Of a stretch of 10,524 nucleotides of DNA, positions 1-10,524 are shown in pieces. The notes beneath the pieces are model-generated. The model ran no database searches, was not told where the DNA came from, and worked only from the letters and a program-made list of their open reading frames with translations. The translations under genes and the position numbers were made by a program. Position 1 is the first letter of the stretch. Each line of letters opens with the position of its first letter. Source of the stretch: a virus. Taxonomy: Duplodnaviria > Heunggongvirae > Uroviricota > Caudoviricetes. The stretch lies in the IMG/VR virus record IMGVR_UViG_2609459794_000002, positions 1 through 10,524 of that record. One strand, given 5' to 3'.

Positions 1-2
1 TG

Positions 3-83
3 GTATTTGGCCTGCTGACGTACCTGACAAACCTTTATTTCAAGATTAAAGAAGATAAGCGCAAGGCTGCGAGAGGTGAATAA
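3..83 (+). CDS. Holin, C-terminal fragment (5' end lies outside the window)
   Basis: Frame-3 translation [26 protein letters not shown] ends at TAA 81-83, overlapping the endolysin ATG (TAATG). The hydrophobic-then-charged tail matches the phage 21 S / DLP12 EssD holin C-terminus as I recall it. Confidence 0.55.
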
Positions 84-580
84 TGCCTCCATCATTACGA
101 AAAGCCGTTGCTGCTGCTATTGGTGGCGGAGCAATTGCTATAGCATCAGTGTTAATCACTGGCTCAAGTGGTAACGATGGTCTGGAGGGTGTCAGCTACA
201 TACCATACAAAGATATTGTTGGTGTATGGACTGTATGTCACGGGCATACAGGAAAAGACATCATGCTCGGTAAAACGTATACCAAAGCAGAATGCAAAGC
301 ACTCTTGAATAAAGACCTTGCCACTGTCGCCAGACAAATTAACCCGTACATCAAAGTCGATATACCGGAAACAACGCGCGGCGCTCTTTACTCGTTCGTC
401 TACAACGTGGGTGCTGGCAATTTCAGAACATCGACGCTTCTTCGCAAAATAAACCAGGGTGATATTAAAGGCGCATGTGATCAGCTACGGCGCTGGACAT
501 ACGCTGGCGGTAATCAATGGAAAGGACTGATGACTCGCCGTGAGATTGAGCGTGAAGTCTGTTTGTGGGGGAAACAATGA
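83..580 (+). CDS. R: SAR endolysin (T4-lysozyme-like muramidase, phage 21 R / RrrD-like)
   Basis: 165 aa with a Gly/Ala-rich weakly hydrophobic N-terminus ([20 protein letters not shown]) typical of a signal-anchor-release domain. The catalytic E-x8-D-x5-T spacing is present ([17 protein letters not shown]). It sits between holin and Rz. Confidence 0.9.
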
Positions 581-1035
581 GCAGAGTAACCGCGATTATC
601 TCCGCTCTGGTTATCTGCATCATCGTCTGCCTGTCATTGGCTGTTAATCATTACCGTGATAACGCAATCGCCTACAAGGAGCAGCGCGATAACAAGGCCA
701 GTGAACTGGAGAAGGCGAACGCCACCATCGCTGACATGCGGAAGCGTCAACGTGATGTAGCAGAACTCGACGCAAGATACACAAAGGAGCTTGCTGATGC
801 TAACGCGACTATCGAAAGTCTCCGTGCTGATGTTTCTGCTGGGCGTAAGCGCCTGCAAGTCGCCGCCACCTGTGCAAAGTCAACGACCGGAGCCAGCGGC
901 ATGGGCGATGGAGAAAGCCCAGGACTTACAGCAGATGCTGAACTCAATTATTACCGTCTCCGAAGTGGAATCGACAAGATAACCGCGCAGGTTAACTACC
1001 TGCAGGAATACATCAGGACGCAATGCCTGAAATAA
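577..1035 (+). CDS. Rz: Rz i-spanin
   Basis: ATG 577-579 overlaps the endolysin stop (ATGA); the ORF track starts at GTG 565 but the ATG is more likely. N-terminal TM helix ([20 protein letters not shown]) followed by a coiled-coil-like periplasmic region, in the classic position after R. Confidence 0.85.
791..982 (+). CDS. Rz1: Rz1 o-spanin lipoprotein, embedded in +1 frame inside Rz
   Basis: Small ORF wholly inside Rz in another frame. Signal peptide with lipobox-like VSAC followed by a proline-rich mature region ([16 protein letters not shown]). True start may be the second Met at 797. Confidence 0.7.
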
Positions 1036-1068
1036 TTTTTTTGCAAATCACAAAGTCCATTTAATGAG

Positions 1069-1121
1069 CCTCGCGATGCGGGGCTTTTTGCAATAAATGC
1101 GTACCGCAACGCATGTTTTTT
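1069..1121 (+). terminator. Two tandem terminator-like hairpins downstream of Rz
   Basis: Hairpin 1: CCTCGC-GAT-GCGGGG (1069-1083, one G-T wobble) followed by CTTTTT. Hairpin 2: ATGCGT-ACCGCA-ACGCAT (1097-1114, perfect 6-bp stem) followed by GTTTTTT. Confidence 0.4.
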
Positions 1122-1236
1122 ACACCGAACCTGCCCCTTTGGAATGGGCCTTTGAGGATACCAGTTAGTGCTGGCGAGCCTCGGTGGGCTGGTTTCCTGT
1201 GCGGCAAAGGTTCATTTCAAAGAGTAGGTACACGCT

Positions 1237-1734
1237 ATGAAATCATTAACCCTCTTCAATCAAGCAATTCGTATCGGTGAAGATGGCATGATCTGCCTCA
1301 CTGATATGTGGAAAGCCAGTGGTAAAAGTGAATCTGAATCGCCTTACCACTACCTGCGAAACAAGCAGACCAAAGAGTTCTTAGCCGAGCTGGAGAAAAA
1401 CCACGAATCTGTGGTTTTTACTGAGCGCGGTGTACACGGTGGAACATATGGCGGGAAGTTTGTTGCTTACGATTATGCGGCTTGGTTAAACCCCGGATTT
1501 AAATATGCAGCCTATAAAGTCCTGGATGACTACTTCACCGGAGAACTTCAGCATCGCAACAGCTTAAGTGCACAGCTCAATATGAAGTGTCATGAGTTTG
1601 ATCAGAAAAAAGATATGGCGAGCTTCTGCGGACAAGGGCTGGCGGCATGGCGCTATACGAAGCCAGTGTTGGTCGCTGAGATTAACTCCCTGGCTAACCA
1701 GCTGCAGATTACGATCCCCGGGCTTCCGGGATGA
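1237..1734 (+). CDS. KilA-N domain-like protein (phage antirepressor-type DNA-binding domain)
   Basis: 165 aa. The N-terminus IRIGEDGMICLTDMWKASGKSESESPYHYLRNKQTKEFLAELEK fits the KilA-N/APSES pattern (IR..DG...T.m.KA.GK....wlr...t.efl). Upstream AGGT Shine-Dalgarno-like motif. Confidence 0.6.
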   Translation: MKSLTLFNQAIRIGEDGMICLTDMWKASGKSESESPYHYLRNKQTKEFLAELEKNHESVVFTERGVHGGTYGGKFVAYDYAAWLNPGFKYAAYKVLDDYFTGELQHRNSLSAQLNMKCHEFDQKKDMASFCGQGLAAWRYTKPVLVAEINSLANQLQITIPGLPG

Positions 1735-1988
1735 GTGATCGTGTCATTGAATGCGCCTCCAGAGCGGGGCGTGACTTCTCAGAGTTCATGAAAGGTGAGA
1801 AGGGCATGATGGAAGCATTGTCCTCGGTGGATGAGTTTGGCGAGCAGCTGCGCCTCAACGGCTGTGTCAATCATCACTTTGTTAGCTACATGATGCGGAA
1901 CTCGATCATGCAGGCATTCATGGACATGGCAAAAGCCGAGAGGAAAGAAGAGCGCCGGCGTAAGCGAGCGGAAGCAAAAGCGAAGTAG
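1731..1988 (+). CDS. Hypothetical protein, start overlaps the KilA-N stop (ATGA)
   Basis: 85-aa ORF with a strongly charged Lys/Arg/Glu C-terminus. The ATGA overlap suggests translational coupling. No family recognised. Confidence 0.45.
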   Translation: MSDRVIECASRAGRDFSEFMKGEKGMMEALSSVDEFGEQLRLNGCVNHHFVSYMMRNSIMQAFMDMAKAERKEERRRKRAEAKAK

Positions 1989-2274
1989 CCATTACAAAGC
2001 CTATCTACGGGTGGGCTTGATAATGGCTTATACCCTACACGGGATAACTTAACTGATATCCCTTTTAAAGGATAAAGGTATTCAAGCCTGACACATCATG
2101 CGCTGTATCGTCGCCGTATTCCCGTATTAACAGAGACCGTAGCCCGACGGGGAACTCCTTCTGCGCGAGTGTGTGGGAATAATCAAAAACGATGCACACC
2201 GGGGTTACCGGGTACACATATTTCATCATGCCAGCGAGTCCGGTTCTGGCACGGAAGAAACCGGACGTTATGAT

Positions 2275-2685
2275 TTAGTGCGGAAATATTTGTGTAGTGT
2301 TCTGAATGTTCTCAGTAAAGAGTAATGAATTATCAAAGGTATAGTAATACCTTTTGTTTTCGTGGATATTTGTAATCCATCTGAAAACCCCTGCAGTAGC
2401 AAGATTTTTCCTGTATTCGTAAAATGATAACTCTCCTGATTTGAATCCTTTTAAGGTGGCTTCTATAAGGCATTTATTTTTTGAAAATCTTACATTTACA
2501 ACCTTACCCTGTCCTTTTATTAAAACCGTATTATCGTTTTCAAGAACAAGATGAATATTCTCTGTAGCTAAATAGTAAATGTAATGTGAGACATTGTGAC
2601 GTTTTAGTTCAGAATAAAACCAGTGATAGTTTAAATTATTTCGCACTTTATCGAATATTTGTTTAAAAATGGCAACCTGAGCCAT
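2275..2685 (-). CDS. AT-rich hypothetical protein, YdfO/YbcV-like (DUF1398-like, from memory), function unknown
   Basis: Minus-strand ORF. The ORF track starts at 2700, but the Met at 2685 (MAQVAIF...) has a GGAAGG Shine-Dalgarno-like motif about 9 nt upstream, giving 136 aa. The coding DNA is visibly AT-rich (roughly one-third GC by eye) compared with the flanking lambda-like DNA. Confidence 0.65.
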
Positions 2686-2741
2686 TGTAGTACCTTCCAT
2701 GTGATATGAGGGGCGTAGTCTGCACGATTATCTAAATTGCT

Positions 2742-2975
2742 TCAATCTGGTCTGATCTGTTTTCTGAGCAATTCAGTAATGTCACTCTTTTCTTTGTTTG
2801 CTTCAGGAGAAACTCTTTTTTCTGAGCACAGTCTCCGGCGGCAGGCTTCAATGACCCAGGCTGAGAAATTCCCGGACCCTTTTTGATCAAGAGCGATGTT
2901 AATTTGTTCAATCATTTGGTTAGGAAAGCGGATGTTGCGGATTGTTGTTCTGCGGGTTCTGTTCTTCGTTGACAT
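2742..2975 (-). CDS. Small ribbon-helix-helix (Arc/CopG-like) DNA-binding protein, YnfO/YlcI-like
   Basis: 77 aa. TTIRNIRFPNQMIEQINIALDQKGSGNFSAWVIEACRRRL fits a beta-strand / helix / G-x-S turn / helix RHH layout. It lies immediately upstream of, and on the same strand as, the AT-rich 136-aa gene. Confidence 0.6.
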   Translation of the reverse strand: MSTKNRTRRTTIRNIRFPNQMIEQINIALDQKGSGNFSAWVIEACRRRLCSEKRVSPEANKEKSDITELLRKQIRPD

Positions 2976-3119
2976 GAGGTTGTCCCGTATTCAGTGTCGC
3001 TGATTTGTATTGTCTGAAGTTGTTTTTACGTTAAGTTGATGCAGATCAATTAATATGATACCTGCGTCATAATTGATTATTTGACGTGGTTTGATGGCGT
3101 AGATGCACGTTGTGACATG

Positions 3120-3363
3120 CAGATGATAATTATTATCATTTTGCGGGTCCTTTCCGGCGATCCGACAGGTTACGGGGCGGCGACCTCGCGGGTTTTCGCT
3201 ATTTATGAAAATTTTCCGGTTTAAGGCGTTTCCGTTCTTCTTCGCCGTAACTTAATGTTTTTATTTAAAACACCCCCTGAAAAGAAAGGAAACGACAGGT
3301 GCTGAAAACGGGCTTTTTGGCCTCTGTCGTTTCCTTTCTCTGTTTTTGTCCGTGGAATGAACA
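3120..3363. other. cos: Lambda-type cos site (cosQ-cosN-cosB), with the cosN 12-nt cohesive-end sequence GGGCGGCGACCT at 3175-3186
   Basis: The sequence ...GATCCGACAGGTTACG|GGGCGGCGACCT|CGCGGGTTTTCGCTATTTATGAAAATTTTCCGG... matches the lambda right-end/left-end junction as I recall it. Nu1 starts about 190 bp downstream, as in lambda. Confidence 0.8.
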
Positions 3364-3883
3364 ATGGAAGTCAACAAAAAGCAGCTGGCTGACATTTTCG
3401 GTGCGAGTATCCGTACCATTCAGAACTGGCAGGAGCAGGGAATGCCCGTTCTGCGAGGCGGTGGGAAGGGTAATGAGGTGCTTTATGACTCTGCCACCGT
3501 CATAAAATGGTATGCCGAAAGGGATGCTGAAATTGAGAACGAAAAGCTGCGCCGGGAGGTTGAAGAACTGCGGCAGGCCAGCGAGACAGATCTGCAGCCA
3601 GGGACTATTGAGTACGAACGCCATCGACTTACGCGTGCGCAGGCCGACGCACAGGAGCTGAAGAATGCCAGAGACTCCGCTGAAGTGGTGGAAACCGCAT
3701 TCTGTACTTTCGTGCTGTCGCGGATCGCAGGTGAAATTGCCAGTATTCTCGACGGGATCCCCCTGTCGGTGCAGCGGCGTTTTCCGGAACTGGAAAACCG
3801 ACATGTTGATTTCCTGAAACGGGATATCATCAAAGCCATGAACAAAGCAGCCGCGCTGGATGAACTGATACCGGGGTTGCTGA

Positions 3884-3909
<26 letters not shown>
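3364..3909 (+). CDS. nu1: Terminase small subunit Nu1
   Basis: 181 aa, MEVNKKQLADIFGASIRTIQNWQEQGMPVLRGGGKGNEVLYDS..., near-identical to lambda gpNu1 as recalled, with the N-terminal winged-HTH region. Lambda-like overlap with A. Confidence 0.95.
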
Positions 3910-6890
<2,981 letters not shown>

Positions 6891-6966
6891 AACCCTTGCT
6901 GCGTCTGGAATGTCGTTTTCCATGCTTTTGATGACCGTTCATCACCCTTCCAGTTTTTCGCGGTTT

Positions 6967-7020
6967 TGTGTATTGCAATGTGTATTGCAAATTGGCGATC
7001 GGGATGGGTGTGTATTGCAA
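6967..7020 (+). repeat. Three direct copies of TGTGTATTGCAA (6967-6978, 6979-6990, 7009-7020) immediately upstream of the integrase gene
   Basis: Read directly: two perfect tandem 12-mers plus a third copy 18 bp downstream, ending 18 bp before the int ATG. Confidence 0.85.
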
Positions 7021-7038
7021 ATCTCTTGAGGGCTTTTA

Positions 7039-8280
7039 ATGGCTATTGAAAACAAACTCAGTGACAAACTGTTAAAGAGTCTTGTCGGAAAACGGCAGGA
7101 CAAACAAAAAACAATAGCGGATGGGCGCGGGTTGTCTGTGCGTGTAAGCATGGTTGGGGGGATCAGCTTTGTTTTTTACTATCGTCTTGGTGGCAGGGAA
7201 TCCCCTCCGGTATGGCTTACACTTGGTCGCTATCCTGACATGTCTCTTGCAACGGCCAGGCGCATGCGTGATCAGTGCCGTGAATGGCTGGCTGAAAATC
7301 TGGACCCCCGCAGGCAAATAAAACTTGCTGCCGAAAAAACTATGCAACCAGTGACCGTAAGGGATGCGCTGTTTTACTGGTACGACAATCACGCCACAAC
7401 AGCCAGAAAAGAGCATGAATATTTAATAAAACGATTTGAAAAGCATATCTTCCCCTATATCGGTGATATGGCTATAGAACAGTGCAAATTACACACATGG
7501 CTTACCGTCTTTGACAGGATCAAAAAAAATGCGCCTGTTATGTCTGGTGCAATTTTTCTTGATATCAAACAGGCGTTGCGTTTTTGTCGCGTCAGGCAAT
7601 ACATCGCGTGCGATCCCTTTGGAGATATTAACGTAAGTTATGTCGGGCGCTCATCCGGTATAAGGGATCGCGTTCTTAATATCAATGAAACCGCTGATGT
7701 ATGGTCTTATGCTTACGGTAATAATTTGCTAACTCTGTCATCAATATATAACCGAAGAATAATGGTTATCTGCCTGGTGTTTGGTTGCCGACAGCAGGAG
7801 GCGAGGCTATCCACCTGGGACGAATGGGATTTAAAAAACTGGGTATGGACAGTCCCAAAAGAGCACAGCAAAAACAAGGAGGCTATAGTAAGGCCTGTTC
7901 CTGACGGAATAAAACAATGGATCGTTAATCTTTACGCAGAAACAAAAAATCGCGGTTATGTTGTCGGTTGTGCTTTGCAAAGGGCGACAATAACAGGGGC
8001 TGCAAACAGAATATGCAGGCGTCTTGGTCATGATACTAATGGCTTGTGGTGCATACATGATTTCAGGCGCACATTTTCCACTACGCTTAATGATATGGGG
8101 GCGGATCCTTATATTGTCGAACTTCTTTTAGGTCATAAAGTGAAAGGGGTTGCTGGTGTTTACAATAAAAGCAGGCATATAAAGAAAAAACTTGAGGTGC
8201 TTAATATGTGGGTTAATTACCTTAATACGATAGCAGGATTTAACAACAACGTTATCGAGCTTAATAAAGAGGTGGTGTGA
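7039..8280 (+). CDS. int: Tyrosine recombinase / phage integrase (P4-like family)
   Basis: 413 aa. N-terminal arm-binding-like region (IADGRGLSVRV...FVFYYRLGGRE...LTLGRYPDMSLATARRMRDQ...LDP). C-terminal catalytic signatures: IHDFRRT (His-x-x-Arg), LLGH, and a Tyr in GVYNKS. GAGGG Shine-Dalgarno 7 nt upstream. Confidence 0.9.
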   Translation: MAIENKLSDKLLKSLVGKRQDKQKTIADGRGLSVRVSMVGGISFVFYYRLGGRESPPVWLTLGRYPDMSLATARRMRDQCREWLAENLDPRRQIKLAAEKTMQPVTVRDALFYWYDNHATTARKEHEYLIKRFEKHIFPYIGDMAIEQCKLHTWLTVFDRIKKNAPVMSGAIFLDIKQALRFCRVRQYIACDPFGDINVSYVGRSSGIRDRVLNINETADVWSYAYGNNLLTLSSIYNRRIMVICLVFGCRQQEARLSTWDEWDLKNWVWTVPKEHSKNKEAIVRPVPDGIKQWIVNLYAETKNRGYVVGCALQRATITGAANRICRRLGHDTNGLWCIHDFRRTFSTTLNDMGADPYIVELLLGHKVKGVAGVYNKSRHIKKKLEVLNMWVNYLNTIAGFNNNVIELNKEVV

Positions 8281-8281
8281 T

Positions 8282-8539
8282 ATGGCAATTTATTCTCTTG
8301 TTGATGAAAACGATTTGCGCACAATGAAGGACATTGATCGGTTCATTCGTGAAAAAGAGTGCATAGCACTTACCACGCTGGCAAACTCAACACGCTGGAA
8401 AATGGAGCAGGCAGGTAAATTCCCGCGACGTATCAAGATCGGTGAACGTGCTGCAGGGTATCGACTTTCAGAGGTTCAGGCATGGATCCGTGGTGAGTGG
8501 CATCCTGGGTGGAAACCTGGAAAAACAAAACAGCAATAA
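8282..8539 (+). CDS. alpA: AlpA-family transcriptional regulator / excisionase-like protein
   Basis: 85 aa starting 1 nt after the int stop. LANSTRWKMEQAGKFPRRIKIGERAAGYRLSEVQAWIR fits the AlpA / MerR-like excisionase HTH pattern. Confidence 0.75.
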   Translation: MAIYSLVDENDLRTMKDIDRFIREKECIALTTLANSTRWKMEQAGKFPRRIKIGERAAGYRLSEVQAWIRGEWHPGWKPGKTKQQ

Positions 8540-8552
8540 CCAGTAAATAATG

Positions 8553-8575
8553 CCCCTCATCACGAGGGGTTTTTT
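8553..8575 (+). terminator. Rho-independent terminator after alpA
   Basis: Perfect hairpin CCCCTC-ATCAC-GAGGGG (8553-8569) followed by TTTTTT. Confidence 0.7.
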
Positions 8576-8595
8576 GTCTATAAGGTAAAAACGCG

Positions 8596-9174
8596 ATGAA
8601 TAAAAATATTGCCGTGACGGGCAAGGGGTACGCTCGTCCAGTGAAAAAATTCTGCGATATTCGTGATCTCGTCGTTCTGCGCTTTGATAGTGTGAACGTT
8701 CGTGTGGTGTATCTGAACGGCGATCCGTGGTTTGTTGCAAAAGATGTTTGTGCTGCGCTGGAACTAACCAATTCGCGTACGGCGTTGCAGATGCTTGATG
8801 ATGATGAAAAGGGAGTAAATTTAACTTACACCCCAGGAGGAAATCAGAATATGAGAATTATCTCTGAGTCAGGTTTCTACAAACTAATAGCCCGCAGCCG
8901 CAAAGCAACGACGCCTGGCACATTTGCTCATCGTTTCAGTAACTGGGTATTCAGAAATGTGATACCAGGTATCAGAAAAACGGGGACTTATGGTATCCCG
9001 TGGGGTGCATTACAGGTTTTTCCCCGCCGTAAAGAGCAATATCAAATAAGTGCCAGCGAGAAGGGGAGGGAGCTACAGGCATGTAAGCGCAAAAAGCGTG
9101 AGCTGGAGGAAGAAGAAAAAACGCTGATACGTGAATATCAGCCTGAGTTTTACTTTGGTAACCGCATTCAGTGA
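8596..9174 (+). CDS. Bro-N domain protein (phage antirepressor-like)
   Basis: 192 aa. DPWFVAKDVCAALELTNSRTALQMLDDDEKG...RIISESGFYKLIARSRKATTPGTFAHRFSNWVFRNVIPGIRKTGTY fits the Bro-N consensus. The C-terminus is charged and coiled-coil-like (KRKKRELEEEEKTLIRE). Confidence 0.8.
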   Translation: MNKNIAVTGKGYARPVKKFCDIRDLVVLRFDSVNVRVVYLNGDPWFVAKDVCAALELTNSRTALQMLDDDEKGVNLTYTPGGNQNMRIISESGFYKLIARSRKATTPGTFAHRFSNWVFRNVIPGIRKTGTYGIPWGALQVFPRRKEQYQISASEKGRELQACKRKKRELEEEEKTLIREYQPEFYFGNRIQ

Positions 9175-9203
9175 CAAAACAAAGGCGACCGCAAAAGGGT
9201 CGC
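9174..9203 (-). terminator. Terminator-like hairpin between convergent genes, oriented for the minus-strand transcript
   Basis: Perfect 7-bp stem GGCGACC / GGTCGCC with a 7-nt loop (9183-9203). On the minus strand it is followed by TTTGTTTTG. It lies between the Bro-N stop and the stop of the minus-strand 59-aa ORF. Confidence 0.45.
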
Positions 9204-9270
9204 CAGTGGGAACAAGGGAAAACAAAAGCATCACCAACAATGCCACATTTGCGGCTGGTGGGCAATGTGA

Positions 9271-9450
9271 TCAGTCAGATTTGGTTCGTTCCAAGGTTTG
9301 CAACGAGAGCTTTTTCCTGTGCTCTTTAAGGAATTTCTCAAGAGCAAACGAACAAGGTGCGAATCTTTCTGATTCATGTTCATGCGCTATATTTTTGCGT
9401 CGTCTCTTACGAGTTGGTGATGGTGTTTTGGTTGATTCTGTGTCGCTCAT
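9271..9450 (-). CDS. Small highly basic hypothetical protein (59 aa), not in the supplied ORF track
   Basis: Hand translation of the minus strand: MSDTESTKTPSPTRKRRRKNIAHEHESERFAPCSFALEKFLKEHRKKLSLQTLERTKSD. AGGA 8 nt upstream of the ATG. Lies 57 nt downstream of the 101-aa gene on the same strand and is followed by the convergent hairpin. Confidence 0.4.
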   Translation of the reverse strand: MSDTESTKTPSPTRKRRRKNIAHEHESERFAPCSFALEKFLKEHRKKLSLQTLERTKSD

Positions 9451-9507
9451 GGTGCTGTCCTGTAAAGCAATGCGCCTGCGTTCCTCAAACTATGGCGCTG
9501 ATATTGG

Positions 9508-9813
9508 CTATTCATGCTCTTTGACCTTGCGTCGCTGGAGTTCTTCACGCGCGACGGTGACGAGTTGCCCGATCTCCTCGGCTGCTTTGATGCCGATTTG
9601 TTCGACCTTAGCCAGGGCATCCAGTGACGACACAAGGGGATTTTCTCCGCTGCCTTCTGCTTGGCGGCGGGCTATTTCTCCGCGCATGGCGGTTACGATA
9701 AATCCGGCATTGCTTTCACCGTCCAGCTTAACGGATTCCATCCCTTGCATAACATCTAGTGGGACTCTGACAGTTGTCAGTTGTGATTTTGCGTTTTTGT
9801 TAGCCGTTGCCAT
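9508..9813 (-). CDS. Hypothetical regulator with an RHH-like N-terminus (101 aa)
   Basis: GGAG Shine-Dalgarno 9 nt upstream of the ATG. TTVRVPLDVMQGMESVKLDGESNAGFIVTAMRGEIARR resembles a ribbon-helix-helix fold. Transcribed divergently from the operator region. Confidence 0.55.
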   Translation of the reverse strand: MATANKNAKSQLTTVRVPLDVMQGMESVKLDGESNAGFIVTAMRGEIARRQAEGSGENPLVSSLDALAKVEQIGIKAAEEIGQLVTVAREELQRRKVKEHE

Positions 9814-9834
9814 TTCTGAAACTCCTAATCATCG

Positions 9835-9912
9835 GTGTGTTTCAGTATACACAAAAAAAGAAATACAAAAAGCCTTGACGTGTGTTTCATGCGCTCATAA
9901 CATGAAACACAC
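9835..9912. promoter_or_regulatory. Divergent promoter/operator region: perfect 12-bp inverted repeat with 9-bp spacer (9880-9912), a third half-site at 9836-9845, and candidate -35/-10 elements
   Basis: GTGTGTTTCATG (9880-9891) and CATGAAACACAC (9901-9912) form the palindrome. TTGACG (9875-9880) with a 17-bp spacer to TAACAT (9898-9903) is a candidate plus-strand promoter overlapped by the palindrome. The minus strand has a TATACT -10-like hexamer next to the third half-site. Confidence 0.55.
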
Positions 9913-10003
9913 CGAAAGGATTGTTGAAATACAAAGAGCAACGCCCCGCAGTGCTGGGAACACATACGGGGCGTCTAACCAACAACGTAAACTAGGAGCC
10001 GTT

Positions 10004-10177
10004 ATGGTTGCTGTAAATCATATACCACACCTTGTACACACACAAACGGCCTTTGTGTGGCGTTTTCTGGCACTGAGTGCCGGAGAATCTCAAATCATCC
10101 ACGTAACCGCCTGGACGGAACGCGAAGCGCGTAGCCGTTGCCCGTCCGGTTGTGTTGCTGTATTCGCTGCAAAAATC
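10004..10177 (+). pseudogene. 5' part of an unknown gene, apparently interrupted by the IS1 insertion
   Basis: ATG at 10004 preceded by AGGAG with a 5-nt spacer. The ORF (MVAVNHIPHLVHTQTAFVWRFLALSAGESQIIHVTAWTEREARSRCPSGCVAVFAAKI) runs straight into the IS1 terminal inverted repeat at 10178. Confidence 0.4.
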
Positions 10178-10524
10178 GGTAATGACTCCAACTTATTGAT
10201 AGTGTTTTATGTTCAGATAATGCCCGATGACTTTGTCATGCAGCTCCACCGATTTTGAGAACGACAGCGACTTCCGTCCCAGCCGTGCCAGGTGCTGCCT
10301 CAGATTCAGGTTATGCCGCTCAATTCGCTGCGTATATCGCTTGCTGATTACGTGCAGCTTTCCCTTCAGGCGGGATTCATACAGCGGCCAGCCATCCGTC
10401 ATCCATATCACCACGTCAAAGGGTGACAGCAGGCTCATAAGACGCCCCAGCGTCGCCATAGTGCGTTCACCGAATACGTGCGCAACAACCGTCTTCCGGA
10501 GCCTGTCATACGCGTAAAACAGCC
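10178..10524 (-). mobile_element. IS1 insertion sequence, partial (right end inward; continues past the window edge)
   Basis: Begins with the IS1 terminal inverted repeat GGTAATGACTCCAACTTATTGATAGTG. The minus-strand translation is the InsB C-terminus (...[109 protein letters not shown]). Confidence 0.9.
10193..10524 (-). CDS. insB: IS1 transposase InsB, C-terminal part (N-terminus outside the window)
   Basis: The minus-strand frame is continuous from the window edge through the track ORF 10193..10459. Sequence recognised as IS1 InsB. Confidence 0.8.

Follow-up and report, generated by a model that had tools for sequence, protein, structure and literature searches.

Behind the lysis genes of a lambdoid prophage, a gene for a KilA-N-like protein is followed by a small open reading frame whose start codon overlaps the stop codon of its neighbor. 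This arrangement raises the question whether we are looking at two genes or at one antirepressor-like gene that a frameshift has split, and further what such a pair would do for the phage that carries it and how it would be expressed. Here we address these questions by computational analysis of one stretch of viral DNA of 10,524 nucleotides (IMGVR_UViG_2609459794_000002:1-10524), which we refer to, at its full length, as the window.

The pair fills a variable slot between lysis and terminase genes

The DNA of the window comes from the late region of a lambdoid prophage of E. coli, and the same region is found in several RefSeq E. coli chromosomes at 99.9% identity and in phage PhiR49_1 at 98.4%. 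The + strand carries the lysozyme R gene (83–580), Rz (565–1035) with the gene for the Rz1 lipoprotein embedded in it (791–982), Nu1 (3364–3909), terminase A (3884–5809), W (5806–6012) and the portal gene (from 6009), and two small genes, DUF1398 (2275–2700) and DUF3950/YlcI (2742–2975), lie on the − strand. The cassette studied here sits in a variable slot with the lysis genes on one side and the terminase genes on the other. Its first gene, ORF1 (1237–1734, + strand), starts with ATG and encodes a protein of 165 aa with a KilA-N and an ORF11CD3 domain; its second, ORF2 (1731–1988, + strand), also starts with ATG and encodes a predicted three-helix protein of 85 aa that ends in a strongly basic tail, KAERKEERRRKRAEAKAK. 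The ATG of ORF2 lies over the TGA of ORF1 in an ATGA overlap (1731–1734, + strand) that is a putative translational coupling site. The initial annotation had described an ATGA-coupled 85-aa partner with a charged tail behind a KilA-N-like gene, placed past Rz/Rz1 and two terminator-like hairpins, which we locate at 1066–1090 and at 1097–1114, the latter followed by a T-run. Coordinates, overlap, tail and position agree with what we find, and the observation is real and accurately described.

Directly past the ORF2 stop codon, the repeat search returned an inverted repeat (1987–2028, + strand) with 15-nt arms that are 87% complementary. It may be the 3′ end or a stabilizing hairpin of the cassette; no T-run follows the arms, and the terminator scan did not flag it. 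The same kind of search gave no convincing operator-like motif between 1000 and 2300, and a GC hairpin at the gene junction (1716–1730) is no more stable than shuffled sequences (z = −0.77).

Judged by sequence, the pair is hkbK/hkbL of coliphage HK620, with ORF1 95% identical to hkbK and ORF2 a homologue of hkbL. The region matches 267 phage records, and the pair is present in 521 of 5426 complete E. coli genomes (about 10%), where PGAP always labels it as a “KilA-N domain-containing protein” and a “hypothetical protein.” We find it in Stx1 and Stx2 phages (1717, 2851, the WGPS series), in Shigella phage Ss-VASD, in ECP1 and Dewey, and also in several Salmonella phages and Klebsiella phages. 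As an accessory cassette of two genes, the pair is conserved in lambdoid and P22-like phages and has already been catalogued; a literature search, which included KilA-N with ORF11CD3, antirepressors and the PhiR49/mEp phages, returned no functional study of hkbK/hkbL.

Two genes rather than one broken gene

The initial annotation had offered, as an alternative, one antirepressor-like gene disrupted by a frameshift, and a sequencing error at 1731–1734 could be added as a cause. The two reading frames do lie on the same strand with an overlap of 4 nt, a few database proteins join ORF11CD3 and ORF2 sequence (for example P0001, 123 aa), and the phrog_129 profile, with 273 positions, is longer than ORF1. 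Fused homologues, which would have spoken for such a split, turned out not to be the main form: among 138 ORF2 homologues almost all stand alone at 83–87 aa, and the joined proteins are singletons with scrambled junctions, produced by a frameshift in P0001, a readthrough in P0002 and an upstream start call in P0103. ORF2 is a gene of its own, of 83–95 aa, after a KilA-N gene in 92/92 loci. The homologues of ORF1 measure 165–189 aa, and the longer ones are N-terminal over-extensions or carry recombinant tails; the longer proteins of the phrog_129 type have a KilA-N+P63C architecture and do not correspond to ORF1 plus ORF2. The C-terminus of ORF1 is furthermore complete, since the ORF11CD3 profile is matched from position 1 to 54 of 54, and the motif QLQITIPGL at the ORF1 stop is conserved even in relatives of 50–58% identity. 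The ATGA junction is kept in nearly all KilA-N+ORF11CD3 loci, including a Klebsiella copy (76%/70% identity) that retains the overlap within a different junction sequence, CCATGAAT.

Selection points the same way. Against the HK022 and Klebsiella copies the dN/dS of ORF2 in its own frame is 0.08–0.10, dS being unsaturated though synonymous sites are near saturation, and this value of about 0.1 indicates purifying selection on ORF2. Profile matches, the conservation of ORF2 and its dN/dS together indicate that ORF1 and ORF2 are not chance reading frames, and in hundreds of genomes the PGAP annotation shows two genes. The comparative data (separate ORF2 genes, singleton fusions, a complete ORF1 end, dN/dS and the PGAP annotation) therefore lead us to reject the frameshift reading, which we regard as very improbable. 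Homologues consistently show a KilA-N gene and a small partner as separate units, and we take ORF1 and ORF2, on this comparative evidence, to be two separate genes and not one broken gene. In this respect our result merely confirms the current annotation.

ORF1 is a protein of the Bro/KilA network

The failure of the KilA-N assignment on profile search had been named beforehand as a possible refutation, but the assignment holds. ORF1 matches Pfam PF04383 with 57.9 bits against a cut-off of 23.8 (E = 1e-15) over residues 8–101 (nt 1258–1539), corresponding to profile positions 7–106 of 107, and PF10549 (ORF11CD3) with 50.5 bits against a cut-off of 25 (E = 2.4e-13) over residues 109–161 (nt 1561–1719). 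It also matches phrog_129, labeled “transcriptional regulator,” at 3.1e-61, and, more weakly, several PHROGs labeled “anti-repressor” or “Rha-like regulator.” In the AF2 model (pLDDT 85) residues 1–84 form an alpha/beta domain with the order beta-beta-alpha-alpha-alpha-beta-beta-alpha (pLDDT 78–92), and helices span 86–131 and 134–156, such that the ORF11CD3 region becomes a helical hairpin, a 46-residue helix with a second helix folded back. ORF1 is a Bro/KilA-network protein that combines an N-terminal KilA-N domain, modeled as alpha/beta, with a C-terminal ORF11CD3 domain, modeled as a helical hairpin.

Other searches add little to this picture. Foldseek gave no significant match of the ORF1 model in the PDB (best E = 0.4), and for both AF2 models against the PDB and ORF2 against BFVD it returned generic helical bundles or insignificant wHTH/LAGLIDADG matches (E ≥ 0.18). 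Sequence searches of the PDB with ORF1 and ORF2 gave nothing significant, and NCBIfam gave no match. The Pfam domains P22_AR_N, P22_AR_C, ANT, AntA and Bro-N are absent from both proteins, and neither Pfam, NCBIfam nor PADLOC assigns a toxin or antitoxin family. In PADLOC the BstA profile does not match ORF1, and the sole match is a short KilA-N core shared with the candidate PDC-S22 over ~30 residues of ORF1 (8.8e-9).

ORF2 represents a small family confined to Enterobacterales

Over its full length ORF2 matches phrog_875, a family without an assigned role (5.6e-54), and has no relative in Pfam, NCBIfam or the PDB. The AF2 model (pLDDT 92.7) predicts helices at 3–20, 26–42 and 48–84, of which the third is long and has the basic tail at its end. 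Within Enterobacterales the identity ranges from 54 to 100%, around an invariant core, ECASRAGRDFS..GEK..GC.N. The family is small; in a set of 1.84 billion proteins it forms only 21 clusters at 50% identity, every one from Enterobacterales, and a scan of genome contigs returned only 6 loci. A zinc site formed by C8, C45, H48 and H49 was considered and rejected, as the remote members P0188 and P0191 lack C8 and P0191 further lacks C45 and H48.

In these two remote members an ORF2-like domain is fused to T5orf172/MUG113; ORF2 aligns to this domain in hhalign with a probability of 96.6% and 35% identity over 57 columns. The gene for P0188 stands immediately ahead of a KilA-N+P63C gene, with Arc/Arc/Bro-N genes beside it, and P0191 lies in the lysis–terminase slot of another phage. 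A small ATGA-coupled reading frame after the KilA-N gene of phiEt88 was also examined as a distant ORF2, and hmmsearch and hhalign detected no relation.

In the loci examined, ORF2 is found only behind KilA-N genes

We collected 92 ORF2 loci from annotated phages, IMG/VR and GTDB genomes, and in all of them (92/92) ORF2 starts at or just past the stop codon of an upstream KilA-N gene. Two architectures precede it, KilA-N+ORF11CD3 and KilA-N+P63C, and between the two the KilA-N domains share only 22% identity. The KilA-N+P63C gene (243 aa) is found ahead of ORF2 in HK022, HK97, the mEp235 group and three other genera, and its junction to ORF2 is TGA-TC-ATG with a 2-nt spacing and not ATGA. As ORF2 stands behind two KilA-N architectures and an ORF2-like domain is fused to T5orf172, we assign ORF2 to the network of shuffled Bro/KilA domains. 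The ORF1–ORF2 pair and its upstream block are found among tail genes in Klebsiella phage RAH1, and the unit is therefore mobile. The neighborhood of ORF2 and the remote fusion support a functional link between ORF2 and KilA-N proteins.

ORF2 is 86–94% identical whether it follows the ORF11CD3 type or the P63C type of KilA-N gene, and this near-constancy across a gene swap argues against a tightly co-evolving interface and fits an exchange of modules at gene boundaries. Nor is the association obligate in the other direction, as intact KilA-N genes are found with ORF2 absent, truncated or frameshifted. KilA-N+ORF11CD3 genes occur without ORF2 in Cronobacter, where an unrelated reading frame lies downstream, in phiEt88 and in one Salmonella contig, in which ORF2 is reduced to a remnant of 15 residues. 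In HK97, whose KilA-N gene is intact, the adjacent ORF2 has a frameshifted C-terminal half, and HK97 still grows. Elsewhere the slot holds Rha (in another prophage of the same type), P22_AR_N, HNH or hicAB genes, and relatives swap the N-terminal domain (Rha, P22_AR_N) ahead of the same ORF11CD3. Behind the Rha or P22_AR_N genes of this slot, ORF2 was not seen in the loci examined.

We considered whether ORF1 and ORF2 could be functionally independent morons, with their adjacency reflecting shared history and module exchange in a recombination hot-spot. The constancy of ORF2 while its upstream neighbor is replaced by a KilA-N gene 22% identical would fit, as would the strong mosaicism of the slot, and the conserved leader (see below) together with ORF2 could provide flanking homology for the exchange. 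On the other hand, ORF2 is never found behind a non-KilA-N gene in the 92 loci and is absent after Rha in locus L100, the pair relocates together in RAH1, the stop/start overlap or the 2-nt spacing is conserved in the respective context, and the 35%-identical ORF2-like domain again adjoins a KilA-N gene. We consider independence unlikely on this balance, and favor a functional link.

A conserved leader precedes the KilA-N gene and other genes of the slot

When the 200 nt upstream of the KilA-N start were aligned for seven contexts, a conserved non-coding block was seen that ends exactly at the ATG. It is made up of a terminator, T1, a second hairpin and a leader of ~107 nt. T1 (1066–1090, + strand) reads GAGCCTCGC-GAT-GCGGGGCT followed by TTTTT, that is, an 8-bp G+C-rich stem with a GAU loop and a T5 run; its hairpin shows compensatory changes and is conserved in every context, the tail-gene copy of the Klebsiella phage included, and the equivalent site in phage mEp235 is annotated as a rho-independent terminator. 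T1 is the first element of the conserved block, which travels with the cassette. The second hairpin or terminator, T2 (1097–1124, + strand), was found by the terminator scan as a stem at 1097–1114 followed by GTTTTTTACA, and a GCGC..GCGC hairpin is conserved in its place in other variants. A crude consensus search, which weak or activator-dependent promoters could escape, revealed no sigma-70-like promoter on the + strand between 1036 and 1237.

Among the loci at hand, nhmmer found 49 distinct versions of the block, sometimes two or three per locus, and every one of them ends at the start codon of a gene. The genes that follow encode KilA-N+ORF11CD3, KilA-N+P63C, P22_AR_N+ORF11CD3, KilA-N alone or an HNH endonuclease, the last inserted ahead of a KilA-N gene, and a further E. 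coli prophage has the block ahead of a Rha gene that occupies this slot (covariance model E = 1.6e-23). By blastn the block is present in 92 phage records.

The leader of ORF1 (1129–1229, + strand) is predicted to form an irregular hairpin of 6+18+4+7 bp with an apical stem. In its base helix ACCUGC (1129–1134) pairs with GUAGGU (1224–1229), which is the Shine-Dalgarno region, 8 nt before the ATG. The window copy folds with a minimum free energy of −48.7 kcal/mol on the + strand (z = −3.26), compared with −40 kcal/mol on the − strand (z = −2.41). Folded singly, most versions give the same long irregular hairpin, in which the 3′ strand of the base is the AAAGG/AGGU Shine-Dalgarno sequence, and where the Shine-Dalgarno sequence is shifted downstream, the 5′ side carries an insertion to match. 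Early RNAalifold runs on wide MAFFT alignments recovered the leader only in part, with misregistered columns, and a narrower seed and a covariance model were needed. The model R1, built from eleven other versions with the window copy left out, matches the window at 1133–1239 on the + strand (E = 2.4e-5 to 8.6e-5). In alignment A12 the main hairpin has 95.2% of cells paired, compared with 39–52% with slid partners, both sides change in 28/31 pairs, and the covariation score is 0.523 against at most 0.117, with 0/500 shuffles reaching 0.523; as A12 was fitted to the model, these covariation counts lean toward the structure. The many G–U pairs and the weaker fold and model scores of the − strand point to an RNA read from the + strand.

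A second, long-range pairing, of 1123–1128 (CACCGA) with 1181–1186 (UCGGUG) on the + strand, was predicted by RNAalifold from a plain MAFFT alignment (A8). Here 92% of cells are paired, compared with 28–59% when slid, and the covariation is 0.489 against at most 0.177, with 0/500 shuffles reaching 0.489. As this pairing crosses the main hairpin, it would have to be an alternative conformer or a pseudoknot. Searches with the covariance models of Rfam 15 gave no match in the window at the gathering score and only chance-level matches to unrelated families between 1000 and 1300 (E 0.2–0.5), and the leaders of six other loci were likewise without a match, including to the C4 and isrK families.

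We put forward, with somewhat less than even confidence, that the leader represents an undescribed class of cis-regulatory RNA, in which a hairpin of ~107 nt sequesters the Shine-Dalgarno sequence and the 5′ flank has a covarying alternative pairing with the apical region. As a portable 5′ module it would be common to HNH genes and to many genes of the Bro network (KilA-N, Rha, P22_AR_N) that occupy the slot behind the lysis genes in lambdoid and P22-like phages. Its roles would be those of a translational switch and of a handle for exchange, with ORF2 as a dedicated partner domain of KilA-N. If this is true, the switch would be RNase III-dependent or conformational, and the handle would serve the recombinational exchange of N-terminal DNA-binding domains.

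A model for the cassette and its alternatives

We suggest that the two genes and their leader form a late-transcribed, translationally gated, DNA-binding accessory module, a reading to which we assign a probability of about 55%. Steps that we infer are DNA binding, dimerization, contact between ORF1 and ORF2, transcription confined to the late phase, cleavage by RNase III and reinitiation. As no sigma-70-like promoter is seen behind T1 and T2, the cassette is probably read only by Q-antiterminated late transcription, which would pass through both terminators. Translation of ORF1 would then be gated, in that the leader must open or be cleaved; the likeliest routes, by analogy with other phage leaders, are cleavage of the long helix as by RNase III and a switch to the pairing between 5′ flank and apical region. 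Phage leaders that occlude a ribosome binding site and are opened by RNase III are known, for example the lambda N leader. ORF2 has no good Shine-Dalgarno sequence ahead of its ATG and overlaps the stop codon of ORF1, so reinitiation is likely, and termination–reinitiation would set ORF2 at a fixed ratio to ORF1. The KilA-N protein is expected to bind DNA, probably as a dimer formed via the helical hairpin, with the small ORF2 protein as its cofactor or modulator. The module would be dispensable for virion production and would most likely target other DNA in the cell, such as co-resident prophages, satellites or superinfecting phages. The presence of Rha in the slot of a prophage of the same type, and the growth of HK97 with a frameshifted ORF2, support the accessory nature of the cassette.

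Compared with a DNA-binding regulator and its cofactor, we consider a BstA-like defence, a killer/antidote pair and a classical antirepressor less likely. In a defence or toxin–antidote pair the KilA-N protein would be a killer or abortive-infection effector and ORF2 its neutralizing partner or immunity factor. KilA of P1 is lethal on expression, and an overlap of 4 nt between a small and a larger gene is typical of toxin–antitoxin operons; hicAB occupies the same slot in a related phage, and ORF1 shares its short KilA-N core with PDC-S22. A prophage protein for abortive infection, BstA, moreover has a KilA-N-like N-terminal domain (PMC8585504), but ORF1 does not match BstA and lacks its C-terminal domain (165 aa compared with 307 aa), and the absence of any recognizable toxin or antitoxin family weighs in the same direction. 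Intact KilA-N genes furthermore outlast the loss, truncation or frameshift of ORF2 (Salmonella L098, Cronobacter, HK97), and the two terminators, the lack of a detected promoter and the buried Shine-Dalgarno sequence argue against expression in the lysogen, which defence needs. We therefore regard this possibility as an unlikely one, about on a par with functional independence of the two genes.

Slightly less probable still, to our judgment, is a classical antirepressor, helped by ORF2, that inactivates the CI-type repressor of its own or a neighboring prophage. Known antirepressors are among the members of the Bro network, to which KilA-N and ORF11CD3 belong (PMC10111431), and trans-acting antirepressors that coordinate co-resident prophages are documented (PMC3121763). 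Several of the weak PHROG labels point to this role, and the remote ORF2-like gene and its KilA-N neighbor lie beside Arc/Arc/Bro-N genes in a region resembling immI. The PHROG labels, however, are inherited annotations and not tests, ORF1 has none of the domains P22_AR_N, P22_AR_C, ANT, AntA and Bro-N, and a position in the late operon behind terminators would be too late to induce the own prophage. We accordingly favor the accessory DNA-binding module with its cofactor.

What is new here is limited, since the gene pair is already known, being deposited and annotated as two genes in hundreds of genomes; only the leader that occludes the Shine-Dalgarno sequence and the strict neighborhood of ORF2 and KilA-N go beyond existing annotation. 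The neighborhood offers a handle for finding out what KilA-N proteins do in lambdoid phages, including Shiga-toxin phages, which conserve the pair. That the leader is common to many Bro-network genes suggests a shared post-transcriptional control for this entire class of accessory genes, and a shared leader also provides a testable mechanism for the shuffling of Bro-network domains.

Comparison with known systems

Like BstA (PMC8585504), ORF1 is encoded by a prophage and carries an N-terminal domain of the KilA-N type. Unlike BstA, it is half the size, lacks the BstA C-terminal domain and gives no sequence match in PADLOC; BstA is furthermore expressed in the lysogen and is encoded by one gene alone, inside which lies an anti-BstA DNA element (PMC8585504).

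RNA control of Bro-network genes is described for P1 c4-icd-ant and P4 CI/seqA-eta (PMC10111431). In the window, too, a structured leader RNA would govern a Bro-network gene that is coupled to a neighboring gene. The coupled small gene lies downstream here, and not upstream; the leader bears no Rfam similarity to C4 or isrK, and no antisense RNA partner was identified for it.

The Bro/KilA domain network, described in 2002 and cited in PMC10111431 and PMC8585504, includes KilA-N, Bro-N, Rha, P22_AR_N, ORF11CD3, P63C and T5orf172. ORF2 differs from these in being no described network domain and having no Pfam family, but ORF1 combines two domains of the network, and the ORF2-like domain is fused to T5orf172.

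The closest system is the hkbK/hkbL pair of HK620 itself. Counterparts are p60/p61 of HK97, gp59/gp60 of mEp235 and the “kilA” gene of Stx phage 2851 with its neighbor; HK022, HK97 and mEp235 differ in that KilA-N+P63C replaces KilA-N+ORF11CD3 ahead of the same ORF2. Between the HK620 pair and that of the window we see no essential difference: the same two genes, 95–98% identical, stand in the same order, with the ATGA overlap, in the slot between Rz and terminase.

Gene exchange between Rz and the terminase genes

The stretch from Rz to the terminase genes is a hot-spot at which genes of the Bro network (proteins built from shuffled domains such as KilA-N, Bro-N, Rha, P22_AR_N and ORF11CD3) are swapped, every one of them behind the same leader, the conserved hairpin RNA found 5′ of the KilA-N gene. 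Position 1283–2504 of locus L007 is one example, and in the E. coli prophage L100 the gene behind the leader encodes Rha (11606–12231). On the Salmonella contig L098 four Bro-network genes follow one another at 1567–3534, encoding KilA-N+ORF11CD3, P22_AR_N+ORF11CD3, KilA-N+ORF11CD3 and KilA-N proteins, and in phage Dewey and locus L090 the KilA-N gene is separated from the leader by inserted HNH endonuclease genes.

The small ORF2 that follows the KilA-N gene varies at its 3′-end (window 1960–1988; L014, L023, L034, L047). Otherwise near-identical copies differ in how long the basic tail is, depending on how many Ala-Lys repeats it has (..AEAKAK, ..AKAKVK), and the longest product reaches 95 aa. 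The pattern suggests that a short tandem repeat undergoes slippage and that changes in tail length are tolerated. A different ORF of about 57 aa follows the KilA-N+ORF11CD3 gene of the Erwinia phage phiEt88 type (L096 1193–1370, L097 3067–3183), and its start also overlaps the stop of that gene in ATGA. We looked for homology between this ORF and ORF2 and none was detectable; it may be an analogous partner of the KilA-N gene.

Between the lysis and terminase genes the window also encodes a DUF1398 (YbcV-like) protein (2275–2700, minus strand), which matches phrog_413, labelled 'head protein' (1.1e-89). Because the gene has this placement and the opposite orientation, the label fits poorly and may be an inherited mis-annotation.

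An island within the portal gene

In window 6009–10524 the lambda-type portal gene B is split near position 6845 (approximately codon 279) by an island co-oriented with it, in which genes for a tyrosine integrase (7039–8280), AlpA (8282–8539) and a Bro-N protein (8596–9174) all share the orientation of B. This island/portal junction is shared by 64 complete E. coli genomes. Upstream of the insertion, the portal frame carries a nonsense codon at 6288–6290, TGA in place of the TGG of the intact AR_0077 portal, and the portal gene of the window copy is therefore doubly inactivated.

In strain 210205630 (L100) the island is about 10.9 kb, with int, alpA, Bro-N, icd-like, primase, SSB, capsid, decoration and terS genes, and beyond it the portal gene continues with its 3′ part. 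Compared with this intact island, that of the window appears to be interrupted by an IS1 element shortly past a YlcI/YnfO-like gene (9508–9813, minus strand), since an 88-aa ORF at 10193–10459 (minus strand) presumably resembles the C-terminal part of IS1 InsB.

The gene layout of the island in B is that of a helper-embedded PICI (PMC10111431). As that study lists 14 sites and a putative one, B:Phage_portal_2:21, the site occupied in the B gene of the window may be a distinct one.

Follow-up and report, generated by a model that had tools for sequence, protein, structure and literature searches.

Two short genes lie side by side next to the cos site of a lambdoid prophage and are read against the late operon. 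The initial annotation saw in them an AT-rich cassette, in which a small RHH regulator precedes a larger effector in the manner of RHH-antitoxin/toxin pairs or of repressor-controlled accessory cassettes. The question raised by this locus is whether the two genes belong together as a functional unit, and what role each of them could have in the phage or in its host.

The window, that is the whole stretch of 10,524 nt that was analyzed, represents the remnant of an E. coli lambdoid prophage of the DLP12 type. Its positions 1900-3400 match the chromosome of E. coli KH_005 at 100% identity, in the ybcL-to-cusS region. The features relevant to this study are:

83-580, plus strand: lysozyme gene
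565-1035, plus strand: Rz
1237-1734, plus strand: KilA-N/ORF11CD3 gene
1731-1988, plus strand: gene for an 85-aa protein
2275-2685, minus strand: DUF1398 gene (YdfO/YbcV/lambdap78 family), 136 aa, likely extent
2686-2762, minus strand: upstream block of the DUF1398 gene, with Shine-Dalgarno sequence, -10-like hexamer and palindrome
2742-2975, minus strand: YnfO/YlcI-family gene (DUF3950), 77 aa, Pfam PF13132 at E 5.3e-21
2976-3174, no strand assigned: stretch from the start codon of the DUF3950 gene to cosN, ~97% identical to the lambda right end
3175-3186, plus strand: cosN, 12-nt cohesive-end sequence GGGCGGCGACCT, single exact match
3364-3909, plus strand: Nu1, Pfam Phage_Nu1 at E 1.5e-100
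3884-5809, plus strand: TerL
beyond TerL: W, then a broken portal gene

Since lysozyme, Rz, Nu1 and TerL are all on the plus strand, the gene pair (2742-2975, then 2275-2685) is antisense to the late operon, as had been proposed. The lambda cohesive end GGGCGGCGACCT is present as one exact copy in the window and in none of 200 shuffles, and cosN is 200 nt from the start codon of the DUF3950 gene. An inverted repeat, ATCAATTA (3045-3052) and TAATTGAT (3070-3077), is found between the two. The YnfO/YlcI gene thus starts 200 nt from the cos end and reads inward, with the DUF1398 gene just behind it. The lysis-to-terminase gap had been described as an accessory-gene slot, and it is indeed a variable one: its contents between Rz and cos differ among lambda, DLP12, Qin, PhiR49_1 and BP-4795, and depending on the phage, bor, ybcW, KilA-N, Ant or no gene at all is found there. 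Presence or absence between otherwise similar neighbors in related phages, as expected of a moron, was therefore observed.

Identity, composition and selection of the two genes

The 136-aa protein matches Pfam PF07166 (DUF1398) over the complete profile (positions 1-119 of 119) with 147 bits (cut-off 22; E 3.3e-43). It also aligns with the YdfO structure, PDB 2HH8, at 76% identity (E 1.4e-69) and belongs to the YdfO fold. The 77-aa protein matches Pfam PF13132 with 74.7 bits (cut-off 25; E 5.3e-21) and the NCBIfam model YlcI_YnfO_N (NF041551) with 35.7 bits (cut-off 30; E 6.5e-9). The families that the initial annotation had named, YnfO/YlcI (DUF3950, E 5e-21) and YdfO/YbcV (DUF1398, E 3e-43), were thus the right ones, and RefSeq already carries names for both genes. 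No function for either family is given in the literature consulted, again in line with the initial annotation. Read from its first ATG (2700), the larger ORF covers 2275-2700 and encodes 141 aa. Because a Shine-Dalgarno sequence, GGAAGG (2698-2693), is placed 7 nt ahead of the second ATG (2685) and the RefSeq length of the DUF1398 protein is 136 aa, its coding region is likely 2275-2685.

The DUF1398 gene has a GC content of 31.1%, compared to 49.1% for the window. Equally low values occur in just 0.3% of all 411-nt windows, and the minimum (30.4%) starts at 2265, so that the gene is the low point of the whole stretch. This is the composition unlike its surroundings that is expected of a moron, and the break is real. 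It is confined to one member of the pair, as the DUF3950 gene has 43.6% GC overall (48% in the conserved N-terminal 50 codons and 36% in the tail), and the description of the cassette as strongly AT-rich holds for the 136-aa gene only. The break had also been taken as a hallmark of horizontal acquisition, but it does not date acquisition by the prophage. All DUF1398 homologues examined have a GC content 5-15 points under that of their flanks, solitary chromosomal copies included, and low GC is no mark of recent acquisition because the trait is family-wide. In addition, GC at second codon positions is 0.26, which means that part of the AT bias reflects the high N, K, I, F and Y content of the protein.

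Both genes are real and under purifying selection. For DUF1398, omega is 0.18-0.36 and never above 1; the central third of the gene evolves faster, with omega up to 0.60. Y35, T41, N43, W103 and Y114 are among the residues conserved in the protein. Codons 1-50 of the DUF3950 gene show omega of 0.03-0.11 at dS up to 1.6. The basic N-terminal 50 residues that they encode (2826-2975) are near-invariant across phage types, and the C-terminal tail (2742-2825) is variable.

It is plausible that the 77-aa protein is of the RHH type, as initially annotated. The AF2 monomer has an extended segment at residues 11-18 and helices at 19-32 and 34-52, with pLDDT of ~80 in the core; the strand of RHH proteins pairs only in the dimer, and the model is that of a monomer. 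The protein resembles P22 Arc and Mnt in its small size, in its basic N-terminal arm and in an N-[IL]-R-[FW]-P strand motif followed by two helices, the N-I-R-F-P of the 77-aa protein being in register with the N-L-R-W-P strand of Arc. It differs from them in having no defined ant-type target or conserved operator, and the match is not significant (hhalign probability 1.7% for Arc and 0.2% for Mnt). Foldseek gave a best E of 8.9, also not significant, and the protein profile found no match at E<=10 among PDB sequences, so that significant similarity to a solved RHH protein was obtained neither by sequence nor by structure. There is no shared operator ahead of the gene, where the DNA is unrelated between lambda-type and BP-4795-type phages. 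An operator role of 2976-3174 can only be suggested because this region is not conserved ahead of the gene in BP-4795-type phages.

Linkage of the two genes and the DUF1398 upstream block

The pair has a counterpart in the K-12 Qin prophage, in which ynfO-ydfO, beside nohA, have the same order, strand and spacing (56-57 nt) as in the window and lie on the same side of a Nu1-like gene and cos (gene order gnsB, ydfO, ynfO, nohA). Qin YnfO is 95% identical to the 77-aa protein, and the intergenic DNA is near-identical up to the DUF1398 start codon. In contrast, the DUF1398 allele is only 76% identical to that of Qin. The dS against Qin is 0.00 for the DUF3950 gene and 0.72 for the DUF1398 gene, which places a recombination joint between them. 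The DUF1398 gene of the window is a mosaic, because its first residues are lambda-like. The left neighbors are also different, namely KilA-N and the 85-aa gene in the window, and gnsB and cspI in Qin.

In lambda, both families again occupy the slot that separates the lysis genes from cos, with the strand the same as in the window, and DLP12 ybcV-ybcW-ylcI is arranged likewise. Lambda carries lambdap78, 76% identical to the DUF1398 protein of the window, and an unannotated 64-aa YlcI-like ORF (48109-48303) that lies ~200 nt from the right end. The N-terminal part of the DUF3950 gene and all DNA from there to cos are ~97% identical between the window and lambda/DLP12, compared to ~80% for the DUF1398 gene of lambda. 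In lambda and DLP12 the two genes are ~650 nt apart, with ~570 nt of extra DNA and ybcW/lambdap79 on the opposite strand between them. The DUF3950 protein of these two elements is a 64-aa form with a different tail, and bor is on the left.

It is common for either gene to occur on its own. By tblastn, 154 phage records contain the DUF3950 gene and 43 contain DUF1398. In BP-4795 and Lys8385Vzw the former stands without DUF1398 beside an unrelated HNH/TerS/TerL packaging module; it is the final gene ahead of that module and lies on the opposite strand. The DUF3950 family has also been listed in capsid-forming PICIs (PMC13612085). Among complete E. coli genomes, its conserved 150-nt block is present at 9861 places in 4184 genomes, with up to 12 per genome, and full-length prophage-type DUF1398 is present in 3011.

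The DUF1398 family, in turn, has members far from any packaging genes. None of the 24 diverged loci taken from other genomes (ycgX, Kluyvera, Raoultella, Pseudocitrobacter and S. enterica diarizonae) has DUF3950, Nu1, TerL or Rz within 6 kb. E. coli ycgX and the chromosomal relatives in Kluyvera, Klebsiella aerogenes and Raoultella are of the same family and length as the window gene, with 21-48% identity. They share its GC content below that of the surroundings; they differ from it in being solitary, with no RHH partner in the vicinity and no genes for packaging or lysis either. DUF1398 is a species-wide chromosomal gene in K. aerogenes and Raoultella. The chromosomal sites are near icd, bluR/bluF or a MASE4-GGDEF gene, and E. 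coli ycgX adjoins bluR, bluF and iraM. Only 189 relatives of DUF1398 emerged when 1.84 billion representative proteins were searched exhaustively; those that were full-length, informative and traceable are enterobacterial. Identical DUF1398 proteins are found in the deposited phages PhiR49_1, Kati, Chlobot and ev099.

The DUF1398 gene is accompanied by DNA of its own. The alignment showed that ~75 nt ahead of it are common to the window, Qin, lambda and the DLP12-type locus, and that this block starts exactly at the palindrome GGTCAGACC (in the window GATCAGACC), beyond which the upstream DNA of the two arrangements is unrelated. The block contains the Shine-Dalgarno sequence GGAAGG (2698-2693), a -10-like GATAAT (2732-2727) and the palindrome at 2748-2757 (TGGTCTGATC on the plus strand). 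The ynfO stop codon (2742-2744) falls inside the block, and the long tail of the 77-aa protein is thus read across a recombination joint. Judged from these alignments, the block is autonomous.

The palindrome is equivalent to the PdhR box of K-12 ydfO/ybcV. A PdhR site ahead of both ybcV and ydfO was mapped by gSELEX, and ybcV mRNA was 10-fold down in a pdhR mutant (PMC7660256). The window copy differs from that of Qin by one G-to-A change and has two mismatches to the PdhR core TGGTnnnACCA, that is, it is a weakened copy, and a scan for the core at <=1 mismatch did not detect it. A moron is expected to carry its own promoter and terminator. The window offers a conserved block with the -10-like hexamer and the palindrome, yet a simple scan of the minus strand found no consensus sigma-70 promoter and no canonical terminator, and no promoter, terminator or RNA structure scored above shuffled controls.

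The case for a single operon is similarly divided. The gap between the two genes is 56 nt with no terminator in between, and read-through from the promoter of the DUF3950 gene into DUF1398 may occur in the Qin-type arrangement; yet DUF1398 has its own block, and lambda and DLP12 have an intervening gene on the opposite strand. Neither obligatory linkage across genomes nor co-evolution of the partners (dS 0.00 and 0.72 against Qin), both hallmarks of type II toxin-antitoxin systems, was found. The idea of a functional unit made up of both genes is thus not supported.

Proposed roles and alternative explanations

The DUF1398 protein is an orphan fold with no resemblance to toxins, enzymes or capsid proteins. 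Its predicted model (pLDDT 87.9) consists of two alpha-alpha-beta-beta-beta halves. Comparison with BFVD gave nothing at E<=0.001, and no structural similarity to capsid proteins was found in the PDB or BFVD. No known toxin fold or family was recognized, nor was a signal peptide or a hydrophobic segment. In PADLOC-DB 2.0 the best match of DUF1398 had an E of 0.023 (Csx23, 12.7 bits) and the 77-aa protein had none; toxin, antitoxin and defense matches were absent for both proteins in PADLOC and NCBIfam. A PADLOC-based assignment to defense or anti-defense was discarded for lack of a match. Gene neighborhood did not point to a function either, as no neighbors of DUF1398 are conserved across genera. 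In Kluyvera, synteny is only local and limited to the surroundings of icd, where GGDEF, CSD and DinI genes occur; an upstream ORF of 74 aa had no Pfam match.

The ydfO gene is induced ~100-fold by ionic liquid (PMC4077768). Overexpression of YdfO has been reported to raise oxidative-stress resistance, by a secondary citation in PMC4077768 on which the claim solely rests, as ydfO is absent from Wang et al. 2010 (PMC3105296). Knock-down of lambdap78 leaves plaque formation by lambda intact, and for lambdap79 the authors explain the "essential" score by a roadblock polarity that affects the late transcript (PMC10695390).

Taking these data together, we consider it probable that the locus consists of two independent accessory modules, with DUF1398 being host-regulated in the lysogen and the small protein acting as a DNA-binding regulator. 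Recombination would have placed two catalogued lambdoid modules side by side in the order of K-12 Qin (ynfO, then ydfO). The first module would comprise the DUF1398 gene and the ~75 nt ahead of it that belong to it, with transcription opposed to that of the late operon. Host factors, and not the phage lytic programme, would most likely control this module, as PdhR demonstrably controls the K-12 copies, the window palindrome being a weakened version. Silencing of its AT-rich DNA by H-NS may add to this control. The product would be soluble and cytoplasmic, with an alpha/beta orphan fold that is duplicated internally, and would lack enzyme-like as well as toxin-like features. From the lack of other features we infer that it may bind a host protein or a small ligand and thereby tune host physiology in the lysogen. 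Such a role would explain why the gene survives in defective prophages and as a solitary chromosomal gene, a persistence that would fit a function neutral or useful to the host.

The second module would be a small basic protein, most likely a DNA-binding dimer that regulates transcription. Its conserved partner would be a position, that of the last opposite-strand gene before the packaging module, and not DUF1398.

One alternative is that the genes serve conflicts among phages, either by superinfection exclusion or defense in the lysogen or by counter-defense early after DNA entry. The cos-adjacent slot is also home to bor and ybcW/lambdap79, and a 2026 preprint on a NADase defense domain names lambdap79 six times. 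The faster central third of DUF1398 and the loss of ydfO listed for one phage-resistant APEC mutant (PMC8711792) are consistent with this idea. We nevertheless regard it as unlikely, given the PADLOC results, purifying selection with no omega above 1 and the stable chromosomal orthologues outside prophages. The normal plaques after lambdap78 knock-down also speak against it, on a host itself poor in defense systems. Because K-12, the host of that plaque test, is without most defense systems, the knock-down says little on counter-defense.

Another possibility is that the 77-aa protein serves the packaging or late module, binding near cos or modulating late transcription, with DUF1398 as a passenger. 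Its gene is constantly found just before the packaging genes, even when the terminases are unrelated and in capsid-forming PICIs. The 50-residue core is very strongly conserved, and identity to lambda is ~97% from the N-terminus through cos as opposed to ~80% for the DUF1398 gene. Against this, the unrelated upstream DNA of lambda-type and BP-4795-type phages leaves no shared nearby site, and the gene is kept in defective prophages no longer able to package. For lambda packaging, no phage factor beyond Nu1/A, together with host IHF, is known to be required at cos. We therefore see a packaging role as quite improbable.

The initial proposal, a type II toxin-antitoxin or repressor-effector pair in which the RHH protein, bound to the operator, neutralizes or represses a 136-aa protein that is toxic or defensive once released, now appears very unlikely. 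The likeness to RHH-antitoxin operons (ParD/ParE, CopG-type) lies in a small DNA-binding-like gene followed on the same strand by a larger one after only 56 nt and no terminator, and in the conserved DNA-binding-like N-terminus and variable, antitoxin-like C-terminal tail of the first protein. Overexpression of ybcV gave a glycogen-deficient phenotype, in the same list as the toxins hokA and yoeB (PMC2853380). Mild toxicity of DUF1398 is conceivable on the basis of that list. The pair differs from such operons in that its partners are not obligatorily linked and have not co-evolved, and in that DUF1398 has its own upstream block and no toxin fold. Solitary DUF1398 genes are stable and species-wide, the genes of lambda and DLP12 are split by ~650 nt and an opposite-strand gene, and neither PADLOC nor NCBIfam yields a toxin, antitoxin or defense match. 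Recombination joints within the 3' end of the DUF3950 gene account for the variable tails. Moreover, the 2HH8 chain has 149 residues against 141 in the native protein, as YdfO was made with a C-terminal tag for NMR; under the usual practice of structural-genomics centers, such tagged production implies that overexpression is tolerated in E. coli.

There is a comparably slim chance that the right-end genes are expressed before the rest of the genome enters or circularizes and act as pre-early factors. Packaging of lambda DNA begins at the Nu1 end, and the right cohesive end is the first to leave the virion. Under this explanation, promoters recognized by the host would drive factors that blunt host defense, or that protect or mark the entering DNA end. 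It would explain why the small gene stays end-proximal in phages, and also in satellites, whose packaging enzymes are unrelated.

That the 136-aa protein would be a virion protein, as the labels "head protein" (PHROG 413 and RefSeq) and "putative envelope protein" (older records) have it, can be dismissed as extremely improbable, since the gene runs against the late operon and is non-essential in lambda, missing from most phages with the same head genes and present as solitary chromosomal copies, and since its product has no capsid-like structure in the PDB or BFVD and no signal peptide or hydrophobic segment.

Significance of two probably independent modules

The pair itself was already known: it is the ynfO-ydfO arrangement of Qin, it is annotated in RefSeq, and it is carried by most E. 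coli genomes as well as by lambda. The structure of one member, YdfO, has been solved since 2006. Nonetheless, two genes of the best-studied phage are still functionally unassigned, and the lambda reference record leaves the ylcI-like ORF unannotated. The "head protein" and "envelope protein" labels of DUF1398 that are spreading in databases appear to be unfounded. For the function of these families, the independence of the two modules points away from toxin-antitoxin assays and toward host partners and regulon.

Neighbours in the lysis-to-cos slot

The cassette formed by the DUF1398 gene (2275-2685) and the RHH gene of the YnfO/YlcI family (2742-2975), both on the minus strand, has the following neighbours in the window:

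1237-1734, gene for a KilA-N/ORF11CD3 protein, located after Rz and before the cassette
2065-2229, minus strand, 54-aa ORF downstream of the DUF1398 gene

The stretch at 2065-2229 is conserved in 420 phage records, exceeding the counts of both the DUF1398 and the RHH gene. Its lambda counterpart is broken across two frames. In HK629 the matching DNA is annotated as "promoter" and corresponds in position to the DNA upstream of bor in lambda; bor itself is absent from this neighbourhood in the window. The stretch may be conserved DNA and not a gene.

The KilA-N/ORF11CD3 protein partly matches PDC-S22, a candidate model in PADLOC, over 31 residues (E 8.8e-9). In BP-4795 and Lys8385Vzw, phages that carry the RHH gene without DUF1398, the same slot holds antirepressor-like genes (Ant, Rha). 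In lambda and DLP12, the plus-strand gene lambdap79/ybcW (lambda 47738-47944) sits between the DUF1398 and YlcI/YnfO families, whereas it is missing from the window. In a 2026 bioRxiv preprint on a DUF4062 NADase defence domain, lambdap79 is named six times.

Upstream of DUF1398, the palindrome at 2748-2757 is the counterpart of the PdhR box of K-12 ydfO and differs from it by a G-to-A change (GATCAGACC vs GGTCAGACC). PdhR control of the DUF1398 copy in the window may be weaker.

Annotation of the two families and database matches

The DUF1398 protein (lambdap78 in lambda) is labelled "head protein" by PHROG 413 and RefSeq, and "putative envelope protein" in older records. Both labels sit poorly with its strand, non-essentiality, distribution and fold, and with the lack of hydrophobic segments. 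In lambda it is annotated at 177 aa, with a start well upstream of the conserved one. Lambda also carries a 64-aa ORF of the YlcI/YnfO family on the minus strand (3110-3304 of locus L002; 48109-48303 of NC_001416), with the right cohesive end about 200 nt away. This ORF has no gene annotation in the reference record NC_001416, but the family is annotated at the same place in other lambda-like records.

Many protein-search matches to both proteins were ENA contigs of about 3.5 kb or entries that carried the labels Staphylococcus aureus, Bacillus, Klebsiella or even spider. They appear to be lambda right-end DNA present as a contaminant, and the lambda control fragment (about 3.6 kb) of nanopore sequencing is a possible source. 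The same contamination may lie behind papers that report DUF1398 or YlcI in fungi.

The right part of the window

6009-6890, lambda-type portal gene, split between frames and truncated at about 6890
7039-8280, integrase
8282-8539, AlpA-family gene
8596-9174, Bro-N gene
9508-9813, minus strand, 101-aa ORF
from 10193, IS1 transposase fragment

The run that follows the truncated portal gene, from the integrase at 7039 through the AlpA-family and Bro-N genes, looks like a P4/PICI-type satellite. The IS1 fragment lies after these genes, unlike in E. coli KH_005, a chromosome matching window 1900-3400, where IS1 directly follows the integrase; the window therefore stems from another strain. Within the satellite-like part, the 101-aa ORF has no Pfam match; the strand-then-helix pattern of its N-terminus (TTVRVPLDVMQGM...) recalls RHH proteins.

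Chromosomal DUF1398 genes near icd

Kluyvera chromosomal DUF1398 genes (L011 and other loci) are found near icd and adjoin MASE4-GGDEF, cold-shock-domain and DinI-like genes. E. coli ycgX (locus L033) is flanked by bluR/bluF and the icd-linked e14 prophage. In both, c-di-GMP genes lie close to DUF1398.

The icd neighbourhood common to the Kluyvera and ycgX sites, together with their typical prophage passenger genes, suggests that they represent old decayed prophage.

Follow-up and report, generated by a model that had tools for sequence, protein, structure and literature searches.

The 12-bp repeat that occurs three times directly upstream of the integrase gene (int) in the window, the whole 10,524-nt stretch of DNA that we analysed, most probably provides arm-type sites, located in the P' arm of attL, at which the integrase encoded next to it would dock with its N-terminal domain (Arm-DNA-bind_3). 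The repeats fix the attL end of a satellite and identify this element as a helper-embedded PICI (HE-PICI), the class of satellites that lie in lambda-type late genes and are co-oriented with them (Tommasini, Mageeney and Williams 2023, NAR Genom Bioinform 5:lqad036, PMC10111431). The motif, its reading as arm sites and the biology of these elements have been known since 2023 (PMC10111431), and it is also already in the literature that such a satellite splits the portal gene of its helper, which can make heads only once the satellite has excised. What we add is modest and testable: a fifth site in one subclade, an extension of the doublet architecture beyond HE-PICIs with lineage-specific 12-mers, and a natural reshuffling of AlpA and Int that points to Int as the reader of the repeats, a question left open where the motif is discussed in PMC10111431.

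The repeat array and the satellite it borders

Three exact copies of TGTGTATTGCAA were found on the + strand of the window, at 6967-6978, 6979-6990 and 7009-7020, just as the preliminary description had reported them (two perfect tandem 12-mers and a third copy 18 bp downstream). Copies 1 and 2 are in tandem with a period of 12 (2.0 copies and 100% matches over 6967-6990 in Tandem Repeats Finder), an 18-bp spacer (6991-7008) separates them from copy 3, and a repeat search showed 14 nt (TGTGTATTGCAAAT) to be common to copies 2 and 3. When up to two mismatches were allowed, TGTGTATTGCAA matched the window seven times against an expectation of 1.38, and none of 200 shuffles reached seven matches. 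Copy 3 ends 18 nt ahead of the int start codon; the likely ribosome-binding site (GAGGG, 7027-7031) and the ATG at 7039 occupy 7027-7041 on the + strand. The distance from the end of portal similarity at 6838 to this ATG measured 200 bp, close to the first estimate of roughly 190 bp. We do not regard the small open reading frames over the repeats (6853-7020 and 6942-7151, minus strand; 6862-7029, plus strand) as genes, since conservation does not extend beyond the 12-mers and the region differs by indels between relatives. An RNA element is not supported either: neither strand of 6600-7300 matched an Rfam family.

The window is a lambdoid late region interrupted by an int-alpA-Bro satellite. 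All on the + strand, the helper packaging genes Nu1 (3364-3909) and terminase A (3884-5809) are followed by W, by an N-terminal fragment of the portal gene (6009-6838) and then by int. The portal fragment, a lambda-family cognate of B, represents the satellite's target gene; it matches Pfam Phage_portal_2 over profile positions 102-242, and the similarity breaks off at position 242. The identity block AAGGCGAT (6831-6838, + strand), the crossover region, is common to attL and attR in two intact relatives, L001 and L002, and in L001 it is present at both junctions (20432 and 31330). Because this core sits 129 bp upstream of the first repeat, the repeats belong to the attL end, and the earlier proposal that they mark the functional end (att region) of an integrative element is borne out, with the core at 6831-6838.

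The int gene (7039-8280, + strand) encodes a tyrosine integrase of 413 aa with the Pfam domains Arm-DNA-bind_3 (residues 7-94, E = 3e-17), Phage_int_M and Phage_integrase; 3ju0 and 3jtz are relatives of its N-terminal domain in the PDB. As alpA (8282-8539, + strand; 85 aa, Phage_AlpA, 5e-14) directly follows the int stop codon, the two genes probably form one operon. A single base lies between this stop codon and the alpA ATG (8278-8284), which leaves alpA without a promoter region of its own here; hpt-type PICIs differ in having a DUF6387 gene and a gap between int and alpA. A Bro-N gene was recognized by Pfam downstream of alpA. The satellite is then truncated by IS1 (10178-10524, minus strand): the sequence reads as the IS1 end ggtaatgactccaacttattgat from 10178, and similarity to L001 ceases at 10177. 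When the IS1 junction (9950-10400) was searched in complete E. coli genomes, no record was found to carry it, the matches being those underlain by IS1 annotations.

An intact copy of the element is present in E. coli strain 401651 (NZ_CM129040.1; L001), where ~10.9 kb carrying int, alpA, bro, icd-like, primase, ssb, capsid E-like, decoration, HTH and terS genes splits the portal gene, whose C-terminal half resumes immediately after the element, at 31327. The same junction is present in 61 complete E. coli genomes, and the elements encoding the Int relatives of Edwardsiella tarda (88% identical) and Serratia quinivorans (77% identical) occupy the same portal-gene site in the same orientation. 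The features of an HE-PICI are therefore all found: insertion within, and co-orientation with, a lambda-type late gene; the identity block aaggcgat near position 241 of Phage_portal_2; and int and alpA followed by Bro-N in the window, with the primase and late zones seen in L001. The satellite is a published HE-PICI of site group B:Phage_portal_2:241, which the supplement of PMC10111431 lists with the identity block 'aaggcgat'.

Three minor observations concern the helper and its relation to the satellite. The portal fragment and its L001 counterpart have identical translations apart from W94*, an in-frame stop at 6288-6290 that L001 lacks; together with the IS1 at 10178, this stop suggests that helper and satellite are both decaying in the source genome. 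The helper cosN region (GGGCGGCGACCT, 3143-3208) is 100% identical over 66 bp to positions 29508-29573 of L001, a stretch between the satellite HTH gene and the satellite Nu1-family terS, indicating that the satellite carries a copy of the helper cos site. Finally, positions 801-1987, including a KilA-N/ORF11CD3 gene (1237-1734), have no counterpart in the L001 prophage; since the flanks match L001 at 94% and 98.9%, the helper prophage differs by a module at this place.

The doublet in both arms of attP

A doubled motif, tgTGTATTGCantgTGTATTGCa, has been described as occurring twice per HE-PICI attP, in the same orientation: one doublet lies 81 +/- 2 bp upstream of the centre and the other 132 +/- 2 bp downstream (PMC10111431). 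Because motif, placement and site group coincide, repeats 1 and 2 (6967-6990) are the P'-arm doublet already described for this element group; relative to the account of the motif in that paper, the sequence, orientation, position and site group are the same, and so is the element type, an int-alpA-Bro-primase satellite that runs in the direction of the late operon.

As the window ends in the IS1 that begins at 10178, it does not include the P arm of its own copy, and the P-arm data are those of L001 and L002. Both relatives carry a tandem doublet at the far end, where the preliminary description had proposed looking for the same 12-mer: near-copies CGTGTATTGCAG and TGTGTATTGCGA at 31234-31257 in L001, and two exact copies at about 20209-20232 in L002, each ~70-75 bp ahead of the attR core. 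A doubled TGTATTGC is present in both attP arms, the first TGTATTGC of the P' arm 138 bp after the first core base (in the window) and the P doublet 94 bp before the core (in L001 and L002). In the rebuilt attP, the distance from the P to the P' doublet was 232 bp in L001 and L002, 235 bp in L058, which uses the capsid E site, and 233 bp in L061, which uses the CLP protease site. The motif is thus repeated in both arms of attP, far from the core and unlike the core, as is characteristic of arm-type sites.

We aligned the attL arm of E. coli, Edwardsiella, Serratia and Erwinia and found 32 of the 36 repeat columns to be invariant versus 47 of the 181 other columns, ten of these 47 being supplied by the core; the doublet at 6967-6990 accounts for 22 consecutive invariant columns. 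Homologous integrase loci, a comparison that had been suggested at the outset, accordingly carry the conserved 12-mer in other genera. A second block of the P' arm, GTCGTTTTC...TTGATGAccgtTCATCA (6908-6946, + strand), is partly invariant in the same alignment and may bind an accessory protein, AlpA and IHF being the candidates; a homologous GTGTTTTCATGCTTTT block was found in the P' arm of an hpt PICI. Inside the block lies a perfect 6-bp inverted repeat, TGATGA-ccgt-TCATCA (6929-6934/6939-6944), which is kept in Edwardsiella and Serratia and is likewise a candidate AlpA/IHF site.

A scan of genome contigs with an Int peptide pattern yielded no relative and was replaced by a DNA pattern for the doublet. 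Applied to 185,579 species genomes, this pattern gave 51 matches, 14 of them in Enterobacterales: eight directly before an int start, four resembling P arms and two unclassified. The Erwinia endophytica Int (P0005) locus, L052, was recovered in this way. The other ~37 matches, in unrelated phyla, resemble chance 12-bp tandem duplications and were set aside.

From this geometry, we infer the following arrangement. In the excised element, the doublet at 6967-6990, as two putative Int arm-type half-sites, and the matching P-arm doublet would flank the core at a distance of 232 bp from each other; the four N-terminal domains of an Int tetramer would occupy the four half-sites, with the C-terminal domains on the core, as in heterobivalent integrases such as lambda Int. 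Lambda attP has the arm-type sites P1, P2 and P'1-P'3, and its heterobivalent Int tetramer bridges arms and core. The present attP resembles it: each arm contains short direct repeats well away from the core, tandem ones in the P' arm, and the integrase has a small N-terminal domain as their likely reader. It differs in the period of the repeats (12 bp instead of about 10-11 bp), in the arm domain, which is Arm-DNA-bind_3 of the P4/CP4 type and belongs to another Pfam family, in the transcription of int away from the core, which places the P' sites in the 5' control region of int, and in its target, which is a phage late gene and not a chromosomal site. The initial suggestion that the repeats are integrase arm-type sites is supported by their presence in both arms, by their conservation, by their co-variation with the Int N-terminal domain (below) and by the published reading of the motif (PMC10111431). 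In the literature on these elements, we found no experiment on binding by the Int N-terminal domain or on a need for the repeats in recombination.

Int and AlpA as candidate readers

The doubled motif is called unique to HE-PICIs in its published description (PMC10111431). This holds for the sequence, whereas the doublet architecture is common to hpt-type PICIs and vB_KppS-Ant; because these PICIs are not helper-embedded and share the architecture with other sequences, it is not unique to HE-PICIs. These sister PICIs carry 12-bp tandem doublets in both arms, ~233 bp apart, and the P' doublet ends 14-23 nt before the int start. The hpt PICI doublet GGTGTATCACT was found at four loci (L056, L060, L062 and L064) and contrasts with TGTGTATTGCA of the portal:241 group; in the hpt-site PICIs of E. 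coli, Enterobacter and Salmonella, the 12-mer is GGTGTATCA(C/A)T. A further doublet, TGTATAAACA, is shared by the packaged element vB_KppS-Ant (L063/L066), the attP of which is contiguous in its record, and a Serratia PICI (L065). Candidates for fis-site PICIs were rejected as such: P0023 is a CLP-site HE-PICI, P0057 and P0080 are hpt-site PICIs, and P0076 is a PICI whose site is unassigned.

Among these elements, the integrase and AlpA have been reshuffled. The AlpA proteins of L056, an E. coli hpt PICI, and L066 are 98% identical, and identical across the helix-turn-helix and wing; the Int N-terminal domains of the two share 64%, and their doublets differ. Between L065 and L066, AlpA is 79% and the Int N-terminal domain 77% identical, and the doublet is the same. 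The sequence of the site therefore co-varies with the integrase arm domain in these sister PICIs (L056, L064, L065 and L066) and does not track AlpA, which favours Int as the reader in a comparison of four elements outside the HE-PICI group that extends to TGTGTATTGCAA by homology of architecture only. Within HE-PICIs, Int and AlpA are not separable in this way because both are conserved (66% for the Int N-terminal domain and 65% for AlpA). Between site groups that share the motif and differ in the core, the Int N-terminal domain is 66% identical, compared with 50% for the rest of Int.

Excisionases of the AlpA family commonly bind tandem direct repeats, as do lambda Xis and KplE1 TorI, and the repeats could accordingly be sites for AlpA as an excisionase/transcription factor that bends the arms for excision and/or activates int-alpA. 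We consider this unlikely, although TorI has sites in attL (PMC2951348), the P' arm is the only upstream control region that alpA has, AlpA is well conserved among HE-PICIs, and the possibility was left open by Tommasini et al. in their account of the motif (PMC10111431). In addition to the nearly identical AlpA proteins with different doublets described above, an excisionase normally has its sites in one arm only, but the doublets are present in both and at fixed distances; the TGTGTATTGCAA motif is missing from the internal promoters of the element, which AlpA would be expected to activate; and in EcCICFT073 the activity of Pint was unchanged by AlpA (PMC6092414). Assigning the repeats to AlpA would also leave the Int arm domain with no conserved repeat to bind.

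The binders proposed alongside Int arm domains and AlpA include 'some unknown DNA binding protein' (PMC10111431), and the repeats might in principle be bound by a host protein or by another protein of the element. The E. coli elements, however, use three different 12-mers, and the existence of three motif classes in one host species argues against a host factor as the reader; as for another element-encoded protein, int and alpA are the only genes common to the integration modules compared. We regard such a binder, together with the idea that the third copy is a neutral local duplication (below), as highly improbable.

Control of int and the third copy

It was also conceivable that the repeats serve int chiefly as a promoter or operator and have no role in recombination, because each unit ends in TTGCAA, which equals the -35 hexamer TTGACA at four of six positions, because the array is directly upstream of the int ribosome-binding site, and because the third copy resembles an added operator. 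Against this, the same doublet recurs at the opposite end of the element, beyond the last gene, with nothing left there to be transcribed; no -10 partner was seen by eye at a workable spacing, and a scan of 6700-7200 for sigma-70 promoters and terminators predicted nothing; and the doublets of the sister elements lack TTGCAA. A purely regulatory array therefore has very little probability. Only 11-23 nt separate the end of the doublet from the int start in relatives, and any int promoter must therefore overlap the doublet or lie upstream of it. Alternatively, because int-alpA is co-oriented with the late operon, its transcription may be read-through from the helper late operon; read-through of satellite genes from the helper is discussed in PMC10111431.

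An operator array controlling int, which the preliminary description had offered as the alternative to integrase arm sites, is compatible with arm-site binding and is not opposed to it. Any promoter of int would have the P' sites between itself and the ribosome-binding site; Int bound to them would therefore be expected to damp int-alpA transcription, and the repeats, besides their likely role as arm-type sites, probably damp int expression also, although the empty sigma-70 scan of 6700-7200 counts against this step. A parallel is KplE1 (CPS-53), in which attL overlaps the intS promoter and IntS arm-type sites by the -10 box result in negative autoregulation (Panis et al. 2010, PLoS Genet 6:e1001149, PMC2951348); the directionality factor TorI also binds in attL (PMC2951348). 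The layout of core, arm sites and int start is alike in the two systems, whereas binding and regulation were shown by experiment for KplE1 and are predicted from sequence here. KplE1 differs further in its tRNA-gene target, in a directionality factor gene that is apart from int and in unrelated site sequences. P4, whose integrase is of the same family with an N-terminal arm domain, provides another parallel: the work of Pierson and Kahn in 1987 reportedly placed repeats on both sides of the core beside an outward-facing int gene. P4 Int is a distant relative, however, its repeats have another sequence and its target is a tRNA-Leu gene. In P4, Int and Vis both lower int expression (PMC2951348).

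The third copy distinguishes the portal:241 subclade, the only one in which it was found: L002, L003 and the window have it at 12/12 and L052 at 10/12. The other HE-PICI groups examined (L007, L008, L015, L021, L025, L036, L047, L058 and L061) lack it; in these, the doublet is followed after 11-20 nt by the int ribosome-binding site and start codon. The account of the motif in PMC10111431 has four half-sites and makes no mention of a fifth corresponding to 7009-7020, which is specific to the site group here. Its absence from most HE-PICI groups means that the third unit is not essential for the clade, as would be expected of a neutral local duplication; the unit is nonetheless 12/12 in three genera and 10/12 in the fourth, while the 18-bp spacer diverges, which is not how a neutral duplication behaves. 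The length of this spacer is held at 18 in all four genera (E. coli, Edwardsiella, Serratia and Erwinia) and its sequence is variable. The retention of the unit and the fixed spacer length suggest that the unit is under selection, as is its distance from the doublet.

The third copy would then be an extra site that the portal:241 subclade has acquired, as a fifth arm site or as a further operator. We propose, tentatively, that this fifth half-site is a functional addition: it might act as a lambda-like fifth arm site, with integration and excision using different subsets of sites, or as an extra Int operator over the int-alpA leader. Equally tentative is the accompanying suggestion that the doublets, with three classes of 12-mer that track the Int N-terminal domain and a constant spacing of ~233 bp, could constitute a specificity code for the Int arm domains of Gram-negative PICIs. 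If the proposal is correct, an operator at 7009-7020 would make the repression of int-alpA more stringent in the face of read-through from the helper late operon. In L058 (9945-9987), of the capsid E site group, an extra near-copy, TGTGTGTTGCAA, was observed 5 bp upstream of the P' doublet and not downstream of it, and additional units may thus have arisen independently in different groups.

Follow-up and report, generated by a model that had tools for sequence, protein, structure and literature searches.

A leftward pair of genes, for an RHH-like and a small basic protein, antisense to an eta-like open frame in a Gram-negative PICI within a prophage portal gene

Introduction

PICIs embedded in the portal genes of prophages have already been described (Mageeney et al. 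2023, PMC10111431), and the global repressor of Gram-negative PICIs was called unclear in a 2018 paper (Fillol-Salom et al., PMC6092414). For phage P4, control by nested genes is described. According to Forti et al. 1999, as presented in PMC10111431, the P4 left operon contains the nested frames eta and kil, the promoters PLE and PLL, and an immunity system based on the cI RNA. As presented there, transcripts from the internal promoter PLE are translated into kil alone, translation of eta requires transcripts from the late promoter upstream, and this translation of eta prevents premature termination. Here we analyzed a copy of a Gram-negative PICI with a leftward pair of small genes and, opposite to them, a long open frame that resembles eta.

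Results

A satellite island in a prophage portal gene

The window, by which we mean the whole stretch of 10,524 nucleotides analyzed (positions 1 to 10,524 of the IMG/VR record IMGVR_UViG_2609459794_000002), is the late region of a lambdoid prophage, and its portal gene carries a PICI that is itself cut by IS1. The prophage genes follow in the order lysis genes, nu1, large terminase gene, W and portal gene, the last of which is broken off at about position 6850. The left island junction therefore lies within the window, between this portal end and the start of int at 7039. The following features frame the region under study:

7039 to 8280, tyrosine integrase gene (int)
8282 to 8539, gene for the AlpA regulator
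8596 to 9174, plus strand, Bro-N gene (Pfam Bro-N, E = 5e-20)
10004 to 10177, plus strand, Icd-like ORF of the P4 Kil family (NF033153), cut by IS1 24 nt before its natural stop
from 10178, IS1, adjoining the truncated Icd-like ORF

An identical but uninterrupted island is present in E. coli APEC O2-211, where primase, SSB, capsid, decoration and small-terminase genes lie beyond the Icd-like ORF and the island terminates in the second half of the portal gene. Locus L001 holds the full island (int, alpA, Bro-N, Icd-like, primase, capsid and small terminase genes) with portal halves on both sides, and there the Icd-like ORF is annotated intact. With its int-alpA-Bro-replication-late order, and its insertion in a prophage late gene with which it is co-oriented, the island conforms to what defines helper-embedded PICIs. 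The element is a capsid-encoding Gram-negative PICI inside the portal gene of a helper prophage.

The leftward gene pair

Adjacent to the Bro-N gene, the minus strand carries two small ORFs and their presumed signals:

9508 to 9813, minus strand, 101-aa RHH-like gene of the YlcI/YnfO family with a long C-terminal helix, proposed island repressor (profiles, AlphaFold2, omega)
9451 to 9507, minus strand, 57-nt intergenic spacer with a GC-rich hairpin, GCGCC...GGCGC, at 9472 to 9498 (sequence, folding)
9458 to 9461, minus strand, AGGA as ribosome-binding motif, 7 nt in front of the ATG of the 59-aa gene (sequence)
9271 to 9450, minus strand, gene for a 59-aa basic helical protein, second in the leftward operon (conservation, omega, phrog_21027)
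9174 to 9204, minus strand, intrinsic terminator of the leftward operon (hairpin 9184 to 9204, T-run 9174 to 9183), abutting the Bro-N stop codon
9123 to 9142, second terminator-like hairpin inside the Bro-N 3' end, scored on both strands

An earlier note, made from the letters of the window, had described a hairpin and T-run behind the 59-aa ORF on its own strand, and both were found here: the hairpin reads GGCGACCC-TTTTGC-GGTCGCC at 9204 to 9184 on the minus strand and is followed by TTTGTTTTGT, with a folding energy of -15.1 kcal/mol (z = -3.0). Behind the small ORF, 154 of 161 loci have a terminator-like hairpin with a T-run, the stems being of several unrelated sequences. Because it has no T-run on the plus strand, the leftward terminator should not stop plus-strand transcription. 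In 161 of 163 loci the small gene shares its frame with an RHH-type gene and follows it at a distance of exactly 57 nt; the energy of the spacer hairpin by itself is not significant against shuffles (z = -0.4). The conserved spacing and terminator support the view, already taken in the note, that the two genes form one unit; as a transcription unit it consists of the RHH-type gene, the 57 nt, the small gene and the terminator.

Two other arrangements were rejected. Stop read-through from the RHH gene into the 59-aa ORF, which lies in the same frame 19 codons away, is contradicted by a second in-frame stop in the spacer of many alleles, including that of the window. A minus-strand ORF at 9231 to 9383 (50 aa), which overlaps the 59-aa ORF, is conserved as an ORF, but omega in its frame is about 1 and it was not accepted as a gene.

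Selection acts on the minus-strand frames

Omega was about 0.28 for the RHH gene and about 0.30 for the small ORF, versus about 1 in the four frames that are not phase-locked. The long plus-strand frame is wobble-aligned with both minus genes and has an omega of 0.37-0.38 of its own. We therefore separated the two frames by classing each change in both frames at once; substitutions were counted along the edges of minimum spanning trees of recombining sequences, and all such counts are approximate. In the RHH gene, changes that are silent on the minus strand and non-synonymous on the plus strand occurred at 2.1-3.1 per possible mutation, versus 1.0-1.4 for the reverse class (P = 1.1e-6). The corresponding values in the core of the small ORF were 4.5 and 0.95 (P = 0.0014). 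The whole small ORF gave the same contrast (P = 0.044), and selection on its N-terminal part is weak. These classes therefore point to amino-acid selection on the minus frames and not on the product of the plus frame. Judged by the substitution pattern, both minus-strand ORFs are protein-coding genes under purifying selection, in agreement with the earlier placement of the real coding content on this strand.

A lack of conservation in related elements had been named beforehand as a possible refutation of the minus-strand genes. The 59-aa ORF was found intact, with ATG and AGGA conserved, in about 160 related loci and in essentially all of the 84 distinct DNA versions; the loci were drawn from metagenomes and from viral contigs, and annotated copies of E. 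coli were added. Aligned as proteins, the distinct ORF versions have only in-frame indels.

The two small proteins

The 101-aa protein matches NCBIfam NF041551 (YlcI/YnfO) with 63.3 bits over residues 9-50, the curated cutoff being 30, and phrog_6522 with E = 1.5e-64. It has 216 homologues across Enterobacterales, and a prophage paralogue is encoded within the window at 2742-2975. In the identical island of APEC O2-211, RefSeq annotates the gene as WP_000179580.1. The AlphaFold2 model (pLDDT 77.6) places helices at residues 19-28, 35-52 and 59-100, so that an extended segment is followed by two short helices and a 40-residue helix. Matches of the protein and its family to Pfam Arc and to PSK_trans_fac, an RHH antitoxin family, are weak and sub-threshold, those to PSK_trans_fac being seen in 17 of 24 members. 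With hhalign, the alignment to Arc has the correct register and E = 0.0045, but a probability of 8%. Foldseek found no match for the monomer model in the PDB, and a PDB sequence-profile search with both small proteins returned nothing meaningful. The strand-helix-helix pattern and the marginal Arc match suggest an RHH-like protein, as the note had read it, and a possible member of the ribbon-helix-helix (RHH) superfamily. For YlcI/YnfO (NF041551), our literature search found no published function.

The 59-aa product was described beforehand as Lys/Arg-rich, and indeed it has 15 K+R versus 9 D+E and a pI of 10.0, and includes TRKRRRKN. The AGGA motif that had been reported upstream of its gene is present and is kept in an alignment of nine E. 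coli loci. AlphaFold2 predicts two helices, 12-29 and 31-58, with moderate confidence (pLDDT 69). Database homologues number 29 and are 48-72 aa long, and the core ER-F/Y-x-PC-x-F-x-LE-x-FLK (ERF-APC-F-LE-FLKE) is nearly invariant. The N-terminal Arg-rich patch is not kept in the most distant homologue, P0153, where a patch is found at the C-terminus.

Homology searches and structure prediction, which the note had proposed for both proteins, placed the 101-aa protein in a family; the 59-aa protein was matched only to phrog_21027, whose function is unassigned (E = 5.2e-15; a 66-aa allele reached E = 7.8e-32). No relative of known function was found for it in Pfam, NCBIfam, PHROG, PADLOC and PDB-profile searches, and tblastn against phage genomes gave no match. 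A profile search of 1.84 billion proteins returned a narrow enterobacterial group only, with 10 clusters at 50% identity and no distant relatives; a 1141-aa repeat protein in this search was dismissed as a chance match. The DNA of the 59-aa ORF is present in 1744 of 5426 complete E. coli genomes. RefSeq leaves the ORF unannotated in the identical APEC O2-211 island, and other alleles are annotated as hypothetical proteins, e.g., WP_157918692.1. RHH relatives in Xenorhabdus, Photorhabdus, Enterobacter, Serratia and Pantoea occur without the 59-aa protein, and because of these relatives in five other genera we do not consider it essential to the module. As a best guess, we take this basic, helical protein for an accessory factor expressed along with the RHH gene, namely a cofactor that binds nucleic acids or modulates the repressor.

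Candidate operators over divergent promoters

The note had the gene pair read from a palindromic operator region. We found there a divergent promoter region with repeated candidate operators, in which the half-site GTGTGTTTCA occurs in three copies overlapping both promoters:

9832 to 9844, candidate operator copy O1 (TCGGTGTGTTTCA), at the presumed RHH transcript start
9844 to 9849, minus strand, probable -10 (TATACT) of the leftward RHH promoter, with a weak -35; inferred from sequence, not scored by the scan
9875 to 9903, plus strand, predicted rightward promoter TTGACG, 17 nt, TAACAT for the Icd-like/replication operon, counterpart of P4 PLE
9880 to 9912, candidate operator palindrome O2/O3: GTGTGTTTCATG at 9880-9891, 9 nt, CATGAAACACAC at 9901-9912
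9941 to 9974, plus strand, conserved leader hairpin of the Icd-like mRNA (-18.4 kcal/mol, z = -2.5)

The O2/O3 palindrome (z = -4.4 as a palindrome) sits against the -35 hexamer of the rightward promoter, occupies its spacer and overlaps its -10. This architecture, in which one half-site lies where the leftward transcript starts, another adjoins a -35-like hexamer and an inverted one lies over the -10, was seen in 15 of 16 loci; the exception, L002, has its own palindrome in a different layout. In 15 of the 16, the half-site directly follows the -35-like hexamer (TTGAC in 13, TTGAA or TTGCA in two). The leftward -10 is TATACT in six loci, TATATT or TATAAT in five, and degenerate or absent in the other five. 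Across the 16 loci the half-site sequence co-varies with the RHH type, as defined by its N-terminal strand, and the promoter architecture stays fixed:

N-terminal strand QLTTVRVP, half-site GTGTGTTTCA
N-terminal strand QSLTARIP, half-site TGTAAG
N-terminal strand QTVAARVP, half-site GTGTTCAACAC
N-terminal strand QQLNARFP, half-site GTGCGATTCA
Arc-like RHH type, half-site GGTAATTACC

Such co-variation within a fixed architecture supports, but does not prove, that the RHH protein binds these operators, represses the rightward operon and regulates its own gene. Since the presumed operators overlap both promoters and co-vary with the RHH type, the 101-aa protein is likely to be the island repressor, with promoters, operators and role all inferred.

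The leader hairpin was judged by reading the locus sequences. It is found in most loci of all genera compared, and both sides of its stem vary (ACGCCCCG/CGGGGCGT vs AAGCCCGG/CCGGGCCT).

The long plus-strand frame is kept open

Opposite both minus genes runs a single plus-strand frame:

9131 to 10258, plus strand, long open frame, eta-like, 375 codons as read into IS1; its 3' end is the Icd-like ORF

The native form of this frame stops at the equivalent of 10201. Its GTG (9131) overlaps the last 44 nt of the Bro-N gene, and it shares its frame with the Icd-like ORF. In all 155 complete loci, which give 136 distinct translations, the plus frame over the small ORF is open, with a minimum of 207, a median of 359 and a maximum of 607 codons, versus medians of 43 and 18 codons in the other two antisense frames. 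The chance of such a long frame arising from composition is about 3e-8. Measured from the stop of the co-directional gene in front of it, the first start codon lies at -44 to +57 nt. In 122 loci the frame continues into the Icd-like ORF as a fusion, and where it does not, 24 of 32 long frames end within 25 nt (mostly 19-25) of the Icd-like start.

We also looked at loci of other genera, found via the RHH protein alone and devoid of a 59-aa homologue. Among the 12 with a full RHH gene, the long frame is open in nine, over 286-426 codons; the exceptions are one locus with masked bases and two (L009 and L013) without a long open frame. In these genera the frame crosses 150-700 nt that contain no minus-strand ORF and are of ordinary base composition. 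They are not poor in A, and A-poor composition was thereby ruled out as the cause of the open frame. Within the RHH gene, mutations that are silent for the RHH protein and create a stop in the plus frame were observed once, versus 14.8 expected (P ~6e-6). The small ORF allows only 0.5 such mutations. No amino-acid constraint was detected on the plus frame, as minus-silent, plus-replacing changes are almost as fast as doubly silent ones.

The note had called the 375-aa ORF almost certainly spurious. This stands insofar as its product is unconstrained, but not for the frame itself: judged by its preservation in every complete locus and by the avoidance of stops, the long plus frame is kept open by selection and is not simply spurious.

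Comparison of the Icd-like ORF and its surroundings with P4

The eta ORF of P4 has 214 codons (8168-8812), of which the last 65 make up kil, and it shares 49 nt with the end of vis. NF033153 scores P4 Kil with 76.1 bits and the Icd-like ORF of the window with 63.7 bits, and the link between the two rests only on this shared NCBIfam profile. BLAST of the Icd-like protein matched one induced prophage and not P4. P4 itself scores for the C4, isrK and c4-a1b1 RNAs, all three; none of them was found at E <= 10 in the window or at gathering score in 20 related loci. The Rfam scan of the window, at gathering score and at E <= 10, returned only a chance snoRNA match (E = 1.4).

Discussion

A proposed switch

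The explanation that we consider probable for the locus as a whole is a PICI in a portal gene in which 9174-9850 is a leftward regulatory (repressor) operon with an eta-like plus frame opposite to it. The 101-aa protein would bind the three GTGTGTTTCA sites, two of which form the palindrome over the -35 and -10 of the rightward promoter. This promoter would drive the Icd-like ORF and the replication genes, and the 101-aa protein would repress this rightward operon. By binding the third site, at the transcript start of its own gene, it may also regulate itself. It would thus take the role of the P4 cI RNA and is a candidate for the missing repressor of Gram-negative PICIs. The 59-aa protein may be a helical basic accessory factor that is co-expressed with the repressor.

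The Icd-like frame, in which stops are kept out all the way from the Bro gene's end across the two minus genes and the promoter region, would be translated only on transcripts that initiate upstream, from alpA/bro or by late read-through from the helper. Ribosome cover would prevent premature termination on these transcripts and let them escape the repression exerted at the internal promoter. The transcript of the leftward operon, wholly antisense to the long frame, may add interference. The full form of this proposal is that a frame of 300-600 codons, antisense to two genes, is selected solely for being translated, and that an RHH repressor which shuts the internal promoter is overridden by ribosome-covered, eta-like transcripts, the two together making up the PICI switch. 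This we put forward tentatively, at somewhat under even chances.

Alternative explanations

Two alternatives concern the overlapping frames. The 59-aa ORF might be no gene at all, being the shadow of a real, long Icd-like protein on the plus strand whose codons are phase-locked with it, wobble opposite wobble. The wobble alignment and the low omega of both frames (0.30 and 0.38) fit such a shadow, as do the universally open plus frame and the long Icd-like proteins or pseudogenes that PGAP sometimes annotates across the minus-gene stretch. In the core of the ORF, however, minus-silent, plus-replacing changes are as frequent as doubly silent ones (4.5 vs 4.0), and changes of the reverse class are no commoner than those that are non-synonymous in both frames (0.95 vs 0.86; P = 0.0014). 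The minus-strand ATG, AGGA, 57-nt spacing and downstream terminator are all conserved as well, and the plus-frame translation, rich in Ser, Cys, Leu and Arg, runs straight through a promoter, all of which makes the shadow highly improbable. Conversely, the plus frame might be open by accident, owing to the amino acids that the minus genes happen to encode and, in the short gaps, to chance, and have no function. The part over the small ORF can indeed be such a by-product, given the 0.5 silent stop mutations possible there, and the missing amino-acid constraint on the plus frame agrees with an accident. We nevertheless regard it as unlikely, because the frame is open in every one of the 155 loci while the other antisense frames are short, because it stays open across the gene-free 150-700 nt of other genera whose composition is not A-poor, because RHH-silent stops are avoided (1 vs 14.8), and because it consistently starts at the stop of the upstream gene and joins the Icd-like ORF.

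Two further alternatives give the small protein a different task, and we rank both behind a cofactor of the repressor operon. The pair could be a type II toxin-antitoxin system that stabilizes the island, with the RHH protein as antitoxin and the small protein as toxin. The gene order (RHH gene, then small gene), the presumed autoregulatory operators and the weak PSK_trans_fac matches in 17 of 24 members are in line with this, and the RHH protein's C-terminal tail goes together with the small gene across RHH types, much like a toxin-binding tail. On the other hand, Pfam, NCBIfam and PADLOC matched neither a toxin family nor a defence model, the two genes do not overlap but are separated by 57 nt, and many relatives have the RHH gene without the small gene. 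The position of the candidate operators, on the replication operon's promoter, speaks more for an immunity repressor, and the 59-aa product is predicted to be a soluble helix of high charge that resembles no known toxin fold, so we hold a toxin to be rather improbable. The 59-aa product could also be an RNA-binding termination or antitermination factor with an arginine-rich motif like that of lambda N or HK022 Nun, its target being a hairpin such as that in the 57 nt ahead of its own gene or that in the leader of the Icd-like mRNA; both this function and these targets appear doubtful to us. An RKRRRRK patch does adjoin a helix, the system is organized like that of P4, which is controlled by transcription termination, and the hairpins at 9472-9498 and 9941-9974 are conserved. 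Yet the basic patch is not conserved in position (it is C-terminal in P0153), selection on the N-terminal part is weak, the leader hairpin also occurs in genera that have no 59-aa protein, and no homology to N or Nun was found.

Significance

As a gene pair, the module is ordinary in kind: it is probably a small repressor operon of a mobile element, from families already catalogued but unnamed. It is nevertheless carried by about a third of complete E. coli genomes, with genes that are unnamed, inconsistently annotated and unstudied, and our literature search found no paper that mentions it. Two points raise its interest, namely that the RHH protein is a candidate repressor of a very common satellite family, and the eta-like frame. 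Should the RHH protein be the island repressor, the stated gap in the quiescence of Gram-negative PICIs would be filled, and engineers of PICI-based delivery vehicles would gain a handle. The more unusual object is the eta-like frame that the note had discarded, which is preserved for its openness only and lies antisense to two genes. It is a natural case in which selection preserves an open frame and not the protein, even where the frame overlaps two real genes, and it would be a useful test bed for translation-coupled antitermination. It should also serve as a caution in gene calling, which at present returns "Icd-like" pseudogenes and long fusion proteins at this locus.

Relation to known systems

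The helper-embedded and Gram-negative PICIs described so far (PMC10111431; Fillol-Salom et al. 2018, PMC6092414) have the same order of int, alpA, Bro zone, replication zone and late zone, and are likewise integrated within the prophage portal gene and co-oriented with it. The leftward operon of RHH and small gene is not described in these two papers, and, unlike the islands described there, the copy in the window is disrupted by IS1.

The 101-aa protein has its N-terminal NCBIfam domain in common with YlcI (DLP12) and YnfO (Qin), y-ome proteins of E. coli K-12 prophages. These paralogues from prophages differ in having DUF3950 and in not lying within an antisense frame. The P22 immI repressors Arc and Mnt (ribbon-helix-helix) are small, like the 101-aa protein, and have an N-terminal strand-helix-helix module such as is predicted for it, and Mnt has an added C-terminal oligomerisation helix where the 101-aa protein has its predicted C-terminal helix. 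Arc and Mnt act at repeated half-sites over divergent or overlapping promoters beside antirepressor (Ant/Bro-type) genes, and the layout here is alike, with binding predicted. The sequence similarity to Arc is marginal (the hhalign match given above), however, and the family here is the uncharacterised YlcI/YnfO.

The closest parallel in layout is P4. In both systems a Kil-family ORF (NF033153) is the first gene after the internal promoter and forms the 3' end of a longer frame that begins upstream of this promoter, a primase/replication operon lies downstream, and the long frame overlaps the preceding co-directional gene, by 44 nt here and by 49 nt over vis in P4. The differences lie within the long frame and in its control. 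Whereas P4 eta holds the C4-type cI RNA and its targets, the RHH and 59-aa genes stand here instead, on the opposite strand; the internal promoter carries candidate operators of the protein type, with no isrK/c4-a1b1 (seqA-like) target; and the frame spans 300-600 codons versus 214 in eta. Translation-dependent antitermination is described for P4; for the frame here, whose translation would prevent Rho-dependent termination, the observation is an avoidance of stops without amino-acid constraint. By analogy, the layout matches that of eta and kil minus the cI RNA, and it would be the translation of the long frame, rather than its product, that matters.

Conservation around the small gene

In about 160 loci carrying the 59-aa gene, this gene is conserved as a single block together with the 57-nt spacer and the last 8-10 codons of the RHH gene, whichever RHH type lies upstream (window 9451-9530 for the RHH tail and spacer). 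The C-terminal codons in this block read RRKAKEQE or RGIEPKG. Conservation of tail, spacer and small gene across RHH types argues that the boundary of module recombination lies within the 3' end of the RHH gene.

A further reading frame overlaps the small gene across its 3' half:

9231-9383, minus strand, 50-aa ORF in a different frame from the small gene

Most E. coli alleles keep this ORF open, and omega is about 1 for its frame. Several database 'proteins' (P0002, P0018 and P0022) are frameshift fusions of the 59-aa gene with the 50-aa ORF.

The 59-aa gene is absent from the Xenorhabdus and Photorhabdus relatives (L004-L011, at 300-1000 nt past the RHH gene). These loci contain 580-700 nt of repeat-rich DNA in which the RHH strand carries no ORF but the antisense frame is still open; in the translation of this frame, the motifs SLRSP, GYPIISGWLPN and SLRG recur.

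Just past the stop codon of the small gene, on its downstream side, lies the short motif GCGGCTGGTGGGCAA (9246-9262, plus strand), read as 'AAGGQ' in the plus frame. It was found again in relatives from E. coli, Enterobacter, Serratia and Phytobacter whose surrounding sequence otherwise shows no similarity.

RefSeq calls for the region differ between loci (L002 3807-4400; L019 2005-2409; L021 2101-2505; L020 1492-1822). The plus frame is given in some cases as an 'Icd-like' pseudogene, in others as an Icd-like protein of 134 aa that overlaps the RHH gene, and elsewhere it has no call; only some of the genomes carry an annotation for the small minus-strand gene.

Leader and interruption of the Icd-like ORF

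The following features concern the Icd-like ORF:

9941-9974, plus strand, leader hairpin of the Icd-like mRNA
10178-10524, IS1 end (GGTAATGACTCCAACTTATTGATAG...)
10193-10459, minus strand, InsB C-terminus

The hairpin is kept in most loci from every genus shown. Both sides of its stem vary among loci, the AGTG...AACAC loop is conserved, and CTAACCACCAACG comes after it. No Rfam family matched this hairpin.

IS1 breaks the Icd-like ORF 24 nt ahead of its stop codon and stands between the regulatory region and the replication genes of the island. Because of both effects, the island copy in the window is probably defective.

Prophage context and island insertion

The prophage itself has a second YlcI/YnfO-family gene (2742-2975, minus strand, 77 aa, DUF3950 at E = 5e-21), adjoined by a DUF1398 gene (2275-2700, minus strand). 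Both lie in a low-GC patch (33-41% GC) with lysis genes on one side and packaging genes on the other.

The island splits the prophage portal gene:

6009-7038, portal gene, left junction with the island
5910-6743 and 17626-18408 of L001 (the intact island copy), halves of the portal gene

Only the left junction falls within the window; in L001, the right half follows 11 kb onward. The island is a helper-embedded PICI at the portal site, the location it shares with the helper-embedded PICIs of PMC10111431.

Follow-up and report, generated by a model that had tools for sequence, protein, structure and literature searches.

We analysed a window of 10,524 nt, in which a 190-bp control region (9814–10003) extends from a minus-strand gene for a ribbon-helix-helix (RHH) protein to the ATG at 10004 of a plus-strand ORF. 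The preliminary description had placed the region between these two genes; its bounds stand, but it is not simply intergenic, since it lies inside a long open plus-strand frame. The features discussed below are as follows.

9128–10177, plus strand: long eta-like frame in phase with icd, open across operator and promoter and antisense through the RHH gene
9271–9450, minus strand: 59-aa ORF, downstream of the RHH gene and on the same strand
9508–9813, minus strand: YlcI/YnfO-family RHH protein of 101 aa, candidate repressor (RHH core at about residues 9–54)
9832–9844, plus strand: candidate distal operator site TCGGTGTGTTTCA
9844–9849, minus strand: candidate −10 of the RHH-gene promoter, TATACT, with a T-rich tract upstream
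9860–9873, plus strand: GAAATACAAAAAGC, first copy of a direct repeat, conserved within type
9875–9903, plus strand: sigma-70-type promoter TTGACG-17 bp-TAACAT of the icd-like/replication operon, the positional equivalent of P4 PLE
9880–9912, no strand assigned: candidate proximal operator, perfect 12-bp inverted repeat GTGTGTTTCATG-N9-CATGAAACACAC
9906–9925, plus strand: small 5'-proximal leader hairpin, weak in the window (fold of 9905–10010)
9941–9974, plus strand: conserved leader hairpin ACGCCCCG...CGGGGCGT with an inner GTG/CAC stem
10004–10177, plus strand: Icd-like ORF, first gene of the replication operon, with a domain homologous to the C-terminus of P4 Kil/Eta
10039–10069, plus strand: terminator-like hairpin CACACAAACGGCCTTTGTGTG plus GCGTTTTCTG, inside the icd-like ORF
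10178–10524, minus strand: IS1 end, with inverted repeat GGTAATGACTCC... and part of the transposase (NCBIfam transpos_IS1, E 5e-19)

The window carries a helper-embedded PICI satellite of the Gram-negative kind, inserted in a lambdoid portal gene. Part of the portal gene (6009–6890) is followed by int at 7039, and in the intact copy of the island (L001) the gene is split into 5780–6661 and 17507–18280; the integration site is thus in a late gene, and the prophage is of the helper type. Such PICIs are recognised by int, alpA and primase genes in one orientation and by a scheme of integration, Bro, replication and late zones (PMC10111431). This arrangement is seen here: the window has int, alpA and Bro-N, with alpA about 1.3 kb upstream of the control region, and the intact copy contains the icd-like ORF, DUF4222, primase, SSB, capsid, decoration and TerS genes. 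IS1 truncates the island copy in the window: identity to L001 ends at 10177, and the Icd-like ORF is cut after codon 58 of 65. No tRNA genes were found in the window, and the island is therefore not at a tRNA site. The term "island" used in the preliminary description was correct but imprecise, the element being a PICI satellite that sits within the portal gene of a prophage.

Repeated sites and promoters

Three exact copies of the word GTGTGTTTCA are present in the window, at 9835–9844 (+), 9880–9889 (+) and 9903–9912 (−). No further copy was found elsewhere in the window with one mismatch allowed, and the word is absent from the intact island outside the control region. Taken as the 10–13-bp word TCGGTGTGTTTCA, the three copies span 81 bp. 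Two of them make up the perfect 12-bp palindrome reported previously, with arms at 9880–9891 and 9901–9912, 9 nt apart, and arm centres separated by 23 bp. The third half-site also exists, at 9835–9844 rather than at 9836–9845 as first given; this distal site matches the right arm over 13 nt (9832–9844 versus 9903–9915). The repeat at 9880–9912 is the longest perfect inverted repeat of the window (loop ≤ 20). When the window was shuffled with its dinucleotides preserved, perfect arms of at least 12 bp arose in 3 of 300 shuffles, and none of 200 contained any 10-mer three times within 90 bp. The repeated sites are non-random.

The palindrome overlaps a predicted plus-strand promoter, as had been proposed. 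With TTGACG at 9875–9880, TAACAT at 9898–9903 and a 17-bp spacer (9/12 match), this is the sole sigma-70-like match in 9400–10200. The left arm begins at the final base of the −35 and fills the promoter spacer; the right arm shares the final base of the −10 and extends over the predicted start site. On the minus strand, the TATACT that had been noted beside the third half-site runs from 9849 to 9844 and shares the last base of the distal site. Because the distal site overlaps the −10 of the RHH gene's own promoter and its predicted start, it is a candidate autoregulation site. No convincing −35 was found for this promoter.

The comparison covered 26 distinct related loci, EcCICFT073 included, which represent about 12 genera. 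The same proposed repressor/operator module is found in the model island EcCICFT073 and across Enterobacterales, and the promoter geometry is fixed across the 26 loci. In most of them, the RHH ATG and a −35 of the TTGA(C/T) type are 62 nt apart (50–65 nt overall), and a −10 with A2 and T6 follows the −35 at 17–18 bp in 24 of 26. At the place matching the minus-strand −10, a 32-nt search window contained a hexamer with at least 4 of 6 matches in all 26 loci; in 10 it is a perfect TATAAT.

A direct repeat, GAAATACAAA(A/G)AGC, is present as well, with copies at 9860–9873 and 9926–9939 and not at 9861–9870 and 9936–9945 as first described. Its first copy, GAAATACAAAAAGC, matches TGAAACACAC at 7 of 10 positions and is probably a degenerate fourth half-site, a reading suggested by the strong type-specific site that other types have at this place. 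The second GAAATACAAA copy lies in a leader segment kept across all specificity types and so is not a type-specific site.

The ribbon-helix-helix protein and its co-variation with the word

The 101-aa protein matches NCBIfam YlcI_YnfO_N (NF041551) over residues 9–50 with 63.3 bits (cut-off 30), and RefSeq annotates an identical protein as YlcI/YnfO family too. Pfam returned sub-threshold matches only (PSK_trans_fac, E 0.022). A profile search of PDB sequences recovered no RHH protein and gave a weak HhH-like match (Hef, E 0.004) in the C-terminal half. In the AF2 model, a predicted beta-alpha-alpha core of about 45 residues corresponds to the RHH fold, and the C-terminal half forms one long helix (residues 59–100), which is missing from family members of 59–60 aa, among them the 59-aa RHH protein of EcCICFT073 (gene at NC_004431 1380473–1380652). 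The best structural neighbours are the RHH antitoxins Rv0298, TacA, MazE and ParD. A prophage-type member of the YlcI/YnfO family is also encoded in the window, at 2742–2975, next to cos. The 59-aa ORF downstream is probably co-transcribed with the RHH gene. It matches no family in Pfam or NCBIfam, and homologues occupy the matching position in L003 (where it is annotated), L008 and EcCICFT073 regardless of operator type.

Among the 26 loci, the repeated words stay at fixed offsets and change with residues 11–17 of the protein, its N-terminal predicted beta-strand. At least 10 word/strand types were distinguished, each strand type with its own word at the same offsets:

SQLTTVRVP: GTGTGTTTCA
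SQMTTVRIP: GTGTATTTCA
SQSLTARIP: GTGTAAG (E. coli and Enterobacter soli)
SKQISIRIP: GTGTGATTCA
SQxKN[VI]RIP: GTGTGTATT
SQMKNIRFP / SQIKNVRVP: GTGTGCA
SQTVAARVP: GTGTTnAACAC
SQALKARVP (EcCICFT073): GTGGGCCACAC
SKKLEARVP: GTGGCTGACAC
SQQLNARFP: TGGTATTCA
Arc-like ORFs in L008 and L035: GGTAATTACC and ATGTAATGTGT, respectively

The Arc-like ORF of L008 matches YlcI_YnfO_N weakly (E 1.4e-3). The SQLTTVRVP type comprises 10 loci from E. coli, Xenorhabdus, Photorhabdus and Serratia, and the half-site is conserved next to the homologous RHH genes of the latter three genera, which is the conservation that the in silico check proposed in the preliminary description was to look for; the core of the distal site is invariant across all four. 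Within this type, 4% of positions differ in the right arm and 11% in the left arm, versus 47% in the spacer and 34% in the flank.

Strand type and operator arms were correlated (Mantel r = 0.79 for the right arm and 0.67 for the other arm). We rejected this correlation as proof of co-evolution since the linked flank correlates too (r = 0.64): protein and operator are adjacent, so that co-inheritance alone yields a correlation. It is therefore the within-type footprint, together with mosaic loci, that carries the case. AlpA is 100% identical between L004 and L007, whose words differ, and only 35% identical between the window and L003, whose words are identical. Likewise, L001 and L003 have identical words and are 48% identical in Icd and 49% in primase. 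Judged from these sequences, the word does not track AlpA, Icd or primase. With its predicted RHH fold, its family membership and a strand that co-varies with the word, the adjacent 101-aa protein, already named earlier as candidate repressor, is the best candidate binder of the palindrome.

Leader, long frame and P4-type RNA immunity

The leader of the replication operon contains a conserved hairpin at 9941–9974 that the earlier reading had missed. It has 9 pairs, with compensatory changes in 4. In the alignment of relatives, 92% of cells are paired, versus 28–47% when the pairing is slid, and covariation was 0.171 versus 0.050 (reached in 0 of 500 shuffles). The hairpin has no Rfam match and is followed by a single-stranded conserved GTCTAACCA (9973–9981; family consensus [CGT]TCTnACC). 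We considered the hairpin plus (G/C)YUCUnACCA as a nut-like or rrn-like boxB/boxA and found no support for it, with 6–7 mismatches in 13 to the rrn boxA; a lambda-type boxA is absent from the related loci examined. At the equivalent of the small hairpin at 9906–9925, relatives have CCTTGA..TCAAGG or CCTTATC..GTAAGG.

The Icd-like ORF is linked to P4 through NCBIfam phage_ICD_like, which matches both the intact Icd-like copy (E 1.2e-17) and the P4 ORF (E 7.8e-21). The link is through this domain only, since a BLASTP comparison with the P4 kil/eta ORF gave no match. No DNA-binding family of Pfam or NCBIfam was detected in the Icd-like ORF. The terminator-like sequence inside it recurs in L034, upstream of the seqA/CI RNAs of that locus.

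The long plus-strand frame covers the RHH gene in 24 of 26 loci and runs on into icd in 20 of 26. Its openness across the control region has a probability of 0.006–0.04 per locus, versus an unremarkable 0.4–0.5 or so opposite the RHH gene. Upstream, its open stretch measures 876 nt in the window; in EcCICFT073 the stretch measures 1101 nt and extends to 38 nt past the stop codon of alpA. No Pfam domain was found in the long frame, save Phage_ASH where it crosses seqA/CI. The promoter is thus nested in a long ORF that leads from the vicinity of alpA to the Icd/Kil-like domain, and the control region appears to lie inside a frame kept open, as in P4 eta, with translation of the frame being putative.

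This arrangement resembles the P4 immunity region in its position after an alpA/vis homologue and before an Icd-like ORF and primase, and in a promoter embedded in a long frame open back towards the alpA-like gene (the P4 eta/kil frame is 654 nt in all). The two differ in that the P4 annotation has no antisense RHH gene, the P4 leader and CI sequence are unrelated to the window leader, and the window lacks C4 and isrK. Rfam searches of the whole window (E ≤ 1) and of 9100–10200 (E ≤ 10) gave chance eukaryotic matches only, and C4 and isrK were not detected in this 1.1 kb (E ≤ 10), in L001–L008, in EcCICFT073 (L033) or in L037. The positive controls scored 74.9 and 60.8 bits in P4 and 66–82 bits in L034–L036. 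In L034, L035 and L036, C4 (CI) lies behind the homologous promoter; L034 and L036 have isrK (seqA) there as well, with both RNAs after the same promoter and leader. As RHH and CI-RNA immunity occur together in these three loci, we rejected the notion that one excludes the other.

Proposed regulatory model and alternatives

We consider it likely that 9814–10003 is the control region of a Gram-negative PICI in which the divergent RHH repressor shuts off the promoter of the replication operon and autoregulates. The 101-aa protein would recognise the repeated word (TC)GGTGTGTTTCA, probably as one dimer per arm, the dimers being linked via the long C-terminal helix. The two inverted copies flank the −10, and bound repressor would occlude RNA polymerase and keep the icd-like/DUF4222/primase operon silent. 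The third copy, over the −10 and start of the repressor's own promoter, would give negative autoregulation. The computation shows the sites and that they are non-random, the conservation of the promoter, the RHH fold and the co-variation of protein and word, whereas binding, repression, autoregulation and the oligomeric state are inferred. Such a protein repressor/operator layer may replace the absent P4 CI-RNA immunity, and in some relatives it would precede the RNA layer. More speculatively, AlpA-driven upstream transcription might cross the region on the plus strand at induction; translation of the eta-like frame could then protect the read-through transcript, antisense to the repressor gene, and the repressed promoter would be bypassed. 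AlpA is the activator of Gram-negative PICI genes, and in EcCICFT073, for which helper-phage induction and transfer have been demonstrated experimentally, over-expression of AlpA alone was inducing (PMC6092414). It follows that RHH repression, if any, either can be bypassed or is not dominant.

Could the inverted repeat work at the RNA level, as a hairpin for attenuation, termination or processing, instead of as a DNA operator? The arms are able to pair as a 12-bp stem and change together across specificity types, superficially like covariation; since the long frame runs across the region, read-through transcripts from alpA would hold both arms, and genuinely structured RNA is present further downstream. 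However, with the −35 upstream of the left arm and the −10 in the "loop", the left arm is missing from the promoter's own transcript. The promoter-proximal copies in EcCICFT073, L034 and the KN-type loci (L015, L019 and L022) are direct repeats and cannot pair. Moreover, the arms are conserved as sequence within type without compensatory changes, no U-tract follows the stem, and a hairpin leaves unexplained the third copy of the word, 45 bp upstream and beyond the −35, and the fourth in several types. We find this reading hardly credible. Very little weight is also given to the repeats as sites for another island protein, be it AlpA as activator/excisionase, primase acting on iterons, or the 59-aa ORF. 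AlpA is a known activator (PMC6092414) encoded nearby, and primase-associated iterons are common, by annotation, in satellites such as P4. Against this stand the mosaic loci, in which AlpA is identical despite different words and AlpA and primase diverge despite identical words, the retention of the 59-aa ORF across operator types, and the confinement of the word to this control region of the island.

That P4-type RNA immunity operates here, with a CI/C4-like antisense RNA and seqA target terminating transcription and the palindrome incidental, is quite improbable. The position is that of P4 PLE before an Icd/Kil-like ORF, the leader has a conserved hairpin, and similar promoters of three relatives are followed by C4. 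In addition, a survey of HE-PICIs reported such RNAs in several PICIs and discussed only RNA immunity in this zone (PMC10111431). Yet the models that score about 66–82 bits on the P4/L034–L036 set found neither RNA in the window, the leader is only about 94 nt long, and the conserved leader hairpin also occurs in loci with CI/seqA and is therefore not their equivalent. Finally, the RHH protein and the Icd-like ORF might form a toxin–antitoxin-like pair in which the RHH protein mainly neutralises or silences a cell-division inhibitor and replication control is secondary. The structural neighbours, the weak match to PSK_trans_fac and the annotation of the Icd/Kil-like domain as a cell-division inhibitor agree with such a pair, which we nevertheless regard as unlikely: the genes are divergent, versus co-transcribed in type II systems, and the icd-like ORF heads a long operon with primase at its end. 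The list of neighbours is itself biased because RHH antitoxins dominate the solved RHH structures. Furthermore, no toxin-binding C-terminal region was identified, and the 59–60-aa members lack the C-terminal half altogether.

The repressor/operator reading has parallels in known systems. The immI region of P22 encodes the RHH repressors Mnt and Arc, which act at Pant and Pmnt. That system shares with the present one a small RHH repressor divergent from a promoter under its control, operators that overlap promoter hexamers, autoregulation and, in Mnt, an RHH core with a C-terminal helical oligomerisation domain. In contrast, the family here is YlcI_YnfO_N, without detectable Arc/Mnt sequence membership, and one repressor gene is evident. 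The half-sites are 23 bp apart around the −10, whereas P22 has a compact operator of 17–21 bp, and the operon controlled holds icd-like and satellite replication genes instead of an antirepressor. The Stl proteins of Gram-positive PICIs are of the HTH type, whereas the fold here is RHH. In those PICIs (SaPIs), Stl/Rpr is divergent from the operon of replication genes and its operator lies in the divergent region (PMC6092414), so that a satellite-encoded divergent repressor is common to both. Here, however, the repressor gene faces int/alpA and is antisense inside a longer frame. Derepression by a helper protein is documented for Stl, and Gram-negative PICIs are induced through AlpA.

The preliminary description had likened the region to the lambda cI/cro switch. 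The divergent promoters do share repeated operators, with several specificity ("immunity") types across relatives, and the palindrome behaves as an operator over a real-looking promoter. But no Cro-like second, antagonistic regulator is evident: the rightward genes are the Icd/Kil-like ORF and small hypothetical ORFs (partly examined), then DUF4222 and primase. The protein is RHH and not HTH, and we have no evidence for bistability.

YlcI (DLP12) and YnfO (Qin) of E. coli K-12 belong to the same NCBIfam family. Their genes lie beside the cos/terminase region of lambdoid prophages, as does the copy at 2742–2975, and not in a satellite control region; we found no assigned function for either in the searchable literature. 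A more ambitious proposal, which we offer as a possibility with doubt attached, is that YlcI/YnfO-type RHH proteins are the missing master repressor or immunity determinant of Gram-negative PICIs. With at least 10 diversifying specificities, they would hold the PLE-equivalent promoter off at rest and be overridden by AlpA-driven, translated antisense read-through; the leader hairpin would be a further, as yet unrecognised control element on that transcript, and the helper-prophage homologue could cross-talk.

The literature searched, which was incomplete in coverage, holds no prior description of this module, although one may exist elsewhere, and no repressor has been reported for EcCICFT073. 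The present work contributes a compact module of protein repressor and operator, computationally well supported and present in many specificity types, at the promoter that is equivalent to P4 PLE in these satellites. The antisense nesting within an open eta-like frame links PICI and P4 regulation. The YlcI/YnfO family, so far functionless, gains a testable role, and satellite biology a concrete target; EcCICFT073, which also has the module, is experimentally tractable. The types also represent a natural set of orthogonal small repressor/operator pairs.

The repeated word and the promoter at 9814–10003

The 10.5-kb window contains three copies of the word GTGTGTTTCA, all within a span of 78 bp between the 101-aa ribbon-helix-helix (RHH) gene and the Icd-like ORF, and no further copy even with one mismatch allowed. 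On the 99%-identical intact copy of the island (L001, E. coli CFSAN018748), the word is likewise confined to these three sites, looser matches being at chance level (7 observed versus 5.0 expected). Two copies lie in the longest perfect inverted repeat of the window, GTGTGTTTCATG/CATGAAACACAC, whose arms are 9 nt apart. Arms of at least 12 arose in only 3 of 300 dinucleotide shuffles, and none of 200 shuffles contained any 10-mer three times inside 90 bp.

Control-region features
9835–9844, plus: distal copy of the word
9860–9873 and 9926–9939: direct repeat GAAATACAAA(A/G)AGC
9875–9880 and 9898–9903, plus: TTGACG-17 bp-TAACAT, candidate promoter
9880–9889, plus: word in the left arm (9880–9891)
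9903–9912, minus: word in the right arm (9901–9912)
9941–9982: leader hairpin (9941–9974), then single-stranded GTCTAACCA, family consensus [CGT]TCTnACC

The promoter is the sole sigma-70-like match on either strand of 9400–10200. Palindrome, three half-sites and promoter are thus as the preliminary description had them, at slightly shifted coordinates. The half-site is longer than described there: distal copy and right arm have 13 of 13 bases in common (TCGGTGTGTTTCA). The direct repeat exists, at the corrected positions listed here. Its first copy is probably a degenerate fourth half-site, since it occupies the place of a strong site in other operator types; the second is not a type-specific site, since it lies inside a leader segment kept across all types.

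The RHH protein and the repeated word in 26 loci

The 101-aa protein matched NCBIfam YlcI_YnfO_N (E 1.6e-17, residues 9–50) and belongs to a family with 216 detectable members across Enterobacterales. AF2, using a 69-sequence alignment, predicted an extended N-terminus, helices at 19–28 and 35–54 and a long helix at 59–100 (mean pLDDT 83). In the alignment, residues 11–17, the predicted DNA-reading strand, sort into discrete types; there is hardly any variation in the C-terminal half, which recombines on its own. This half (9508–9690) is absent from 59–60-aa family members. For its residues 45–86, archaeal Hef was a weak hit of helix-hairpin-helix-like kind (E 0.004; ..VEqIGiKaAeeI.., I73 and G74 invariant), where the AF2 model has instead a single continuous helix.

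We compared 26 distinct loci, drawn from E. coli genomes, from one-genome-per-species contigs (20 loci) and from EcCICFT073. The geometry is fixed. The distance between the RHH start codon and a TTGA(C/T)-type −35 is 62 nt in most loci (range 50–65), and in 24 of the 26 a −10 with A2 and T6 comes 17–18 bp later. All 26 have, at the corresponding place, a minus-strand −10 that scores at least 4/6; in 10 it is a perfect TATAAT. Counted from the start of the −35, one site occupies +6 to +15 and the other +29 to +38, directly beyond the −10. The word itself varies together with the strand type of the RHH protein.

Predicted strand type and repeated word
SQLTTVRVP (window): GTGTGTTTCA
SQMTTVRIP: GTGTATTTCA
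SQSLTARIP: GTGTAAG
SKQISIRIP: GTGTGATTCA
SQxKN[VI]RIP: GTGTGTATT
SQMKNIRFP / SQIKNVRVP: GTGTGCA
SQTVAARVP: GTGTTnAACAC
SQALKARVP (EcCICFT073): GTGGGCCACAC
SKKLEARVP: GTGGCTGACAC
SQQLNARFP: TGGTATTCA
Arc-like ORFs in the same position (L008, L035): GGTAATTACC; ATGTAATGTGT

The half-site had been expected beside homologous RHH genes elsewhere, and the SQLTTVRVP word was indeed found in Xenorhabdus and Photorhabdus, and with the near-identical SQLFTVRVP in Serratia. The prediction that the same strand type brings the same word in a distant host also held for SQSLTARIP, in Enterobacter soli. The Mantel r was 0.79 for the right arm and 0.64 for the flank, but because protein and site are adjacent, such correlation alone cannot exclude linkage. 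The argument that this protein would read the word is therefore carried by mosaic loci and by the footprint within one type: among SQLTTVRVP loci, 4% and 11% of arm positions differ, versus 47% in the spacer and 34% in the flank.

The word does not vary in step with other proteins of the island. AlpA is 100% identical between L004 and L007, whose words differ, and only 35% identical between the window and L003, whose control regions are identical; Icd and primase are 48% and 49% identical between L001 and L003. The 59-aa basic ORF downstream of the RHH gene (9271–9450, minus; ..RKRRRKNIAHEHESERFAPCSFALEKFLKEH..), which matched no family, is conserved across operator types, being kept in EcCICFT073, L003 and L008. 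Alternatively, the inverted repeat could act as an RNA hairpin, a reading that its perfect arms might suggest but that four observations contradict. Beyond the −35 there is a third copy of the word, joined by a fourth in several types. The two promoter-proximal copies are direct repeats, and so unable to pair, in EcCICFT073, L034 and the KN-type loci (L015, L019, L022). The −10 is located in the "loop", so that the promoter's own transcript would lack the left arm, and the arms are kept as sequence within one type. These points favor a DNA operator.

The leader, P4-type RNAs and the long frame

Downstream of the right arm is a leader of ≈ 94 nt. Its hairpin and single-stranded motif were present in every locus examined, with 92% of cells paired versus 28–47% with slid partners, compensatory changes in 4 of 9 pairs and a covariation of 0.171 versus 0.050 (0 of 500 shuffles). 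It matched no Rfam family, and a boxA/boxB reading was not supported.

The ORF at 10004 and the kil/eta ORF of satellite phage P4 have the phage_ICD_like domain in common. P4 has matches to the Rfam models C4 (CI RNA) and isrK (seqA) directly downstream of the promoter PLE. Neither model matched the window, even at E ≤ 10, or L001–L008, EcCICFT073 or L037. Three E. coli relatives carry such elements.

P4-type RNA elements
L034 2701–2886 and L036 2181–2369: isrK-like (seqA) plus C4 (CI)
L035 2340–2427 and 2821–2908: two C4 copies

The two RNAs of L034 and of L036 follow the same kind of promoter and leader, flanked by the RHH gene. Of the C4 copies in L035, one is placed between icd and the control region on the RHH side, and the other falls within a second Icd-like ORF. 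The leader hairpin is also kept in loci that carry these RNAs besides. Given the common Icd-like domain and the RNAs behind the same promoter in relatives, the window promoter corresponds in position to PLE. Some E. coli PICIs thus combine protein and RNA immunity layers in one element, and the RHH/operator layer can occur either by itself, as in the window, or ahead of the RNA layer. A terminator-like hairpin inside the Icd-like ORF (10039–10069, plus; CACACAAACGGCCTTTGTGTG then GCGTTTTCTG) recurs in L034, upstream of the seqA/CI RNAs.

The frame in phase with icd (window 9128–10177, plus; 29752–31053 of L033, the EcCICFT073 locus) is open 600–1100 nt upstream in most loci, where the other two frames are shut within 99 nt. 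It crosses the control region and runs antisense to the RHH gene in 24 of 26 loci, and continues into icd in 20. Its upstream limit is 38 nt beyond the stop of alpA in EcCICFT073 and the base right after that stop in L008; P4 eta is arranged likewise relative to orf88. That the frame is open opposite the RHH gene is no surprise (P about 0.4–0.5), but its openness over the 190–200-nt control region is notable, P being 0.006–0.04 per locus in six operator types. Pfam gave no domain in this frame but Phage_ASH over seqA/CI. The P4 example, reviewed in PMC10111431, suggests that it may be translated on read-through transcripts from alpA.

The island and a proposed mode of repression

Positions 1 to ≈ 6890 are a lambdoid prophage late region (lysozyme, Rz, lambda-type cos, terminase, W and the N-terminal portal part). 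The island begins at 7039 with integrase, AlpA and a Bro-N protein, followed by the 59-aa ORF, the RHH gene (both minus), the control region and the Icd-like ORF.

Island boundaries
6009–7039 (L001 5780–6661 and 17507–18280): portal gene split by the island
10178–10524: IS1 end, transposase C-terminal part on minus, inverted repeat GGTAATGACTCC...

IS1 interrupts the island past codon 58 of the Icd-like ORF and, within the window, parts this copy from its replication and late genes. Beyond that point L001 continues with small ORFs, DUF4222, primase, SSB, major capsid, decoration, an HTH gene and TerS, then the remaining portal gene. The island is a helper-embedded PICI by the definition of Mageeney et al. 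2023 (PMC10111431), where insertion in a late gene of a lambdoid prophage is already described. A sister island (L002) is inserted into the major capsid gene (L002 3214–3622). Codon 94 of the window portal fragment, W in L001, is a premature stop. A 77-aa YlcI/YnfO-family ORF in the prophage part (2742–2975, minus; E 6.5e-9; strand region TTIRNIRFP), divergent from cos and a nu1-like gene, means that helper-type prophage and embedded satellite have one member each. The 66 bp directly upstream of the prophage cos (3143–3208) recur between the HTH gene and TerS of L001 (15679–15744, 94% identity), where they probably belong to a cos-like packaging region of the satellite itself. A long, near-perfect hairpin lies at 3280–3342, with cos on one side and the nu1-like gene on the other; its inverted repeat is real, but its mir-578 match (E 0.46) is due to chance, the model being eukaryotic.

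Arc, Mnt and CopG are RHH repressors with an established mode of action. From their example and the site positions, we infer that RHH dimers would bind both arms (centres 23 bp apart), the C-terminal helix probably bridging them, and would block the icd/replication promoter at its −10 and start site. Bound at the distal site, a dimer would overlap the −10 and start of the repressor gene's own promoter. In EcCICFT073, AlpA over-expression is enough for induction (PMC6092414), which bounds how dominant the repressor can be and fits bypass by read-through from alpA.

Fillol-Salom et al. 2018 (PMC6092414) considered a global repressor in Gram-negative PICIs unclear, and for this zone PMC10111431 deals with Bro genes and with immunity by RNA. 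A 2026 Enterobacter survey gives "YlcI/YnfO, prophage-associated protein" with no role attached; searches on YlcI/YnfO and on PICIs with ribbon-helix-helix proteins returned nothing further. RHH repressor/operator modules are well known. New here, against the papers searched, are where the module sits, how it has diversified and its antisense position within an eta-like frame, and EcCICFT073 offers a ready test system for the functional statements.

Follow-up and report, generated by a model that had tools for sequence, protein, structure and literature searches.

An IS1 insertion in the icd-like gene of a putative helper-embedded PICI has probably cut off the operon downstream

The stretch of DNA analyzed here (10,524 nt, referred to as the window) comes from a Caudoviricetes record, IMGVR_UViG_2609459794_000002, and ends inside an IS1 element. 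The explanation that we favor, and consider likely as a whole, is that IS1 inserted into the 3′ end of an icd-like gene belonging to a helper-embedded PICI of the EcCICFT073 type, and that the operon headed by this gene was thereby cut off. Each component is already known: IS1, the Icd-like protein family, PICIs, and the helper-embedded configuration are all described kinds, and it is nothing unusual for an insertion sequence to disrupt a prophage-satellite composite that is already decaying. Insertions of IS1 into prophages and satellites are seen often and, on their own, matter little. What the window offers is a clean illustration of one way for a helper-embedded satellite to become immobilized: int and alpA are intact, while the replication and late genes would be cut off through the presumed polarity of IS1.

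The interrupted gene was read directly from the sequence. A Shine-Dalgarno motif (AGGAG, 9994-9998, plus strand) is followed by a 5-nt spacer (CGTTA, 9999-10003) and an ATG at 10004-10006, from which 58 codons run to 10177, in agreement with the coordinates given in the preliminary description of this DNA. The 58-aa fragment (10004-10177, plus strand) matches the NCBIfam family NF033153, "host cell division inhibitor Icd-like," with 60.1 bits (E = 1.6e-16), against a curated cutoff of 25 bits, and covers profile positions 1-46 of 48. Identical but uninterrupted DNA is found in complete Escherichia coli genomes, where its annotated product is an Icd-like protein of 65 aa (WP_001390072.1; loci L001 and L008), and this intact allele scores 63.7 bits. 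Positions 9800-10177 are 100% identical to the annotated loci, 131 complete E. coli genomes cover at least 80% of this interval, and the intact 65-aa protein sequence occurs on at least 1,000 contigs. The family match and the identical full-length allele bear out the earlier proposal that a genuine ORF was interrupted by IS1. The early stop that the preliminary description had contemplated, upstream of 10178, is absent from the homologues, whose stop codon lies 22-24 nt past the insertion point. By homology, then, the ORF at 10004 is a real gene of the Icd-like family, which we also describe as P4-Kil-like, encoding codons 1-58 of 65. Inhibition of host cell division is a putative activity that the protein carries in its name by homology only. 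No relative of known structure was found for the Icd-like protein or for the YlcI/YnfO-family protein encoded next to it.

The intact gene is 65 codons long. It shares 8 nt with the next gene, its stop codon overlapping the ATG of the following cistron (ATGCTTAA); a 61-aa gene (MLKTFRVFARAVN...) lies downstream. Comparison of the intact allele with the window places the insertion point between codon 58 (ATC) and codon 59 (CGC), where the intact allele reads ...GCAAAAATC|CGCCAGGG.... The truncation proposed earlier is correct, with a shift of emphasis: IS1 does interrupt the ORF at 10178, but just seven codons (RQGVSHA) and the stop are lost, and 58 of the 65 codons are kept.

The right end of IS1 starts at 10178 with the sequence GGTAATGACTCCAACTTATTGAT and extends for 347 bp, to the end of the window (10178-10524, minus strand). 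It shares 346 of 347 positions with K-12 IS1A and matches IS1A/IS1B copies annotated in complete E. coli genomes at 100% identity. In the alignment with K-12 IS1A, 10178 falls on the annotated outer end of the element, to the left of which the sequences are unrelated. The terminal inverted repeat (GGTAATGACTCC...), at 10178-10200, lies exactly at the element boundary; repeat and boundary equal those of K-12 IS1A, which confirms the terminal inverted repeat that had been recognized at 10178 from the window alone. Full-length IS1 measures 768 bp, and the part present in the window is the right-hand 45%. On the minus strand, 10193-10522 is free of stop codons and encodes the C-terminal 109 residues of InsB, as judged from its translation and from annotated copies; this part of insB (10193-10524) has its stop codon at 10193-10195 and remains open to the end of the window. 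Both insA and insB read leftwards, toward the icd-like gene, with insA located past the window end. The element is common: 4,958 of 5,426 complete E. coli genomes match at least 80% of the 347-bp segment.

Across the junction, the icd-like frame stays open for 26 IS1 codons (10178-10258, plus strand, ending with TGA at 10256-10258), yielding an 84-aa fusion ORF. Six ENA metagenome contigs, drawn from several projects, carry a call for this exact product, which was found nowhere else. All six contigs span 10177/10178 at an identity of at least 99.7% and end 84-139 nt into IS1; the window likewise ends inside IS1, 347 bp in. A megablast search of the 5,426 complete E. coli genomes returned no junction at 80% coverage or above, and the exact left-junction pattern had no matches in genome_contigs, IMG/VR, or JGI metagenomes. 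The junction is real and is present in more than one sample. Its sequence can serve as a lineage marker, being carried by six metagenome assemblies and by none of the complete E. coli genomes.

The genomic context of the insertion was read from a closely related uninterrupted copy. Positions 2152-10177 of the window are collinear with positions 7395-15420 of L008 (E. coli LR-51) at 99.0% identity without gaps, and collinearity breaks off precisely at 10177. To the left of the island, L008 carries lysis genes, Nu1/nohD, the terminase large subunit, gpW, and an N-terminal portal fragment. The island then begins with an integrase gene, followed by genes for an AlpA-type HTH protein, a Bro-N protein, a YlcI/YnfO protein (on the minus strand), the Icd-like protein, three small ORFs, which overlap in intact copies, and DUF4222. 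A 584-aa primase, a hypothetical protein, SSB, a major capsid protein, a head decoration protein, an HTH protein, a TerS-like protein, and a further hypothetical protein complete the island; to its right lie the C-terminal portal fragment, an S49 peptidase, and a decoration protein. The inserted element measures about 10.7 kb and shows gene-for-gene synteny with the CFT073 island located between roxA and phoQ. In the window itself, the integrase gene (Arm-DNA-bind_3 and Phage_integrase domains, 7039-8280) and the Phage_AlpA domain (8282-8539) form the left end of the island and are co-oriented with it.

This gene order agrees with several surmises of the preliminary description. The satellite-like island suspected there corresponds to an EcCICFT073-type PICI with the same synteny in CFT073. 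The rightward operon has the icd-like gene as the first cistron of a co-oriented run in L008, which is 99% identical to the window up to the junction. The replication genes that had been guessed to follow are represented in L008 by DUF4222, primase, and SSB, and are succeeded there by capsid, decoration, and TerS-like genes.

The left end of the island was located by comparison of portal fragments. The intact portal gene of L001 overlaps both portal fragments of L008 by a 13-bp core, AAGGCGAT(G/T)TATG, and the gene is split at positions ~236-241 of the Pfam Phage_portal_2 profile. In the window, the corresponding attL core, AAGGCGATTTATG, lies at 6831-6843 (plus strand), at the junction of the PICI with the split portal gene; the last base of the portal fragment is 6843, and int begins at 7039. 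The portal fragment of the window also contains a premature stop, in the form of a nonsense codon. From sequence comparison, the island is best described as an EcCICFT073-type PICI residing, co-oriented, in the portal gene of a DLP12-like lambdoid prophage, that is, as a helper-embedded PICI. Helper-embedded PICIs reside within late genes of lambdoid prophages and share the orientation of these genes, and one of their site groups is B:Phage_portal_2:241 (PMC10111431). The profile coordinates of the split suggest that the present site belongs to the group B:Phage_portal_2:~241. The resemblance to the described elements includes the split lambdoid portal gene, the 13-bp core, the co-orientation, and, from the L008 gene order, the division into four zones (integration, Bro, replication, and late). 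Unlike in the elements described, IS1 here separates the Bro zone from the replication zone, and the host portal fragment contains a nonsense codon. The host portal gene is therefore doubly broken, which indicates that helper and satellite are decaying together.

EcCICFT073 is the model Gram-negative PICI; it carries capsid (c1499) and decoration (c1500) homologues, its induction depends on AlpA, and pri-rep is needed for efficient transfer (Fillol-Salom et al. 2018, PMC6092414). The present island shares with it the order int, alpA, YlcI/YnfO (minus strand), Icd-like, small ORFs, DUF4222, primase, SSB, capsid, and decoration, where the segment from primase to decoration was read in L008, the corresponding region of the window lying past IS1. 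The control region is also alignable between the two. EcCICFT073 lies between the chromosomal genes roxA and phoQ, whereas the present island is inside a prophage; EcCICFT073 further differs in its operator repeats, integrase, and accessory genes, and contains no IS1.

Upstream of the icd-like gene, a consensus scan identified a sigma-70-like promoter (TTGACG, a 17-nt spacer, and TAACAT; 9875-9903, plus strand) about 100 nt 5′ of the gene. Half-site repeats of the form GTGTGTTTCA / TGAAACACAC overlap this promoter, at 9832-9844, 9880-9891, and 9901-9915. Between the promoter and the ribosome-binding site lies a predicted leader hairpin (9941-9974, plus strand), with the arms ACGCCCCG and CGGGGCGT separated by an 18-nt loop. 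In EcCICFT073, the -35 hexamer is conserved and the hairpin is preserved with one compensatory change (C-G to A-T), whereas the repeats differ, a pattern expected of a regulator-specific operator. An operator-controlled promoter driving the icd-like gene is thus a plausible prediction. A candidate regulator of the shared control region is encoded divergently by the YlcI/YnfO-family gene (9508-9813, minus strand; 101 aa; NF041551, 63 bits), whose product would bind DNA, judging by the appearance of its sequence. A leader-encoded immunity RNA of the C4, CI, or isrK type was considered and dropped: no Rfam immunity RNA (C4, isrK, or any other) was detected at E ≤ 1 over the whole window or at E ≤ 10 over 9820-10180, and the fold of the leader is ordinary, its overall folding energy being not unusual relative to shuffled sequences (z = -0.69).

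Transposition of IS1 duplicates a 9-bp target. Together with the intact allele, this rule predicts GCAAAAATC, at 10169-10177, as the target site. A simple insertion would then have produced, past the window, the left end of IS1 (...GTTGGCAGCATCACC), a second copy of GCAAAAATC, and CGCCAGGGAGTGAGTCATGC, such that the copy beyond the left end would run into CGCCAGGGAGTG.... Under this reading, the 3′ end of the PICI's icd-like gene would have been the target of an IS1 transposition, and the rest of the island presumably still lies beyond IS1. A right junction of the predicted form, with the left end of IS1, 6-12 nt, and CGCCAGGGAGTGAGTCATGC, had no matches in JGI metagenomes, genome_contigs, or IMG/VR, an absence that is uninformative, given that the left junction is missing from the same collections too.

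The most serious competitor, which we regard as unlikely though still worth weighing, is that IS1 marks the boundary of a rearrangement in which the adjacent DNA was deleted or inverted, either following insertion or through recombination with a second copy of IS1, leaving the part from primase to TerS, and perhaps the rest of the prophage, gone or elsewhere. The failure to recover the expected right junction and its duplication from the collections searched fits such an event, as does the state of the surrounding prophage, which was already decaying, with a premature stop in its portal fragment; moreover, a median of about 10 IS1 matches per E. coli genome would provide ample recombination partners. 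Against it, the missing right junction carries no weight for the reason given above, and short-read assemblies always break in IS1. The left junction, in addition, is a clean IS1 terminus on an otherwise unaltered target, as in plain transposition.

If IS1 was acquired by transposition, as we favor, its effects would fall unequally on the gene and on the operon. The last seven residues of the Icd-like protein would be swapped for 26 residues encoded by IS1. The truncated protein may still be active, since 46 of the 48 conserved profile positions are kept, and the retention of 58 of 65 codons indicates that the main damage lies downstream of the icd-like gene and not in the protein. Ribosomes translating the fusion would stop 78 nt into IS1, and 0.8 kb of IS1, antisense to insB, would now stand 16 nt 5′ of the ATG of the next cistron, so that the translational coupling of the two genes would be broken. 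Transcripts from the upstream promoter would have to traverse this untranslated antisense segment. Classically, an IS1 insertion exerts strong polarity whichever way it faces, mainly by way of Rho. On this ground, the small ORFs, DUF4222, primase, SSB, and the late genes would be cut off from the promoter at 9875-9903. By analogy with classical IS1 genetics, the primase, SSB, and late genes, if still present, are probably silenced, although internal promoters downstream of IS1 may exist. The genes int and alpA lie upstream of IS1 and are intact. The satellite would accordingly still express both, presumably with loss of efficient replication after induction. Deletion of pri-rep in EcCICFT073 lowers transfer ~100-fold (Fillol-Salom et al. 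2018, PMC6092414), and for this reason the present satellite is probably crippled and not merely altered. The insertion would represent one step in mobile-element decay.

A regulatory or adaptive insertion, in which an outward IS1 promoter frees the replication genes from their operator or a toxic Icd/Kil-replication module is disarmed, seems improbable to us. IS1 does create hybrid promoters in some contexts, and the allele persists in several samples with a few SNP differences. Uncontrolled PICI replication also harms the cell (Fillol-Salom 2018, PMC6092414). Nevertheless, no promoter-like site was found on the plus strand inside IS1 in its present orientation, on which basis an outward promoter for the downstream genes was rejected. 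The hybrid promoter predicted at the junction (TTGGCA, 17 nt, CGCCAG) would have a poor -10 hexamer. The absence of the allele from the 5,426 complete E. coli genomes means that there is no sign of a sweep. An assembly chimera, which the ending of the window inside a multicopy repeat might suggest, or a chance ORF deserves practically no credence and both were rejected, being effectively refuted by the same junction recurring base for base in six separate assemblies and by the family match (E = 1.6e-16) together with the identical annotated intact allele.

Beyond the insertion itself, the analysis assigns the first gene in the rightward operon of E. coli PICIs, the Icd-like one, to one family with icd of phage P1 and kil of P4, and this grouping yields a concrete hypothesis about early control in Gram-negative PICIs. 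A tblastn search of 50,697 phage records with the 65-aa protein gave a single match, to a 16.5-kb record designated "phage," and detected neither P1 nor P4. Kinship to these two is visible via HMM only, with the addition, for P1, of direct pairwise comparison. NF033153 scores are 52.6 bits for P1 Icd, 69.9 bits for the Icd-like protein of EcCICFT073, and 76.1 bits for a 65-aa ORF of P4. P1 Icd (73 aa) and the intact 65-aa protein share 38% identity over 55 aa (E = 6e-8), whereas pairwise BLASTP of P4 Kil with the window protein produced no alignment.

In P1, icd belongs to the immI operon (c4 RNA, icd, and ant1/ant2) and, like the window gene, is a member of NF033153. Both are small first cistrons that follow an early promoter and a leader, and both overlap the start of the next gene: P1 icd overlaps the start of ant1, much as the intact stop codon of the window gene overlaps the next start. 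The P1 record describes icd as "apparently required for expression of ant." The two differ in that the window leader contains no detectable C4-type antisense RNA and in that satellite replication genes lie downstream in the PICI, in contrast to the antirepressor in P1.

In P4, kil is nested in eta within the left operon, which runs from PLE to the alpha primase. P4 Kil is reportedly 65 aa long, equal to the intact window allele. In the P4 sequence, a 214-codon ORF follows vis, its last 65 codons constitute an in-frame ORF from an internal ATG, and its N-terminal part is a Phage_ASH domain. This layout matches the description of eta/kil as a nested gene pair (Tommasini, Mageeney and Williams 2023, PMC10111431). 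The operon order is also P4-like: an alpA/vis homologue, a Bro/Ash-network region, an internal promoter, a small toxic protein, small ORFs, and primase. In P4, too, translation behind the early promoter begins with the gene of this family. By Rfam search, however, the window contains no homologue of the CI or seqA RNA of P4, and its divergent YlcI/YnfO gene lies antisense, which has no counterpart in the P4 annotation.

We tentatively suggest, as a possibility that we would not favor at present, that the short icd-like gene is the nested C-terminal form of a long eta-like frame in E. coli PICIs, constituting a P4-like switch with an embedded antisense repressor gene. Translation of such a frame, which crosses both promoter and leader, would prevent termination. 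If so, IS1 would have cut the common 3′ end of the long and short forms. In the window, the long form is apparently already interrupted, and the idea therefore concerns the family more than the window copy.

As a side observation, the icd-like frame is open far upstream of its ATG. In the window, 292 in-frame codons upstream are open, to 9128, and the corresponding numbers are 199 in L001, 367 in EcCICFT073, 331, 268, and 369 in the further PICIs L014, L015, and L016, 152 in P4, and 9 in L017. In the other two frames, a stop is reached after 1-24 codons, apart from a single case of 91. In four loci, the open frame starts immediately past alpA; for three of these (L014, L015, and L016), the PGAP name for the stretch, which shares the frame of the short gene, is "Icd-like protein, missing C-terminus." Such a pattern would fit an eta/kil-like layout in the family. 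Unlike in P4, however, two features lie between alpA and the in-frame stretch of the window: the Bro-N gene, read in a different frame, and a terminator-like hairpin (GGCGACC...GGTCGCC, 9184-9204). In the window, EcCICFT073, and L014, the open frame runs antisense through the YlcI/YnfO gene with coinciding third codon positions, such that periodicity cannot separate the two frames; YlcI/YnfO itself is clearly coding, with 49 of 79 substitutions relative to L014 falling on third codon positions. Randomization conditional on the antisense proteins gave an overall chance probability of ~3e-4 to 7e-4 for the open frame. Openness over the antisense genes is unsurprising (P = 0.2-0.7), but it is less to be expected over the 190-nt promoter-leader region (P ~0.02). 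The "protein" read from the plus frame is 62% conserved, versus 74% for the DNA.

In sequence comparison, the leader hairpin and the icd-like gene (window 9931-10170) behave together like one recombination module. In many islands of E. coli, this stretch is all that is shared with the window, at 86-97.5% identity. Among these islands are O157:H7 PICIs, whose replication genes are of the RepA-helicase type, and P4-like 'ash' loci; upstream of the shared stretch, the promoter and regulator modules are different. Similarity regularly ends at ~10170, a few bases short of the IS1 insertion point.

Among seven distinct PICI/P4 loci, counting the window and its intact relative from E. coli LR-51 (L008) as one, the frame of the icd-like ATG remains open upstream for 150-370 codons in six. 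In the window, this open frame occupies 9128-10003 on the plus strand; it is also present in loci L011, L014, L015, and L016 and in satellite phage P4 (L013). The stretch directly after alpA carries the PGAP label 'Icd-like, missing C-terminus'. In the window, L014, and the model Gram-negative PICI EcCICFT073, the long frame runs antisense across the YlcI/YnfO gene. It may represent a nested arrangement of the P4 eta/kil type or, alternatively, a shadow ORF. Downstream of the ATG, codons 12-22 of the icd-like gene contain a terminator-like hairpin and T-run (CACACAAACGGCCTTTGTGTG GCGTTTTCTG, 10039-10059). Given that this structure is not kept as a hairpin in EcCICFT073 and that its T-run encodes the conserved FVWRF motif, it is probably incidental.

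The YlcI/YnfO-family protein (MATANKNAKSQLTTVRVPLDVMQGMESVKLDGESNAGFIVTAMRGEIARRQ..., 9508-9813, minus strand) had zero Pfam matches, and a search for relatives of solved structure likewise found none. Inspected by eye, its sequence looks like that of a DNA-binding protein of the ribbon-helix-helix type carrying a coiled-coil tail, and the protein is the obvious candidate to bind the GTGTGTTTCA repeats. Directly past the Bro-N stop lies a stem-loop, GGCGACC-GCAAAAG-GGTCGCC (9184-9204). Because it is followed on the minus strand by TTTGTTTTG, this element looks like the intrinsic terminator that serves the leftward transcription unit ylcI-orf59.

The region directly upstream of the prophage Nu1/nohD gene, where cos is expected (window 3143-3398), has a second copy in intact relatives, located directly upstream of the satellite TerS-like gene and 92-95% identical (L008 21150-21215; 12081-12336 in L001, the related island of strain 104). 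Such a duplication would fit a cos site of the satellite having been copied from the helper type. The satellite lies within the portal gene of the prophage, joined to it at a 13-bp core, AAGGCGAT(G/T)TATG, found at 6831-6843 in the window and at both 12074-12086 and 22786-22798 in L008. The insertion site corresponds to Pfam Phage_portal_2 positions of about 236-241, in agreement with the published HE-PICI site group B:Phage_portal_2:241, whereas the strain 104 island uses the major capsid gene.

To the left of the satellite, the N-terminal fragment of the portal gene (6009-6890) contains a premature stop at 6288-6290, reading RPS*RYLG where the 99%-identical L008 encodes RPSWRYLG, with Trp at that position. 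Precise excision of the satellite would still not give a working portal gene, and the helper prophage is therefore itself defective in this strain. In LR-51, the closest complete genome, an IS3-family element lies within the prophage (L008 6209-7386) that is missing from the window at ~2152, and LR-51 lacks IS1 at the position where the window carries it. The IS3-family element and IS1 are independent hits on the same composite element.
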